DNA of 64,000 nt from an uncultured bacterium (GTDB taxonomy: Bacteria > Verrucomicrobiota > Verrucomicrobiia > Verrucomicrobiales > DEV007). The stretch covers positions 416,001 through 480,000 of the forward strand of contig CAXBMO010000001.1 in the NCBI GenBank assembly GCA_963977015.1. The letters run 5' to 3'. Below are positions 1 to 64,000 of this stretch, one piece after another (positions within the stretch are counted from its first letter, which is position 1; every line of letters begins with the position of its first letter). Made by a program: the position numbers and the translations under genes. The notes beneath the pieces are model-generated. The model was not told the DNA's origin. It saw only the letters and a program-made list of their open reading frames with translations, and did no database searches.

Positions 1-714
1 CTCGCGATCAACAAGGAAGAGCAAAAAATCAGCCTTGGTGTTCGCCAGCTCGAGACCAACCCTTGGGACGAAATCGACGATCGCTACCCAATCGGTACCA
101 CGATCAAAGGCAAGATTCGCAACCTCACCGCTTACGGTGCCTTTGTGGAGCTTGAAGATGGCATTGACGGCATGATCCACGTTTCCGACCTCAGTTGGAC
201 GCGGAAGATCAATCACCCAAGCGAAGTCCTCAAGAAGGGCGACGAGTTGGAAGCCCAGGTCATCGACATCGACAAGACCAACCAGCGCATCTCGCTCGGC
301 ATCAAGCAGCTTGAGAACGATCCTTGGAGCAACATCGACAACCGCTTCAAGGTTGGTGATCTGGTCAAGGGAACGGTCGCCAAGATCGCGAGCTTCGGAG
401 CTTTTGTTGAGCTTCAGGACGACATCGACGGACTGGTTCACATCAGCCAACTCAGCGAAGATCACGTGACCAAGGTCAAAGACGTGATCAAAGTGGGAGA
501 CGAAGTCGAAGCGCGTGTCATCAAGGTCGACAAGATCGAGCGCCGCATTGGTCTTTCCATCAAGGCTGTCGAATACAGCGAAGACGAATTGGTCAAGGAA
601 ACTCAGGCATTCGAAGCCCTCAAGCCAAGCACCGACTTGGTTGGCCTCGAGCAGGCCTTCAACTTGGCGACTCCCGAAGAGTGGAGCCCAAGTGCGGAGA
701 CCGAAGAAGAGTAG
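1..714 (+). CDS. rpsA: 30S ribosomal protein S1 (5'-truncated by window edge)
   Basis: Frame open from base 1. Tandem S1 repeats (GAFVELEDGIDGMIHVSDLSW, FGAFVELQDDIDGLVHISQL, RIGLSIK). Confidence 0.97.
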   Translation, partial: LAINKEEQKISLGVRQLETNPWDEIDDRYPIGTTIKGKIRNLTAYGAFVELEDGIDGMIHVSDLSWTRKINHPSEVLKKGDELEAQVIDIDKTNQRISLGIKQLENDPWSNIDNRFKVGDLVKGTVAKIASFGAFVELQDDIDGLVHISQLSEDHVTKVKDVIKVGDEVEARVIKVDKIERRIGLSIKAVEYSEDELVKETQAFEALKPSTDLVGLEQAFNLATPEEWSPSAETEEE

Positions 715-747
715 GCCCTTTCGGTTTTCTCAAATCGAACCACTTCC

Positions 748-783
748 AAAGCCGGCTCGGGATTTCCCGGGTCGGCTTTTTTT
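748..783 (+). terminator. Rho-independent terminator after rpsA
   Basis: AAAGCCGGCTCGGGA-TTT-CCCGGGTCGGCTTT hairpin followed by a T run. Confidence 0.85.
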
Positions 784-919
784 ATGGACTTGGTTGTGAG
801 GGAGCAGAGAAAGCTCTGTGACCGATCAAGAGCGCAGAAGGGAACCAAAGTGGTGTTCTTCGATGGCTCTGACGATACCGTGTCTCAGGCACTGGCAATG
901 AAACCGCTATATGACCCCG

Positions 920-2089
920 TCATTGGAGGTCGACGTTCGGCCCAACATCCTGTGGTTCAAGTCGACGGATGAGCGACTCTCCTTCCCGTCTCGTGTTTGT
1001 AACCGTCACATCCACCGGCATCAGCGTCCGGTCGTGACTTCCGATTCCTTGGCCTAGAACAATTTCTTCTCCGGCGTTTCCAATCAGAGTATTGCGATCG
1101 ATGAGAATATGGCGAACTTGGGCGTACTGATTCAGTTTCGCATTGGGAACGCCGGCGCTCAAGGCGATCGCGCCATTGATCCGGTTGCCGACGCCCTCGA
1201 TGTGATTGCCGATGATCTTGTGACCCTCGCCAACGATTCGGATCCCACCGGATTGGCGCTCTCCATCGCCCAAGATAAGGTTCTCGCGAACCACGCATCG
1301 GTTCCCATGTCTCAACGTCAGGGTGCCGGCACACCCCACGAACGTGTTCTTCTCGTAAACGTTATCGCAGGATTTGTTGGAGATGATTTCGATCTCTCCA
1401 TCGCAGTTCTCGAAGAGATTCCCCGACACCACGCAATTGCCCTTCTTCATGGAAGTTTCGCTCGTCCCGATGCGAAGCGTCTCGAACCCGTTCCCGTCTC
1501 CTTTCGCGCGGTTTTTGAAATGGTTCCGTTCAATTCGGTGGCTACCAACCTGGCCGTCCCCCAGCAACCATACTACCAAGGTCACCCCGGAATGGTCCTG
1601 CCCTTCGAAAAGGCAATGATCCACCCGGTGATGATGGCCGTACAAGCTCAGCCAGTGAAACCGGATGGACGTCTTTTTCGGGTTGTAGTTTTTGAATGTG
1701 CATCGTGTCACTCGGCAATGTGCCCCGTGCACTTGCATCACATGTCCTTCCTTCAAGCTGCCGTCCCGGAAGGTAAAACCATCCAACACCACATGTTCCC
1801 CAACCAACTGCAGTGACGATTGGCCCGTCCACGCAGAGTCCGAGCGAATGATGATCGGCTGTTCAGACGTGCCGGAAATCGTGAGTTTCGCTTCTACATC
1901 CTTCCAGTCATTTCCTGAAACCACGATAACATCACCCGGCTTTGCCGCTTTGGCCACGCGCAGCAACTCGTCGGGGGAGTTTACCTGAATTTCGGCAGCC
2001 TCGATGGAGCAAGGCAGGAGTGCCAAGGCCATTCCAAGGCACATCGATAGGCGTTGCCTCCTCTGGCGAAGGTTGCGGATTACACCCAT
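920..2089 (-). CDS. Polysaccharide lyase family 6 (alginate lyase/chondroitinase B-like beta-helix), secreted
   Basis: NGFETLRIGTS, DGEIEIISNKS and TLTLRHG motifs with the catalytic Lys/Arg. Signal-like N-terminus. Start at 2089 or 2044. Confidence 0.88.
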   Translation of the reverse strand: MGVIRNLRQRRQRLSMCLGMALALLPCSIEAAEIQVNSPDELLRVAKAAKPGDVIVVSGNDWKDVEAKLTISGTSEQPIIIRSDSAWTGQSSLQLVGEHVVLDGFTFRDGSLKEGHVMQVHGAHCRVTRCTFKNYNPKKTSIRFHWLSLYGHHHRVDHCLFEGQDHSGVTLVVWLLGDGQVGSHRIERNHFKNRAKGDGNGFETLRIGTSETSMKKGNCVVSGNLFENCDGEIEIISNKSCDNVYEKNTFVGCAGTLTLRHGNRCVVRENLILGDGERQSGGIRIVGEGHKIIGNHIEGVGNRINGAIALSAGVPNAKLNQYAQVRHILIDRNTLIGNAGEEIVLGQGIGSHDRTLMPVDVTVTNTRREGESLIRRLEPQDVGPNVDLQ

Positions 2090-2252
2090 CGCCAAACACG
2101 ATGAAACTAGCGAACGGGCACCCGTGAAGCCGAAACAAAAAATCTGTCGAAGAATAACAAACTGCAATGTGTCGGTCATTTGCTGCTGCCCCCATTCGCT
2201 GGGTTGGTCTTCCGGGACCTTAAGGCGGGCAACGAGAGCCATGCTGCGGCCT

Positions 2253-4274
2253 CTATTTCTTCTTACCCTTCTTGTAATCCTCAAGCTCTTTGCCGCGAAC
2301 GACGGTTTGGTCCGCCAAAACCAGGCTGAACTCACCACGGGTCTCCTTGGCAATCTTTGTCATCAAGTCCTCCGTCGCACTGTTCAAGACCATCATGTTG
2401 ATGGTGTTGATCTTCGGCCGTCCTTTGGACTTGGCGTACTTGATGATGTCGTCCACGACTTTCTCTTTGCCGGAAATTCCGAACGCTCCATCAGTCATGA
2501 AGAAAATCGTATCGGGCTCCATGTTGATGGCCATGTAGAGAGGCCAGCGCCAATCCGTGCCGGCCCCAAGTTTGGTTTCCTCGATGATTTTGAGCGACTT
2601 GCGGATGTTGCTCCGGGTAGAGGGCATGTATTTACCCTTTGGCAATTCCCTGGGATCGAGGCCCCAGGACGGATGAAAGAGTGCGTTGAATTTTCCGCCT
2701 TTGGGAACCCGCTTGTCTTCGTTCTCTCCCATGTACCAAACCCACTTGTCGTTTCCTCGTTCAGCCTCGATGACGAAATTGTCCCATTTTTCCTTGTTCG
2801 ACTTCATGTAACTTTGTTCGTGATACCACGCGGGGCCGTGAAAGAAGATCAACTGATAGTCGATTCCTCCGGGGAGCGCGTTCACGGACTTCGCGAGTTC
2901 CTTGCGCATCAGCGTGTCCTTATCCTGGGACTTCATGGAGAGGGAATAGTCGACGGCGAAGACCACCTTCTTGGAGGTCGACTTCGAACCGAAAAACGAG
3001 ACCATTCCTCCGTCTTCGCCGGCGTCGAAACTCATGCTTGCGCCAAACCCGTCGCCCATTCCAATTGGATCGAAAGAGATGAGGTCTGTCTGAATATCCG
3101 GCATCGCCACGGCTGAGGCTCCCGCAACACTGACGACTTCCATTTGACTGGATGCGGACTGAACCGGTTTGCGCTGGACCTGCTTTTGAAGCTCCTGCTT
3201 CTGCATCGTGTCCTGATCGAGCACTTGCGCGGCAGATGCGACAATCTGCGGAGGCTGCTCCTGCGGCAAATTCATGGCGACCAGTCCGAAAAGTAGGGCC
3301 AAAACGACGTGAGCGACGACTGCGATCATCACCGCAGACATCTTCTGATTCTTGTCATTGTTCTTCTCCATCGCTTTGACGACTGCGCCTGCCTCAGCCA
3401 CCATCAAATGCCGGGTTTGGTGAAGATGATTCTCGAATTCAACGACTTCCTCGCCGCCCTGATCCACAAGGTGTGCATGGGGATCGAACGCTTCCGGAGT
3501 GACCATGTGTGCCGCCGTTTCACGAAGATCAGGGACTGGCTTGAGAGGGTTTTTTGGGGGCGCAACGTCCGCTTCAACGGCCGGAATCATCGTGATTGCA
3601 GATTCTACCGGTTTTGAAGCTTCCGGTTCAGGAACCTCGGCAACCGGACGCGCTGGGATGACGGCTTTTCCGGGGGGAGGCGTCATCGGTGCCGGGCTGG
3701 CCATGGTTGGGGCCTGGATTTCGGCAATTGCCGGGGGAGCGGCTTCCTGAGGGGGCTCCTCGATTGCAACGGGCTCCTCAACGGCCACGGGTTCCTCAAT
3801 GGCCACGGGTTCGACGATTTCGACCGGCTCGGCGGCAGCAGGTTGTTCCGTTGGAGCCACGACTGCAGGTGCGGCTGGCTCCATATCAGCGAGCTTGGCT
3901 GCCAAAATGTCATCCTCCAGTTCCGCATTCAGGGCAACCGCAGTGTTGTAGTGCTCCCGCGCCTTATTCAGGTTTCCGGTTTTCGCCATCAATTTGGCGG
4001 TGAGATAGTGCCCGACCGCGCTGGAAGGCTTGTGGGCGACGAATGCGGACAAAATGGGTTCTGCGGCAGCTGGCTGACCGGCTTTCACGGCATATTCCGT
4101 CAGTTTCCGCAGTTCAGCTTCGGTTCCCGGCGCAACCGTCGCTTCTCCAATCACTTGGACGACATCGGCATGGGCTTCGCCAGCGCTCAGTTTGTCAAGA
4201 AGCTCGAAACGAACGGTCCAGTCTTCAGGTGAATGTTGAAGAGCGTTATACAGAGCTTGTTCGACGGTATTCAT
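2253..4274 (-). CDS. Single-pass membrane protein: TPR-like N-terminus, Pro/Glu-rich linker, TM helix, C-terminal VWA domain
   Basis: MIDAS elements DYSLS, GTDW and FFMTDG. TM segment AVMIAVVAHVVLALLFGLV. TPR-like AREHYNTAVALN. Confidence 0.75.
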   Translation of the reverse strand: MNTVEQALYNALQHSPEDWTVRFELLDKLSAGEAHADVVQVIGEATVAPGTEAELRKLTEYAVKAGQPAAAEPILSAFVAHKPSSAVGHYLTAKLMAKTGNLNKAREHYNTAVALNAELEDDILAAKLADMEPAAPAVVAPTEQPAAAEPVEIVEPVAIEEPVAVEEPVAIEEPPQEAAPPAIAEIQAPTMASPAPMTPPPGKAVIPARPVAEVPEPEASKPVESAITMIPAVEADVAPPKNPLKPVPDLRETAAHMVTPEAFDPHAHLVDQGGEEVVEFENHLHQTRHLMVAEAGAVVKAMEKNNDKNQKMSAVMIAVVAHVVLALLFGLVAMNLPQEQPPQIVASAAQVLDQDTMQKQELQKQVQRKPVQSASSQMEVVSVAGASAVAMPDIQTDLISFDPIGMGDGFGASMSFDAGEDGGMVSFFGSKSTSKKVVFAVDYSLSMKSQDKDTLMRKELAKSVNALPGGIDYQLIFFHGPAWYHEQSYMKSNKEKWDNFVIEAERGNDKWVWYMGENEDKRVPKGGKFNALFHPSWGLDPRELPKGKYMPSTRSNIRKSLKIIEETKLGAGTDWRWPLYMAINMEPDTIFFMTDGAFGISGKEKVVDDIIKYAKSKGRPKINTINMMVLNSATEDLMTKIAKETRGEFSLVLADQTVVRGKELEDYKKGKKK
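3754..3830 (-). repeat. Imperfect 18-bp tandem coding repeat (EPVAIE-type, about 4 copies)
   Basis: Protein reads EPVEIV-EPVAIE-EPVAVE-EPVAIE-EP. Confidence 0.7.
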
Positions 4275-4357
4275 GGATGAGGGGAAAACGAGCGATTGGG
4301 GAGAATCTTTGAAAAAAGACTCTAATTCTATCAACTTGGTTCTGTCGAGTGCGATTC

Positions 4358-5398
4358 TTAAGTCGCGAACCCCAACTCTCGCTTCACAATTTCGATGCCG
4401 GCGACCATGTTTTGGAGCTTCTTTTTCGCCGCCCAACGGGCCGTTTGGCTCAATCCGCAATCGGGAGCAAACACGAGGCGATCCGCCGGGGCGTGATGGA
4501 GGCATTCCCGCACCCGATCCGCGATCAACTCGGGAGATTCAATGAAGTAGCTCTTTACATCGATGATGCCGACCGCGACATCCATGCGTTCCGCCACCTG
4601 ACTGATCACTTCCAACTCCGCATATTCGCGACTCGCCATCTCCAAATGCAATTCATCGACTTTCAGGTCGAGAAAATCCGGGAACAACGGGGCGTAGCGG
4701 CGGTAGCCCACGGCGTGCCCCTTGAAGTTGCCGAAGCAAAGATGGGTGCAGAGGCGCGTTTTGCCAATGACCGGCTCGACCGTGCGATTGAAGATGTCGA
4801 CAAATCGCTTGGTGTCCTCCCTGTAGCCGTAGCAGCTCATGGATGGCTCATCGACGCAGATTTCTTCGCAGCCAGCTTCTACCAGGGCCTCCAGTTCATC
4901 TCGGATCAGCGGCAGAAGCGCCTCGGTGACGGCATAGCGATCGGGATACTCGGCATTCGGAACGAGTCGGCCGCTCATGGTGAAGGGGCCTGGAACGCTC
5001 ATTTTCAAGCGTGGGCCAGCTGGAGCGAGGCGTTTGAGGCGCTCGAATTCCTCGACCGCGCCGAGACCCCGCGGAGCTGCCAACGTCCCTGAAATTTCAT
5101 GCTTCCCGCGCTGATCGTGAGCCGGTGGGCCAAATTTTCGTGGGCTGTCCGGTTCCAGCTCGATCCCGTCGATAAATCCGTAAAAGCTGAGATTGAAGTC
5201 AAAACGCGTTTGCTCGCCATCGGTAATCACATCGAGTCCGCTGTGAACCTGGTCCTGAATCGCGACCGTCGCAGCGTCGTCCTGCATTTCGGCCAAATCC
5301 GCGGCTCCAAACTGGTCCAGGTTCTGCGAGGCGAACTCAAGCCAGCCGGGAAAGGGGTAGCTGCCAATGACGCTGCTGCGAAGGGGGCGCTCTTGCAT
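4358..5398 (-). CDS. Cobalamin-independent methionine synthase family, stand-alone catalytic barrel
   Basis: VIGSYP, ITDGEQ, Zn ligands THLCFGN / HLE / PDCG. No N-terminal MetE barrel. Confidence 0.85.
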   Translation of the reverse strand: MQERPLRSSVIGSYPFPGWLEFASQNLDQFGAADLAEMQDDAATVAIQDQVHSGLDVITDGEQTRFDFNLSFYGFIDGIELEPDSPRKFGPPAHDQRGKHEISGTLAAPRGLGAVEEFERLKRLAPAGPRLKMSVPGPFTMSGRLVPNAEYPDRYAVTEALLPLIRDELEALVEAGCEEICVDEPSMSCYGYREDTKRFVDIFNRTVEPVIGKTRLCTHLCFGNFKGHAVGYRRYAPLFPDFLDLKVDELHLEMASREYAELEVISQVAERMDVAVGIIDVKSYFIESPELIADRVRECLHHAPADRLVFAPDCGLSQTARWAAKKKLQNMVAGIEIVKRELGFAT

Positions 5399-5487
5399 GG
5401 GCAAGCCTGTCGGCTGATTCGCGGAAATGCAAGGGAATCGCAAGGACCAGAGTTGCGCTTCCGCGTTTTTAAGGGATTCTCAATCCC

Positions 5488-6726
5488 ATGCCCGATCTTC
5501 TCGTTATCGGCGGTGGCGCGGCTGGATTTTTTGGCGCGATTGCGTGTGCCGAATCGTTGGCGAAACCTGCTGAAATTCTCATCCTGGAGAAGAGCCCCAA
5601 CGTGCTGACGAAGGTGAAAATTTCCGGGGGTGGACGCTGCAATGTGACCCATGCCTGCTTCGATCCGAAGTTGCTGACGACGAACTATCCACGCGGCGGG
5701 CGGAGTTTGATCGGTCCGTTTCATCACTGGCAGGCCGAAGACACCGTCAGTTGGTTTGAGGATCGCGGAGTTGAACTCAAGACCGAGGCCGACGGGCGCA
5801 TGTTTCCCACCACCGACAAGTCGCAGACCATTATCGATTGCCTGACCTCGGCGGCACGGGAATCCGGGATTCAATGGCAAACCGGCGTTGAGGTTCGCAA
5901 GATCGAGACGGACGGCGATCGGTTCACGGTGTGGACTTCCGACGACCGAAAACTGGAGGTTTCCGCGGTGCTTCTCGCTACGGGTGGAACGCGCAGTGCG
6001 GCTGCGGCCAAGCCGGCGGTGGATTTGGGTCACTCCTTGATTTCAGCGACGCCTTCCTTGTTCACCTTTCACATTGATGATCCCCGGTTGAGCGACCTGC
6101 AGGGATTGTCCGTCCCGATGGCCTGTGTCCGGGATTTGGGGACGAAACAGGAGTCGAATGGTCCCATGCTCATCACGCATTGGGGGTTGAGTGGCCCCGC
6201 CGTGTTGAAGCTCTCCGCCTGGGGTGCTCGGGAAATGGCGGAACGCGATTATCGCTTCGAAATTGAGGTAAATTGGCTGGGTGACGTCACCATTGAGCAG
6301 GCGGACGCGGTTTTCCGGACCCAGCGCAGTAACCATGGGAGCCGACAGATTGCGACGCGTTCACCCTTTGAATCGCTGCCGCGAAGGCTCTGGAGTCGTC
6401 AGGTTGAACAATCGGGCGTTCCCGAGAACGCGACGTGGGCCAACTTGCAAAAGGAGCACGCGAAATCGTTGCTTCAGAATTTGGTGAAAGCTCGTTTTCA
6501 GGTGACGGGAAAGAGTCTCAACAAGGAGGAATTCGTAACCTGCGGCGGGGTTCGGCTCAAGGACGTGAATCTGAAAACCATGGAGAGCAAGATTCAGCCC
6601 GGTCTCTATTTGGCGGGCGAAGTGCTCGACATTGACGGCGTGACCGGCGGATTCAATTTCCAGGCGGCTTGGACGACCGGAGTGCTCGCCGGGAGAGCGA
6701 TTGCCGACCGACTCGAGGTGGAATAG
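5488..6726 (+). CDS. HI0933/YhiN (BaiN-like) flavoprotein
   Basis: GGGAAG, KISGGGRCNVT, GRMFP, THWGLSGP, GEVLDIDGVTGGFNFQAAW. Confidence 0.93.
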   Translation: MPDLLVIGGGAAGFFGAIACAESLAKPAEILILEKSPNVLTKVKISGGGRCNVTHACFDPKLLTTNYPRGGRSLIGPFHHWQAEDTVSWFEDRGVELKTEADGRMFPTTDKSQTIIDCLTSAARESGIQWQTGVEVRKIETDGDRFTVWTSDDRKLEVSAVLLATGGTRSAAAAKPAVDLGHSLISATPSLFTFHIDDPRLSDLQGLSVPMACVRDLGTKQESNGPMLITHWGLSGPAVLKLSAWGAREMAERDYRFEIEVNWLGDVTIEQADAVFRTQRSNHGSRQIATRSPFESLPRRLWSRQVEQSGVPENATWANLQKEHAKSLLQNLVKARFQVTGKSLNKEEFVTCGGVRLKDVNLKTMESKIQPGLYLAGEVLDIDGVTGGFNFQAAWTTGVLAGRAIADRLEVE

Positions 6727-6776
6727 GAGCTCGGAGTGTTGCGGTTTGCGCAAACCCATGCGACGCAGGAGGCATC

Positions 6777-8156
6777 TTGAGCGCATTGTTTCAACGTTGG
6801 CTGTCCAACCGGCCCAAGTCAGCCGACTGGGTCATTCAAAACCGCAAATATTTCTATATCGCGGGAACGTTTCTGATCATTATGGCGGGAATGCTGTTCT
6901 ACTGGTTCGGTGTTCGCGGCAATCAAACCCTTCCAACGATTTGGATCAGCAGCGGCTCCAAGGATGGGGGATACGAGCGAATTGCCGAGGTCTTGGCGAC
7001 TCACATTGCCGGGCAGCTTCCGGAAACGGAAGTCCGCGTGTTGTCGAGCGACGGCTCGATCGAAAATTTGGAGCGCGTCGCACGCGGAGAGGCGCAGTTG
7101 GGCCTAGTGCAAAATGACGTCGCAGGCGATGGTGAGTTTCGGGTTCTCAGCCCGCTTCACGAGGAGGTCCTTCATCTCTTTGTCGCGAAGAACAGCAATA
7201 TTTGGAATCTGCCCGACTTGAAAGGAAGGCGGGTCGCGGTGGGGCCGGAACGGGGAGGGACTTCCAAGCTGATCAACAGCTTGTTCGAACTTTACGGCTT
7301 GAAAGGGGACGTCGAATTGGTTCACGAACCGATCGAGGAGGCGATGATCGAGCTTGCGGAAGGGACCGTCCAGGTGTGCGCCATGGTCACCGCGTTGGGA
7401 ACACCGGTTTGCCGCAAGTATCTCGCATCCGGAGAGGTCAGGCTGATGGGAATCAGCGAACCGGGATTGGAAGGCAGTGTCGTCGATGGATTTCGACTGC
7501 ATTACCCGTTTGTCCATCCGGCAACGATTCCGCGTGGAAGTTACGCCAACAATTCCGCCTCGATGCTCGAACCGCTCGACCCGTTGGGAACGATCGGCGT
7601 TCGCTCCCTGCTCGTTTGCCGGGCGGACCTGCCGGAAGAGGCAACGCGGAAGATCACCGAAGCCGTCATCCAGGCTCGGCCCGAACTCATCGAGATGGGA
7701 TTTCCGGAGATGGCCGATTCTCATAGCAGTTTTGGGACGTCCTATCGCTACCCCTATCATCCCGGCGTTTTGCGCTACCTTCGGAGCGATCCCACGTTTC
7801 TGGAGCAATATGCCGAGTCGATGGGCTTCATCCTTTCGGTGATGCTCGCGTTGGGGGGAATCGTCGCCAGTTGCCGCCAATGGATGAGTCAGGTGAAGAA
7901 AGATCGAATTGACGAGTTTTACCTCGAACTCGACGAGATCCAGAATCGCCTCGTCAAGCAGCGTCCCTCGCAAACCGAGTTGGAGGAGATACTGGACCAA
8001 TTGCTCGCCAGTCGTCACCGGGCGGTCAGCGCGCTGGTGCGGGAGAACGTGGTTGCGGATGAAAGTTTCCTCATTTTCCAGTCGCTGCTCACCGATTCGA
8101 TCCGGGAAGTCGAGCGGCAAATGAGCGGTTTCGAAGAAAACGTCGAAAAGCTGTGA
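6777..8156 (+). CDS. TAXI-family solute-binding protein with N- and C-terminal TM segments
   Basis: SGSKDGGY, SDGSIENL, LVQND, DLKGRRVAVG, YHPG. TTG start after AGGAGG. Confidence 0.8.
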   Translation: MSALFQRWLSNRPKSADWVIQNRKYFYIAGTFLIIMAGMLFYWFGVRGNQTLPTIWISSGSKDGGYERIAEVLATHIAGQLPETEVRVLSSDGSIENLERVARGEAQLGLVQNDVAGDGEFRVLSPLHEEVLHLFVAKNSNIWNLPDLKGRRVAVGPERGGTSKLINSLFELYGLKGDVELVHEPIEEAMIELAEGTVQVCAMVTALGTPVCRKYLASGEVRLMGISEPGLEGSVVDGFRLHYPFVHPATIPRGSYANNSASMLEPLDPLGTIGVRSLLVCRADLPEEATRKITEAVIQARPELIEMGFPEMADSHSSFGTSYRYPYHPGVLRYLRSDPTFLEQYAESMGFILSVMLALGGIVASCRQWMSQVKKDRIDEFYLELDEIQNRLVKQRPSQTELEEILDQLLASRHRAVSALVRENVVADESFLIFQSLLTDSIREVERQMSGFEENVEKL

Positions 8157-8212
8157 TAGAGCCGATTCTGAGTGCGCGTGAATTACCGCATAGAGCATCA
8201 ACTCCATCAAAA

Positions 8213-9508
8213 ATGACCTCGATCACCCATTCCGACGAATTCACCCGGCGCCGCTTCATGGAAGGCACCGCAAAAACCTTCCTGGGCGTTGGTGCCTTGG
8301 GCCTCACCACGCGCGGTTTTGCAGCGAAAGGGCCGGGGCTTGAGTTGGAACCTCGGGTGGGAGGCGCCAAGCACATCATCTACCTCTACATGGGTGGAGG
8401 GATGACGCATCTGGATACGTTTGACACCAAGCCCGGTCACGAAAACCAGGGACAGACCAAGACGATCAACACCAACGTTGATGGAGTTCGGATTTCCGAG
8501 TATCTCCCTTCGCTCGCCAATCACGCCGACAAACTCGCCATCGTAAACTCGCTCACCTCGACCGCGGGCGCGCACTCTCAGGGCAATTACCTGATGCACA
8601 CCAGCTACGAAGAGCGCGCCACGATTCGTCACCCCGGAATTGGTGCCTGGCTGCTCAAGTTTCAAGGCCGCCTCAACCCCAATCTTCCGGGTTCCGTCTT
8701 CATCGGTGGCAACAGCCGGATCAACGGTGGTGGCGGCTTTTTTGAGCCTGAATACGAGCCGCTTGCGATCAACGATCCCGATTCCGGCCTGAAGAACTCC
8801 AAGCGCCGTGGCATGGACGAGGCCACCTTCAATCATCGCCTTGATCTCGCTCGCAAGTTCGACGCCGAGTTTCACCAGCAATACAACGTCAAGCAGGTCC
8901 GCGCCTACACCCAGATGTATGACGACGCCGTCCGCATCATGACCAGCCGCGACCTCGCCGCCTTTGACCTCAAGAAAGAGGACGACAACATTCGCGAAGC
9001 CTACGGCGACAACTCCTTTGGTCAGGGCTGTCTCCTCGCACGCCGCCTCATCGAGCACGACGTCCGCGCCGTCGAGGTCAGCTACGGCGGATGGGACATG
9101 CACAACAACGTCTTCATCTCCGCGCCCGAGCGCTGCCAGGTCCTCGACCAAGCCATGTCGACGCTCCTCAGCGACCTCGATCGCCGCGGCAAGCTCGATG
9201 AAACCGTCGTCGTCCTCACCACCGAATTTGGCCGGACCCCACGCATCAACCAGAATGCGGGTCGCGACCACTACCCCAAAGCCTTCAGCTCAGTTCTCGC
9301 CGGTGGCGGAATCAAAGGCGGTCAGAAATACGGAAAGACCGATGAAGGCGGAGAAAACGTCATCGAAAACCCGGTCAAGATTGAGGACTTCAACGCCACG
9401 ATCGCCCACTCGCTTGGCCTGCCGATCGACCATGTACTTTACAGCCCCAGTAAGCGCCCCTTCACCGTTGCCCACAAAGGCAAACCGGTCCTGGATCTGC
9501 TTGCCTAA
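8213..9508 (+). CDS. DUF1501 family protein with Tat signal
   Basis: TRRRFM Tat motif; YMGGGMTHLDTFD, FGQGCLLARRL, GWDMH, EFGRTPRIN, GRDHY. Confidence 0.92.
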   Translation: MTSITHSDEFTRRRFMEGTAKTFLGVGALGLTTRGFAAKGPGLELEPRVGGAKHIIYLYMGGGMTHLDTFDTKPGHENQGQTKTINTNVDGVRISEYLPSLANHADKLAIVNSLTSTAGAHSQGNYLMHTSYEERATIRHPGIGAWLLKFQGRLNPNLPGSVFIGGNSRINGGGGFFEPEYEPLAINDPDSGLKNSKRRGMDEATFNHRLDLARKFDAEFHQQYNVKQVRAYTQMYDDAVRIMTSRDLAAFDLKKEDDNIREAYGDNSFGQGCLLARRLIEHDVRAVEVSYGGWDMHNNVFISAPERCQVLDQAMSTLLSDLDRRGKLDETVVVLTTEFGRTPRINQNAGRDHYPKAFSSVLAGGGIKGGQKYGKTDEGGENVIENPVKIEDFNATIAHSLGLPIDHVLYSPSKRPFTVAHKGKPVLDLLA

Positions 9509-9548
9509 AGGTTGTAATACCAAAAACACACAAGTTTGCTTCATCAGG

Positions 9549-9580
9549 GCGCCTCGGAGGGAAACCTCCGGGGCGTTTCT
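9549..9580. terminator. GC hairpin between convergent DUF1501 gene and hrpB
   Basis: 12-bp stem GCGCCTCGGAGG-GAAA-CCTCCGGGGCGT, then TTCT. Confidence 0.7.
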
Positions 9581-9607
9581 GCGTTGGGCTGAACGGTTGC
9601 GAGACCG

Positions 9608-12124
9608 TTACCGCCACTCGTGCTTGGGGTAGCGGCCTTTGAGGTCGCTTTTCACCGCTGCGTAGCTGTTCTCCCAGAATCCGGGCAGGTCTTCGGTGAT
9701 TTGCACGGGCCGCTGATTCGGAGCGAGGATTTCGATGCGCAGGGGGATGCGGCCATTGGCGAGACTGGGCGTTTCGGCGATGTCGTAAAGATGCTGGAGC
9801 CGGGCGGAAAGGACGGGTTTCGCGCCGATTTCATAACGGATGCGGGCGTGACGGCCATTCGGGAGGTCAATTCGTGTCGGGACCATGGAATCGAGCATCG
9901 GCAGTTGATGCGGGGCGAGAAATTGCCGCAGTTCGGGCCAGACTTCGCGGTCTTTGATCTGTTTGTAGCTGAGGGCGCCGAGACAGATTTGCTCGATGAC
10001 GGCGAGTTTGTCGTCGTCGCTGAAGGTGGGCAGTTCCAGCTCCGGCATGGCGTGGGCCAGGGTGCTGAGCCGGGCGATCCATTGCTCGACCTGGCGGTCC
10101 CACTTTTTGAGGATGAGGTTTCCGGCGATGACTTCGCGGGCGAGGATTTCGGCGGCTTTCTCTTCGGGCGGATCTTTGCTGGGTTTGCTCTCCAGGATGA
10201 GGTCGCGGTAGCGAATGACGTCGAGCGCGTCGACTTTTCGATCCCGGGGGTTCCATTCGGCGCTTCGTCCGGATTGGACCGCGTCCGAAAAGCGGGACTC
10301 GAGCAGTTCCCGGCTCACGGCGGTGTTGAGATTGAGCAGGACGTTCATCTCGCGTCCTTCGATTTCAGTGATTTCCGTGGCAATGAAGAGTTCGGCATCC
10401 ATGACGCAGCTCTCATCGCTTAGTTTGCCGCGCCGTCCGCCGGTCACTTCGCAACTGCGGTTGGAGCGATTGAGGCGTTTCGCGATTTGGTCGGGGAATC
10501 CTGCCAAAAGGCATTCGGCGATGGCTTGATCCGGGTGAAGTGGTGGACGGGGAGGGGATTTTCGCGACGCGGCGGGCTCGGCTTTGCGCAGGAGTTTGGC
10601 GAGTCGGTCGACTTCACGGGCGGCGTTGGCCTGGATTCCGGCGGAATCGCAACGGCGGGGATCGAAACCGAAGTCGCGGGCGGTGGCGAGGGCTCGCAGG
10701 GCGGGCAGAAAGTCGGAATCGTCGTCCGGCTCGGTGAATTCCTCGCGGCCGGAGTTGCGGCGCGGAAAAATCGGCTTCCCCTGGGTGAGGGCAACGATGT
10801 CGCACAGATTCTCAAAGCAGCCGAGGCGGCGACCCTCGACGAGGGCGCGGGCGTAGCGCGGAGTGACGGGAAACCGGGCCAGGGATCGCCCCAGATTCGT
10901 CAGCTGGCGAGCGGCGTCGAGCGCACCGAGGTCGATCAACAGTTGGGTGGCGCGGTCGAGTCCTGCTTCGTCCGGTTTCTCGAACCAATCGAAGTCTTCC
11001 ATGGATTCGACACCGGAGACGAGCAGGGTCAAAATGACTTCCGCCAGGTCCATTCGGTGGATTTCCGGAGGCGTTTGTGCTGGGCGTTTGGCGTGATCTT
11101 CCTCGCTCCAGAGGCGAATGCAGGTGCCGGGCGCGGTTCGGCCCGCTCTGCCGGAGCGTTGGTCGGCGCTGGCTTGGGAAATCTTCTGGATGGTGAGCGT
11201 GTTGATGCCGCGGCGCACGTCGTAATCCGCGATGCGGGCCAGGCCGGAGTCGATCACGAGCGTTACCCCGTCGATAGTGAGCGAAGTTTCGGCGACGTTG
11301 GTGGCGACGACGATTTTGGGGCGGGAACCCGGCCGAATGGCGCGGTCCTGCTCGGCGGGTTTCAGATCTCCGAAAAGAGGCAGGATATCGACGTTGCTGG
11401 TGTGGCGTTGTAGCGCGTCGATCGTTTTGCGGATTTCGTAGGCTCCGGGAAGAAAAATGAGGCAATCGCCCGGCGTCGTCCGGTTTTTGGCAAACGCCGA
11501 GTAGGTGCGGGCGATGTGATCCCAGATTTGGCCTTTTTGGCGTTCGCGCATCGGAGCATGGCTGATCTCAACCGGAAACGTTCGCCCTTCCGAGCTGAGA
11601 CGGGGGCAATCGCCGAGATAGGACTGGATTCCTTCGCCGTCGAGCGTGGCGGATGTGACCAAAATGGCGAGGTCTGGCCGGGATTCGCGTTGAATCTGGG
11701 TTGCCCGGGCCAAGGTGATGTCTCCAAAGAAGTGGCGCTCGTGAAATTCATCAAAGAGAATCGCGGAAACGCCCTGGAGAGTCGGGTCGCCGAGGATCTG
11801 GCGCAGAATTACCCCTTCGGTGACGTAGCGAATGCAGGTTTGGGCACTGACGTGGTTCTCGAAACGAACTTGATAGCCGACTTCATCTCCGACTTTCCCC
11901 TTTCGTTCTTCGGCGACGCGGCGGGCCAGCATTCGGGCGGCGACGCGGCGTGGCTGAAGCACGACGACTTCGCCATTCCCCAGGATTCCGCGATCGAGCA
12001 GAATCTGCGGAACTTGGGTGGACTTGCCGGAGCCGGTGGGCGCTTCCAGCACCAATCGAGGTCGTTGAGACTGGCTGCGGAGGGCCTCGACCAGCTCGTT
12101 TTCAATTTCGTAGATCGGTAACAT
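9608..12124 (-). CDS. hrpB: ATP-dependent RNA helicase HrpB
   Basis: APTGSGKST, DEFHER, SAT, ATNVAETSLTI, QRSGRAGR, and the HrpB C-terminal LKGRYPKHEW. Confidence 0.95.
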   Translation of the reverse strand: MLPIYEIENELVEALRSQSQRPRLVLEAPTGSGKSTQVPQILLDRGILGNGEVVVLQPRRVAARMLARRVAEERKGKVGDEVGYQVRFENHVSAQTCIRYVTEGVILRQILGDPTLQGVSAILFDEFHERHFFGDITLARATQIQRESRPDLAILVTSATLDGEGIQSYLGDCPRLSSEGRTFPVEISHAPMRERQKGQIWDHIARTYSAFAKNRTTPGDCLIFLPGAYEIRKTIDALQRHTSNVDILPLFGDLKPAEQDRAIRPGSRPKIVVATNVAETSLTIDGVTLVIDSGLARIADYDVRRGINTLTIQKISQASADQRSGRAGRTAPGTCIRLWSEEDHAKRPAQTPPEIHRMDLAEVILTLLVSGVESMEDFDWFEKPDEAGLDRATQLLIDLGALDAARQLTNLGRSLARFPVTPRYARALVEGRRLGCFENLCDIVALTQGKPIFPRRNSGREEFTEPDDDSDFLPALRALATARDFGFDPRRCDSAGIQANAAREVDRLAKLLRKAEPAASRKSPPRPPLHPDQAIAECLLAGFPDQIAKRLNRSNRSCEVTGGRRGKLSDESCVMDAELFIATEITEIEGREMNVLLNLNTAVSRELLESRFSDAVQSGRSAEWNPRDRKVDALDVIRYRDLILESKPSKDPPEEKAAEILAREVIAGNLILKKWDRQVEQWIARLSTLAHAMPELELPTFSDDDKLAVIEQICLGALSYKQIKDREVWPELRQFLAPHQLPMLDSMVPTRIDLPNGRHARIRYEIGAKPVLSARLQHLYDIAETPSLANGRIPLRIEILAPNQRPVQITEDLPGFWENSYAAVKSDLKGRYPKHEWR

Positions 12125-12224
12125 GAGGTCTCTGGTCCTGAATTTAGAACAGATCGGGGGAGTTTTGGAAAAAACTCGATTGTGATTTTGCGGGACACCG
12201 GGAAAGTAGCGCCCACTTGGAACA

Positions 12225-12521
12225 ATGGCTCTTGAACCGACAGAATCTCCCGAAGATCGCCAATTGGCTTGGATTGGAGACGCCGCATTGGCCTTGGTGG
12301 CGAGAGAATGGATCCTGGAAACCCAGGGGAAATTGGATGGGGAAGCGCATCGGCGCCTGACTTCGAACGAGTTTTTGCGGGCATTTGGCCATCCGACTTT
12401 GGTTGAGGCGGAATTGGGCGTTTTGTTCCAGAAACACGGATTGGATGCGGTGAGAGAGCGATTTCGGAATCGGTTTGTGCCAAAGTTTCGGGAATTTGGC
12501 GGTATTGACGCTTCGAAGTAA
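12225..12521 (+). CDS. Very small RNase III-domain (Mini-III-like) protein
   Basis: LAWIGDAAL signature, LTSN, VEAELG. No dsRBD. Confidence 0.65.
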   Translation: MALEPTESPEDRQLAWIGDAALALVAREWILETQGKLDGEAHRRLTSNEFLRAFGHPTLVEAELGVLFQKHGLDAVRERFRNRFVPKFREFGGIDASK

Positions 12522-12535
12522 TTAAATTTGGTTGG

Positions 12536-12555
12536 AAGTTAAGAATTCTTAACTT
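12536..12555. promoter_or_regulatory. Perfect 20-bp palindrome, candidate operator
   Basis: AAGTTAAGAATTCTTAACTT is its own reverse complement and is intergenic. Confidence 0.5.
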
Positions 12556-12556
12556 A

Positions 12557-13036
12557 ATGTGGGGCATGCTCCTTCGACTCGCTTGCCTGATGCTGATTTT
12601 CCCGTTTCTGGGATTGTCCGGCTGCTCCTTATTTGCGCCCAAACCGGTGCCGGAACGTTATCGAGCCAAGGTTACGTATCCCTCCTTTTCCAATCCCTCG
12701 CAGTATTCTTCAGTCCCAGCACCTCCGATGCCTGAGCCACCGAAGCAGGAAACCGCGAGTTACCAACCGGATGGGACTTCATTTGACCAGTGGGCGCCCG
12801 CCGAGAATTCGAAACCCGAGACCGAAAAGACTGAGGCTCCCGGGATCGATGTTCAGTCCCTTCCGTTTGCGATTGCGGTTCCTGGCGATCCCAACGTCGT
12901 GACGTTGCCTCCCGGACTCGGGTCAAATGCCGAAATCGACGTGACGGGAATCGCCCCCGGAACAGCGGTCGAAATTCCAGATCCGAACAAATCTGGAGCA
13001 ACGATCAAATTCAGAGTTCCTGAACCTGAGAGTTAA
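12557..13036 (+). CDS. Hypothetical Pro-rich lipoprotein
   Basis: Hydrophobic N-terminus with lipobox LSGC. Confidence 0.7.
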   Translation: MWGMLLRLACLMLIFPFLGLSGCSLFAPKPVPERYRAKVTYPSFSNPSQYSSVPAPPMPEPPKQETASYQPDGTSFDQWAPAENSKPETEKTEAPGIDVQSLPFAIAVPGDPNVVTLPPGLGSNAEIDVTGIAPGTAVEIPDPNKSGATIKFRVPEPES

Positions 13037-13779
13037 AGAGCGTCACTGACGTTGTCGAGTTCACTGAGAATCGCCTTGAGGTCATTGGCGAAAGGGCTGG
13101 TTTGAGCCAGTTGTTCGAGGTGGTCCCTTACTTTCGGATGTCGTTTGGCGTTAAAGGCTAATGACCAACGAGCGGCTTCGTACATCGCATAGCGAAACGC
13201 GTCTTCCCGGTATTTTTGGATGAGTTCATCGTCCTCTTTTTCTCGAGCATCAAGATACGCGTCCCTGGCCGCTTCAAATTGGGAGTAGCCCAAGACATTG
13301 ACAATTGGAGTGACGACGTTCACATCCCCTGAGCCATAGAAGTAGCCCCAACAGAGGTCCATTTCGAAAGCTTGGGTGATCTCAATTTCCAGGAGTGGTG
13401 CGGGTTTGGGCTGAGTGAGGAGATGGTCTTGGCGAATGGTTTTGAGGGCTTCTTTCGCGGATTCAGTATTTGCGCGATGGAGTGCATTCCCAAAGGCCTC
13501 CAGCTCGGCTTGCGATAACGAATCTGGATTTTTGAGCGCGATTTCGATCGTCTCCGGATACTTCTCGAACACAAAGCTGAGGAATCCGACAATGGGTTGG
13601 CGGCGATCAATATCTTCGAGGTTTTCGCGACTCTTCCAGTGCTCCAATGCGGTCTCAAACGAGCCGAGATTGTCGTTTTGGTAAAACTCCTGGAGCCATC
13701 GCGCCGCATTGAACGCGTGCGCTCCCCAAGGCTGGAGCAAGACCAACGCCACGAGTATTCGATAAAGCTGAATCGTCAT
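13033..13779 (-). CDS. Hypothetical secreted helical protein
   Basis: Signal peptide ending AHA; 248-aa ORF filling the gap. Confidence 0.7.
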   Translation of the reverse strand: MTIQLYRILVALVLLQPWGAHAFNAARWLQEFYQNDNLGSFETALEHWKSRENLEDIDRRQPIVGFLSFVFEKYPETIEIALKNPDSLSQAELEAFGNALHRANTESAKEALKTIRQDHLLTQPKPAPLLEIEITQAFEMDLCWGYFYGSGDVNVVTPIVNVLGYSQFEAARDAYLDAREKEDDELIQKYREDAFRYAMYEAARWSLAFNAKRHPKVRDHLEQLAQTSPFANDLKAILSELDNVSDAL

Positions 13780-13941
13780 TCCATGCGAGAGGATTTATCA
13801 GGGCCAGGGGTTTCCGGATTTACTCAGACCAAGGCTCCTGAAAGGGCCTACCGTTAAACTCGTGAAGGAACTGCTGGCAAACGAATTTCTGGAATCGAAA
13901 TGTCTTTGCAGAAATCGTGAAATGGGGTGCAGATTCCAAAC

Positions 13942-14409
13942 ATGAAACTCTGGAGTTCGCACGGTTTGATGCTGATTGCGATTTGTCTATCGGTGGGAGG
14001 ATGCAAAACGACACCTGCGGGTGATGGAATTGCTCAGTTCAACAGTGTGATTCTGCCCCACTTCCCCATTGGGCAGCCCGGAACCTTTGAGTTCAAAGTT
14101 CGGCACACCCGGCCCGTTTATCCTCACTGGATGTACTTCAAAACGCGCTCATCATCGAGTTTTTACCCCTATACTCCCTTCGACGAGGCCGTCTTTCGCG
14201 TCGAGATGGTGGGGCTGGATGGCAACGTCTTGAGTTCACGCATTATTCGGCCACGCGCACCGCGAATCGTGGATGAGGATGAATATCGAGTGGTCCTCTG
14301 GAACAAAAGATCAGTTTCAGCACGAACCGAGTTCCGGGTTCGAGTTGAAGTCTTGAGGCCATCCAAGCGGCCTTACGACAAAGCCAGGATTCATTTGGGA
14401 ACGCCTTGA
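13942..14409 (+). CDS. Hypothetical lipoprotein
   Basis: MKLW...LSVGGC lipobox-like sequence. Confidence 0.6.
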   Translation: MKLWSSHGLMLIAICLSVGGCKTTPAGDGIAQFNSVILPHFPIGQPGTFEFKVRHTRPVYPHWMYFKTRSSSSFYPYTPFDEAVFRVEMVGLDGNVLSSRIIRPRAPRIVDEDEYRVVLWNKRSVSARTEFRVRVEVLRPSKRPYDKARIHLGTP

Positions 14410-14553
14410 AGGCGGCTTTTTCTGTCAATGTCAGGGTGACGAACCGTGGCGATTGGCGAGGTAAATAATACAGATTCTTGGAAATTTGCGCTTTCCTCAC
14501 AGAATGATTTCGTGTAGACCTTTTTTATTAGCTTGAATCGAAAATGTCCTAAC

Positions 14554-14781
14554 ATGATTCCCAGCTGCAGATATGTCATTGTCTCAATGCTAGTGTTTGG
14601 ATTCGTTGCAGTTAGCAATGCATTGTCAACTTCTCCGATGTTCGAAGCATTGGCAGACACGAGAGAGGCGAATTCCGGGATTGCTTCCTCTTTTCAGATG
14701 GCGGCGGTGTTGGTCAGCCTGATTGTCTTGGGTTCGGCCTTTCGCAATAGTCGCCGGAGAGGCAAGTTTCACTCTGATTAG
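14554..14781 (+). CDS. Small membrane protein (two hydrophobic segments, basic tail)
   Basis: YVIVSMLVFGFVAV and MAAVLVSLIVLGSAF followed by RNSRRRGK. Confidence 0.45.
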   Translation: MIPSCRYVIVSMLVFGFVAVSNALSTSPMFEALADTREANSGIASSFQMAAVLVSLIVLGSAFRNSRRRGKFHSD

Positions 14782-14858
14782 ATTCTTGAGACCCTGCTGG
14801 AATGGCGCAATTTGAAGCGGAGTTTTGACAAGCTCGGCCGACGGTCCATCATTGGCTG

Positions 14859-16091
14859 ATGACCGGAAGAGTCCGCACCATTCTAACAACCCTGGTAGGG
14901 TGCGTGGGCTTCCTGTTTGCGCTGACGATTCCGTTCTGGATTTGGCCACTGGATTTGGAGGTTCAAAGCCGATTTTTTGATCCCGAGGGGCGCTGGGCAA
15001 GTGGCGAAGCTCCCTTTTGGCAATTTCTCTACCACTTTGGGACGCTGCCCGCCATCATCGTGGTTTTGGCGGCTTTGTTGGTATTTGTTCTCAGTTTCAG
15101 GGTTGAAAAGTTTGTCCCCTGGCGCAAGGCGGCCGCCTACCTCGTGCTGTGCATGGCGGTGGGGCCCGGCCTGCTGATCAATGTCGGATTCAAGGATCAT
15201 TGGGGGCGTCCCCGACCTCGAGATGTCGAAGTGTTTGGCGGTTCATATGCCCATGAGCGCGTCTGGATTGCAGATGGGAGCAGCCCGGGGAAAAGCTTCC
15301 CTTGTGGGCATTGTTCCATGGGATTCTATTTTTTGGGCTTGGCATTGCTATTCAGACGGTGGCGAACAGCTCTCGCAATATCGGGGTTTGCCGTGGTCTT
15401 TGGCGGACTGATCGGAATGGCTCGAATCGCTCAAGGTGGGCATTTTCTCAGCGACGTTATCTGGTCAGGGGGATTTTGCCTTTTGGCGAGCCTGGGACTG
15501 TTTTATGCGCTGGGTTTGGATCGATCGGTTCGTTTCGTGCCAAAATCGGGAGCGCAACTCAAGTTGCCTCCAAGTGTCGCCATTGGAGCTGGCTCGATTG
15601 GTGTTTGCGCACTGCTTTTCGTCGCACTGGGGACGCCGTATCACCGGGATGAAATGTTTTCCCCAAAAAATCTAGGTCGAGAAGAGAAATTAGAACTTTC
15701 GTTGGTTTTGGAAGGAGATGAACACAAGATCAGTGTTGTGGAGAATGGAACCGTGAGGATTCGGTCCATCGGAAATGGATTCGGACTACCGGGAAGCGCG
15801 ATCAAGATTGTGACCAAGGAAGAAAAATCGGAAGACGAGCTCTACTTTCAACTCAAACAGCGCCTCAGCGGATGGTTTACCGAGCTGCGGCAAGTCAACG
15901 AACTTCAAGTCCCTTCAGACTTCTCCGGAAATGTCAAAATCGTGATTCGATCTGGGGTTTTATCGGGCGATCTAAGGGAAATAAAGGGAGATCAGGATTG
16001 GAGAGTCTTCATTAATAACCCGAAAAATCTTCAAGTTGTCCCGTCTGGAGCCGAAACGTTCCAACTCCAGGTTATGCCTCTTGAAAACTGA
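14859..16091 (+). CDS. PAP2-family membrane phosphatase with C-terminal soluble extension
   Basis: KDHWGRPRP, SFPCGH and RIAQGGHFLSD (C1, C2, C3 motifs). Confidence 0.88.
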   Translation: MTGRVRTILTTLVGCVGFLFALTIPFWIWPLDLEVQSRFFDPEGRWASGEAPFWQFLYHFGTLPAIIVVLAALLVFVLSFRVEKFVPWRKAAAYLVLCMAVGPGLLINVGFKDHWGRPRPRDVEVFGGSYAHERVWIADGSSPGKSFPCGHCSMGFYFLGLALLFRRWRTALAISGFAVVFGGLIGMARIAQGGHFLSDVIWSGGFCLLASLGLFYALGLDRSVRFVPKSGAQLKLPPSVAIGAGSIGVCALLFVALGTPYHRDEMFSPKNLGREEKLELSLVLEGDEHKISVVENGTVRIRSIGNGFGLPGSAIKIVTKEEKSEDELYFQLKQRLSGWFTELRQVNELQVPSDFSGNVKIVIRSGVLSGDLREIKGDQDWRVFINNPKNLQVVPSGAETFQLQVMPLEN

Positions 16092-16267
16092 ATTGGGCGG
16101 CTGGGTAGAGGCCCGATTGCTTTCGAGTCATCGGGGGAGCTGAGGGGCGAAATATGGGTGGCTTTGCAGGAATATAGTTCGGAAATCTAAATATTTAGTA
16201 ATTATATTTTGATAATTATTAAAAACGCCAGAAATTGTATCCAGCAATTATCATCCTGTCTAATCTC

Positions 16268-17335
16268 ATGCAAAGCAACGCTTCACCTGCATCCAATCAA
16301 GGCGCACCTGCCTCCCCATTTGCCCCAACGCCGGCTCCAGGGATCAACGGTGTCGCGAAACCCGGGCAAAAATCGGAAGAGACTTTCGAAAACGCCATCA
16401 AGTCAAAACAGGAGCTCCTTCAGACGGCAAGCAAGCATCTCTACGAAGGTCTGAAAGCGTTGATCGAGGCGACTGCATTGGAAACTCAGGAAGCTGCGAA
16501 GTCCGTCGCAGCTCCTCAGGAAGAGAAGTGCGAGCCGGTTGCAGAGAAGGAGGCCGACATCCAGGTTGCCGAGAAGGAAACCGTTGAAACGGCTACCGAG
16601 AGCGAAGAGACCAAGCCCGCCTCTCCATCGATTTTGCCGTTTGCTCCTGCTTCGCAAAAGCCTGAAGAGACTGAGAAGCCGACCGAGGTTGAGGAGAAAG
16701 CAGCCCCTACATCCCCATTTACGGCAAGCTTCACCGGTAAGACCGAAGAGAAGCCGTTCGTTCCTCCATCAGCATTGGTTCCTGCAGATCAGGCAAAGTC
16801 GGCCTCGAAGCCTGAGCCCGCTCCAAGCATGCCAATTCCACCGTTTACGATGACGACTCCGGCGCCGCAGAGTCCGGCTGAGCCGTCCAGTCCGAGCCCT
16901 GAGCCGACGAATCCAAGTCCTTTTGCACCCGTCAAAAAGGCTGAGCCTCAGCCAACTGCCGAAGCGACATCTTCGATTCCACAGTTGCCCGTATTTGGCG
17001 CTCCTACGACGAGCTCCCAAGCTATTCCAGCTGCTCCTTCTCAAGATCAGCCAGCAGCAGGGCTTCCACAACTTCCACCCAGCCCGTTCACGATCAGCGC
17101 TGGAGCGACTCCGGCTCCTGCGGAGGGGCAGGCACCGGCAGCGGCTGGCCCGACATCACCGTTCACGGCACCCACTTCACTTCCGACCGGAGGATCACCA
17201 TTTGCCCCGGTTCCGCCAAGTTCGGCTGAACCAACGAAATCAGCCCCTGCAAATCCCGAGAACTCTCCGTTCAAAGCCCCGGGGGCGTCTCCTTTTCAGG
17301 AGACTCTTCCTCCCACCGGAGATTCCAAATCATAG
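16268..17335 (+). CDS. Pro/Ala/Ser-rich disordered protein with SPF repeats
   Basis: Long ORF with an AT-rich upstream region and a downstream terminator; eight SPF motifs. Confidence 0.75.
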   Translation: MQSNASPASNQGAPASPFAPTPAPGINGVAKPGQKSEETFENAIKSKQELLQTASKHLYEGLKALIEATALETQEAAKSVAAPQEEKCEPVAEKEADIQVAEKETVETATESEETKPASPSILPFAPASQKPEETEKPTEVEEKAAPTSPFTASFTGKTEEKPFVPPSALVPADQAKSASKPEPAPSMPIPPFTMTTPAPQSPAEPSSPSPEPTNPSPFAPVKKAEPQPTAEATSSIPQLPVFGAPTTSSQAIPAAPSQDQPAAGLPQLPPSPFTISAGATPAPAEGQAPAAAGPTSPFTAPTSLPTGGSPFAPVPPSSAEPTKSAPANPENSPFKAPGASPFQETLPPTGDSKS

Positions 17336-17367
17336 GATGCTCTTAGGCGCGTCAATCTAAGATTCCG

Positions 17368-17401
17368 AAGCGGCGAGTCAGATTCTGGCTCGCCGCTTTT
17401 T
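17368..17401 (+). terminator. Rho-independent terminator
   Basis: AAGCGGCGAGTCAG-ATT-CTGGCTCGCCGCTT hairpin followed by a T run. Confidence 0.8.
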
Positions 17402-17427
17402 GCGTGGTGGCTTTCCGGAAGCGGCCT

Positions 17428-18570
17428 CTATTTTTGCAGGCGTTCGAATTCCAGCTGAATGAACCGGTCGGTCATTCCGGAAAGGTAGTCGCAGGCGACT
17501 CTTTCAATTGGATCTCCCGCATGTTCTTCGGCGTAATCACCCATTTGCTCAGGATTCGAGAGACAAGCTTCGAACATCGTTTGGAGGAGATTGCACCCCC
17601 GTTGATTGGCTTCTGACACGGCCTCGTGATGATAAACGTTTCGATAGAGAAACTTTCTCAACTGGGCATTCGCGCGACGTAATTCCGGGCTGTAGGCAGC
17701 GAGTTTTTTCTCGTGCCTTCGCACATCGTCGCAGGTTTTGACTCCAGAGTTCTCGATTTGGCGCTGTGTTTCCGCGACAACGTCGGCTACCTCAAAATCG
17801 ATGAGACTTCGTATCACGTAGGTGACAAATCGCTTCCCTTTGAGATTCGGAAACAATTTCTTGACCCGATCGGCGCAGATTGACCAGATCTCAAGGTCTT
17901 CAAGTTGTTCAGCATCAATGAGTTGATAGTCCAGTCCGTCGTCTAAATCATGGCTGTAATAGGTTATTTCATCGCTTAAATTGGCGATTTGGGCCTCCAG
18001 CGATGGCATGGGGAACCGTTCCTCGAGATTTCCCTGGAAAGGTGGGCGCAAATAGCCGTTTTCATGTTTCCGCAGTCCCTCCAACACCTCGTAGGAAAGG
18101 TTGAGGCCGTCGAAAGCCGGGTATTTTCGCTCCAGTTTTTCGACGATTCTGAGACTCTGGAGGTTGTGCTCAAAACCTCCAAATTTGCGCATCAGCTCAT
18201 TGAGGCGTTCTTCGCCACAGTGTCCAAACGGCGAGTGGCCCAAATCATGGGACAACGCGATTGCCTCTGCCAAATCTTCATTCAGGCTCAACGCGCAGGC
18301 CAGGGTGCGACTGATCGAAGCCACCTCGATCGTATGAGTTAAGCGAGTCCGAAGGTGGTCTCCGGTTCCATTCAGAAAGACCTGGGTTTTGTATTCCAAT
18401 CGGCGAAATGCGCGCGAGTGAATGATACGCGCCCGATCGCGCTGAAACACAGTTCGATAGGGATGCTGTGGCTCAGGATGAACTCTACCGGCTGATTGAG
18501 ACGCCAACTGGGCGTAGGAAGCCAGAGAGCCACGCTCTTCGGTCTCCATTTGCTCCCGGGTCTTCAGCAT
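17428..18570 (-). CDS. dgt: Deoxyguanosinetriphosphate triphosphohydrolase (HD family)
   Basis: FQRDRARIIHSRAFRRLEYKTQVF, RTRLTHTIEV, HDLGHSPFGH, DYLSGMTD. Confidence 0.95.
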   Translation of the reverse strand: MLKTREQMETEERGSLASYAQLASQSAGRVHPEPQHPYRTVFQRDRARIIHSRAFRRLEYKTQVFLNGTGDHLRTRLTHTIEVASISRTLACALSLNEDLAEAIALSHDLGHSPFGHCGEERLNELMRKFGGFEHNLQSLRIVEKLERKYPAFDGLNLSYEVLEGLRKHENGYLRPPFQGNLEERFPMPSLEAQIANLSDEITYYSHDLDDGLDYQLIDAEQLEDLEIWSICADRVKKLFPNLKGKRFVTYVIRSLIDFEVADVVAETQRQIENSGVKTCDDVRRHEKKLAAYSPELRRANAQLRKFLYRNVYHHEAVSEANQRGCNLLQTMFEACLSNPEQMGDYAEEHAGDPIERVACDYLSGMTDRFIQLEFERLQK

Positions 18571-18600
18571 CGTTCATCAAGGCCCATTACGAGGTTGTCA

Positions 18601-18918
18601 TCAAGAGTCGCCATTCTTGTTGTCGAGATTTTTCGAATCCGATGCGCGAAGTTCTTGTGAAACCGAGAGCATGTCATAAGCGGCGAGAAGGAGCATCAAA
18701 ATCACGAGAATGAGGCAAAATCCCCAATAGGCAGTGAGAAAAAGAAGCGATTCGCTGAGTTCAGAATCCAGAACGGTCATGCCGATCAAGACGATTCCCA
18801 TTGCGACCAGGGCGAGCCAAAACATGAGGCGCCTTCTCAATTCCCGCGTCCGAATCACGACGAGTCCGGCGGCGACAGCGAGCTGGAGGAAAGAACGAGC
18901 TCGCTTCAATGGGGACAT
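18601..18918 (-). CDS. Small membrane protein
   Basis: Two to three hydrophobic helices; operon-like spacing between the NYN gene and dgt. Confidence 0.7.
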   Translation of the reverse strand: MSPLKRARSFLQLAVAAGLVVIRTRELRRRLMFWLALVAMGIVLIGMTVLDSELSESLLFLTAYWGFCLILVILMLLLAAYDMLSVSQELRASDSKNLDNKNGDS

Positions 18919-18934
18919 GCCTGAGAATATCCGA

Positions 18935-19378
18935 TTAAAGTTGCCAGCGCGAACGAAACTGAGACTCCGCTTGGTTCACGGATTGCAACAAGGCGTTCGT
19001 GGAGATCGCTTCGGCTCCAGCGGCAATGACCGCGTCTTGTTCCATGACGTCGTCTGTCGCGACGATCAGCGAGTAGATCGTCGCATATTTGTGAACAAAA
19101 CGCTCGATGACGTCATCTGCGGTTCGCTTGGAATCTGAGTAGAAAACCTGGATTCCCTTTGGAATGCTTTCTTCCTGAATTTTGGAGCCCCGGCCATCAA
19201 AAACGACCACAACCCGGGCGAAATCGGCAATGTCCTGATAGGACGTCAGTCTTTTACAAAGCTCCAAACGGGCCAAATTACGATTGCCCCTGAGGAGGTC
19301 AGCCAAGTCCTTCCACGCGTGAACGACATTGTTGCCATCCACGAGCAAAACTTTCTCCTTGGTGCCCAGCGTCGACAT
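18935..19378 (-). CDS. NYN-domain RNase (YacP/Rae1-like)
   Basis: LLVDGNNV, VVFDG, TADDVIE and VATDD acidic motifs. Confidence 0.85.
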   Translation of the reverse strand: MSTLGTKEKVLLVDGNNVVHAWKDLADLLRGNRNLARLELCKRLTSYQDIADFARVVVVFDGRGSKIQEESIPKGIQVFYSDSKRTADDVIERFVHKYATIYSLIVATDDVMEQDAVIAAGAEAISTNALLQSVNQAESQFRSRWQL

Positions 19379-19401
19379 TCTGGCCCAGGAAACTGGGAGG
19401 G

Positions 19402-19743
19402 TTAGCCTTCGGCTTTCTCCGAATCAGGCTTTGGCTCTGTTTCCGTTGCCGGAGTCTCCTCCTTGGTGGCAGCAGCTTTCTTGGCCACCTTCTTGGTTGC
19501 GGCCTTCTTTTTCGCAGAAGCCTTTTTGGCCGCCTTTTTCTTGGGAGCTTCCTCCGTGGTGGCCACTACCGCCTCTTCAGCATCAGCTTTGGGGCTCGCG
19601 GCAGGCGCGGCTTTCGGCTTGTCAGCTTTGGGTTTCGTGATCTTTTTCGCGAGAGACTGGTTGTTCTTTTCTCTCACTCTTACCCGCTTCAGGTAATTCT
19701 TACGCCGGCGGCGTTTAATTTCTTTGTTGTACTGTTTTCCCAT
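19402..19743 (-). CDS. Small highly basic protein with Lys/Ala-rich (histone H1-like) tail
   Basis: MGKQYNKEIKRRRRKNYLKRVR and KKKAAKKASAKKKAATKKVAKKAA. Confidence 0.8.
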   Translation of the reverse strand: MGKQYNKEIKRRRRKNYLKRVRVREKNNQSLAKKITKPKADKPKAAPAASPKADAEEAVVATTEEAPKKKAAKKASAKKKAATKKVAKKAAATKEETPATETEPKPDSEKAEG

Positions 19744-19974
19744 CGTCGTTTACGTCATTCGGTATCGGGATAGCCCGAAACGGAACTTATTGGCGCTTGT
19801 CCCCCTTGGAATCAAGGTGAAATGGCGCATTTTCATCGCTGCCGCCAGCCGCGAGAAGATCTCAGCGGGAGATTTCGATCCAGAATTTCAAGTGCGAAGG
19901 GCGAAACTGGGAGTATGTTGAAGAAAACCCACACAAAAGGCTTGCACGTTTGCTTCTGGCCTGTGTAAATGAAG

Positions 19975-20210
19975 CGTAGGATTTCCCCTGCGTATCTCGC
20001 CTACAAAAGCTCTTCAATGCTGCAACCGTAGCAACCGCCTCGGCGGTCCTTGCCGAACTAAGGTAAAGAACTTTCCCAGATTAAGCTCCATGGCAAGCTA
20101 GCGATGTCCGATGAGGCGGACTCTATCACCCAACGGTGTTAGCTCCGGGAGTTCTCGAATTGACGACTCTAACAAAACCAGAATTACTTCCTGCAGACGT
20201 CAGGAAAATA
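19975..20210 (+). ncRNA. Candidate structured leader or ncRNA upstream of yebC (family unknown, strand assumed)
   Basis: Several nested helices found by eye in a 477-bp intergenic region. Confidence 0.3.
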
Positions 20211-20220
20211 GAACGACATT

Positions 20221-20976
20221 ATGGCAGGTCACAACAAGTGGTCTAAGGTCAAGCATATCAAAGCTCGCGAAGATGCCAAGAAAGGCAAAGCCTTCAGCAA
20301 GCTTTCCAAGGAGATTTCCATCGCGGCTCGCGATGGCGGTGGAGATCCCTCGATGAACCCGCGTTTACGAACGGCGATCGACGCAGCAAAGAGCGTGTCG
20401 ATGCCCAAGGATAATATTGAGCGAGCCATCAAAAAGGGAACTGGAGAGTTAGGGGGCGATGCGATCGAAGAAGTTACCTACGAAGGGTTTGGCCCGAGCG
20501 GTGTTGCTTTGATTGTTGAGGTCAGTACAGACAACAAGAATCGATCCGTGGCGGACATACGGTCTATTTTTAACAAGGCGAATGGAACGATGGGAACTAC
20601 CGGAAGCGTTTCGCATCTGTTTCGAAGACTTGGCGAGATTCGCGTTGACCTCAGTGCGATTGAAGAGGACAAGCTACTCGAAATCTGCTTGGAAGCGGGA
20701 GCTGAAGAGGTTGCGAACGATGAAGAAGATCACATTGTTCAAACTGCCCCTGACGCGCTTAATGAAGTTGCTTCCGCAATTATCCAGGAAGGAATTGATT
20801 TGAAATCCCAAAACCTCGTCTACGTTCCGGAAGTTTCGATGGCGATTGACGATGCCTCTCAAGCCAGCAAAGTTGTGCGGTTGTTTGAGACGCTGGACGA
20901 GTATGACGACACTCTCAACGTATTTGCCAATTTTGACATTCCTGAAGCAATTCTTGAAGAAGCTCTAGCAAACTAA
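20221..20976 (+). CDS. yebC: YebC/PmpR family protein
   Basis: MAGHNKWSKVKHIK, NPRLR, MPKDNIERAIKK, YEGFGP, TDNKNR. Confidence 0.96.
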   Translation: MAGHNKWSKVKHIKAREDAKKGKAFSKLSKEISIAARDGGGDPSMNPRLRTAIDAAKSVSMPKDNIERAIKKGTGELGGDAIEEVTYEGFGPSGVALIVEVSTDNKNRSVADIRSIFNKANGTMGTTGSVSHLFRRLGEIRVDLSAIEEDKLLEICLEAGAEEVANDEEDHIVQTAPDALNEVASAIIQEGIDLKSQNLVYVPEVSMAIDDASQASKVVRLFETLDEYDDTLNVFANFDIPEAILEEALAN

Positions 20977-21054
20977 CGACAAACCTTGCGCAAGTTGCGC
21001 CCTTGCTTTGCTTTCCCACTTTCAGTTGAAAGCACATTTTAGAACCCATTATCC

Positions 21055-22521
21055 ATGAAGGATACCACAACTGCCGAACTTCCTTTGGCATACGACGAGC
21101 CTGCTGAAAAGCCTGAGGCTAAAACCGAAAACCAAGCATCTGCGCAGAAACCTGCGGCGGAAGCCAACCCACAATCCATGGAAGCAAGTCAAGAAGACAG
21201 TGGCTCTTCAAACGCGCCAAGACGCCCTCGGAGAAACTCCAAGATGTCGAAAGGGCGACGGGGTAAACAATCCTCGGGAGGCAATGAGTCGGGAGAAAGG
21301 GGGCGCTCGGATTCGCAGAATGGTCAGCAGAAATCGGAAAATGCCCACAGGCGGGAAAGAAGAAAGAGGAAGAAGAGAGAGCGTAAAAAGGATGTGCCAA
21401 CCGGACCACCTGAAAAAGGCGAAGGTTTGCTGGAAATTTCTGCCAAAGGTTTTGGGTTCTTACGACAGGCGAGCACGGGATTTCAGCAGGCACCGGATGA
21501 TATCTTTGTGACTCCCGAGTTGGTTCGAAGTTATGGTTTAAGAGATGGAATGTGGGTCAAGTGCATGTCACGCACGGGGAATCGAGGCCCTCAATTGAGT
21601 GAGTTGCTTGAGATTTGTGGGAAGAAACCAGAGCAGTGTCTTGACCTGCCCTACTTTGAGGAACTAACCGCGATTAATCCTAACAAGCGGATAATCCTGG
21701 AGACAGCCAAAGAGAACCTGACCACGAGAGTCGTTGATTTGGTGACCCCGGTAGGGTTTGGGCAACGTGGGTTGATCGTGGCGCCACCACGAACCGGAAA
21801 GACCACCCTGATCCAGAAAATGGCAGAGTCGGTTCACCACAATCATGATTATGTGAAGATCTTCGTGTTGCTGATCGATGAGCGACCAGAGGAGGTTACG
21901 GAACTGAAGCGTTCGCTGCCCTTCGCTGAAGTGATGGCGAGCAGTAATGATCAGGACGTCAAGAGTCATACACGAATTGCTGAATTGGCAATTGAGAGAG
22001 CGAAGAGACTGGTGGAAGCCGGGGAGCATGTCTTTTTGCTTCTGGATTCGATTACGCGTTTGGCGAGATCGTTTAACAACGCGACCAAGGGTGGCAAAGG
22101 GAAGGGGATTTCCAGAGGTGGACTTGCCATCGGAGCGTTGGAGATTCCCCGGCGTTTGTTTGCTGCTGCGCGAAACACTCGGGAAGCTGGCTCCTTGACC
22201 ATTATCGGAACTGCCTTGGTGCAGACCAATAGTGCCATGGATGAGGCCATCTTCCAGGAATTCAAGGGAACCGGGAACATGGAACTCGTGCTGGACCGCA
22301 GAATCGCAGAGCAATATATTTGGCCGGCAGTGAACATTCATGCATCAGGAACACGACGTGAAGAGTTGTTGGTTCCGAAGCATCAACTCGAAAAGTCCTA
22401 TGTAATACGCAGAGGACTTGCGGGGCATAAGCCGACCGAGGCCATCGAAAGGCTGCTGAACTTGATGGAGAAGTTTCCCAACAATGCTCAAATGCTGATG
22501 GAAATTAAGTCTTCGGCATAG
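21055..22521 (+). CDS. rho: Transcription termination factor Rho with low-complexity N-terminal extension
   Basis: GFGFLR, GQRGLIVAPPRTGKT, LIDERPEEVT, LDSITRLAR, EFKGTGNMEL, SGTRREELL. Confidence 0.95.
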   Translation: MKDTTTAELPLAYDEPAEKPEAKTENQASAQKPAAEANPQSMEASQEDSGSSNAPRRPRRNSKMSKGRRGKQSSGGNESGERGRSDSQNGQQKSENAHRRERRKRKKRERKKDVPTGPPEKGEGLLEISAKGFGFLRQASTGFQQAPDDIFVTPELVRSYGLRDGMWVKCMSRTGNRGPQLSELLEICGKKPEQCLDLPYFEELTAINPNKRIILETAKENLTTRVVDLVTPVGFGQRGLIVAPPRTGKTTLIQKMAESVHHNHDYVKIFVLLIDERPEEVTELKRSLPFAEVMASSNDQDVKSHTRIAELAIERAKRLVEAGEHVFLLLDSITRLARSFNNATKGGKGKGISRGGLAIGALEIPRRLFAAARNTREAGSLTIIGTALVQTNSAMDEAIFQEFKGTGNMELVLDRRIAEQYIWPAVNIHASGTRREELLVPKHQLEKSYVIRRGLAGHKPTEAIERLLNLMEKFPNNAQMLMEIKSSA

Positions 22522-22543
22522 ATGTGTTAGCCGATTGCGACGG

Positions 22544-23146
22544 ATGTCGATCACCAACGTGCCAGACGAAGCGGAGCCTGAATCGTCGATCGAACACGAT
22601 GAATCAGGTCTGGTTGTTTCCGAGCCCGAGTCCGGTTCCGAGGTTCCGGTCGAGAAGAGGGCGGAAGTCTCAAAGACTTCCCGCTTCATCGCTTGGATTA
22701 TGGACGAAGCCGTTTCGATCCCGGGGACGAATGTCAAGATAGGCATTGATCCTCTTCTGGGGCTGTTGCCTGCCGGGGGAGACTTGGCGGCATCCTGCGC
22801 CGGCGTCTTCGCCTTCATAGAGGCAGTCAAACGCGGCCTCCCGATTCAGGCGCTTTGGAAAATTGTCGGCAACATCATCTTGAACGCTGGTGTCGGCACC
22901 ATTCCCATCATTGGAGACATTTTTTCGGTCATGTTTCGCAGCAATTCGCGAAACCGCGACATCATCAATGACAACCTTCGCCAAGCCCTTGCAGAGGGGA
23001 GGGAGCCCAGCTGGTGGAGGGTCATTCCTGCAGTTGCTGCGATCCTCGTATTTGTGGGATGTGCGATCACCCTCAATCTGTATCTTTGGTATCTCGTGAC
23101 CAACTTTGTGATCGAGAGAGTGCCAGGATTGGACGTTGGCAGTTGA
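22544..23146 (+). CDS. DUF4112 family membrane protein
   Basis: MDEAVSIPGT, GIDPLLGLLP, IPIIGDIF, SNSRN. Confidence 0.85.
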   Translation: MSITNVPDEAEPESSIEHDESGLVVSEPESGSEVPVEKRAEVSKTSRFIAWIMDEAVSIPGTNVKIGIDPLLGLLPAGGDLAASCAGVFAFIEAVKRGLPIQALWKIVGNIILNAGVGTIPIIGDIFSVMFRSNSRNRDIINDNLRQALAEGREPSWWRVIPAVAAILVFVGCAITLNLYLWYLVTNFVIERVPGLDVGS

Positions 23147-23185
23147 TCTCCTTGCTCTGATCGCCGTTTCAGGACACGATCAGGA

Positions 23186-24532
23186 ATGAGACCCCTTTTC
23201 CTTCTTTGTCTGGCGTTGCTGGTGGCTCCCGCGCGTTCCGCCGAGAGGCCAAACATCGTTTTGATTTTCTCGGACGATCAGGGAGTCAATGACATCGGTT
23301 GCTACGGAAGTGAGATTCCCACACCGAATATTGATCGCCTCGCCGAGGAGGGGGTGAAATTCACCAATTGGTATTCTGCATCCGCGATCTGCACGCCATC
23401 GCGATTTGGGCTCCTGACAGGTCTGAATCCCAGTCGCTCGAAACATGGGTTGCTGAGCGCATTGATGTTTATGGCGGAGGAACATCGCCAGACCGGCATC
23501 CAACCTGAAGAAACAACGATTGCCGAGCGGTTGAGAGATGTTGGGTATGCCACCGCATTGATTGGGAAGTGGCATCTCGGTCACGGCGAGAAAAGCCTCT
23601 TGCCGACGCGGCATGGTTTTGATCGATTCATCGGCCATACCGGAGGTTGCATCGATTTCTTTACGATGACGTATGGAGTCGTTCCCGACTGGTATCACCA
23701 GGAGCAGCATGTGAGTGAGAACGGATATGCGACGGATCTGATCACGGAGGAAGTGGTGAACTATCTTCGGGAACAGAAAGATGCTGAAGATCCGTTTTTT
23801 CTCTACCTCGCCTACAACGCCCCACACTTTGGAAAAGGGTATAGTCCGAAAGATCAGGCGCCGGTCAATATCATGCAGGCCAAAGCGGCGGATTTGAAGC
23901 GGGTTGAATTCATCGAGGACAAGATCCGGCGTGAGTTTGCGGCAATGGTTACGTCTTTGGACGATGGTGTCGGCAAGGTGTTGGCAGCACTTGAGTCGAA
24001 TGGCCTGCAGGAAGACACGCTCGTCATTTTCCTAACGGATCATGGCGGAACTCCAGTTTACGGGGGAAGTAATCTTCCGCTGCGGGGAGACAAAGCGACC
24101 CTATTTGAGGGCGGGATTAAAGTTCCCTGCATGATGCGCTGGCCTGGAAAAATTCCGGCCGGAACAACCAATGACTCATTGGTTTGGTCGATTGATCTGT
24201 TTCCGACGTTTTGCAGGCTCGCAGGAGATCTGTTGGATGAGGAGTCCGTTGATGGACAGGATCTCTCACCGGTCTTGTGGAATGGTGAAAAATGGACGGA
24301 TCGAACCTTCTTCTGGGAACTTGGTGCTCACGAAGAACTTTCGCGAATGCCTTGGTCGGCAGTTCGCTCCGGCGATTGGAAATACGTCCAGACTCCAGAT
24401 GACGGCGAGTTCTTATTCGACATCGATGTTGACCCGAACGAGACCAGGAATCTTCGGGATGCAAATCCCGAAAAGATGGGGCAGATGCGAAAGCTGCGCG
24501 ACCAGTTGGCTGCGGAAACAAAGCCGCGTTAG
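23186..24532 (+). CDS. Sulfatase (S1, formylglycine-dependent), secreted
   Basis: PNIVLIFSDD, CTPSR, GKWHLG; signal peptide. Confidence 0.95.
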   Translation: MRPLFLLCLALLVAPARSAERPNIVLIFSDDQGVNDIGCYGSEIPTPNIDRLAEEGVKFTNWYSASAICTPSRFGLLTGLNPSRSKHGLLSALMFMAEEHRQTGIQPEETTIAERLRDVGYATALIGKWHLGHGEKSLLPTRHGFDRFIGHTGGCIDFFTMTYGVVPDWYHQEQHVSENGYATDLITEEVVNYLREQKDAEDPFFLYLAYNAPHFGKGYSPKDQAPVNIMQAKAADLKRVEFIEDKIRREFAAMVTSLDDGVGKVLAALESNGLQEDTLVIFLTDHGGTPVYGGSNLPLRGDKATLFEGGIKVPCMMRWPGKIPAGTTNDSLVWSIDLFPTFCRLAGDLLDEESVDGQDLSPVLWNGEKWTDRTFFWELGAHEELSRMPWSAVRSGDWKYVQTPDDGEFLFDIDVDPNETRNLRDANPEKMGQMRKLRDQLAAETKPR

Positions 24533-24542
24533 CGGACTCCGT

Positions 24543-25289
24543 CTACATCACCATACCGCCATCCACCGTCAAAACCTGGCCTGTTATATAGCTGGCTTCG
24601 GAGCTGGCGAGAAAGAGGGTGGCGCTTGCGATATCATCCGGGCTTCCGAGGACGCCAAGCGGGACGTTCTTGATGATGGTTTCCTTCTGAGCATCGTTGA
24701 GTTCCGCCGTCATATCGGTGGCGATGAAACCTGGGGCTACCGCATTCACGGTCACTTTGCGTGCCGCGAATTCCTTGGCGAGAGCTTTGGTCAATCCCAA
24801 GAGGCCGGCCTTGCTCGCTGCATAGTTGGCTTGGCCGGGATTCCCCATCAATCCGACGACGGAACTGATATTGATAATTCGCGCGCCGCCAGCTTTGAGC
24901 AAGGAACGTTGGAAGGCTTTCACGCAATTGAAGGCTCCCTTGAGATTGGTGTCGAGAACGACGTCCCAGTCTTCCTCTGTCATTCTCAGGGCAAGCTGAT
25001 CTCGTGTCACTCCGGCGTTGTTGACCAGAATATCGACCTTTCCAAACGCTTCCAGAATGAGTTTGCCGGCGGCAATCGTTGCTTCGGTATCAGCGACGTC
25101 AATCGCAAAAGCTTTCGCTGAGTCCGGAAATGCCTGATTGATTTCATCCGCCGCGCTTTGGCAGGAAGATTCACTCCGGCTTACAACCGCGACTTTGGCT
25201 CCTTCGGCTGCAAAGCGATGTGCAATGGCTTTCCCGATTCCTCGTCCGCCGCCTGTGACTACGGCTACTTTATCAGTGAGTTTTCCCAT
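24543..25289 (-). CDS. fabG: 3-oxoacyl-ACP reductase
   Basis: TGGGRGIG, NNAGVTRD, GQANYAASK, PGFIATDMT, VDGGM. Confidence 0.93.
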   Translation of the reverse strand: MGKLTDKVAVVTGGGRGIGKAIAHRFAAEGAKVAVVSRSESSCQSAADEINQAFPDSAKAFAIDVADTEATIAAGKLILEAFGKVDILVNNAGVTRDQLALRMTEEDWDVVLDTNLKGAFNCVKAFQRSLLKAGGARIINISSVVGLMGNPGQANYAASKAGLLGLTKALAKEFAARKVTVNAVAPGFIATDMTAELNDAQKETIIKNVPLGVLGSPDDIASATLFLASSEASYITGQVLTVDGGMVM

Positions 25290-25333
25290 GGCAATTTCTC
25301 CGCGTGGACCTCACCGATTGCAACTGGAAGTCG

Positions 25334-26284
25334 TTACTTCTCGGGTGGTTCCGTGAGGAGTTTCTCAAGAAATCGTATCGAAGTTTGGCCGACGATCTCC
25401 AAGCTTTGGGCGCTGACATGATCCAGGGTATCCTTGGCGGTGTGCCATGCCTTGAAGTCGAAATCGATAATGTCGATCGCGGCGATTCCCTCGTCTCGAA
25501 ACGGAATGTGATCATCGGTGATGCTGGTCGGCCAGACTCCGAAATAGCGTCTCGTTCCCAGTTCATCGGCAGCACTTCGTAGGGTGTTGGCGAGGAATTT
25601 CGGGGTGTCGGCAGGCAGGGTAATGGAGAGTTTTGTTTCGCCTACCATATCAAGAACAACGACATATTCGGGGCGCAGTTGGGGATCCAGGCGCCGAATC
25701 AAGTTGCGGGCATAGTGCCGGCTTCCGTAGAGGCCATCCTTTTCGTCGAAATTCACGAAGGCTTCTTCGCCATCGAAAAAGACCAGCTCAAGATGCTTGG
25801 CGAATTCAGGTTCGGAAGCGGCGACGCGTGCCATTTCCAGCAAGAGCCCGGTGCTGGAGCCTGCATCGTTGGCGCCAACGAAATGGATGTTGGTGTAGCG
25901 CTTGGTATCGTAGTGAGAGCCGACGAGAAGGTAGGCGCGACGATCCCAAAGGTGGGAAGATTCCTGGGAGTCCGGAAATCGAGCCCGAATATTGCTGAAT
26001 TGGATTGGGCCAATTGGAGTTTCTGCCTCGAAATCCTGCCGTTGCGGTTCCCAACCCGCGGCTCGGAGCTCGTTTTCGAGGTAAACCCGGTTCTTCTCCA
26101 GCGCTTGGCTTCCTGCCGGGCGCGGCCCCATGGCGACCATTGCTTCGACGTGGGCATAGGCCTTTTCACCAGAAAGGCCCGCGTGGAGTGGATTTGCGGG
26201 ATCGGGCTGATAGTTCGGGCCATCCGGAGTGCAACTGACCAAGGAGAGCGCTCCAAGGATGCCCGCTATTGGGAAAAATCGCAT
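25334..26284 (-). CDS. M28-family lipoprotein, probable glutaminyl cyclase (animal/type II-like)
   Basis: Lipobox LVSC; HYDTK, GANDA, FFDGEEA, LYGSRH, LDMVG, DDHIPF, WHT. Confidence 0.8.
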   Translation of the reverse strand: MRFFPIAGILGALSLVSCTPDGPNYQPDPANPLHAGLSGEKAYAHVEAMVAMGPRPAGSQALEKNRVYLENELRAAGWEPQRQDFEAETPIGPIQFSNIRARFPDSQESSHLWDRRAYLLVGSHYDTKRYTNIHFVGANDAGSSTGLLLEMARVAASEPEFAKHLELVFFDGEEAFVNFDEKDGLYGSRHYARNLIRRLDPQLRPEYVVVLDMVGETKLSITLPADTPKFLANTLRSAADELGTRRYFGVWPTSITDDHIPFRDEGIAAIDIIDFDFKAWHTAKDTLDHVSAQSLEIVGQTSIRFLEKLLTEPPEK

Positions 26285-27207
26285 TAATCCTGCTCGATGC
26301 CGAGCAGTTCCAGGATTCGGCCTAAATCCTCGTTGTCGTAGTAGTCGATCTCGATCTTGCCGCCTTTTTTGGAACTGTGGCTGATGGCAACCCGGGTTGC
26401 AAGCCGTCCTCTCAATCGGTCCTGGATGTTGCGAACAAAGTTTGGAACCATGGAGCTGCCTGCTTTTTGAGGCGTGGCACTTCCGGCCTTGGTGGTCTTT
26501 GTGGAAGCAACCCCTTTTGCCCTTTCGGTCACCAGTTTCTCAGTGTCGCGGACGGTCAGCCGTTTTTGAACCACGACATCAGCGAGAAATTGTTGCTCCT
26601 CGGGCTCCTTTAGGCCCAAAATAGCTTTGGCATGGCCGTTCGAAATCGTCCCTTGCGAGACGAGAAGCTGCACATCGGGCGCCAGATCGAGCAAGCGCAT
26701 GGCGTTGGCGACCGCCGCGCGGCTTTTCCCAACGCGTTTGGCGATGTCTTCTTGCCGCAATCCAAATTCCCTTGCCAGCCTGCGGTAAGCTTCCGCTTCC
26801 TCAATCGGATTGAGATCCTCACGCTGGAGATTCTCGATGAGCGCCATTTCCAGCACATCGGCATCGCTCGCGTCCCGAACAATGGCGGGAACCTGATCCA
26901 ACTCAAGAAGTTGGCAGGCTCGGAAGCGCCGTTCTCCGGCGATGAGCTCGTAATCGTCATCAACCCGGCGGAGGATCAACGGCTGGATGACTCCGTGCTC
27001 GCGGATCGATTCCGCCAGCTCCTGAAGCGCGGCATCCGTGAAGCGCTTCCGCGGTTGAAGCGGACTGGCAACGATTTCCTCGACTTCGATGAACTGAACG
27101 CGTTCCCCTGATTCGCCGTCGTCGGTAGGGACTCCCATCCGCGAGCCTGCGGGAGGAGCCTTAATCAGGGCGTCGAGCCCTCTTCCTAAAGCCTGTTTTC
27201 TGGCCAT
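26284..27207 (-). CDS. parB: ParB/Spo0J chromosome partitioning protein
   Basis: ALGRGLDAL, QPRK, LIAGERRFRA, ENLQREDLNPIEEA, KSRAAVAN. Confidence 0.95.
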   Translation of the reverse strand: MARKQALGRGLDALIKAPPAGSRMGVPTDDGESGERVQFIEVEEIVASPLQPRKRFTDAALQELAESIREHGVIQPLILRRVDDDYELIAGERRFRACQLLELDQVPAIVRDASDADVLEMALIENLQREDLNPIEEAEAYRRLAREFGLRQEDIAKRVGKSRAAVANAMRLLDLAPDVQLLVSQGTISNGHAKAILGLKEPEEQQFLADVVVQKRLTVRDTEKLVTERAKGVASTKTTKAGSATPQKAGSSMVPNFVRNIQDRLRGRLATRVAISHSSKKGGKIEIDYYDNEDLGRILELLGIEQD

Positions 27208-27246
27208 AACGGCTGAAATTCCGCCAAATGACGGAAGGGGGTGAAG

Positions 27247-27606
27247 TTATTCCACAAAGCGGATTTTGCCCGAAGCTGCAGCTTCCATGGCGGCGTGTTG
27301 CTCGTCGGTGCAAGCCGAGTCAATCGGTGCATCGGGAGCATCCTCGCTTTTCGTGAGCAAGTTTTTCTCAGTCAACCAAGCTTCGACTTCTTCGCCACTC
27401 ACGTCGGCCAGCATCGTGCCATTGACCTCAACGCAGGGAGAAAGCGGTTGGCCGCTTTTTTGCTCCATTTCCCATCGAAAAGCCGGATTCTGGATGATGT
27501 CTTTCTCCTCGTATTGGAGGTCATACTTCCGGAAGATAGCACGGACGCCTTCACTCCAACCACAATGGGTTTTGAGGTATGCGGTAATGTTGAGTTCTTG
27601 AGCCAT
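27247..27606 (-). CDS. Monothiol glutaredoxin-like protein
   Basis: CGWS active-site-like motif and SGQPLSPCVEVNG. Confidence 0.75.
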   Translation of the reverse strand: MAQELNITAYLKTHCGWSEGVRAIFRKYDLQYEEKDIIQNPAFRWEMEQKSGQPLSPCVEVNGTMLADVSGEEVEAWLTEKNLLTKSEDAPDAPIDSACTDEQHAAMEAAASGKIRFVE

Positions 27607-27922
27607 GATTCGACCTAACGCTAACTTAACGAAAAATCAATATCAGGGATCACGGGTATTCTGGTCTTTTTGGTGCCTTTTAATGGAAAGAACGGCCCAA
27701 ATTGGCGGCAATGCCCCCAATGTCGCGGAAACAGGATGGTCCTGAGTCAAGAGAACCTGTCAATTCGGGGGAAATGCAACGCCGTAGAATGAGGATTCAT
27801 CGGATCAACGGAGTATTTGGGAAGGGTGGTCGAGTTTATTGTTCGTGAAATGATCAAATTGATCGATTATTAGGCGCTTTGCTGAATTTGCGACATCGTC
27901 TAATCACTCTCCTGTTGATGCT

Positions 27923-28555
27923 ATGCTCCGGCTTTTAGGATTTCTATTTCTGATTGGTAGTTTGAACTCCGCTTCGGGGGAGCAACCGAGGCTGCGAATC
28001 GTGTTGGATGCTGATCAACCAAGTTTGAGCAGGTGTATGATTCTTGGCTCCGGGCAAGAGATCGAACCGTTTCAGGTTGGATTTGGGCGTCATGGGATCG
28101 ACCCCAAAGGGGCCCGTTTTCGCGGTGGATACTCCCTCTATGGAACGTTTCGGATCAACGCGATCCTTTCGGCTGACCGTTTTGAGATGGAGCCTCGTTT
28201 GATCGAGCAATCAGGGAAAACTGCTGAGTATCTCAAATCCCATCTCTTTGCCAATATGAGCAAAATCGATTTCGATGGTGATGGGGAAGGCGGGGAGTAC
28301 GGGGCCGCGTTTGTCAGTTTGGAAGACCTCAGTGGTAGGGATCAACCGTTTCAGTTCAATACCTACAAGGGGGTGTTTCGTTGGTACAGCTATGCGATTC
28401 ACGGAACTCAGGATCCGGCAAGAATCGGGAAGTCGGTGACGGGAGGATGTATCAACGTCGGCGCTGAGGATCTGGAGCGGATTCTGAGCGTTGTAAAGTT
28501 GGGGGATGTGGTTGAGGTGATGCGTCGCAATACTGAGAGTTTGCTCAAAAACTAA
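27923..28555 (+). CDS. L,D-transpeptidase (YkuD) family, secreted
   Basis: YAIHGT...IGKSVTGGCI catalytic motif; signal peptide. Confidence 0.85.
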   Translation: MLRLLGFLFLIGSLNSASGEQPRLRIVLDADQPSLSRCMILGSGQEIEPFQVGFGRHGIDPKGARFRGGYSLYGTFRINAILSADRFEMEPRLIEQSGKTAEYLKSHLFANMSKIDFDGDGEGGEYGAAFVSLEDLSGRDQPFQFNTYKGVFRWYSYAIHGTQDPARIGKSVTGGCINVGAEDLERILSVVKLGDVVEVMRRNTESLLKN

Positions 28556-28611
28556 ACAAACGGGCTAAAAAGTTCACAACCGCAGCAATTAATGCTAATC
28601 TCTGTCGAACC

Positions 28612-29274
28612 ATGGCGTCCGAGATGACAACGGATGATTCGCCCGAAGTGGAGCGAGTCTACGCCCAGACGCGCCAAAGCCTGATTGAGCGACTCAAAGA
28701 TTGGGAAGACAAGCGCAGTTGGGACGAATTTTACCAAACCTACTGGCGATTGATTTACTCCGTTGCCGTGAAGGCGGGATTGCGTCCGGATGAAGCTTCC
28801 GAGGTGGTTCAGGAGACGATTCTAACGATCGCGAAACAACAGAATCGAGAGGAAAAAGGATACGATAAAGAGAAGGGGTCATTTAAAAACTGGCTTCTCG
28901 GAGTAACGCGCTGGCGCATCGCGGACCAGTTCCGAAAGCGGCAACGCCATCAAAAATTGGTGGTCACCTTGCCCGATGACGAAAATGAACCCGGATTTCT
29001 GGAACAATTTGCGGATCCCGTCGGACCCGAGGTGGAAAGGGTGTGGGACGCAGAGTGGAACCGAAACCTAACCCGGGCGGCTCTGCAACGGGTCAAGACC
29101 AAGGTGTCTCCCAAGCAGTATCAGATTTTTGATTGTTACGTGGTGAAAGAATGGGAGACCGAGAAAGTACAGGAACATCTCGAAGTCAGCCTGACTCAGG
29201 TTTATCTTGCCAAACATCGCGTTGGAAAACTGGTGAAACACGAAATTGAGACTCTCCAAACGACACTCCTCTAA
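28612..29274 (+). CDS. ECF RNA polymerase sigma factor
   Basis: TRQSLIERL, W..FY..YWRLIY, VVQE, GSFKNWL, and region 4 QVYLAKHRV. Confidence 0.92.
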   Translation: MASEMTTDDSPEVERVYAQTRQSLIERLKDWEDKRSWDEFYQTYWRLIYSVAVKAGLRPDEASEVVQETILTIAKQQNREEKGYDKEKGSFKNWLLGVTRWRIADQFRKRQRHQKLVVTLPDDENEPGFLEQFADPVGPEVERVWDAEWNRNLTRAALQRVKTKVSPKQYQIFDCYVVKEWETEKVQEHLEVSLTQVYLAKHRVGKLVKHEIETLQTTLL

Positions 29275-32116
29275 GACTCCGGAGATCCCCGAAATTCCGG
29301 ATTATGAGCTATTGCGCCCCATTGGACGGGGAGGCTATGGCGAGGTTTTTATTGCCAGAAGCGTCACGGGAACGATGCGGGCGGTAAAGATCGTTCGGCG
29401 CGATAATTTTGAGAGCGATAAAGCTTTCGAAAGGGAGTTTGAGGGAATCCAGCGCTACGAGCAGGTATCCCAGGAACACTCCGGTTTGGTCGATGTTCTC
29501 CACGTCGGTCGTGATGACGCCCAAGGCTTCTACTACTACGTGATGGAGTTGGCTGATGATGTGAACAATGGCCGTGATATTGACTATGAAAAATACGAGC
29601 CATCCACCCTTTCCCAGAAGCTGAAGCAGGGGAGAAAGGTTGGTTTGGTCGAAGCGCTGGAACTTGGCCAGAGTTTGGCCGAGGCGCTTGGGAAGCTCCA
29701 TTCCCATAAGTTGGCTCACCGCGACGTGAAGCCATCCAACATCATTTTCGTAAGGAATCGCCCTCGCTTGGCCGATCCCGGACTGGTTGCGGCAAGTGGG
29801 CAGGACACCTATGTCGGAACGGAAGGGTATGTCCCGCCTGAAGGCCCCGGAACTGCTCAGGCGGATCTTTACAGCCTCGGAATGGTGCTCTACGAGATGA
29901 ACACCGGCAGGGATCGAATGGATTTTCCGGAACTGCCAACGGTGATCGACCCCAACGAGGAACACCTCAAAGAGCGGCGTGAACTGAACACGGTAATTTG
30001 CAGGACTTGTGCCCCGCGCCCGAAACAACGTTACCCGGATGCGCGTGCGTTGGAAGAAGCTCTGGATACGGTTGGAAAAGACCGAAAATTGCCCACATTC
30101 TTTTTCCCTTGGCGGGCAGTCGGAGTTGCCGCTTTGGTCACCGTTTTTGCGGCTGGAGTTGGTGCTGCGATGATGTTTGGAAATTTCCTAGTGCCAGCGG
30201 GCAAAGAGCTTTTTGCATCCGTGAAAAGTCCGCTGAAGACTCAAGAAGAAGCATTATCTCCCGTCATTAGTGAGCCGCCGCCGGAAGCGAAGCCTCTTGC
30301 CAACACCGTTACCGAACCTCCGGCAAAACTGACCGTCGACGAACCGCCCACGGAAGATGGGGAGGCTGAAAACAATGGCCGGACCGAAGTGGTGTCGATT
30401 GAGAAAACACCGATTTCCGTTGGGGAAACCCCGGCTGTTTCAACAGAAAAGTCGGAACTCCCGCCCAAGAAAATCGAACAGGAAGTTGCGGTGGAGAAGG
30501 TGAAAGAGCCAGAGGTAAAACCGGATCCGGAGGCGAATGTCATCGTGATGGCCGAGACCGAACCCGCGTCTCGCAAACCAGTGCGTGAGGGGGTGTTATT
30601 GGTGACCAGCAATCCACCCAGCGCGATCGTTTTCATCAATGGAGAGGAACAAGGAGCGACTCCGGTTCGCCTGACTTTGCCCGCCGCTGATTATCGAATT
30701 CGGTTGGATTTGGAGAACCACAAGGAAGCCAAGTTTTTGGCTCGTGTTGAAGCCGGTCAAACCGAGCCGGTTGATGCCGACTTGATTTACTGGAACCCTC
30801 CCAAACCCGGAGAAGTCTGGGCCAACAGCCTCGGGATGCGATTGGTTCCCGCCAGCCAGGAAAATGGGCACCGGACTCGGGGGCCTGTAAAAATGGCGGA
30901 TTTCAGCCGGTTCGTCAAAGAAGCCGGAATCAAAGGCGATCAGTTTAAAGTCGGAAATGAGCAACTCGTTTTTGCGACTCCGGGAACTCGCCAGAGCTTT
31001 TGCAATTGGCTCACTGAAAAGGATCGAGAGAAGGGGTATTTGGACGAAAATCTGAGATACATGGTGGAGATTTTCGATCCTCTTGATGGGTCTGCGGATC
31101 TGGCGTCGTTTGTTGCATTTGTCGGCAAACCCAGGTTTGGGAACGTGGTCATTGAGAGCGAGCCTGAAGGAGCTGAAGTCTATTTTGAGGGCAAAAAGAT
31201 CGGCGCTACGCCTGTTCGTATACCCAAGCAGGAAGTTGGACCTATCGAGGTTGAGATTCGAAAAGACGGTCACAAAGGGGCTACGGTTCGCGGCTTGGTC
31301 AGTCACACGGAATCTCTGAAGTTACGGGCGATTCTTACGCGAAATGCGGGAGTCGAATTTGGGCAGAAATGGACGAATACGTTGGGAATGCCATTCGTGC
31401 CCGTTGGCGATCTCCTGTGTGCGGTCTACGAAACGCGGCGGAGTGATTACGAGGAGTTTTGGAAGACGGAAGGCACGGAAGACCGGTATTTTGACGTCTC
31501 CTACACTCCGCAGGGGCCGGATCATCCCGTGATCAATATTGAGATCGCCAAAGCACGGAAATTCTGTGAGTGGTTGACTGCCGCTGAGAGAGAGTTGGAA
31601 CTCATCCAACCCGATCATGTTTACCGGTTACCCACCGATGAAGAGTGGAGCCGCATGGCTGGTTTGGAGGGGGAACGGGGAAGGACCCCCGAAGCACGAG
31701 ATGGGATGATCAAAGACGTCTATCCGTGGGGAACTGCTTGGCCGCCGAAGCCTAATGCGGGGAACTTCAAAGACATGACGGTGCGACGCCTTTCCAAATC
31801 GCCTCAGCGTTGGATCGTCGAAGGCTACGAAGACGGGTTTTTGAAAACCGCTCCGGTGGGGCAGTTTGACGCCAATCAATTTGGACTTCACGACATCGCC
31901 GGGAACGTTTGGGAGTACGTGAATGACAACTACGCCGGAAGTCGGCCTACCAAGTATTCAACGGTAATGAGAGGTGGAAGTTGGGCTGACTACACGAAGG
32001 AGAATTTGATGACGGCAACCCGGGTGCCAACGACGAAAGAGCGAAAGAGCGATCAATGTGGATTCCGAGTCGTTCTGGCAAAGGCGACTTCCATCATGGT
32101 TCAGGATGACGAGTAG
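29246..32116 (+). CDS. Membrane Ser/Thr kinase with PEGA domains and C-terminal FGE-sulfatase (SUMF1)-like domain
   Basis: GRGGYGEV, AVK, HRDVKPSN, GTEGYVPPE; TM helix; two PEGA-like repeats; RLPT..EW, GNVWE, RGGSW, GFR. TTG start is uncertain. Confidence 0.9.
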   Translation: MRLSKRHSSKTPEIPEIPDYELLRPIGRGGYGEVFIARSVTGTMRAVKIVRRDNFESDKAFEREFEGIQRYEQVSQEHSGLVDVLHVGRDDAQGFYYYVMELADDVNNGRDIDYEKYEPSTLSQKLKQGRKVGLVEALELGQSLAEALGKLHSHKLAHRDVKPSNIIFVRNRPRLADPGLVAASGQDTYVGTEGYVPPEGPGTAQADLYSLGMVLYEMNTGRDRMDFPELPTVIDPNEEHLKERRELNTVICRTCAPRPKQRYPDARALEEALDTVGKDRKLPTFFFPWRAVGVAALVTVFAAGVGAAMMFGNFLVPAGKELFASVKSPLKTQEEALSPVISEPPPEAKPLANTVTEPPAKLTVDEPPTEDGEAENNGRTEVVSIEKTPISVGETPAVSTEKSELPPKKIEQEVAVEKVKEPEVKPDPEANVIVMAETEPASRKPVREGVLLVTSNPPSAIVFINGEEQGATPVRLTLPAADYRIRLDLENHKEAKFLARVEAGQTEPVDADLIYWNPPKPGEVWANSLGMRLVPASQENGHRTRGPVKMADFSRFVKEAGIKGDQFKVGNEQLVFATPGTRQSFCNWLTEKDREKGYLDENLRYMVEIFDPLDGSADLASFVAFVGKPRFGNVVIESEPEGAEVYFEGKKIGATPVRIPKQEVGPIEVEIRKDGHKGATVRGLVSHTESLKLRAILTRNAGVEFGQKWTNTLGMPFVPVGDLLCAVYETRRSDYEEFWKTEGTEDRYFDVSYTPQGPDHPVINIEIAKARKFCEWLTAAERELELIQPDHVYRLPTDEEWSRMAGLEGERGRTPEARDGMIKDVYPWGTAWPPKPNAGNFKDMTVRRLSKSPQRWIVEGYEDGFLKTAPVGQFDANQFGLHDIAGNVWEYVNDNYAGSRPTKYSTVMRGGSWADYTKENLMTATRVPTTKERKSDQCGFRVVLAKATSIMVQDDE

Positions 32117-32121
32117 TCCGG

Positions 32122-33249
32122 TTAATCTGCGATTTTGCGGATGACCCGGATTTTGTGGGCTTCGCTGTCGCCAACATAGATGTCTCCGTTCTTTGGATCG
32201 ACAAACACTCCGTGGGGGCGAGCCATCTCACACTTCAGCGGATCTCCATCTGCTCCATCGCCGCGCTTACCGGTTCCTGCGACCAAGCGCAGAACTGGTG
32301 GAGTCGAGCCGAGGTCAATCATGCGAATGGAGTGGCTCTCCGTGTCGGCTAGATAGATATTTCCCTGGGGGCCAACACTGATACCTTTTGGGCCCGAAAG
32401 GGTTGCGTCTTTTGCCGGACCACCGTGGCCGGTGAATCCCTTTTTTCCGGTTCCTGCAACGTGGTGAATTTTGCCGGCCCGCATGTCGAAGCGAACCACC
32501 TTGTTGCCTTCCCGCAGGGCGAGCCACAAATTTCCATCCGAATCAAAGTCAAGAGCTCGAGGGCCATTCAGTGCCGTTGATGGATCCTCGATCGCGTCTC
32601 CGTCAGCGGGGCCGTTCCGATTCCCGTTTCCTGAGAACGTGCTGACTTTTTGACTAACCAGATCAATAACTCTGACCCGATGGTTCTGAATGTCGCAGAC
32701 GAAGAGTTGCTTGAAATCCGGGCCGAACTGGATGCTGTGTGGGCGATTAAACGTTGCTTGATCTCCGGGCGTCGGATCATCGCTGTTGAAACCGGCTTTT
32801 CCGGTTCCCGCGAGAGTTGAAATGATCCCGCTTTCTGAATCCACCTGTCGAACGAGGTTATTCTTCATTTCGACAAAGAAGAGATCCCCTCGGTCATTGA
32901 AGCGCAGCTCGTAAGGTTCGAACAGTTTTGCGTCAAGCGCGGTCGCCCCGTCTCCCCAATAACCACTTTGTCCACCGGTTCCGGCAACTGTCGAAATGGT
33001 TCCCGTTTGGCGATCGATTTTTCGAATCGCGTGGTTTCCGGTGTCGCAGAAGTAGACATTGTCATCCGGCCCAACGATGACGCCAAAGGGGTTGTTGATC
33101 TGAGCTTCAGTCGCGGAGCCACCATCACCGGAAAATCCAGCCTTCCCCGTTCCGGCGATCGTAATGATCTCGTACTGATCGGCGATTAAGAGGGTGGGGA
33201 TCAGGCAAAGCGCAAGAATCCAGGTTGCTGAATATTGGGCGGGTTTCAT
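32122..33249 (-). CDS. Secreted NHL-repeat beta-propeller protein
   Basis: Repeated TIAGTGKAGFSGDGG..A.(I/L/F)..P motifs; signal peptide from MKPAQ. Confidence 0.88.
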   Translation of the reverse strand: MKPAQYSATWILALCLIPTLLIADQYEIITIAGTGKAGFSGDGGSATEAQINNPFGVIVGPDDNVYFCDTGNHAIRKIDRQTGTISTVAGTGGQSGYWGDGATALDAKLFEPYELRFNDRGDLFFVEMKNNLVRQVDSESGIISTLAGTGKAGFNSDDPTPGDQATFNRPHSIQFGPDFKQLFVCDIQNHRVRVIDLVSQKVSTFSGNGNRNGPADGDAIEDPSTALNGPRALDFDSDGNLWLALREGNKVVRFDMRAGKIHHVAGTGKKGFTGHGGPAKDATLSGPKGISVGPQGNIYLADTESHSIRMIDLGSTPPVLRLVAGTGKRGDGADGDPLKCEMARPHGVFVDPKNGDIYVGDSEAHKIRVIRKIAD

Positions 33250-33268
33250 AAGGGGAATTTTTGGGGAA

Positions 33269-33622
33269 TCAAAGCTGGTTTTCACTGGGCTTCTCGCAAG
33301 CTCGGCAGCCAAACGTGGGCTCCTCGCCGAATTTGCGCCTTCGATTGTAGCGATCAAAGGAGGCCGGAGTTGCCGCGAGAGTTTGAGGAGTGGGCGGGCT
33401 GGGAATCGTGGAATTGGTTTCGTTCGCTGTAGTCGACTTGGTGGCCTGAGAAGCTTTAAGGTCGATGTTTTCGCGCTCCAGTTCATCAATTTGCCCTTTC
33501 CATGGACCCCATTGGCCGTGAGCCTGCCAAATGCCGAGGCAGCAGAACACAAATGCCCAAATCCAGAGCAATGGTGAATTCTGAATGAGAAAGAAGAAAT
33601 TGGAAGCGAACGCAATCATCAA
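33269..33622 (-). CDS. Small single-TM protein with coiled-coil segment and low-complexity tail
   Basis: TM LLWIWAFVFCCLGIW followed by QIDELERENIDLK; operon spacing. Confidence 0.65.
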   Translation of the reverse strand: MMIAFASNFFFLIQNSPLLWIWAFVFCCLGIWQAHGQWGPWKGQIDELERENIDLKASQATKSTTANETNSTIPSPPTPQTLAATPASFDRYNRRRKFGEEPTFGCRACEKPSENQL

Positions 33623-33636
33623 TGAAAAGGGCCAGA

Positions 33637-33822
33637 CTAATTGAGCGTTGCCTGCCGAAGTTCCTCATTCTCCTTCGCCAATTTTAAGCCGCGATCCGCA
33701 TAACGTTTCCACATGAGCTTACCAATTGTCCGTCCGAGAAAATAGAAGAGGAGACAGACGACGACAACTACGATGCCGTATTGAATCCAAAAAGGGAGTG
33801 AGGGATCGACTTCAGGCTTCAT
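33637..33822 (-). CDS. 61-aa single-TM protein with coiled-coil tail
   Basis: ATGA overlap with the upstream gene; TM GIVVVVVCLLFYFLG; LAKENEELRQ. Confidence 0.7.
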   Translation of the reverse strand: MKPEVDPSLPFWIQYGIVVVVVCLLFYFLGRTIGKLMWKRYADRGLKLAKENEELRQATLN

Positions 33823-36800
33823 TTCTTTTTCGCGACAGTGATTTCGACTCGTCTACCTTCGTGATTGCCTTCGCCATCTCCCGCTCCCACCGCTTCCAGA
33901 CTGTGGGCATCGAGTCCCAGATCGATGAGAATGTCCCGAACTTCATAGGCGCGCAATTCGCTGACGCTGGTATTTGATTGAGGATCATCCGAAGAATTGG
34001 CGAATCCCTTGATGAGGATGCGATGGGCTTCCTTGTCTTCGAGAGCTCGCGTTGCCACGCTTTCAATCTGGACCTTTGCTTCCGGGCTCACCCAGGTGCT
34101 GCCGCTGCGAAATGGGATCGATTCTGAAAATGCAATCGTGACGTCTTCTTCAACACGCAGGTGATCCCGAACTTCAAAACCATCGGGCAAGGTGGCGGTG
34201 AGCGTTGCCAACAGGACTTCCTTCGTTGTCGAATTCCTGGTTTTTCCGAATAGCAGCACGGTCTTGCCTGTGACCTCGAGTCTGGCTTCGGACGCCTTTT
34301 GGGTGAAGACCGGGAGGAATTTCCCAATCGCGGGTGGCCATTTGATTTTCGGCAGGTTCTCAAGAATGAGCAAGTTGTCCTTTGCTTTCCCGGACTGATG
34401 AGCGCCCTTGAGAATCGCGTCCCGCGACCATGTGTCTGGCAACGCGCCTGAAAGTTGAACCACATTATCTGCGAGGATCACCACCAAGGCTGCGGAAGCG
34501 ATACCGTCGGTTGTGGTGGTCGCCATCGGTTTGACGACGATGGGCTTTGCCACAATTGGCTTTGGCATTTGCAGCTCAGATTCTTCCATGTCAGGATTCG
34601 GAGTCATGGGGACAGTGGATGCTGACGCTTGCACCTTGATTTGATCGATGAGTTTTGCGTCCTTCGGAAGTAAGGCCTTGGCCTGATTCAGAAAATCAGC
34701 CTTAATCTGTTCGCTGGGAACTTCACGGCGGAGGATGAGCATGTTAGGAGTCAGCTCGACATTGGCGGCTTCCGTTTCCTCGAAGAAGCTGGCGATAAAG
34801 GGCGCTGCGTTCTTTTCCCATCCGGCGACCTCCAATTCCGTGTCCACAGCAATCTCGCTTGTGACTTCAAAATCGCCCAATGTTGCGACAGCGGATTCGA
34901 TTGCATTGCTGATATCCTCGCTTGGAACAAGCCCCTCAAGTTGAATGGTGCCTTCTGCGAGCAGAATCTTGAGTTTGGCGATTTTCGGAATCACGACCGT
35001 GATTTCGTCTCCAAGTTTTCCATCCTTTGGAAGAATGGATTTGGCGTTGGCCAGAATGATTTCTTTGTCTTCAGGAGACGATACCTCCCGCCGGATCGTT
35101 ATTCCCTCCTCATCAATCGTCAGTTCCGCGTCCTTGGTTTTTTGAAATGCCGCAACGATCAAGCCTTCGAGTTCGTCCACCCAGGCCGGAGGTATGATTC
35201 GACTGCTGGTTCGGAGTGAAATATCGATGTTCTCCGGTTTGATGTCGAGCTTGGAGGCGGTGTTGGCGATCTTCGTTTTGATCGAATCATCAGGAATCCA
35301 TCCCTTGAAGCGGATGCTGTCCCCGTCCCGTAGCACCTGCAGGCTAGCTGGCTTGTCTGGTGGAAGGACAATTTGGTTGGTGAGTCCAGCGCCTTCGGGA
35401 AGCATGAGATTGGCGCGAGCCAACAATTGGCCCCGGATGGTGTTGTCAGGCACCTGGCGCTTCAGTCGCAACCCTTTGCCGTTGATTTCAAGCTCGGCGT
35501 TTTTCGCGTCCTTGAAAAAATCCGTAAGAAAGCCCGGCAAACTCTTTTCCCATCGGGGCGGAGCAACCTCCGAACTCACTTGAATGGTGCTGGAGACTTC
35601 ACCTCCCGCTGATTTCGCAGCAGCTTCCAGTTTCGCCTTGAGTGACTCCGTGGGGACGGTTCCCACGAGTCGGAATTTCCCGTCCTGCAAGACTGCGGTG
35701 AGGATCGATGGCTGGTCAGGCGCCAACTTCATCTTGTCGATCAACTTCCCCGTTTTTGACAAGAAAGAAGATCCTTCGAGCGCAAATTGACCTTTTTGTT
35801 CCGAGCTCAGACCTTCTCGAACCAATTCGAGATTCCCATTCTGGAGATTCAGGCCGGCTTGCTGGGTGTCTTCGAAAAACGAGGTCAGAAAACCTGGGAC
35901 CTGGGCCATCCAAGGCGGTGAAACGATCATGGGGTCGACTCCCATATCTGCGGTAAGGACGGGAAGAGGTTCGATTTCTGAAACCGCCTTCAAGAGCATT
36001 TCCTTGGTCGTTTGGTCATGAACCTGGCCCTTGAAGATGAGCTTGCCATTCGTGAGCGTTGCCTGAAGCGATACCGGTTGGTCGGGTTGAATCGTGAGCT
36101 GATTTTTAATTTTGGCGGTTGGCCAAAACTGGTTTGCGGCGGAGAGAAGGGTTGCGTTTCCGGTCTTGCCAATGACCGAGCGTTTCAGGCGCAGATCATC
36201 AGGGCTCAATTCAATTTCCGCAGAGTCGACATTCGCGATCGCGGTTGCCAGGAAGCCGGGGACTGAATTCGACCAGGGCGGAGAAATAACGCGATTGTTG
36301 ACCTGCAGATCATTCGCGAGCACTTCGTCGATAGTGGACTCGCTCACCAGCCCAAGCAGTTGTTCTTTCAGCCCGGGATCATCGATTTGGCCTGAAATCG
36401 TCAACTTTCGATTCTCCAACTTCACCAGAAGCTGAGCCGGGCGATCAGGCTGCAAGGTAATTTGGTTGTCGAGCTTCAGGGTTGGAAAGCGGGCTTTGGC
36501 GGCCGATACGAGAGCATCTCTGGCCGCTTCGCCCTTGATTTCCCGGCTGAGAAGCAGGTTACCTTCGCGAATGCTGATCGCACCGGACTTGGCGCCTTCA
36601 AAAAACTTTTCGATAAAGGGGAACGCATCATCATTCCAGGCTTGTGGAATCACTCGTGCATTCCGTTCCACCTCATTCTGAAGTCGGGGACTGCTTTCGA
36701 TCACCAGTTCATCTGATTTCGGCAATGGCAGCTGGCCCTCAATGGTCAGGACGCCTTCGGCGAGCGTGGCAAAGATCATCGCCGGCCGATCCGGGACAAA

Positions 36801-37781
36801 CGCAACCTGGTCAACGATGTCGGAGGTCACCTGTTTGGCGCTGAGAAGCAGATGCTCCTTGGCGTCATCGCCTTTGATTTTGCCGATCAGCGTGAGTTTT
36901 GCGTCGGCCAATTCAAAGCTTGAAACTCCTGAACTCGTGAAAACCGGCAAGAACGCGGCTAGCTTCGAATTCCACGTCGGAGTGATGACCCGATTGCTGA
37001 TATTCAGATTCTCAAAATCAGGGGCGTATCCAGTCTTCTCAAATTGTTGGGCAATTTCATTTTTCAGAGATTCGTTGGGTAGCCATCCGCCAACCTTTGC
37101 CGTGTTTCCGTCAAGGGAAACCATCAGCTGGGCCGGAAGATCAGGAAGAACCTCGAGGTTCTCGGTAAAAATGGCTCCGGGCTGCAGCAGTCTGGCTTGT
37201 TGGATGAATGCCGTTTTGGCGGCTTCTCCGCGAATCCCGCCTTCGGCGACTACTCCCGCAGCTGTGATTTCGAGAAAAAGGCTCGATGCGTTTTCCAAAA
37301 GACTGGGAAGGCTGACGACGAGTTCCTCCTGCCAATCGGCAAATTTGACCCGATCACTGACAAAAAGGTCCGATGAAAAGTGGCCAACGCTACTTGCCGC
37401 CTCAACCAGTGCGTTACGAATCTCTTCGGAAGGAAGCCTGCCTCTTAAGGAGACTTCGCCCTTCTCAAAGTTTACCAACAGCGTTGATTCTTGGTCGCGT
37501 TTGAGAACTTGGATCTCGTTGACGATCCGGCCTGCCAACCGATTTCGGCGCGCGGTCTTCTCTGCATCGGCCTTTGCCTCTTCACTCGGCGCCGTTCCGC
37601 TCAAGGTTCCCTTCAGATAATCAAACTGAACCTCAACATGGCCGAACCGTTCATCCTCGGTCAAGGCAATGGCAACGGACCTCGAAAGCCGTGTTTCCAT
37701 TTGATCGAGGTGCGGACGGCTCGAAACCAACGTCGTGGCAACGGCCGCAATGAGCGCCAAGATTACGATGAGGATTCTCAT
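33819..37781 (-). CDS. Giant BON-like repeat protein with C-terminal OmpA_C domain (ArfA/Rv0899-like)
   Basis: N-terminal anchor, one BON domain, nine ~115-aa repeats, then IPFRSGS...SELRA..V...L...RRVEI. Confidence 0.82.
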   Translation of the reverse strand: MRILIVILALIAAVATTLVSSRPHLDQMETRLSRSVAIALTEDERFGHVEVQFDYLKGTLSGTAPSEEAKADAEKTARRNRLAGRIVNEIQVLKRDQESTLLVNFEKGEVSLRGRLPSEEIRNALVEAASSVGHFSSDLFVSDRVKFADWQEELVVSLPSLLENASSLFLEITAAGVVAEGGIRGEAAKTAFIQQARLLQPGAIFTENLEVLPDLPAQLMVSLDGNTAKVGGWLPNESLKNEIAQQFEKTGYAPDFENLNISNRVITPTWNSKLAAFLPVFTSSGVSSFELADAKLTLIGKIKGDDAKEHLLLSAKQVTSDIVDQVAFVPDRPAMIFATLAEGVLTIEGQLPLPKSDELVIESSPRLQNEVERNARVIPQAWNDDAFPFIEKFFEGAKSGAISIREGNLLLSREIKGEAARDALVSAAKARFPTLKLDNQITLQPDRPAQLLVKLENRKLTISGQIDDPGLKEQLLGLVSESTIDEVLANDLQVNNRVISPPWSNSVPGFLATAIANVDSAEIELSPDDLRLKRSVIGKTGNATLLSAANQFWPTAKIKNQLTIQPDQPVSLQATLTNGKLIFKGQVHDQTTKEMLLKAVSEIEPLPVLTADMGVDPMIVSPPWMAQVPGFLTSFFEDTQQAGLNLQNGNLELVREGLSSEQKGQFALEGSSFLSKTGKLIDKMKLAPDQPSILTAVLQDGKFRLVGTVPTESLKAKLEAAAKSAGGEVSSTIQVSSEVAPPRWEKSLPGFLTDFFKDAKNAELEINGKGLRLKRQVPDNTIRGQLLARANLMLPEGAGLTNQIVLPPDKPASLQVLRDGDSIRFKGWIPDDSIKTKIANTASKLDIKPENIDISLRTSSRIIPPAWVDELEGLIVAAFQKTKDAELTIDEEGITIRREVSSPEDKEIILANAKSILPKDGKLGDEITVVIPKIAKLKILLAEGTIQLEGLVPSEDISNAIESAVATLGDFEVTSEIAVDTELEVAGWEKNAAPFIASFFEETEAANVELTPNMLILRREVPSEQIKADFLNQAKALLPKDAKLIDQIKVQASASTVPMTPNPDMEESELQMPKPIVAKPIVVKPMATTTTDGIASAALVVILADNVVQLSGALPDTWSRDAILKGAHQSGKAKDNLLILENLPKIKWPPAIGKFLPVFTQKASEARLEVTGKTVLLFGKTRNSTTKEVLLATLTATLPDGFEVRDHLRVEEDVTIAFSESIPFRSGSTWVSPEAKVQIESVATRALEDKEAHRILIKGFANSSDDPQSNTSVSELRAYEVRDILIDLGLDAHSLEAVGAGDGEGNHEGRRVEITVAKKK

Positions 37782-37875
37782 GTTTGTTCGTGAATCGGCC
37801 GGGTGGTTGCTGTAAAGCAGGCCTTGAGACTATCACGTTCGATGGGCTTTGCCATCAACCTAAAAAATAGCCATA

Positions 37876-38667
37876 ATGACCAGAATTTCCCTGTTTTCGG
37901 ATCTTCATCTGGCCTCGAATCCTGAACAACGGGCACACGGCCAATGGCCGATCGGGAATCTGCACTCGGCAGTTGCGGCCGCCAAGGCATTTTCGCCCGA
38001 TCGAATGGTGATTGCAGGGGATTGTGCCTACAAAATGGGACTCCCTGAAAACTACGAGGGATTGGCGACGCTTTTGGACGATTTTCGGTCTTCCGGAGTC
38101 CAGGCGACGTGTTTGCCCGGAAACCATGATCATCGAGAAAATCTCCGCCAGGTTTTGGGGGACCCGAAGACGATGGTTGCCGGGTTGCTGACGGCAAAGG
38201 TGGAGGTTGAGCAATCAATTTGGCTTTTTCTTGATACGCAGCTGGGACTCCATGAAGTCAGGGGAGGTGTCGGTAAAAGGCAGCGTGCGTGGATTGAGCG
38301 GGAGCTGGATTTGGCTCCAGAAAAGCCCTTTATTGTTGTTGGCCACCATCATCCGGAAAATTCAGTTCGTTGCGATACCTTTCCCGGGATTGGTTTGCGG
38401 GACACCGGTCACTGGCTTCGGTTTCTCGATGCTCATTCGCAAATTAAGGCTTACGTTTTTGGGCATACTCACAGCTGGTTCCATGAGCAAACCTCAGGAG
38501 GGACTTGGCTTGTCAACTTACCCGCGGTGGGGTTTACGTTTCAGGAAGACCGGGCTTGTGGTTGGGCTCAGGCCGTTCAAAGCCCAACGGAACTCAACCT
38601 TGAATTCAGGAGCCTTGACGAAAAACACCCGGAGCACGGGGACAGGATTCGGATTGATCTCGATTAG
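37876..38667 (+). CDS. Metallophosphoesterase (CpdA/Icc-like)
   Basis: SDLH, GD, PGNHD, HHHP, GHTH. Confidence 0.9.
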   Translation: MTRISLFSDLHLASNPEQRAHGQWPIGNLHSAVAAAKAFSPDRMVIAGDCAYKMGLPENYEGLATLLDDFRSSGVQATCLPGNHDHRENLRQVLGDPKTMVAGLLTAKVEVEQSIWLFLDTQLGLHEVRGGVGKRQRAWIERELDLAPEKPFIVVGHHHPENSVRCDTFPGIGLRDTGHWLRFLDAHSQIKAYVFGHTHSWFHEQTSGGTWLVNLPAVGFTFQEDRACGWAQAVQSPTELNLEFRSLDEKHPEHGDRIRIDLD

Positions 38668-40319
38668 TAGCGATCCGGAGACGAAAAATCGATCTCGACG
38701 ATATTGTCGGAGAACGGTAACGCGATGGGATCCTCCTCATCTTCCTCCGCAGTGCGAAACTCGATAGCCCGGCATTCTTTCGCCACGGTTTCAACGATGA
38801 GCCCAAGAGTGTCGACGTCGAAGGGTTTGGAAAGATGATCGATGAATCCATAGTCCTGGTAGTTGGTCATCAAGTCATCCGTCGTATTGCCACTGATGAC
38901 GACGCAGGCGGCATCGGGGTCGATTTCCAAGAGCTTTCGGCAGGTCTCTCCCCCGCCCATTCCGCCTGGAATGTAAACGTCGAGAAAGGCTACATCAAAA
39001 CGATCACCATTCTCCATCGCATCGATGTAGGCTTCAATAGCCTCTTCTCCATCGGCACACGTCGTGACTCGGTGCCCCAATCCTTCCAGGCTGCGCTGAA
39101 GCACCAATCGAACCAGCTGTTGATCGTCGACGACCAAGACTTTCGCACCTTTCGTATCAAGAACACCACTTGTGACCGGGGTGAATGTTTCTTGTGGAAG
39201 GTCGACCGAAGCAGGCAAATGCATCTCGATTTTCAGTTTGTCCGCCTCAGCATCTGCAATGAGAATGCCGTGATTGCGTTTGATAACGCTTCGTGAAATG
39301 GCGAGGGAAAGGCCGGACGAAAACTGTGACGCTTGGGAGTAGGGCTCAAAGAACCGTTCTACCTCCCGGTTGGTGAGTTGCAGCGGAATCTCCATCGAAA
39401 AAGCGATGTAGTTGCCGTAGATGATCTCTCCTCCGAAAGCGGATTCAGGAGATTCCACCAATCGGTTCTCCGCATGAAATTGGATCTCTCCGGAGTGGCC
39501 TGTTGCATCGGCGGCGAAGGTTACCAATTGATGAATAACCTGGCCCAACTGAGCCGGATCAATGAAGGCAGCTTCCAGATCCTCGGCGAAATCGAACTCG
39601 CACTTGGTCCGGCTTCCACTGAGGGCAATCAGGCAGTTTTCGCGAACGACCTGCTGCAAATTGACCGCGCATGCCTCGGGTTGCTGGCTATTGGCGAATT
39701 CCAGTAGCTCTTTCGTCAGTTCCCTGGCACGAAGGCTTGCATTGTGGGCGGCTTCCAACAGGGCGGGTTGCAGTCGTCCTCTTCGGCCGCTTTCTTCCAT
39801 CGCGAGGTGAATGTTTCCAAGCACGCCGGTCAGGACATTGTTGAGATCATGAGCCAATCCCGAGGCGAATCGTTCCATCGATTCAAAGGCTGCGCTGCGT
39901 TGGCGAAAGACTTCGTTGTCCTCCTCCGGATTATTGGGCTGCGCGGTGAAAACCCGAAACACATGGCCATCGTCCTGCAGTTCCTGAATCTTGAGTTGAG
40001 GCGAGAAAAACGAGCCATTGCAGTGACGTGCTTCGACATTGATCAGCATGCACTCTGCGGAAAATGGCTGGCCGGTTTGGATGAACTCGAACTGTGGCGA
40101 AAAAAGCTCAGGGAGGTGAAGGCCATCCATTGCCGAATCGTCGTAGCCCCAGAGTCTGCAGGCGGCCTCGTTGGCAAAAGCGATCACATCGTCCTCATCA
40201 ACAGCAACCAAGGCTTCGCTTGAAACGTTGAGGAGCGAACGGAGGATTCGGGATGAGCGGTAGATATCCTTGCGGTGTTTTGTGCTGGAATCGACACGCT
40301 GATTGTTGCTGGATTTCAT
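38664..40319 (-). CDS. PAS hybrid histidine kinase/receiver protein with degenerate ATPase domain
   Basis: PAS domain, GLAHDLNN H-box, receiver VVDD..FLD..KPF. N and G boxes are eroded. Confidence 0.85.
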   Translation of the reverse strand: MKSSNNQRVDSSTKHRKDIYRSSRILRSLLNVSSEALVAVDEDDVIAFANEAACRLWGYDDSAMDGLHLPELFSPQFEFIQTGQPFSAECMLINVEARHCNGSFFSPQLKIQELQDDGHVFRVFTAQPNNPEEDNEVFRQRSAAFESMERFASGLAHDLNNVLTGVLGNIHLAMEESGRRGRLQPALLEAAHNASLRARELTKELLEFANSQQPEACAVNLQQVVRENCLIALSGSRTKCEFDFAEDLEAAFIDPAQLGQVIHQLVTFAADATGHSGEIQFHAENRLVESPESAFGGEIIYGNYIAFSMEIPLQLTNREVERFFEPYSQASQFSSGLSLAISRSVIKRNHGILIADAEADKLKIEMHLPASVDLPQETFTPVTSGVLDTKGAKVLVVDDQQLVRLVLQRSLEGLGHRVTTCADGEEAIEAYIDAMENGDRFDVAFLDVYIPGGMGGGETCRKLLEIDPDAACVVISGNTTDDLMTNYQDYGFIDHLSKPFDVDTLGLIVETVAKECRAIEFRTAEEDEEDPIALPFSDNIVEIDFSSPDRY

Positions 40320-40398
40320 GAAGGAGGGAAAGGAATCAAGGCAGGAGATTCCGAGCAGAGAATTCGTAGAGATGGGGAGGCGAGTGCCGTGAGGGAAC

Positions 40399-41226
40399 TT
40401 AGCGAGTGATAAATGCGTCGCTATAGCGGCCAGTTTGATACTGGATGTATTTCAGCCAGCGAACGGCGTCGCTTTGCTCAAAGAATACACCGCTGGTCAT
40501 CAGACGAAGGGGATAACTTCCGGGCTCGTCTGAATGAACGATCATGGTGTCGATGTTCATTTGGCGCAGTTCTTCGCGAACGGTGCGAGCCTTGGATGCG
40601 TCAGAAAAAGCTCCAAATTGCACCCTCAGAAGTGGGCGGTTTGCACTGGATCCATCTTCGGCGGGGGCCAGTTCTTGAGTTGTGGTGGCTGCTTCCTTTT
40701 GCTGTTCCTGCCACACTGCTGAACCGGGTTTCGCCGATTTGCTGGTTACGGGAACCAGTTTCTTCAGAATCGTGTTGGCCGATGTACGGGCTGCGGTCTT
40801 GCGGGCGCTTTCCGGGAGTGGAACGTGCTTGGCCTGGGATTGAAGTTGAGGGGTAGCCGCCAATGGGGCAACGCTCACTTCCGCGATGCGGAGGTTGAGA
40901 ATTCCAAGGCGCTCAGCTGCTGCATAGGAAACGTCGATCGCGTGTCCGGAATTGAATGGGTTGCGGTCGTTCACGCGAACGACAACGGAATCATTGGTTT
41001 TGAGGTGCGTGACGCGAACCATGGATCCGAACGGCAATTCCGGATGAGCCGCAGTGAACAGTCGTCCGTCATAAATCTCTCCCGAGGCCGTTGTCCCGTG
41101 ATGATCGGTGCGATAGTAGGACGCGCGTCCATAGATTTCGTCAGCGTTGGCAGGAGTGATGGTGAAGAAGGAGGAAGCAATGAGGAAGAGTCCCTGTAAA
41201 GCTGTGCGGATGGCGTTGTGTTTCAT
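40399..41226 (-). CDS. rlpA: RlpA-family lytic transglycosylase with SPOR-like domain
   Basis: GRASYY, TASGE, TAAHPELPFGS, VRVNDR, IDVS; C-terminal VQFGAFS. Confidence 0.88.
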   Translation of the reverse strand: MKHNAIRTALQGLFLIASSFFTITPANADEIYGRASYYRTDHHGTTASGEIYDGRLFTAAHPELPFGSMVRVTHLKTNDSVVVRVNDRNPFNSGHAIDVSYAAAERLGILNLRIAEVSVAPLAATPQLQSQAKHVPLPESARKTAARTSANTILKKLVPVTSKSAKPGSAVWQEQQKEAATTTQELAPAEDGSSANRPLLRVQFGAFSDASKARTVREELRQMNIDTMIVHSDEPGSYPLRLMTSGVFFEQSDAVRWLKYIQYQTGRYSDAFITR

Positions 41227-41433
41227 GACCGAAGTAGAGTTAGGAGGGAAATATTGATATTATTGAAACCTAAAGTAAAACAAACCCAGCCATAAAAACA
41301 GTAAAAAATGATAATTTAGGCACTTTTGGCTCGAAAGCACTTTCAGTGCCTGTTCTCCTGTTTCACTCGAGGCTCCAAATTGGGATTGATTTCACAATTT
41401 GGAATTCGATTCTGCCGCGCCACGCTTCAATTC

Positions 41434-42684
41434 ATGAGAAAGAAATCCACAGTTTCCGTATCTGCCATTATCCTCCTGCTGGGAATTCCTTCCGCATTTG
41501 CTCAAGACTCATCCAGCTTATCGGCAGGTGATACCGCCTGGATGCTCACGGCCACGGCTCTTGTGCTTTTCATGACGATTCCCGGTCTTGCTCTTTACTA
41601 CGGTGGACAGGTGCAGCGCAAGAACGTCTTGAGCGTGTTGATGAATTGCTTCGCGCTGACGTGCGTGATGAGCGTTGTCTGGCTGATCGTCGGCTACAGT
41701 TTGTCGGTTGGTGAATCTGGCGGCGGATTTTTTGGCCGAGGCCATGTTTTTCACCAGGGTGTCGGGAGAGAGGATATCCTGGAATCGGCTTTCCGGATGA
41801 CCTTCTTCATCTTCACTCCGGCGCTGATTATCGGCACGTTTGTTGAGCGAATGAAGTTTTCGGCAATGCTCCTGTTTTCCGTGCTGTGGGGCCTCACCGT
41901 TTTTGCTCCCATTTGTCACATCACCTGGTTCGGCGGATGGTTTCAGAAGGCGGGGGTTGTGGATCTCGCGGGTGGAATTGTGGTCCATCTATCAGCCGGG
42001 GTGGCCGCGTTGATCGCCTGCATCATGGTTGGCAAGCGTCAGAATCCACAGCCGCCCCACAATCTGCCAATGACGATGATGGGGACGGCAATGCTTTGGG
42101 TGGGATGGTTTGGATTCAATGGCGGGAGTCAGGGCGGCGCAAGCGACGAAGCTTCGATGACGCTGTTTGTGACCCACATTTCGGCAGCAACGGCAGCGAT
42201 AGTCTGGGCTGCGATCGAGTGGTTCACGATCAAGAAACCGAGCGTTCTCGGCATCGCGACAGGCGCCATCGCCGGATTGGCTGCGATTACGCCCGCTTCC
42301 GGAGTTGCCGGGCCAATGGGAGCTTTGCTGATTGGTGCGGTTTCCGGAATCTCCTGCTGGTGGGCGTCGGTTCGTCTGAAAGCCGCTCTTGGTTACGATG
42401 ATTCACTCGATGTTGTCGGAGTGCACGGTGTCGGCGGATTGGTCGGAACGTTGATGGTCGCGGTGGTCGGTCTCGGATCCATGGGGGGCTTCGGCGACAA
42501 GGGATTTGCCGAGCAATTGGGACTTCAATTTATGGGGGCGGGATTTACGATCGTCTACACCGCATTCGTCACCATGATTATTCTCCTTGTGACCATGGTG
42601 GTGTGCGGCGGACTACGTGTCAGCGACAGCGAAGAGAAGAAGGGGCTTGATCAATCCTCCCATGGGGAATCGGCCTATGATTAG
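41434..42684 (+). CDS. amtB: Ammonium transporter
   Basis: GDTAWML, PGLALYYGG, D(L)AGGIVVH, WVGWFGFNGGS, DDSLDVVGVHG. Confidence 0.95.
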   Translation: MRKKSTVSVSAIILLLGIPSAFAQDSSSLSAGDTAWMLTATALVLFMTIPGLALYYGGQVQRKNVLSVLMNCFALTCVMSVVWLIVGYSLSVGESGGGFFGRGHVFHQGVGREDILESAFRMTFFIFTPALIIGTFVERMKFSAMLLFSVLWGLTVFAPICHITWFGGWFQKAGVVDLAGGIVVHLSAGVAALIACIMVGKRQNPQPPHNLPMTMMGTAMLWVGWFGFNGGSQGGASDEASMTLFVTHISAATAAIVWAAIEWFTIKKPSVLGIATGAIAGLAAITPASGVAGPMGALLIGAVSGISCWWASVRLKAALGYDDSLDVVGVHGVGGLVGTLMVAVVGLGSMGGFGDKGFAEQLGLQFMGAGFTIVYTAFVTMIILLVTMVVCGGLRVSDSEEKKGLDQSSHGESAYD

Positions 42685-42718
42685 AGTCTCTCCGGAATCG
42701 GCCTCCGGATTGACCAAC

Positions 42719-43369
42719 TCAATCACTCTGACGAAACTTGCGTTTCGGGGCGATTCCAGGAATCGCTCCGTAACCCACGAATTTTGAAGTGCTTCCCTTT
42801 CGGGGCATTTTAAAATCGAAAACGCTGACTCCGTGCCGGGCTTTGCCGGCATAGTAACGACCGCTGCTTGCGCCAACCATGACGGGTTTTCCGTCGGCTT
42901 TCTTGTGGCCCAGAAAGAGCATGACGTGAGAGGTCGGGGGATTTCGTTTCCCGACATTGTAGGTTCCCTCCCAAAAGAGGAGGTCGCCAGGTTGCAACTT
43001 CCTCAACTGGGGGTCGTTCACTGAGGAAGCCCCTTTCACCCGGTTCAGGGTGCCGTGTTTGTCTGCCCAGAGGTAGATGGTGTTCGCTTGGCGTGGTGAT
43101 GCAAAGCCGCTTTTCGTCAAAATATGTTGGACTGTTCCCGAGCAGTCCATTCCCCCGTTGGAAGGGGAATTTGAGCCGTATTGATAACCGAGGTTCTGAC
43201 TGGTAAGGCTGAGCGCGTAACGCAGGACGCTTTGCACCAGCGCGGGTTGACGATCAAATTCCTGAATATCGGACGGTTTCAGGGATGAAACTGCAACTTT
43301 GGACGCGAATGCAGATGTGGGGAGGATCAGGAGAAGCAGTAAACGCAGAACACAGAGAGGTTGATTCAT
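42719..43369 (-). CDS. NlpC/P60 family protein, secreted
   Basis: YQYG, GMDCSG, LQPGDLLFW, SHVMLFLG. Confidence 0.88.
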   Translation of the reverse strand: MNQPLCVLRLLLLLILPTSAFASKVAVSSLKPSDIQEFDRQPALVQSVLRYALSLTSQNLGYQYGSNSPSNGGMDCSGTVQHILTKSGFASPRQANTIYLWADKHGTLNRVKGASSVNDPQLRKLQPGDLLFWEGTYNVGKRNPPTSHVMLFLGHKKADGKPVMVGASSGRYYAGKARHGVSVFDFKMPRKGSTSKFVGYGAIPGIAPKRKFRQSD

Positions 43370-43410
43370 GGATGATGAGACGCAACAAGGCTGGAAATGA
43401 TGCAATCCGA

Positions 43411-44655
43411 TTAGCCGGGGAGTTGTCGGGGCGAGCTCATGGGGCTGTCAACGACTTCCCGGAGCCAGCGGAGGGCGTTTCTGGCTCCTTGAACCACGCG
43501 CGAGGGAAGAATCTCTTCCGCCTGGAGGTTGTTGGCAATCAGGTCTTCGTGGGTTTTGAATCGAGGTCGCAATTCGATCAGCGAAAGATACGTCTCTTCT
43601 CCGGCTTTTCGTGTTGTGATGGCGGGAAATGCCAAGCCTTTGCGCACGCCAAGACGGACGTTGGAAAGCAAAACCCGGACTTCGCGGCTTGGGAGGCACA
43701 GCCAAGGCTGGAAGCGAAATACCAATTCATTGCCTTCCCGCCGGACGGTTCCGTAGGTGCGTGGTTTGACTCCGGGAAGTCCCGGCCGGGCAAATCCTGA
43801 AATCTCTTCTCCGTCCTTCAGCGGCGTATCAAACCGGCTCAACAGAACGTCCCAGGCGAAAATGCTCCCAAACACATTCCAGCGAAAAGCCCACCCCGAG
43901 ATCGCGATGCAGAAAACCACGATAACCAGTGAGAGCGCGATTCCAAGCCAGGGAGAAAGGACCGACAACGCGGCGAATCCCGCCAAAAACATGGCCTTGA
44001 GCGCCAAAATTCCCGAAGTGATGATTGTGGAGGGGCTGAGAAGCAAAAGGCAGCGCAGGGCATGAAACGCCATCCAAACGGCCCCGAACATGAGGAGCAG
44101 GAGCGGCAACGCGAGAAAGATGGGAGCGATCAGCGGCATCGTGGCGAGGGGAGGGGCATGGCCGGATTCCATGAGTGGGGCTGATTCGGGAATCTGGGCT
44201 GCGATCGAGGCGGGAATGACTGCCAGGGCGACAACCAAGCCGCTCAGTTTGTTCTCCAACACGCTCAACGCGGATAATGGCTTGGTCAGCAGTTCGGGAA
44301 CGAGAGCGCCGAACGTGTTCTTGAAAATCCCGAGTCCAAAAATTCCAAGAGCAACGCCCCAAACCCACGGATTGGTGTACCACGGCAAATCCGCCCGAAA
44401 CTCGGCGTCGGTCTTCAGGTATTCCCACAATCCGAGAACGCCCATCCCCAGCAATGGAGAAATGGCCATTCCCGTGGTTGACGTGACCAAGCGTTCCAGT
44501 TTTACCGCTTCGCCAAAAACCGATTGGTTGAGCGTTTCTTCCGCCATCGGGACTCCTGCCTCGGGATCGGGAGTTTCTGCGGAAGAAGTCTGTCCGAAGG
44601 TCTGCGTGGTAACCAACGCAAAGACAAGAAAAACGGGGGCGATGATGAATTTCAT
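43411..44655 (-). CDS. Hypothetical multi-pass membrane protein
   Basis: Signal peptide plus several hydrophobic helices. Confidence 0.75.
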   Translation of the reverse strand: MKFIIAPVFLVFALVTTQTFGQTSSAETPDPEAGVPMAEETLNQSVFGEAVKLERLVTSTTGMAISPLLGMGVLGLWEYLKTDAEFRADLPWYTNPWVWGVALGIFGLGIFKNTFGALVPELLTKPLSALSVLENKLSGLVVALAVIPASIAAQIPESAPLMESGHAPPLATMPLIAPIFLALPLLLLMFGAVWMAFHALRCLLLLSPSTIITSGILALKAMFLAGFAALSVLSPWLGIALSLVIVVFCIAISGWAFRWNVFGSIFAWDVLLSRFDTPLKDGEEISGFARPGLPGVKPRTYGTVRREGNELVFRFQPWLCLPSREVRVLLSNVRLGVRKGLAFPAITTRKAGEETYLSLIELRPRFKTHEDLIANNLQAEEILPSRVVQGARNALRWLREVVDSPMSSPRQLPG

Positions 44656-44767
44656 GGTAGCACGTTGCAGGCTACACGAAATGGCCGCCTTAGGCGCGAC
44701 AAAATTCAGCCCTGTTTGTAGCGGGGAACCGTTCGTTGCCGCCTGCTCAAATTCCGCGCGTCCCGGG

Positions 44768-45298
44768 CTAACTGAACTTCAGGCGATTACAAAAGGCCAG
44801 GATCGCTTCATCCGTGAGATCCTGTTTGCTGCCTACAATCCGAATCTTCACAATATGTTCGCCGACCAGGAGCGCTTGAACCACCGTGCGCTGCTCGGCA
44901 CCGCCAGGTTGGGTTGTTGTGATGAGCCTTATCGCAGGATAACCGCCCACCGTGAGTGTCATGGCAGACTCTTCCTCGCGATTGAGTGCGTCTGCGAACT
45001 GACGTTCTTTGGTTAGAAGCTTCTCGGTATCGTCAATGTCTCCAGCTTCGGAAACCTGGAAGTAGGTCGTGATACGACCGTTGTCTGTGAACTTGCGCGT
45101 TGTGTATAGAATGAATCGGTTTCCAGAGGGCAGCGTTTTGTCTGTCGTCTCGGGCTCGCTGTCGAACTCAAAGCTGAGATTTCCAAACTTGAGGATCGTA
45201 TCGTCGAGCCCCGGAATATCAAAAGCCATTGCGGTATTACCGAGATTGCACGCAAGTAATACTGTTAGGGTAAAAGCTTTAGAGAAGAACGGATCCAC
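44768..45298 (-). CDS. Hypothetical secreted protein
   Basis: GTG start; signal peptide ending AMA. Confidence 0.65.
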   Translation of the reverse strand: MDPFFSKAFTLTVLLACNLGNTAMAFDIPGLDDTILKFGNLSFEFDSEPETTDKTLPSGNRFILYTTRKFTDNGRITTYFQVSEAGDIDDTEKLLTKERQFADALNREEESAMTLTVGGYPAIRLITTTQPGGAEQRTVVQALLVGEHIVKIRIVGSKQDLTDEAILAFCNRLKFS

Positions 45299-45315
45299 GT
45301 TAGGAACCTAACGTG
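45296..45315. promoter_or_regulatory. Perfect inverted repeat CACGTTAGG-AA-CCTAACGTG, candidate operator
   Basis: 9-bp arms with a 2-nt spacer, overlapping the predicted start of 44768..45298. Confidence 0.4.
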
Positions 45316-45382
45316 CTCTGAAAAATCACAACAAAATTGATGGGGAATCTTCGCCCCTCTGAAGACGCCGATTGAGCCGGGG

Positions 45383-46495
45383 CTAATCGCAAAGCGTCAC
45401 CATCTCGACGACCTTCAAACCGTGCCCATCCAGGCCAACGATCTTACGGGCGTGGTTAGAAAGGAGCCGAAGTTCGCGAACTCCCAGGTCAGAGAGAATC
45501 TGCGCCCCAATTCCATAGTCACGAAGGTCCATGGGAGTCTTTTGGGGAGAGTCGGTTTCTTCGAGGTGTTCCAGAATTGATTGATCGCTGGAATCTCGTT
45601 TCATGTAGATGAGAACGCCATTCCCTTCCTCGGCAATCCGTTTGAGGGAAAGATCGAGAAGACTCTTCTTGTGACTTGGATCACCGGGGCCAAAGACGTC
45701 TTCGATCACGTCCTCTCGGTGGACTCGAACCAGCGTGGGGTGCTGGTTGTCGACGTCTCCTCGAACCAAGGCAAAGTGAAACCGTTTGGAAATCGTGCTT
45801 TGATAAACGTGGAGATCAAATGGGCCATGTGCGGTGTGAATCGTTTTTTTCTTCTGAAACTCCACCAACTTCTCCCGCATCTGCCGGAAATTAATCAGTT
45901 CGGCAATGGTGCAGACTTTCAATTGATGTTGGTTCGCAAACTTCACCAATTCCGGGAGCCGGGCCATTGTTCCGTCCTCATTCAGAATCTCGCAAATGAC
46001 GGCAGCTGGTGGAAAGCCCGCCAACGTGGCGAGATCGACCGCCGCTTCGGTATGACCCGCGCGTCTCAGAACTCCGCCAGGTTTGGCCTGCAGTGGAAAA
46101 ATGTGTCCCGGCTGGACCAAATCTGCCGGTTTTGCCTTGGGATCCGCAAGAATCTCAATGGTTTTCGCGCGGTCGGGAGCGCTGATTCCCGTGGTGATTC
46201 CCTTGGCGGCATCAATCGAAACGGTGAAATTTGTGCCATATGCCTCACGATTTCTCCGAACCATCGCCTCGAGATCAAGCTCGGCGGCACGTTCCTCCGT
46301 AATCGGTGTGCAAATCAGGCCCCGCCCATGCACCGCCATGAAGTTGACCAACTCAGGGGTGATGGTAGCGGCTGCGGCAATCAAATCGCCTTCGTTCTCC
46401 CGGTCTTCATCGTCCACCACGATCACCAGTTTGCCGGCTGCAATATCGGCAATGACATCTTCGATCGGACTAAAGGGGGAATCGGGTTGGCTCAT
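45383..46495 (-). CDS. ribB: DHBP synthase fused to a degenerate GTP cyclohydrolase II domain (RibBX type)
   Basis: DDEDRENEGD, TGISAPDR, PGHIFPL, RAGHTEA. The RibA domain lacks the Zn cysteines (VRVHREDVIEDVFG). Confidence 0.9.
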   Translation of the reverse strand: MSQPDSPFSPIEDVIADIAAGKLVIVVDDEDRENEGDLIAAAATITPELVNFMAVHGRGLICTPITEERAAELDLEAMVRRNREAYGTNFTVSIDAAKGITTGISAPDRAKTIEILADPKAKPADLVQPGHIFPLQAKPGGVLRRAGHTEAAVDLATLAGFPPAAVICEILNEDGTMARLPELVKFANQHQLKVCTIAELINFRQMREKLVEFQKKKTIHTAHGPFDLHVYQSTISKRFHFALVRGDVDNQHPTLVRVHREDVIEDVFGPGDPSHKKSLLDLSLKRIAEEGNGVLIYMKRDSSDQSILEHLEETDSPQKTPMDLRDYGIGAQILSDLGVRELRLLSNHARKIVGLDGHGLKVVEMVTLCD

Positions 46496-46578
46496 GGGCT
46501 GGTTTCCAGGTTGTCGTTCCAATGGGGCGGTGATGGCTGGGCCTGCCTACTTAGGACTAGGATTGCAGCGCTGTCAGG

Positions 46579-46995
46579 TCAAAGCATGTGGGCAAATGTC
46601 GCGCCCAAAGCCATTGGTCCCAGTTGATGGTTTGTGCCGGCTTTCAGAAGCACCCACTGCACAAACGTGTTGCTGTTGGGGCCGGGCCACGACCAGTAGC
46701 GGAAGCGAGCCGGGTAACTTTCCGAGATCGTGCGCAACACCCCGAGAATTTCATCAGCTGGTCGATCGTGCCAGGTTACCTCGACCCAGCTACCGCCATT
46801 CCCGACTCCATCTGCGGGGGACTTGAGATTTTTATGGAGATGGCCCCACGATTCACCACGAACATCCGGATCCTGCCAAATTTCCCATCGAACCGGAGTT
46901 TCGGGATTGGTCCGGTCGACGAGCCAGTAGTGGGCCGCAATCCGTCCGAGAAATCCCGGGAGTCGCGCGAGACGAAGTTCGACCGTTGGTGTCAT
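46579..46995 (-). CDS. DUF3750-like protein
   Basis: AAHYW, RWEIW, YWSWPGPNSNTFV. ATGA overlap with the upstream protease gene. Confidence 0.7.
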   Translation of the reverse strand: MTPTVELRLARLPGFLGRIAAHYWLVDRTNPETPVRWEIWQDPDVRGESWGHLHKNLKSPADGVGNGGSWVEVTWHDRPADEILGVLRTISESYPARFRYWSWPGPNSNTFVQWVLLKAGTNHQLGPMALGATFAHML

Positions 46996-48002
46996 GTGGA
47001 TCGTGGGCGTGGGGTGACGTGTCGCGTCAACTTCTCGCCGTTTCTGATGACTTCAATCGGCCAACGTTGGTTGGCGCGCTCCTTCCCCATCATTCGGTGG
47101 AGATCGTCAATGCCATGAATCGCCGATTCGGCGAACCCGACAATCAAATCACCGTCCCGCAAACCGGCTTCGTCGGCCGGGCTTCCGCTTTCGACCTCAA
47201 CGACGAGAAGGGCCGTGTTTTCCGTTAGCTTGAACCGGCGCTGAGCCGAAGGAAGCAGATTGACATTTTGTCCGGCGACTCCCAGATAGCAGCGATCAAT
47301 TCGTCCGCTCGTAATCAATTCGGTGGCGACATAAAGCGCGGTTTTGCAGCCAATCGCAAAGCTGATTCCCTGGGCCGGTCGAATCACCGCGGTGTTCACG
47401 CCGATGACCTCGCCACGGCTGTTGACCAGTGGACCGCCCGAGTTTCCGGGATTGAGCGAGGCATCCGTTTGAATGACGTCTTCAATCAGCCGGCCGGTTT
47501 CGCTTCGCAAACTTCGCCCCAACGCGCTCACCACTCCTGCGGTGACCGTTTGTTGAAACCCGAGGGGGCTTCCAATCGCAATCGCCATTTGTCCCACGCG
47601 AAGCGAACTCTCATTGGCAAACGTGAGATGGGGCAGGGGGGATTGCGTATTGATCTGCAGCAGCGCCAGGTCGGTGAAGGGATCGTCACCCACGAGGTAG
47701 CCGGGCAATTCCTCCCCACTCTGCAGCGTAATGCGAAATTCACGATTTCCACCGGCGACATGACTGTTGGTGACGAGGAAGCCATCGGGAGTCATGAGAA
47801 AACCGGAGCCATGGGCATGGCCATTGCCGGTTGCGACGTGGACCACGGCTGGTCCGGAAATTTCGACCGATTGGGTCACCGCTTCGGAATAGGCATCGAG
47901 AGCTGCACGATTATCGGGGGCGGGGAGATTCGAAGGGGAGGGAGGTTCCGGGACTCGTTTCTTACCGGACCCGAACAAGACTGGTTGAGTAAAAAATTTC
48001 AT
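46992..48002 (-). CDS. HtrA/DegP-like serine protease with one PDZ domain, no signal peptide
   Basis: GSGF, TNSHV, DLAL, IQTDASLNPGNSGGPL; PDZ SPADEAGL. Confidence 0.92.
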   Translation of the reverse strand: MKFFTQPVLFGSGKKRVPEPPSPSNLPAPDNRAALDAYSEAVTQSVEISGPAVVHVATGNGHAHGSGFLMTPDGFLVTNSHVAGGNREFRITLQSGEELPGYLVGDDPFTDLALLQINTQSPLPHLTFANESSLRVGQMAIAIGSPLGFQQTVTAGVVSALGRSLRSETGRLIEDVIQTDASLNPGNSGGPLVNSRGEVIGVNTAVIRPAQGISFAIGCKTALYVATELITSGRIDRCYLGVAGQNVNLLPSAQRRFKLTENTALLVVEVESGSPADEAGLRDGDLIVGFAESAIHGIDDLHRMMGKERANQRWPIEVIRNGEKLTRHVTPRPRST

Positions 48003-48149
48003 GGGGAGATAGGGGCTGCTTACTTTGAGACTGAAAATTCGAGGTACCTTACAATCGCCATTGGAGCGGAAACTTGTTTGGGCCGGGCTTTTCAGTGTTG
48101 GGCCTCGAAACTTGGACGGGAAAAGGGCCGGTTGTCTTGAGTGCCTGCG

Positions 48150-48188
48150 AATTGTCACAAACTCTCGCTGGCGGTTTGTGTGACAATT
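48150..48188. promoter_or_regulatory. Inverted repeat AATTGTCACA-N19-TGTGACAATT in a divergent promoter region
   Basis: 10-bp perfect arms between the htrA-like gene and the ROK-ppk1 operon. Confidence 0.4.
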
Positions 48189-48216
48189 TCGTAAAGAAGG
48201 GTCGAAAGATACGATT

Positions 48217-49191
48217 ATGCCTTCTACCCACTGGATCGGTTTCGACCTTGGCGGAACCAAAATGATGGCGAGCCTGCTCGACCGCAAACTCAATGTTCTT
48301 GGCTCGCTGCGCAAGAGTACAAAAGGGCACGCTGGTGCCGATCAAGGTCTCGAGCGGATCATCGATCTGATCGCGGAATTGTTGGATGAGCACAAGCTGG
48401 ACAAGGGCGCGATTTCCGGAATCGGAATGGCTTGTCCCGGAGTCGTGAATTCTCACAAGGGGATTCTTCGCCATGCGCCCAATCTCGGATGGAAAGAAAC
48501 GCCGATTGGGAAGGTGCTGAAGGCGCACTTTAAGGTGCCGGTCCATGTCCTCAACGATGTCGATGCGGGAGCCTATGGAGAGTATGCTCATGGAGCCGGA
48601 AAAGGTGCGAGCACTCTGGTTGCCGTATTTCCGGGAACCGGAATCGGCGGAGGTTGTGTGATCAACGGGAAGCTGTTGACGGGGAAAAATGCGTCCTGCA
48701 TGGAAATCGGGAATTTAAGGATCCTGTCTGCCGGGTTGACCGGCAAAGTTGGGGAACCGCCGAATATCGAAAGCATTGCAAGCCGGTTAGGAATCGCGAG
48801 CGCCGCTGCTGCGGAGGCCTATCGAGGAAACGCTCCCCATCTTTTGGAAGATGGCGGAACGGACATCCAAACGATCAAGAGTGGCTCAATCGCGAAAGCC
48901 ATCAAGGCCGGCGACCAAGCCATTGGCGAAATTGTGGAAAATGCGGCCCATTATCTGGGAATCAGTATCGCCGGAGTTGTCGACCTGTTAGGGCCCGACG
49001 TGATTGTTCTTGGAGGCGGGTTGGTTGAAAAGTTGCCGGGAATTTTTCTCGACGGGGTACGCAATGCGATCCAGCGTTATGCCAGTCCTGCCTTGGCCGA
49101 AGAAGTCGAAGTCCGCGAAGCAAAACTCGGCGATGATGCTGTTGTTGTTGGAGCTGCGGCCTATGCTCGAGCCAATGCAGAGGCAAGCTAG
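48217..49191 (+). CDS. ROK-family sugar kinase
   Basis: GFDLGGTK, NDVDAG, GTGIGGG, VLGGG. Lacks the CxCGxxGC motif. Confidence 0.9.
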   Translation: MPSTHWIGFDLGGTKMMASLLDRKLNVLGSLRKSTKGHAGADQGLERIIDLIAELLDEHKLDKGAISGIGMACPGVVNSHKGILRHAPNLGWKETPIGKVLKAHFKVPVHVLNDVDAGAYGEYAHGAGKGASTLVAVFPGTGIGGGCVINGKLLTGKNASCMEIGNLRILSAGLTGKVGEPPNIESIASRLGIASAAAAEAYRGNAPHLLEDGGTDIQTIKSGSIAKAIKAGDQAIGEIVENAAHYLGISIAGVVDLLGPDVIVLGGGLVEKLPGIFLDGVRNAIQRYASPALAEEVEVREAKLGDDAVVVGAAAYARANAEAS

Positions 49192-49197
49192 GTTGTC

Positions 49198-51294
49198 ATG
49201 ATCGATATTCCATTTCGAAGCAAAGAAGTTAGTTGGTTATCCTTTAACGCTCGAGTTCTCCAGGAAGCGCAGTCTCCGGATGTGCCTTTGTTAGAGCGAT
49301 TGAAGTTCCTCGGGATTTATTCTTCGAACTTGGACGAGTTTTTTCGGGTTCGCGTGGCAACGCTTCGCCGCCTGGTTGATATCGGGGTGCCTCACGATGG
49401 ATTGGGAATTCCCGATCCGAAGAAAACCTTGCGCGAGGTGAATCTGATCCTGAAAAGGGAAACGGAAGTTTTCAACCAAACCTACGCTGAGGTATTTGGG
49501 GAACTGGAGAAAGAGCACATCAAACTGATTACCGACGAGGAGGTCCCGGAAGAGCTTCGCGACTATCTCGACGAATTCCTCGAACATGAAGTTCTCCCGA
49601 GCTTGATGCCGATCACGATCAAGTCGACTTCCGAACTGAGCAACCTTCGCGATCGGCCGATGTATCTCGCGGTTCGAATGTCGAAGTCGTCCGGCGTGGG
49701 GCGCGGCCAGCATGCGTTGATTGAGATTCCCGACGAATTGCCACGTTTTCACGTGCTTCCAAAGCTTGGTCAGGATCAGCTAGTCATGTATGTCGACGAT
49801 GTGATTCGCTTCGGACTGCACAAGGTTTTTGAATCGACCCAGTTTGACCAATTTGAATCCTACGCCCTCAAATTTACGCGCGATGCGGAGTGGGAGTTCG
49901 ACAACGATTTTACGGAGAGCTTTTACGAGCAAGTCAGCGAAGGATTGAAGTCCCGACTGGGAGGAAGGCCCGTTCGGGTAAACTTTGATGAAGCGATGCC
50001 TCGTGGGTTCTTGAGGTTGGTCTTGCGAGGCTTGGAACTGAATAGCGACGAAGGGTATGAGTATCCCGGGGCGCGTTATCACAATCGGAAGGACCTGATG
50101 AAGTTTCCCAATTTCGGGAGAAAAAGCCTTCAGTCCAAAAAGCTCAAGCCCTTGGTTCCGGTGGAGCTCCAATCCACGGAGCGATTCAGCATGTTGCGGA
50201 TTCTTCGCGAACAAGACCTGCTGCTGCATTTTCCCTATCATTCCTTCAATCACTTCATTGACCTCCTCCGTGAAGTCAGCATCGATCCGCTGGTCAAGAG
50301 CATCAAGCTGACGCAGTACCGTCTGGCGAAGAAAAGCTGTGTCGCGCGTGCGTTGATCACGGCGGTTCAGAATGGGAAGGAAGTCTTTATCATGGTCGAG
50401 CCCACGGCCCGGTTTGACGAAGAGGCCAATATCGGATGGGCGCAGCGCTATCGCGATGCGGGCGTTCAGGTTGTGCTGGGCGTTCCCGGCTTGAAAGTGC
50501 ATACCAAGCTTTGCCTGGTTGAGCGACTTGAGAGCGGCCAGCCGCGGCACTACAGCTGTCTCGGAACCGGTAATTTCAACGAAGATACGGCGACTCTCTA
50601 CACCGACCACATGCTGATGACCTCGAACCAGGAAATCGGCAATGACGTTGACCAGATCTTCAAATTCTTTCAGCGCACCTACAAGGCGCCCACGCTCAAG
50701 CATCTTTCCTGCGCACCCTTTTCGTTGCGGAAGAAAATCTACCAGCTCATCGACGCAGAGATCGAGCAAGCCAAAGCTGGAAACGAAGCTGAAATTTGGA
50801 TCAAGATCAACAACCTCTCCGACGTGCCGATTGTCCGCCGGCTCTACAAAGCGTCAAAAGCGGGCGTGAAATTGCGCATGATCGTTCGCTCCATGTTTTC
50901 GCTGATTACAGAGGATCCCGAGTATAGCGAAAACATTGAAGCGATTGGAATTGTCGACCAACTTTTGGAGCACACCCGCATTTTGAGATTTCACAATCAG
51001 GGCGATCCGAGCGTCTTTCTTTCCTCAGCGGACTTCCTGCCCCGGAACTTTGACAGTCGCTGTGAGACGTTGGTTCCCATTTACGACAAGGAACTGAAAG
51101 GGCAATTGATAGAGTATCTGGATCTGCAATGGCAGGACAATGTCAAATCCCGGATTCTGGACAAGGATCTTACCAATGAAATGCGGCGCCCGGAATCCGG
51201 CCAAAAAGAAGTCCGTTCGCAGATCGCGATTCAGAAATTTCTCCAGAAATTGAGTCGTGGAAGTTCTCGTGTCAGCGATTCGAACGAGGATTGA
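49198..51294 (+). CDS. ppk1: Polyphosphate kinase 1
   Basis: SWLSFNARVLQEA, SSNLDEFFRVRV, ARFDEEAN, KVHTK, GTGNFN, LEHTRI, SSAD..RN. Confidence 0.96.
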   Translation: MIDIPFRSKEVSWLSFNARVLQEAQSPDVPLLERLKFLGIYSSNLDEFFRVRVATLRRLVDIGVPHDGLGIPDPKKTLREVNLILKRETEVFNQTYAEVFGELEKEHIKLITDEEVPEELRDYLDEFLEHEVLPSLMPITIKSTSELSNLRDRPMYLAVRMSKSSGVGRGQHALIEIPDELPRFHVLPKLGQDQLVMYVDDVIRFGLHKVFESTQFDQFESYALKFTRDAEWEFDNDFTESFYEQVSEGLKSRLGGRPVRVNFDEAMPRGFLRLVLRGLELNSDEGYEYPGARYHNRKDLMKFPNFGRKSLQSKKLKPLVPVELQSTERFSMLRILREQDLLLHFPYHSFNHFIDLLREVSIDPLVKSIKLTQYRLAKKSCVARALITAVQNGKEVFIMVEPTARFDEEANIGWAQRYRDAGVQVVLGVPGLKVHTKLCLVERLESGQPRHYSCLGTGNFNEDTATLYTDHMLMTSNQEIGNDVDQIFKFFQRTYKAPTLKHLSCAPFSLRKKIYQLIDAEIEQAKAGNEAEIWIKINNLSDVPIVRRLYKASKAGVKLRMIVRSMFSLITEDPEYSENIEAIGIVDQLLEHTRILRFHNQGDPSVFLSSADFLPRNFDSRCETLVPIYDKELKGQLIEYLDLQWQDNVKSRILDKDLTNEMRRPESGQKEVRSQIAIQKFLQKLSRGSSRVSDSNED

Positions 51295-51381
51295 GGTTGC
51301 TGGAGGAGAAGCCCGGTTTCATCCGGGGGCGAGTGCAGAATTTTTGACAGGAGATTCAAGACCACCGTCCAATGTCCCTGA

Positions 51382-52470
51382 ATGAATTCGATCTTCCACG
51401 TATTCGGGGCTCTGTTGGTCGTCATGGTGTCCGCCCATGCCGATGTAGCCTTTGTTTCAGGTGATTTTGAGTTGCACGCTTCACTGAAACTGGATTCGGT
51501 TTCTTTTGAAAATGGTCCGCTTCCCGTGCCCATCGTCAGTTGGGCCGCCGATGCGGTGACGATTCAGGCTCACGGAGGAACTTTGGCGAGCAAAAGATCG
51601 GCTCTGGCCAAGGCGATGGGCGTGGAAGTAGAGTTGCAGATGGTGGATGACTTTGACCAGCAAATCGCTGATTTTGTCGAGGGGCACAGTCCTTTTCTGC
51701 GAGGTTCGCTCGGCCAAATCATCCTCGCTGCAGATTATCTCAAGCGGTTTGGCGCAGACGCGGAGCCAATCGTTTTTTTGCTAGTTTCCTGGTCCGCCGG
51801 CGCAGATGGAGTTGTGGTTCGGGCTCAAAACGGGCGGAAACATTCATGGGTAGTTCAGCGGAAGGGACGCCAGCTCGATTTACTTCCTCAGCTGGCCCGG
51901 AAGGGAATTTTTGACGAAACGCAGCATCAATTGCGCTTCGTTCGGGAGGCGATGTTCCATCCCGCGGCAGCGATGGATGGAAAGTGTCATGATCCGATTC
52001 AAGCGCTCAAACAGGATGCATCGCTGACCGCGGCGCTGGGGCTAACTCATGAAATTGGGAAGAATCAGCTGACTCCGACCGTTACGACCGAGGCGTTTCC
52101 AAGAGCCCTGGCTGACGTGTATGCGGTGAGAGCCGATTTCCTGGAACATCATCCGGAGATTGTTGGGGGAATGCTTCGCGCGCAATCCGAGGCTCAGGCA
52201 GCCTTTCCCGGGCAAATGGAAAATGGAACCTGGTTCAGGGATACAGGGAAGGACATGGCGGGAGTTTTTCTCAATGATGAAGGACGCGCAGACGAGTTTG
52301 CGACCTGGATGAACGGAGTGGATCTGCCGGGAAGAACGGGAAATCAGAAGTTTCTTGAACCCGGGAACTCAGCTGGGGGAACTGCGCTGAGCCGAGACCT
52401 TCGGGAGTATTTTCACAAGCTCGGTTTGGTGAAGACGAAGACGCCATTGAAATTTTTCCCGTCACGGTAA
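51382..52470 (+). CDS. Periplasmic binding-protein-like (SsuA/NMT1-like) secreted protein
   Basis: Signal peptide; SWSAGADGVVV and ADVYAVRADFLEHHPE resemble class II binding proteins. Confidence 0.6.
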   Translation: MNSIFHVFGALLVVMVSAHADVAFVSGDFELHASLKLDSVSFENGPLPVPIVSWAADAVTIQAHGGTLASKRSALAKAMGVEVELQMVDDFDQQIADFVEGHSPFLRGSLGQIILAADYLKRFGADAEPIVFLLVSWSAGADGVVVRAQNGRKHSWVVQRKGRQLDLLPQLARKGIFDETQHQLRFVREAMFHPAAAMDGKCHDPIQALKQDASLTAALGLTHEIGKNQLTPTVTTEAFPRALADVYAVRADFLEHHPEIVGGMLRAQSEAQAAFPGQMENGTWFRDTGKDMAGVFLNDEGRADEFATWMNGVDLPGRTGNQKFLEPGNSAGGTALSRDLREYFHKLGLVKTKTPLKFFPSR

Positions 52471-52561
52471 GGAAAGCAGATCGCCAGATTCAATGGCGGC
52501 GACGGTTGGGGATCCCATAGTTGTTTGACCTCCCGCCAGTTCCGATGGACGCTCTACGTCC

Positions 52562-53236
52562 ATGAGAAACTCCCGAATTTTGACTGTGGCAACGTTATTG
52601 GCGCTTGCGCCCGGCGTTTTTGCCCAAACTGACCAAAAAGAAGCGGTTGCCCTTCCCGAACCCGATGCGGAGGGGTGGGTTTCGCTGTTTGATGGCAAAG
52701 GGCTGGGAAACTGGAAGCCGATCAACTTTGGTCTGGGAACCGACGTTGTGGCCGTGGAAGATGGCATTCTCTACCTGGATGCGGGAGACCCGATGACGGG
52801 AATCACCTGGAACGCGGAGCTGCCCGGAAAGGTCAATTACGAGATCGAGTTGGTCGCGAAGAAGATTCAGGGGGATGACTTCTTTCTCGCGTTGACGATG
52901 CCGGTCAAAGATCAAAGCTGCACCCTCGTTTGCGGCGGCTGGGGAGGCGGAGTGGTTGGAATCTCCAGTCTGAATGGTCTTGATGCCTCTGAGAACGAAA
53001 CGGCGACGGTCGAATATTTCGAGACCGAAAAATGGTATACCGTTAAAGTCCGTGTCGAAGATGAGGCGATTCAGTGCTGGATCGGCGACCGCATGTTGGT
53101 CGATGTCGACATCAAGGGCGTTGAGATCGGAATGCGCGCGGGAGACGTTGAACTCTGCGCTCCCTTGGGAATCGCCTCGTTTCTCACCTCAGCCGCTTAT
53201 CGTTCCATTCGCTGGAGAGAAATTTCCAGCGAGTAA
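52562..53236 (+). CDS. DUF1080 (3-keto-disaccharide hydrolase-like) secreted protein
   Basis: GWVSLFDGK.L..W, NYEIEL, GGWGGGVVG, YRSIR. Confidence 0.85.
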   Translation: MRNSRILTVATLLALAPGVFAQTDQKEAVALPEPDAEGWVSLFDGKGLGNWKPINFGLGTDVVAVEDGILYLDAGDPMTGITWNAELPGKVNYEIELVAKKIQGDDFFLALTMPVKDQSCTLVCGGWGGGVVGISSLNGLDASENETATVEYFETEKWYTVKVRVEDEAIQCWIGDRMLVDVDIKGVEIGMRAGDVELCAPLGIASFLTSAAYRSIRWREISSE

Positions 53237-53239
53237 AAC

Positions 53240-54793
53240 TTAATCCGGCTGCTGAGAGCCCTTTCTCCACTTCTCACGCTTGAGGAGATTAAACATCTTT
53301 TGGAGAGGGCGTTGTTTCTCCACCTCTTCTTTGACGGGTTCGCGTTTGCGACGAGTCACATCCCGTGAAACGGGAAGGAGATCACCAGGAGGAAGGTTGC
53401 TCACGCTGTTGACCGTAGGTTCAACCATCGCAACGATTTGCGAACCCAGGCGGCGCACACCGTGACGCTCCGTTCCAACTCCCAGGTAGGGTGAATCTTC
53501 AGAGGCTGTCGTGCCCGGCGATGCCGAACGAATCGAAGGAACGCCAATGGAAATGATTTCCGTAACATCGCCAGCCGGTTCCACGATCGCGACGATTTCG
53601 CCCTGCATGAGCTGCGAACGCAGGGCCTGCTTGGAGTGGAAGATGGAATCAGGCGCCTGCTGCTGGGATTCCTGAAGAACAGGCGTAGCCGCGATCACCG
53701 TTGTTGGCGTGGTCGTCACCGGCTTCTCATTAATGCCAATGTGCGAGATCAAATCTCCGGTCGCGGCGAGAAGGCGAAAGGCGTGACGGCGTTGGTCAAT
53801 GTGGCCGGCTGCAAAATCCGTTTCGGCGCGGAATTCGGCGTTGCGGACTTCGAGCAATTCCAGAATCGAGCGTTTTCCGGCGCGATGATCATGTTCGACC
53901 TGGAGCGCAAGCTGTTGAAGCTCATGGGAAGCGGCGGCCCGTTGCTGCAGTTGTGCTGAGACCAATCCGTAATTCTCGAGCGCTTGCGATGCAACCGCGT
54001 CGGCGGCGGTCCGAGCTTCCAACGACAGCGCGAGACTCGCTTCGGCGCGGCCCATTGCTTCACTGACGCTCGGGAGATTCTCGGTCGAAGCCGGTCCAGG
54101 AAGTTCGGTCTCTGTTTCCGTTTGCGCCTCGACATTCAAGTGTGGTTCCCAAAGTGCTTTGGCAATCTCAATCTCCAACTCGTGGGCTGCGGCCTCTTGC
54201 CGGGCAGCCTGGTAGGTAAGGTTCCGGTTGGTATCAATTTGGATAACGGCTTGTTGCAGGCTCGCAACGGCGGGCGGGATTTCCAGTTGCCCGGGTTCAA
54301 CCCCTACGGAAGCGAGAAATTTCGGGCGCAGGGACTCCAGTTCCTCAATCTGCCGTCTCAAATCTGTTTTTGCCAGCTCGAGGCGCTCTTCAATCGGAGC
54401 CCGCTCCTCGGTGTTTTGATTCGCCTTCAGAGCCTCCTCGTGTAGCGCAACCTGACGCTGAGCTGCTGAAAGGCGGTAATGGAGGTGAAGTAAGTCGAGA
54501 TAAGTTTCGGAAATGGCCAGAGCTTCGGCCTCTCGCTTCTCCAGGCTTCGGAGAGCTTTTGCTTTCTGGTAGAGCTTTCGAAGTTGGACCTCTTGCTCAC
54601 CCATTTGGCCACCTTCCAAGGCTACCGTAATTTGGGAGGGGTGGTCCTCATTTGCACCTTGTGCATCAACGACCGGAAGATCTTGAAGTCCCGAAGTCAG
54701 GGCATCCTGCAACGTAATCGCGGATGCAGAGTTGAGGAAATAGGACCCAATCGCCACTAGCATGACGGTCAGGGGGGGGAAAGTGCCCTTCAT
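53240..54793 (-). CDS. Divergent TolC/OEP-family protein with C-terminal extension
   Basis: ITLQDAL, ETYLDL, GKRSILELL, FRLLAATGDL. Confidence 0.7.
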   Translation of the reverse strand: MKGTFPPLTVMLVAIGSYFLNSASAITLQDALTSGLQDLPVVDAQGANEDHPSQITVALEGGQMGEQEVQLRKLYQKAKALRSLEKREAEALAISETYLDLLHLHYRLSAAQRQVALHEEALKANQNTEERAPIEERLELAKTDLRRQIEELESLRPKFLASVGVEPGQLEIPPAVASLQQAVIQIDTNRNLTYQAARQEAAAHELEIEIAKALWEPHLNVEAQTETETELPGPASTENLPSVSEAMGRAEASLALSLEARTAADAVASQALENYGLVSAQLQQRAAASHELQQLALQVEHDHRAGKRSILELLEVRNAEFRAETDFAAGHIDQRRHAFRLLAATGDLISHIGINEKPVTTTPTTVIAATPVLQESQQQAPDSIFHSKQALRSQLMQGEIVAIVEPAGDVTEIISIGVPSIRSASPGTTASEDSPYLGVGTERHGVRRLGSQIVAMVEPTVNSVSNLPPGDLLPVSRDVTRRKREPVKEEVEKQRPLQKMFNLLKREKWRKGSQQPD

Positions 54794-54999
54794 AGTTCTC
54801 GGTTTCTATATGTGCGGTTTAAATCGTGGCCTCAGTGCTTACGAGCGTGACTTCATAAACGGAGGGAGATGCGAGTGTTCGCAAGGTGCGGGATACTAGG
54901 GTAAAACCTAGCAAAGTGTCCAGAAAAAGTTTGGAAAAGTAGACATTTTCGGTTTTCACAACTAATTCCCAAATTATTAACGTTTCCGATCTAACCGAA

Positions 55000-56694
55000 T
55001 CATAAACTGCGAAGGAATTCGGTGAGGTGATTCAGTTCGTTCGTGGTCAACTCCCGGTCCAGTTGATGCCGCCCGACGGTGAACACGGATTCCAGACTAT
55101 CAAACCGCCCATCGTGGAAAAAACGGCTTTGGAATCGGATTCCGAGCAAGGAAGGCGGATTGAATTCGACATTCCCGTCTTCGTCACGAACGCCAACGTC
55201 GAAGGCGTCGATGCTGGTTAGGGTGTTGCCGGCATGGCATTTCACGCAGTTCAGTTCCGCAAAGAGAACCCGTCCGTGATTTGCTGCGGTCGAATCCCCG
55301 AATTGGGGTGGGCTGGGCAGGGTTTCCAGAAACGCGACCAAATCCTGAACCTCATTGCGCGAAAAACTCTCGCCCCGATGATGCATCGTCGTTTCCAGGG
55401 TCACTTCGACCTGCTTCGCCAAGGTCGGCTTGTTGCCCAACCATCCAAATGGAGCGGTTTGAGCTCGGCCGAGTAAGGAGGGAACCCGTTTTGTCGTTCC
55501 GAATGAGCGATCGCCAAACGTGTCCGCAAGCTGCTCGTTCGTGTGTCCGTTGGTATGGCAACTGTGGCAACTCATCCAGCCATCGTGGGAAAGTCGCGCG
55601 TTGAAGAAAAGACGTTGCCCGCGGTCGGCCGCCGAGATCATGAGGTTCTGCCGGGCCAGGCTGATGGTGGCGATGAGCTGTTTGCGATCGAAATCGAGCA
55701 CGGAAATGAGGTCGTCGAGGCTGTTGGCGACGTAAATGCGCTCCGCAAACTCATCCAGCGCCACAGCTGTGGGACGCGCTCCGGTTTCGATGCGTTTCGG
55801 ATTGGAATCGCCAAATTCACCCCAGAAAATCTGGCCGGTTCCCGCCACGGTTACGATGAGATCGCCAGTTTGCCGAAAGGCGAGCTCGTCAGGATCTCCG
55901 GCGCCATTGCCAACCGTCCCGAGATTCCAGATTTCGCTGCTCTGCGCCAAATTCGTGTCAGGATCCAGGAGCGCCGAGACTGGAATTTTGCGAACCACGT
56001 TGTTCATCGTCATGCCCCAATGCAGATCGTCGAACGTGGTTCTCGCCAACGGGTTGAGCCGCTGATGGCTGATGAAAACGTGGTCGCCTTCCGGATTCAG
56101 CGCGAGCCCGCGAATGTTGTGGCCCGGTAATCGGTGAACCGCACGGAGTTCGAGCGTTTCCGCGTCGAGCAAGGCAAGGTTTTCTCCGTGAGCATCTGCA
56201 ACCAGCAAGTGAGCGCCATTGGCCAGCAGAATCTGCTCGCGCGGGATGAAGGAAAGTTCCCGTGTCGCCCTGACCTGCAGGCTTGGGTTAATCTGGATGC
56301 TGATCAGCCGTTGCTGCCATTTGTCCGCGATGAACGCGCGTTTCTTCCAGGGATCGAGGCTGATTGAAACGGGGAATTCGCTCACCTTTTTCCGGTCGGT
56401 CAGCTCCAGATTTCCGCCCTCCAGTTGGAATCGCAGCAATTCCCCATTCGCAAAGTCCGTCGCGAGAAACCCGGTATCACTGAGTTTCGCCAGATCCGTG
56501 ATCGAGCCGCCGGTCTCGACAATCTGACGGATGCGCCCTGACCTCGTGTCGATCGCAACCACTGAGCCATCCTTGCAGCCCACGACGAGAGTTTCGCGGT
56601 TTGCGAGCAATTCCAGCGCGAGGGGCATTCGCAAATTCTCGCCCATCGCCGAGCCGGCAGTGGCGAGCAGGATTGTTGCGAGGATCAATCTCAT
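55000..56694 (-). CDS. Secreted YVTN-like beta-propeller plus di-heme cytochrome c (peroxidase-like) protein
   Basis: CHSCH and CVKCH; RGQRLF, VPSLLG, PPSLLG, FFHDG; propeller repeats such as IYVANSLDD. Confidence 0.85.
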   Translation of the reverse strand: MRLILATILLATAGSAMGENLRMPLALELLANRETLVVGCKDGSVVAIDTRSGRIRQIVETGGSITDLAKLSDTGFLATDFANGELLRFQLEGGNLELTDRKKVSEFPVSISLDPWKKRAFIADKWQQRLISIQINPSLQVRATRELSFIPREQILLANGAHLLVADAHGENLALLDAETLELRAVHRLPGHNIRGLALNPEGDHVFISHQRLNPLARTTFDDLHWGMTMNNVVRKIPVSALLDPDTNLAQSSEIWNLGTVGNGAGDPDELAFRQTGDLIVTVAGTGQIFWGEFGDSNPKRIETGARPTAVALDEFAERIYVANSLDDLISVLDFDRKQLIATISLARQNLMISAADRGQRLFFNARLSHDGWMSCHSCHTNGHTNEQLADTFGDRSFGTTKRVPSLLGRAQTAPFGWLGNKPTLAKQVEVTLETTMHHRGESFSRNEVQDLVAFLETLPSPPQFGDSTAANHGRVLFAELNCVKCHAGNTLTSIDAFDVGVRDEDGNVEFNPPSLLGIRFQSRFFHDGRFDSLESVFTVGRHQLDRELTTNELNHLTEFLRSL

Positions 56695-58034
56695 GGGGAA
56701 GAAGCGGCCAGGCGTTCGAGCAGGGCTGCTTTCGCCTGTTCGATGGCGACCTGGTTCGCCTTGAAGCCGGTTCGCATCGCCTTTTCGATCATCTCACTGC
56801 CAATCCAAATGTCTGGAGCCACTCCCCAACGATCCCGCGATCGACGGCGCACCTGGGGCGGCAGTCGATCCAGACTCCCAAAATTCACCAACGGTTCTCC
56901 TGACGGGAGGCCGAGTTGCTGATCCGGCAGCATCAGAAACGCGTTTTCGCCTTTGATCTCAAACCCGGTGTATCCCCACGGTTCGCCCGGCGTGATGTCG
57001 CCAACCACAATGGCCAGATTCGCTTGTTGAAGACTGGCCGCGAGCCATTCCAGACTTCCTCTCGTGGTTTGGTCCACCAGAACCGCGATCGGCATCTCCT
57101 TCAGCACCACATCCGGGCTTGCCTCCAACACACGACCATTCAGGGTGCCGATCTTCCCTCCCGGCAGCAGGGCGTCCGCCAGCAGAATCACGTCGTGGAC
57201 CCGACCTGGCCGTAGATTGCGAAGGTCCAGAATGATCGCCTGGACCCCTTTTTGCCGCAACGCCGGTTCGAGGCTCCGCAGCTCGTGTGTGAGGCTGGCC
57301 TGGAATTGATCGACGGCAAGATAGGCAATCCGTCTCTCCAAAATCTCGGCTTCGCGAAGCGCCCGCAGGGGGACCACATCGCGCGTTAGCTTTTTTTCGA
57401 CCACCACGGAGGTGCCCGGATGTTTCAACCCGACTCGAACCTCGGTTCCGCGAGGGCCCCGCAGGCGATCAACCACCGTGCTCAGATTCGCGTTGCGAAC
57501 GTCATCGCCATCAATCGTCCAAATCTGGTCGCCGTCGCGGCCGCCCACGCGATCGAGCGGTCCGCCGGGAAAAACCTTCATCGCTGTGGGAATGTTGTCA
57601 GACTTGCCGAGCGCGATTCCGATTCCCACATACTGATTGGCGGCAATTTGTTCGCGAACGCGATATTCCTTTGCGGGAATTTCGATGCATTCCCCCGGCA
57701 GCGATCTTCGCAACGCTTCCAACGCAAATTGCCGGGCTCGATTCGAATCCGAGGTTCCCTGCAGGCATTCCTGCAAGAGCGCCCGAAACTCTGACGTGCG
57801 ATTCATCCTGGAGACCTGCCGTGCCAGGTCGAGCGGCGGTGCCTGATTCCGCGTTTGGTAGATCGCCCGCGCCAGTCTCAGCACCATCTGCTGGTTGGAG
57901 GGAGCTTCGACATGGTGCAACGCGGTCAACTCGACCCTTTGCATCAGGAGATCCACGTTCTCGTCAGGCTCATCAGCTGCCAGCTGGCCAAACGGCAGCA
58001 AACCCAAAACAGCAACGAAAGTGCGAAGCGACAT
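56691..58034 (-). CDS. S41 (CtpA-like) PDZ protein, catalytic residues apparently absent
   Basis: YVGIGI PDZ, LRGPRGTEV, IILDLR, GVAPD. Catalytic motifs altered. Confidence 0.8.
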   Translation of the reverse strand: MSLRTFVAVLGLLPFGQLAADEPDENVDLLMQRVELTALHHVEAPSNQQMVLRLARAIYQTRNQAPPLDLARQVSRMNRTSEFRALLQECLQGTSDSNRARQFALEALRRSLPGECIEIPAKEYRVREQIAANQYVGIGIALGKSDNIPTAMKVFPGGPLDRVGGRDGDQIWTIDGDDVRNANLSTVVDRLRGPRGTEVRVGLKHPGTSVVVEKKLTRDVVPLRALREAEILERRIAYLAVDQFQASLTHELRSLEPALRQKGVQAIILDLRNLRPGRVHDVILLADALLPGGKIGTLNGRVLEASPDVVLKEMPIAVLVDQTTRGSLEWLAASLQQANLAIVVGDITPGEPWGYTGFEIKGENAFLMLPDQQLGLPSGEPLVNFGSLDRLPPQVRRRSRDRWGVAPDIWIGSEMIEKAMRTGFKANQVAIEQAKAALLERLAASSP

Positions 58035-58148
58035 TCCTGAGATTACGCCACAAAACGGGACGTCGTTCAAGCTTCAGCGGCGCATCCTTTCCTGAGCGAA
58101 ACTTGCAATCGCATTCGACTCGCTATGTTCAATGCTTCCCAAACGCCT

Positions 58149-59792
58149 ATGAAAACCCTTTCCGCTTTCGTTCTTGCCGTCCTGCTCCCGCCATTTGCCT
58201 ATTCTGAAATCCCGGCCGATGAACATTTTCATGTGGAGACGGTGGTGGATGGGCTGGTCGATGCGATGGAAATCGCGCCCGATCCGTATGGGCGGGTTTT
58301 CATTGTTGAGCGAACCGGAGCGGTGAAGCTGTTCGATCCGGAAGCAGGTTCGGTCGAGACCTTGGCGTTGTTGGATGTCGCATTGCGAGACGACGGCTTT
58401 GCCCGGGAAAGCGGATTGTTAGGAGTGACGCTCGATCCCGACTTTGCGCGGAATTCCTGGATTTACCTTTTTTACTCGGACAAAGATGACCCCTTTCAGC
58501 GACTTTCGCGGTTCGAGGCGACCGACACGGCGCTCTACAACGAGGTCGTCATTCTTGAATTTGCCCATGATCGCGAGAACCACGTTTGTCACGAGGGAGG
58601 ATCGCTCGCGTTTGGGCCGGATGGGAATCTCTATCTTTCCACGGGCGACAATACGTGTCCGTTCAAGTCGAGTGGTTATGCGCCGATTGATGAAATGCCG
58701 GATCGATACTGGTATGACGCACAACGTTCCGCAGGAAACACGAACGACCTTCGCGGAAAGATCTTGCGGATCAAGCCGCTCGCAGAAGGCGGATACGCGA
58801 TTCCAAGCGGGAACCTTTTTTCGCCCAACCAACCCAAAACGCGTCCGGAAATTTACGCGATGGGATGCCGGAATCCGTTTCGGATCTCGATCGATTCGCG
58901 TTCGGGACATGTCTTTTGGGGAGAAGTGGGGCCGGACGCTGGGGTGGATTCAGAGCGGGGTTCCCGCGGGTTTGACGAGATCAACCGCGCGACAGGTCCG
59001 GGGAATTTTGGGTGGCCCTACTTCGTGGCGGACAACAAGGCGTATGCGGACTACGACTTCGCGTCGCAACAAACCAAGGCCACCTTTGTCGCCCAACGCC
59101 CCAAGAACGATTCGCCGAATTCGACCGGCCTGGGTCAGTTGCCTCCCGCCACGGAGCCGCTCTGGTTTTACCCTCGCGCATCCGCCTGTGCCGGGCCGGT
59201 TTACTACCATGACGACTTCCCGGAATCGAAAACGAAGCTGCCGAAGACCATGGATGGACGCTTGCTCGTTTACGATTGGACGAGTGCGTGGATGCGCGCG
59301 TTGCTCGTGGATGAAGACGGGAACCTGATCGCCAACGACCCCTGGCTTTCCAAGCATTTCTTCGTGCATCCGGTGGATATGGAAATGGGCATTGGCGGCG
59401 ACGTGTGGCTGCTGGAATACGGGAGCTCATGGTACGACGGCAATGATGGGAAACTCAAACGGATCAGCTATTCCGAGGAACCGCTGATTCTGGAGATTCC
59501 GGAGTCCGATCCCCGAATGACGGGTTTGGATCCCGCCCACCCAGGGACGAGCCTGATTGCCCAAACGACCTGTCTCGCGTGTCACATGACGAAGCAGAAA
59601 TCGATTGGCCCGACCTACCTGGATGTCGCCCAAAAATACAAATCGGTGACCGGCGCGCGTGAGCAGCTTGCTGAGAAAATCCTGACCGGTGGCGCCGGTG
59701 TCTGGGGAGAAGCCCCGATGCCCCCCCATGCGCAGCACAATATTGAAGAAACCCTGCAAATGGTGGATGCCATTCTGGAGATGGCCCGCTGA
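58149..59792 (+). CDS. PQQ-dependent sugar dehydrogenase (GSDH) family with C-terminal cytochrome c
   Basis: HEGGSLAFGPDG, DLRGKILRI, GCRNPFR, NFGWP; CLACH...MPPH. Confidence 0.9.
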   Translation: MKTLSAFVLAVLLPPFAYSEIPADEHFHVETVVDGLVDAMEIAPDPYGRVFIVERTGAVKLFDPEAGSVETLALLDVALRDDGFARESGLLGVTLDPDFARNSWIYLFYSDKDDPFQRLSRFEATDTALYNEVVILEFAHDRENHVCHEGGSLAFGPDGNLYLSTGDNTCPFKSSGYAPIDEMPDRYWYDAQRSAGNTNDLRGKILRIKPLAEGGYAIPSGNLFSPNQPKTRPEIYAMGCRNPFRISIDSRSGHVFWGEVGPDAGVDSERGSRGFDEINRATGPGNFGWPYFVADNKAYADYDFASQQTKATFVAQRPKNDSPNSTGLGQLPPATEPLWFYPRASACAGPVYYHDDFPESKTKLPKTMDGRLLVYDWTSAWMRALLVDEDGNLIANDPWLSKHFFVHPVDMEMGIGGDVWLLEYGSSWYDGNDGKLKRISYSEEPLILEIPESDPRMTGLDPAHPGTSLIAQTTCLACHMTKQKSIGPTYLDVAQKYKSVTGAREQLAEKILTGGAGVWGEAPMPPHAQHNIEETLQMVDAILEMAR

Positions 59793-59799
59793 TTGGCAA

Positions 59800-61344
59800 T
59801 CAGGCTCCGGGAAGCGCGATGGGAAGCTCGTTTGCTTTCAACTGCTCCACCCGGTGATCCTCAAAAAAGCGGCGCAGCGCGTTGGGGCCGAGGCGGCGGC
59901 GTTTCTCCGCCGTCGCGAGCATGTCCGCTCGAGCGTCAATGTCTTCCATCATCAAATCCGCCACGATTTCGATGGTCGATTCGTCCCAGTTCTTTCCAAT
60001 GAGCGTTTCCTCGACGGCGCGGCAGCGCTTGAAGGGCAGTTTCTTGTCGAATCCAGCCAATGCAATGCGCGCAAGGGTAACGCGATCGCTGCGATCCAAT
60101 TCGACGCGAAATCCGGCCCCGCCAATCACGCTTTGGTTCGTTGATCCCGGTCCAAAAATGTAGCATTGCTCGAATCCGCGCGCTTTCTCCGGTTTCGCAA
60201 CGATCACGCTTTTGAGGAGCTCGTTGGGACGCAATCCGGATTCGAAACGGGTCCGGTAGAAGGTGTCGACATCCAAATCGCGCTCGCCCTCGCCGGTTGC
60301 GATTCGAATCCTCGCGTCAGCCGTGAACAGCGGGAGGGCGGCGGTCGGCACCCGGCCGCGTTCAAGGAGATGTTCGGCGATCGTCAGCCGATTGCGATGG
60401 GGCCGGGCTTCGATGCGAGAGATCATGGCATCAATCTCGGGGAAACCTCCCGCCACGGCTTCCTGGAGAAGCGAAAGCGTGTTTTCGGCTCCGACTTCAA
60501 TCTCGTTCCCGTGAGACAAGATCAGATGCAGCTCCGCGATCCCATCCGTGGTGATCAGGCAGGCCGGCTGGAGGTCGACCGATTCTTCCCGATGCCAACT
60601 TAATCCGCTGTGTAGCAACTCCGAATCCGGATACTCGTGACGCAGGCGCAGCGTTTCCGTCATGGTTGCGGCGCGATAAAACCTCCGGCCATCTGCATCC
60701 ACATAACTAATCGGCTGCAATGTGGGGGCGACTTCGAGAAGGCGAGGGGACCAGTGATCTTGAAACGGATCGATCGCGGCGGCTTGAGTTCGGCGACGGA
60801 TCGATCCAATTCCGGTTCCTTCGGCAACATGGGCGACGCGCGACCGAATTTCGGAGACCTCGGCAAATAGTTCTTCAGAAGCGGCGTGGAGCCCTCGAAA
60901 GCCGCCGTACCGAAAGCTAAACGCTTCGTAGCCCTCCCGAACCGATGCGGGAGATGTGAGGTTCTCGCGATACCAAGCTTCAAAGAGCGCAATCGCCACC
61001 GCCCGCTGCGCGGCATTGGGCAACGCAGGTGCGTGCGTTTCGAGCAACTCCAGGGCCCGATGCTTTGGCGTTGCGCTCAACAGAAAGTCCGGCGTCCAGA
61101 ATCTTCGGCCCGCGCACATCGGCAGTGGAGTCAGCGCCGAGGGAAGCATTCGATAGGCATTGCGACCGGCTGCACAGTGATCAAGCGCGAGAAGAACATC
61201 GGGCCCGGCATTTTGCGAACCCCTTGGCGCCATCACATCGAGGAACCCGGATTCCCGAAGAAAATCGAGCAGCGTGTCCTGGCACGAGTTTCCCTCCACA
61301 GAAAAAATCGCGTCGTTAATGGTGATGGGAAACGAGCCTTGCAT
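59800..61344 (-). CDS. Xanthine dehydrogenase small subunit (XdhA)-like protein, cofactor motifs lost
   Basis: TLLDFLRE, IEVGA, RDLDVDTFY, LRPNELL, ARIALAG, VEETLIGK follow the XdhA domain order. No Fe-S cysteine motifs. Confidence 0.7.
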   Translation of the reverse strand: MQGSFPITINDAIFSVEGNSCQDTLLDFLRESGFLDVMAPRGSQNAGPDVLLALDHCAAGRNAYRMLPSALTPLPMCAGRRFWTPDFLLSATPKHRALELLETHAPALPNAAQRAVAIALFEAWYRENLTSPASVREGYEAFSFRYGGFRGLHAASEELFAEVSEIRSRVAHVAEGTGIGSIRRRTQAAAIDPFQDHWSPRLLEVAPTLQPISYVDADGRRFYRAATMTETLRLRHEYPDSELLHSGLSWHREESVDLQPACLITTDGIAELHLILSHGNEIEVGAENTLSLLQEAVAGGFPEIDAMISRIEARPHRNRLTIAEHLLERGRVPTAALPLFTADARIRIATGEGERDLDVDTFYRTRFESGLRPNELLKSVIVAKPEKARGFEQCYIFGPGSTNQSVIGGAGFRVELDRSDRVTLARIALAGFDKKLPFKRCRAVEETLIGKNWDESTIEIVADLMMEDIDARADMLATAEKRRRLGPNALRRFFEDHRVEQLKANELPIALPGA

Positions 61345-61385
61345 GAAGCGGGGATTCTACGGATTGAACGGGGTGGCCTCAAGTT

Positions 61386-62057
61386 TCATTCGACGGGTCT
61401 TTTGTGGAGCCAATCCGGCGATGCGTAGCGTTCTGACGCAAGCGCTTCCATTTCCGGCTCCAAGGCTGGATCGAGGGTGAAGGGGAGCATCTTGACCGTC
61501 ATCTTGGCGGCGAGGAGGTTCCAAAAGGGATCATCGAGCCCCTTCGCATGAATGCTTCCCTGGTGAAGCACTCCAAATCGGCAGCGGCGCTGCGCGGCTC
61601 CGGCGACCTTGCGCCCGCTGCAAATCACATCGCCTTCGGCCCAACCGCCGGCAAAGCAGCCTCCATTGCTGGTCGATTTTTCGGCCTCCGCCAATTCCGC
61701 AGCAAAACCAAGTTCCACCAATGCGTCCCGAATGACCGCGTGGATTTCCGCGTAGGAGACCTGCGGGCGTTCCGAGGCAAACGCTTCCGAACGGGGAATG
61801 ATGAGGCTGTAGGTGAGATCGCTTCGGTGATCGACCAATCCGCCCCCCGTCCAACGGCGAACGATCTCGGCGCCTTCCAATTCGGGAATCGACTGGAAAT
61901 AGCCGATCGAGATGGTGGGACGATCCCATCCGTAGATCCGCAAAACCGGAGCCTTTGGCTTGGAACGCAGCAAAACTTCGTCGGTGGCCATGTTTTGGGG
62001 GCCATCAAGCGTTCGGGCGTCGTGCCACACGAACATACGTTGGAAAAGTGTCGCCAA
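61386..62057 (-). CDS. Lipoate-protein ligase A/LipM family
   Basis: NMATDE, LRIYGW, SIGYFQ, RRWTGGG, KVAGAAQ, LHQGSI. Confidence 0.9.
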   Translation of the reverse strand: MATLFQRMFVWHDARTLDGPQNMATDEVLLRSKPKAPVLRIYGWDRPTISIGYFQSIPELEGAEIVRRWTGGGLVDHRSDLTYSLIIPRSEAFASERPQVSYAEIHAVIRDALVELGFAAELAEAEKSTSNGGCFAGGWAEGDVICSGRKVAGAAQRRCRFGVLHQGSIHAKGLDDPFWNLLAAKMTVKMLPFTLDPALEPEMEALASERYASPDWLHKRPVE

Positions 62058-62175
62058 GAAGGGAATGAACCGGTTTCAAAAGCGGCAATGCAAGCACCAA
62101 TTCATGCGCCCAAGGTGGATTGCGGACCGTTTGATTTTACAGCGGCCCAAGCTGCTTTCAAATTCACCCAGTAAA

Positions 62176-62985
62176 ATGCCAATCTCCAAACCCAATAGCG
62201 CGCTGCTCATCGTTGGTCACGGTTCCACCGAAAATCCGGATTCCAGCACGCCAACCTTTCAACAGGCTGCCGAAATCCGGAAACGAGGCAGGTTCGGTGA
62301 AGTCCACTGTGCGTTTTGGAAAGAAGAGCCCGGATTTCGCCAGGTCGACTACATGATCGAGAGCGACGAGGTCTTTGTCGTTCCGAATTTCATCAGCGAA
62401 GGGTATTTCACGCGGGAAGTCATTCCCCGGGAGTTCGAATTGGAAGGCGCAACGAGCCAGGTTCACGGAAAAACGTGGCATTACTGCGATCCGGTGGGAA
62501 TTCACCCCAACATGTCGCGCCTGTTGCTGAAGCGGGCGGAGGAAATCGCTCCGGATGTGCCGAAAGAGGAAACCGCGCTCATCATCGTTGGGCACGGCAC
62601 CAAGTTGAACAAGAAGTCGACCGAAGCCGTTCGCGATCAGGCCAATCTCCTGCGCGAGCAGAATCACGGCTATGGCGAGGTTCTCGATGCCTACATGGAG
62701 GAAGCCCCTTTCATCGCAAAATGGGATGAACTCACCACCGCGGAAAATGTGGTGGTCGTGCCTTTCTTCATCGCCGACGGGCTCCACAGCTTCCAGGACA
62801 TTCCCGTGTTGTTGGGAATCACCGATGAGCTTCCGGCGGCGGCCAGTCAGGCGACGATTTTTCACGAGAACCCGATCCGGCTCCGAAACCGGAATCTGTA
62901 CTACAGTCGAGCCATCGGGACCGACTCCTCGATGGCTGATGTCATCATTGATCAAGTTGAATCTTATTGTGAGGACCATTCATGA
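62176..62985 (+). CDS. CbiX/SirB-family chelatase-like protein
   Basis: Two domains: VGHGS...VPNFISEGYF and VGHGT...VPFFIADGLH. Confidence 0.88.
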   Translation: MPISKPNSALLIVGHGSTENPDSSTPTFQQAAEIRKRGRFGEVHCAFWKEEPGFRQVDYMIESDEVFVVPNFISEGYFTREVIPREFELEGATSQVHGKTWHYCDPVGIHPNMSRLLLKRAEEIAPDVPKEETALIIVGHGTKLNKKSTEAVRDQANLLREQNHGYGEVLDAYMEEAPFIAKWDELTTAENVVVVPFFIADGLHSFQDIPVLLGITDELPAAASQATIFHENPIRLRNRNLYYSRAIGTDSSMADVIIDQVESYCEDHS

Positions 62986-63581
62986 ACCTTGAAAAACTAG
63001 AATCGTGGTTAGAGGCTGGCGGTGGAGTGATCGGTCAGATCAACGTTGCGCCTGAGGATGAAGGTTACACCCTCAAACACGTTGATGATCAGATGGTTGA
63101 AGGGCTCTCTGTCTATCAAATTTGGGAAGACGCACACGAGATTTGCAAATTTAATAGTGCCGGAGAATTCCGGCCGCTGAAGTCTTCTTCAGATTTGAGA
63201 ACGGGATGGCTCATGAAGCTGGGTAGCGTCGGGGACGTCCTTGCGGCTCTCGATGTTTTCTATCCGGCTGCGATCGGAATGTGGACGAAGGAGGAATTTG
63301 GGAAGCTTCGGGTAACGCCGATGATGGAAACGTTGCAGCGCCAAACCGGGATGTACCGCTTTGCGCAAACCATTTCAGAGTCTGGAAAGGAGAAGATCAT
63401 TCAGGAACGCTGCCGAAAATCCTGCCTGCGCCGCATCCTCTGGAAAGAAGGTGCCGGAGCCCAACCGGGAGAGAGCGCGGAACGGGAAATCCCGATCTAC
63501 TGCCCGGAAATTTGCAATCTGTTAGTCGCAGACGCGCGAAAGGTCGTGCGGGAAGAGCATCAGGCGCTTCACAATTCCTGA
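62982..63581 (+). CDS. DR2241-family protein with probable 4Fe-4S motif
   Basis: FRPLKS...L..GW, FYPAA, RQTGMY, CRKSC...CPEIC. ATGA overlap with the CbiX-like gene. Confidence 0.78.
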   Translation: MNLEKLESWLEAGGGVIGQINVAPEDEGYTLKHVDDQMVEGLSVYQIWEDAHEICKFNSAGEFRPLKSSSDLRTGWLMKLGSVGDVLAALDVFYPAAIGMWTKEEFGKLRVTPMMETLQRQTGMYRFAQTISESGKEKIIQERCRKSCLRRILWKEGAGAQPGESAEREIPIYCPEICNLLVADARKVVREEHQALHNS

Positions 63582-63698
63582 CATTCCCACAGGGGACTAT
63601 CATTTATGCGAAATTTCCGGTTGCAATGTTTAGGGGGGCCGTATTATCTCAGGTAATTAGTAGTCTAACCCACTCAAAACTCATATCCCCGCAACAAT

Positions 63699-64000
63699 AT
63701 GGCCAAGGTAATAATCATTGATGACGAACCAGGCATCCTTCAAGTCATGCGTAAGCTCTGCGAACGCATGGGACACGATACCGGCGCTTACCAAAGCGGT
63801 CGGGAAGGGATGGCAGCAATCGCACAGTCTCCGCCCGAAGTACTCATCGTCGATCTCAGAATCGGGGACATGAATGGGATGGACATCATCCAGCGGTGTA
63901 ATCAGGACTTTCCGGGAATCGCCATTATCATGGTGACCGGTTACGGCACGGTTGAAACTGCGGTTGAAGCCATGAAGTTGGGAGCGTTCGACTACCTGAC
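63699..64000 (+). CDS. NtrC/AtoC-type response regulator (3'-truncated; not in the ORF track)
   Basis: Manual translation MAKVIIIDDEPGIL...IVDLRIGDMNG...MVTGYGTVETAVEAMKLGAFDYL. Confidence 0.9.
   Translation, partial: MAKVIIIDDEPGILQVMRKLCERMGHDTGAYQSGREGMAAIAQSPPEVLIVDLRIGDMNGMDIIQRCNQDFPGIAIIMVTGYGTVETAVEAMKLGAFDYL

Follow-up and report, generated by a model that had tools for sequence, protein, structure and literature searches.

A nine-module ArfA-type BON/OmpA_C protein encoded with two small membrane proteins in a Verrucomicrobiota genome: a candidate envelope spacer

What kind of envelope complex is encoded by a compact row of four genes in an uncultured Verrucomicrobiota genome, and how far does its resemblance to the arfABC operon of Mycobacterium tuberculosis extend? 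The window, by which we mean the whole 64,000-nucleotide stretch of DNA that was analysed, belongs to a host that appears to be a diderm marine member of Verrucomicrobiota, whereas ArfA is a protein of M. tuberculosis. ORF calls in the window place four minus-strand genes, denoted A, B, C and D in the direction of reading, in one tight row:

33819..37781, minus strand: gene A, 1320 aa, with an N-terminal hydrophobic helix, a BON domain, nine ArfA-B-type repeats, a Pro-rich linker and OmpA_C (ORF; Pfam; NCBIfam; repeat map)
33637..33822, minus strand: gene B, 61 aa, with one TM helix carrying G-x7-W, basic residues and a short coiled-coil-like tail (ORF; alignment A3)
33269..33622, minus strand: gene C, 116-117 aa, with a hydrophobic N-terminus, a heptad stretch, a low-complexity region and a basic tail (ORF; alignment A4)
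32122..33249, minus strand: gene D, 375 aa, with a signal-peptide-like N-terminus and an NHL beta-propeller (Pfam NHL 76.7 bits, TEN_NHL 88 bits)

The TGA of A overlaps the ATG of B as ATGA, and the spacings are 14 nt between B and C and 19 nt between C and D. This is the arrangement given in a preliminary description of the locus, whose coordinates are confirmed. The gene contents that it listed hold as well: the 1320-aa protein has Pfam matches to BON, BON_like and OmpA and self-search recovers its repeats, the two small proteins called single-TM contain one hydrophobic helix each, and the propeller gene is matched by Pfam as NHL and TEN_NHL. The length of D is counted from an internal ATG of a 497-aa ORF, and C measures 117 aa from a TTG start or 116 aa from the ATG one codon downstream. 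The block is bordered on one side by a convergent kinase gene, which ends at 32116, and on the other by a divergent phosphoesterase gene, which starts at 37876. A consensus scan of the operon for promoters and terminators gives signals at the level of shuffled sequence. Among public sequencing runs, six DNA runs from three studies, five of them labelled marine metagenome, cover part of the operon, and no RNA run containing it is listed.

Gene A carries most of the information in the block, and its product can be divided as follows:

37716..37781, minus strand: A residues 1-22, MR plus 17 hydrophobic residues, signal-anchor or signal peptide (translation)
37497..37667, minus strand: A residues 39-95, a single BON domain, or half-module (Pfam PF04972, best stretch 39-93)
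34626..37481, minus strand: A residues 101-1052, repeats 1-8, contiguous, with short PDxPA-type linkers (self-search; alignment A1; AlphaFold2; Foldseek)
34488..34619, minus strand: A residues 1055-1098, Pro/Lys-rich linker of 44 residues (gap between repeat matches; sequence)
34143..34487, minus strand: A residues 1099-1213, repeat 9 (self-search; alignment)
33822..34136, minus strand: A residues 1216-1320, OmpA_C peptidoglycan-binding domain (Pfam OmpA; PDB alignments to YfiB and YiaD; 12-member alignment)

The hydrophobic stretch at residues 3-19 is compatible with either an anchor or a cleaved signal peptide, and all A paralogues have an N-terminus of the same kind. BON (PF04972) is matched at 72.4 bits against a gathering score of 27, together with BON_like, and Pfam finds no secretin domain PF00263 in A. 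The nine repeats are about 118 aa each and are joined by Pro-containing linkers of 4-5 residues. When one repeat is used as a single-pass phmmer query, the other eight are recovered, seven of them at E 7e-07 to 4e-18 and the ninth (1101-1199) at E 0.26, which becomes 3.8e-14 after the first profile iteration. Since their pairwise identity is 18-33%, the repeats are old. The OmpA_C domain scores 38.1 bits with Pfam OmpA (cut-off 27.2). It keeps the Arg of LSxxRA, while the canonical Asp of (T/A)D, present in 11/11 aligned relatives, is Asn in A alone. A protein homologue search of low sensitivity with A yields four full-length relatives, and a search of the same kind with the last repeat and OmpA_C against shorter proteins yields two matches, neither of them usable.

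Each repeat of A is a B-domain module of M. tuberculosis ArfA/Rv0899, by profile and by fold. The NCBIfam model ArfA_OmpATb_N (NF051434) scores 184 bits on A against a cut-off of 81, summed over seven stretches; single repeats reach at most 36 bits with this model in a six-frame search. An AlphaFold2 model of repeat 4 (pLDDT 90.8) was compared by Foldseek with 350,542 PDB chains, and the top three are all Rv0899 B-domain entries, at TM 0.76-0.77, whereas DolP, OsmY and BonA give TM 0.45 or less. The repeat profile matches 2l26 at E 1.5e-25 (positions 1-117), OsmY at E 4.6e-05 and BonA at E 0.0031. The earlier suggestion that the repeats have a BON/ArfA-B fold is thus upheld by the Foldseek ranking, the NF051434 score and the 2l26 match. 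The protein shows that ArfA B modules can be strung together over a length of about 1000 residues.

The weaker matches of the profile bear on another interpretation, namely that A is a periplasmic stress protein like OsmY or DolP, which mainly binds lipid or protein as a membrane shield or chaperone and does not act as a tether of defined length, with B and C merely aiding its insertion or stability. We regard this as unlikely. It draws on the association of the BON family with osmotic stress and outer-membrane integrity and on the binding of phospholipid by DolP BON2 (accessible text of PMC7806268), as well as on the E-values that connect the repeats to OsmY and BonA. DolP, OsmY and BonA share the BON fold and an envelope location with A, but their halves are packed differently, which agrees with a dual-BON fold match of TM 0.45 or less against 0.76 for ArfA-B. 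Moreover, they are lipoproteins or soluble proteins without OmpA_C, a repeat array or B/C partners, whereas every paralogue of A keeps the N-terminal hydrophobic anchor and the C-terminal wall-binding domain, and partners with long, putatively cytoplasmic tails are conserved in two phyla.

In overall design, A is closest to ArfA/OmpATb (Rv0899), with which it has in common an N-terminal anchor-like sequence, a two-half BON-like B domain and a C-terminal OmpA_C; in particular, repeat 9 and OmpA_C of A follow the same domain order as B and C of ArfA. Rv0899, at about 326 aa, has a single B domain (PMC6151718, in the part available), as opposed to nine B modules and an extra BON in the 1320 aa of A, which falls in the longest B-domain array class of its family. 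The same domain logic is found in the 'BON + BON + OmpA' architecture cluster of a BON-family survey in the DolP paper, which is reported mainly from alpha-/beta-proteobacteria, Actinobacteria and Cyanobacteria (PMC7806268, Table 1); this agrees with the repeat profile matching 84/151 genomes of one alphaproteobacterial order. In that table, no many-repeat form stands among the major architectures, gene neighbours go unmentioned and the cluster apparently has no Verrucomicrobia entry. A literature search in which subscription journals were largely outside reach turned up nothing on multi-repeat forms or the partner genes.

The products of B and C are laid out alike, with one hydrophobic helix and, after it, basic residues and a stretch that is heptad-like. 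G30 and W38 of B are invariant in alignment A3, which contains 17 homologues. The hydrophobic N-terminus of C is also conserved and includes the G-x7-W motif of B, with G29 and W37 invariant in alignment A4; the C tail, RRRKFG...FGCRxCE, is conserved in a second species. Neither protein matches a Pfam family, and the C of the window contains no helix-hairpin-helix (HhH)-like domain. A search of the ESM Atlas with C yields clusters without names, none of them scoring above the range in which chance matches are common. The predicted complex of C(1-65) with B, computed from their own alignments, scores 0.07 against a mark of 0.32 and points neither way.

The two membrane-protein genes that follow ArfA in rv0899-rv0900-rv0901, like those that follow A (PMC6151718 and PMC12183614, as far as accessible), led the locus to be called 'arfABC-like'. 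We compared B and C with the models of the mycobacterial genes by HMMER. In the genome, ArfB_Rv0900 (NF051435, 50 positions) reaches E 0.5 at best and ArfC_sunset (NF051433, 160 positions) E 2.7, each on another contig. NF051435 finds nothing at E 0.05 or better among 37 B/C-like proteins and nothing at E 1 or better among 17 alphaproteobacterial ones, and NF051433 has no match in the 37 + 17. Because B and C lack matches to the ArfB and ArfC models, we confine the term 'arfABC-like' to gene A and the gene order, for which it is apt; compared with the mycobacterial operon, the window also adds an NHL gene.

These results affect the stronger claim that the operon is a functional equivalent of arfABC (ompATb), acting in acid adaptation or ammonia release with the nearby ammonium transporter gene as a partner:

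41326-42684, plus strand: amtB, about 3.5 kb from the start of A

A is homologous to ArfA in its B and C domains, the succession of a large anchor, a small and then a larger membrane protein is that of rv0899-rv0901 (PMC12183614, in part), and amtB is also near the orthologous locus of the same genus. Nevertheless, we consider functional equivalence decidedly improbable, given that NF051435 and NF051433 are silent at B and C, genome-wide and in all 54 B/C-like proteins. In addition, amtB is encoded on the opposite strand, separated from the operon by three genes that do not all point the same way, and lies near an A-type gene in 1/64 loci, the same-genus orthologue only. Its proximity, which had been noted as perhaps a coincidence, is genus-level synteny only. 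On the mycobacterial side, the accessible text of a 2025 review describes the roles of rv0900 and rv0901 as still elusive and an operon mutant as having no noticeable growth defect in mice (PMC12183614).

BON-like domains also build rings, as in secretin N-domains, the YscD protein of T3SS and the proposed OmpATb pore, and the array of A could be read as an oligomeric ring or channel for envelope transport. One paralogue weakly matches the YscD/CdsD BON-like ring domains in Pfam, and giant BON-array secretins appear among the best 150 matches of the repeat profile. However, ORF calls and Pfam matches in the block include no secretin, ATPase, pilin, transporter or export gene, A ends in OmpA_C and not in a barrel, and Rv0899 itself is described as forming no beta-barrel, with porin activity unlikely (PMC12183614, in the part available). 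A transport ring is thus a very improbable reading.

Instead, we lean toward the interpretation that the operon encodes an inner-membrane-anchored, peptidoglycan-binding spacer or tether complex of the envelope, and hold it to be somewhat probable; its mechanism is one that we infer. It builds on the domain composition, fold, conserved gene order and distribution observed for the operon. The N-terminal helix would hold A in the cytoplasmic membrane, as in ArfA, and the chain of a BON half-module and nine compact ArfA-B-type double-BON modules would extend from it. A 44-residue Pro-rich linker would precede the last module and OmpA_C, which would bind peptidoglycan non-covalently. B and C would be paralogous bitopic proteins that in all likelihood make up the base of the complex in the membrane and direct their tails into the cytoplasm. 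For all three proteins, this predicted topology follows from the positive-inside rule only. A, B and C would be in physical contact, A may span the periplasm, and the complex may serve to space the envelope, keep it intact or protect it from stress, perhaps controlled by the neighbouring hybrid kinase. Since the C tail of most relatives bears 1-18 HhH-like heads, the module would connect the wall with some component of the cell interior. In the subtype found in the window, the heads would have been swapped for a short basic CxxC tail and the gene for a periplasmic NHL propeller added.

A similar basic plan, with a single helix at the N-terminus and an OmpA-like domain that binds the wall at the C-terminus, is found in MotB/PomB, TolR-Pal and other inner-membrane OmpA-like anchors, in which a short linker takes the place of the 1000-residue module array of A. 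Stators of the MotB/TolR type have a MotA/TolQ/ExbB-type partner, whereas no such multi-pass protein is found among the ORFs and Pfam matches of the block or among its neighbours.

The genome carries four A paralogues, with 1, 3, 9 and about 10 repeats, and a B-like and a C-like gene follow every one. Our survey set draws on 27 same-family genomes and comprises 43 A-type loci, of which three are the genome's own paralogues. Both partner genes are directly downstream on the same strand in 19/43 loci and only one in 4/43; a B/C-like gene is absent in 20/43, some of which are cut by contig ends. In four of these 20, the next ORF is MFS-like, transporter-like as judged from N-termini. Within 400 nt downstream of A lie 35/39 matches of the B profile and 38/42 of the C profile. 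Note that iteration against one and the same small set of ORFs has inflated the E-values of these profiles, which leaves positional specificity as the only independent support that they give. The expected co-occurrence of the small genes with A homologues is borne out by the 19 family loci and by all four paralogues of the genome. In a second species (G302), the orthologue of A is 46% identical and is followed, with the same ATGA overlap, by B, C and, across a contig break, an NHL gene. Against the tether reading, we record the Asn at the canonical Asp in the OmpA_C of A, the 20/43 loci without a B/C-like gene, and the fact that B and C match no described family.

The survey also recovers the form of the module that has HhH-like heads. 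A gene encoding a TM helix and HhH-like domains lies downstream of A on the same strand in 17/43 loci of the same family and in 16/21 loci of an alphaproteobacterial order, the one to which a MAG titled Rhizobiaceae belongs. Two more matches (L029 and L047) are on the same strand but upstream of or overlapping A, and there are no opposite-strand matches in about 630 kb. The domain is of the type of the NuoE/L21 C-terminal extension; a literature search on DUF4332 gave nothing useful. The three other paralogous loci of the genome have 3-5 copies, while the domain is not found in the cut C of L012 or in the C genes of L019 and L020. Compared with this HhH-headed wall-anchor module, the C of the window is headless, and the window adds the small B and the NHL gene. 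An OmpA_C membrane protein directly beside a same-strand bitopic partner, however, is a feature present in the window. The C-like proteins of two relatives, L028 and L043, differ: one TM helix is combined with a coiled coil of about 950 aa, and OmpA_C forms the C-terminus. Because they end in OmpA_C, their tails would lie outside the membrane, which challenges the cytoplasmic-tail topology.

The NHL gene is a genus-specific addition to A-B-C. In G302, a 74% orthologue of D comes directly after the end of C, whereas no NHL gene is found at an A-type locus outside this genus in the 63 other loci searched; a 42% paralogue of D elsewhere in the genome is not beside an A gene. It is quite possible, though to our mind somewhat short of an even chance, that D is a co-oriented chance neighbour outside the system. 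In favour of such a bystander are its restriction to one genus, where it follows C in the window and in G302 (G303 being truncated at the end of its contig), and the paralogue that has no A gene beside it. The 19-nt gap, in which a consensus scan alone detects no terminator-like site between C and D, and the order kept in the second species despite only 46% identity in A argue against it.

A-B-C is a stretched form of a widespread gene module, and ArfA-type BON/OmpA proteins are common and poorly understood. With the limit set at E 0.001, the repeat profile matches 9124 cluster representatives in public data; together with the 84/151 genomes of one order, this indicates a large, unstudied piece of envelope biology. 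Within the phylum, the narrow profile A1 finds 1/300, an underestimate, and the broader profile A2 finds 30/300, nearly all one-repeat proteins. What the comparison adds is that A-type anchors consistently come with genes for two small membrane proteins that are paralogues of each other, and that most versions of the module have one partner whose widespread domain, of unknown function, would extend into the cytoplasm. Paralogues graded in length provide a natural test of whether module number sets an envelope distance. A bolder and, as we see it, doubtful extension is that A-B-C belongs to an ancient cross-phylum module coupling wall to cytoplasm, made of an OmpA_C anchor and G-x7-W partners that usually have HhH heads. 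The arf operon might then be its only studied, functionally misread relative, and anchors graded at 1, 3, 9 and about 10 modules within a genome, a series preserved between species, might be molecular rulers that set or sense envelope distances.

Finally, one neighbour outside the block recurs with it:

38664..40319, minus strand: hybrid sensor kinase (PAS-HisKA-HATPase-REC), upstream of A (Pfam)

By association only, this kinase is a possible regulator of the operon. It has tblastn matches beside A in L012, L019 and L020, so that the neighbour is kept in three genera, and in L019 the kinase gene shares the strand of A and stops 45 nt ahead of it.

The four minus-strand genes considered here, designated A to D, form an operon that is a real, conserved unit. 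The open reading frames (ORFs) are co-oriented and arranged as follows:

33819-37781, minus strand: gene A, ORF of 1320 aa encoding the BON-repeat/OmpA_C protein
33637-33822, minus strand: gene B, ORF of 61 aa, whose ATG overlaps the stop codon of A as ATGA
33269-33622, minus strand: gene C, ORF of 117 aa if translation begins at TTG and 116 aa if it begins at the following ATG codon, with a 14-nt gap between B and C
32122-33249, minus strand: gene D, ORF of 375 aa encoding the NHL propeller, with a 19-nt gap between C and D

Judged by these ORF coordinates, the layout given in the preliminary description (four linked genes, an ATGA overlap, gaps of 14 and 19 nt) was right in every checkable detail. 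The block is bounded by a convergent kinase gene ending at 32116 and a divergent phosphoesterase gene starting at 37876; in a consensus scan, promoter- and terminator-like sites did not exceed the shuffled-sequence level. The convergent gene (29246-32116, plus strand) encodes a 956-aa Ser/Thr kinase with one transmembrane (TM) helix, two PEGA domains and an FGE-sulfatase-like domain, and a similar FGE part adjoins the A-type gene in L035, one of the fetched loci containing such a gene.

Pfam identifies BON (72 bits), BON_like and OmpA (38 bits) in A. The NCBIfam model NF051434, which represents the N-terminal part of ArfA/OmpATb (Rv0899 of M. tuberculosis) in 114 positions, matches A at E 7.8e-55 with 184 bits (cut-off 81), a score summed over seven stretches, single repeats reaching at most 36 bits in a six-frame search. 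One A repeat used as a query retrieves the other eight by self-search. For seven of them one phmmer pass suffices (E 7e-07 to 4e-18); for the ninth, at 1101-1199, that pass gives only E 0.26, improving to 3.8e-14 once the profile has been iterated for the first time. The features of A are, in residues:

1-22: hydrophobic helix
39-95: BON
101-1052: repeats 1-8, contiguous, by self-search
1055-1098: Pro/Lys-rich linker
1099-1213: repeat 9, by self-search
1216-1320: OmpA_C

Since the repeats are just 18-33% identical in pairwise comparison, the array is old rather than recently amplified. An AlphaFold2 model of repeat 4, calculated from an alignment of 58 repeats of the window's family, reaches a mean pLDDT of 90.8, and its strands and helices follow one another as in two BON-like halves. 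When this model was compared by Foldseek with 350,542 PDB chains, the best three matches (2kgs, 2l26 and 2ksm; TM 0.76-0.77, rmsd 3.2-3.9 Å) were the three Rv0899 B-domain entries, followed by DolP, OsmY and BonA at TM 0.45 or less. A search with the 58-repeat profile likewise gave E 1.5e-25 for 2l26, an Rv0899 chain matched over profile positions 1-117, against 4.6e-05 for OsmY and 0.0031 for BonA. Because the best Foldseek matches and the profile match are the Rv0899 B domain, each A repeat is confirmed as an ArfA B-domain module, and the fold proposed for the repeats in the preliminary description is borne out, also by the NF051434 score. With the ArfA domain limits given in PMC6151718, the B + C domain order of ArfA is reproduced by the last repeat and OmpA_C of A. 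Gene A is a new, expanded form among the known ArfA-type BON/OmpA proteins. Its OmpA_C motif (residues ~1258-1277, window 33950-34010, minus strand) reads GFANSSDD, with Asn in place of the canonical Asp that all 11 aligned relatives have, one 66% identical to A among them; the motif Arg is retained.

At HMMER sensitivity, the likeness to arfABC is limited to gene A and the gene order, since no ArfB or ArfC model matched in the genome or among B/C-like proteins. In six-frame searches of the whole genome, the best matches of ArfB_Rv0900 (NF051435, 50 positions) and ArfC_sunset (NF051433, 160 positions) had E 0.5 and 2.7, respectively, each on a different contig from the operon. When B/C-like proteins were scanned directly, neither model gave a match, whether in 37 from the window's family (E 0.05 or better) or in 17 from alphaproteobacteria (E 1 or better). 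The proposed arfABC-like character thus holds for A and the order, but at HMMER sensitivity B and C lie outside the ArfB (Rv0900) and ArfC (Rv0901) families. A link to ammonia is not supported; amtB lies near an A-type gene in one of 64 loci, the same-genus orthologous locus L012, and we read its proximity as synteny rather than function. The function of the mycobacterial relative is itself unsettled; according to the review PMC12183614, ammonia release and adaptation to acid proceed faster in culture with the arf operon, the Rv0899 protein forms no beta-barrel, and the roles of rv0900 and rv0901 are still elusive.

B and C matched no Pfam or NCBIfam family, but both are conserved as companions of A. 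The window's genome contains four A-type genes with 1, 3, 9 and ~10 repeats (387, 580, 1320 and 1449 aa), and downstream of all four, in the same orientation, come first a gene for a single-helix protein of 61-77 aa and next one for a second protein, whose N-terminus is similar. We surveyed 43 A-type loci, of which three are the own-genome paralogues and the others come from same-family relatives. As had been expected of the small genes, they co-occur with A homologues: B-like and C-like genes both lie directly downstream of A in 19 of the 43 loci, and a single one in four. In the remaining 20, several of them ending at contig breaks, no B/C-like gene was found; in four of the 20 (L025, L029, L032 and L039) A is followed by a 396-412-aa ORF that looks MFS-like by eye. 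The E-values of the B and C profiles are inflated, because the profiles were iterated on the same small set of ORFs, called by a simple longest-ORF rule; independent support for the partnership with A is positional specificity, as 35 of 39 B-profile and 38 of 42 C-profile matches are same-strand and located at most 400 nt downstream of an A gene. The profiles match each other's proteins, and the alignments contain, in the helix, an invariant Gly followed eight residues on by an invariant Trp (G30/W38 in B, G29/W37 in C). From this cross-matching and common spacing, B and C are a paralogous pair, previously undescribed. In G302, a second species of the window's genus, A is 46% identical to the window's A, B overlaps its stop by 4 nt, and C reaches the contig end, while another contig starts with a matching C end (FGCRGCE..., window FGCRACE...) followed by a 74%-identical NHL gene, so that the four-gene order is kept.

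The neighbourhood of the window's A is shared by 4-repeat A genes of two other genera (L019 and L020). A hybrid PAS-HisKA-HATPase-REC kinase (window 38664-40319, minus strand) neighbours the A orthologue group in three genera (L012, L019, L020), and in L019 its gene, co-oriented with A, stops 45 nt short of it; the phosphoesterase is also a neighbour in L020. An RlpA-like protein (DPBB + SPOR; window 40399-41226, minus strand) is encoded between the hybrid kinase and amtB, in an order repeated in L012. Members of this synteny group have a short C of 116-176 aa without the helix-hairpin-helix (HhH)-like domain described below, and the NHL propeller gene has been added in the window's genus only. 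The window thus represents a derived form, in which the array has grown from four to nine modules, C ends in a CxxC tail and the NHL gene has been added; the larger array is also present in G302 and at least in the 66% relative P0002. The tail of C, basic with CxxC, reads RRRKFG...FGCRACE (window 33269-33340, minus strand) and RRRRFG / FGCRGCE in the second species (L053:1-45), and may be a metal- or partner-binding site. D is a possible member of the system.

A carries a putative membrane anchor N-terminally and a predicted wall-binding domain C-terminally, separated by ten compact modules with short Pro-containing linkers, and is probably built as a tether or spacer that reaches from the cytoplasmic membrane to the peptidoglycan or beyond. 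B and C would serve as its membrane base, with tails placed in the cytoplasm by the positive-inside rule (WKRYADR-, SRRRL-type runs after the helix). The predicted architecture in two loci (L028:2952-6332 and L043:2375-6205) speaks against so simple a topology and conflicts with cytoplasmic tails: there the C-like protein has a single N-terminal TM helix, then SMC-like coiled coil over ~950 aa, and OmpA_C at its C-terminus, and a third B-like gene comes after it.

Many relatives, like the three paralogous loci in the window's genome, have a long C (320-2117 aa or more) that ends in 1-18 copies of a ~65-aa HhH-like domain, which also occurs as a C-terminal extension in the NCBIfam models of NuoE, L21, S2 and phasin PhaH. 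The C-like protein of L021:3649-10002 (plus strand) has at least 2117 aa and 18 copies, its ORF reaching the end of the fetched locus. An HhH-like-domain gene lies downstream of A on the same strand in 17 of 43 window-family and 16 of 21 alphaproteobacterial loci, some of the latter having a tiny 45-46-aa TM gene in between. Two further matches, in L029 and L047, share the strand of A but overlap it or lie upstream, and the opposite strand gave no HhH-like match in ~630 kb of loci.

Against 1.84 billion representatives, the repeat profile matched 9124 cluster representatives at E<=0.001, 2367 at <=1e-10 and 349 at <=1e-30. A Pfam scan of 13 of these found seven that combine BON arrays with a C-terminal OmpA, the profile having 9 to 21 stretches there. 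Four others (P0027, P0045, P0052, P0112) are giant secretins that contain long BON arrays, one (P0041) has a BON array fused to a Ser/Thr kinase, and one shows BON only; the length range noted with the giant secretins is 1427-2815 aa. Matches occur in 30 of 300 other genomes sampled from the window's phylum, almost all of them single repeats in frames of ~200-540 aa, and a narrower profile matched 27 of 36 own-family genomes and none of 24 from other families of the order. Arrays of several repeats thus characterize the window's family within its phylum, as well as alphaproteobacteria. The 21-repeat protein comes from a metagenome-assembled genome (MAG) titled uncultured Rhizobiaceae and is followed ~200 nt downstream by a protein with a TM helix and two HhH-like domains. 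Of the MAG's order, 84 of 151 sampled genomes match the repeat profile at E 1e-05 or better, and the 21 alphaproteobacterial loci above come from this order. In L058:8998-17703 (plus strand), from a MAG titled Rhizobiaceae, a 2901-aa A-type protein contains five near-identical tandem units of ~389 aa with three repeats each, reflecting either recent amplification or an assembly effect. In L078:3906-4961 (plus strand), the stretch separating the TM helix from the HhH-like domain of an alphaproteobacterial C-like protein matches the ArfA-B type weakly (E 0.0027).
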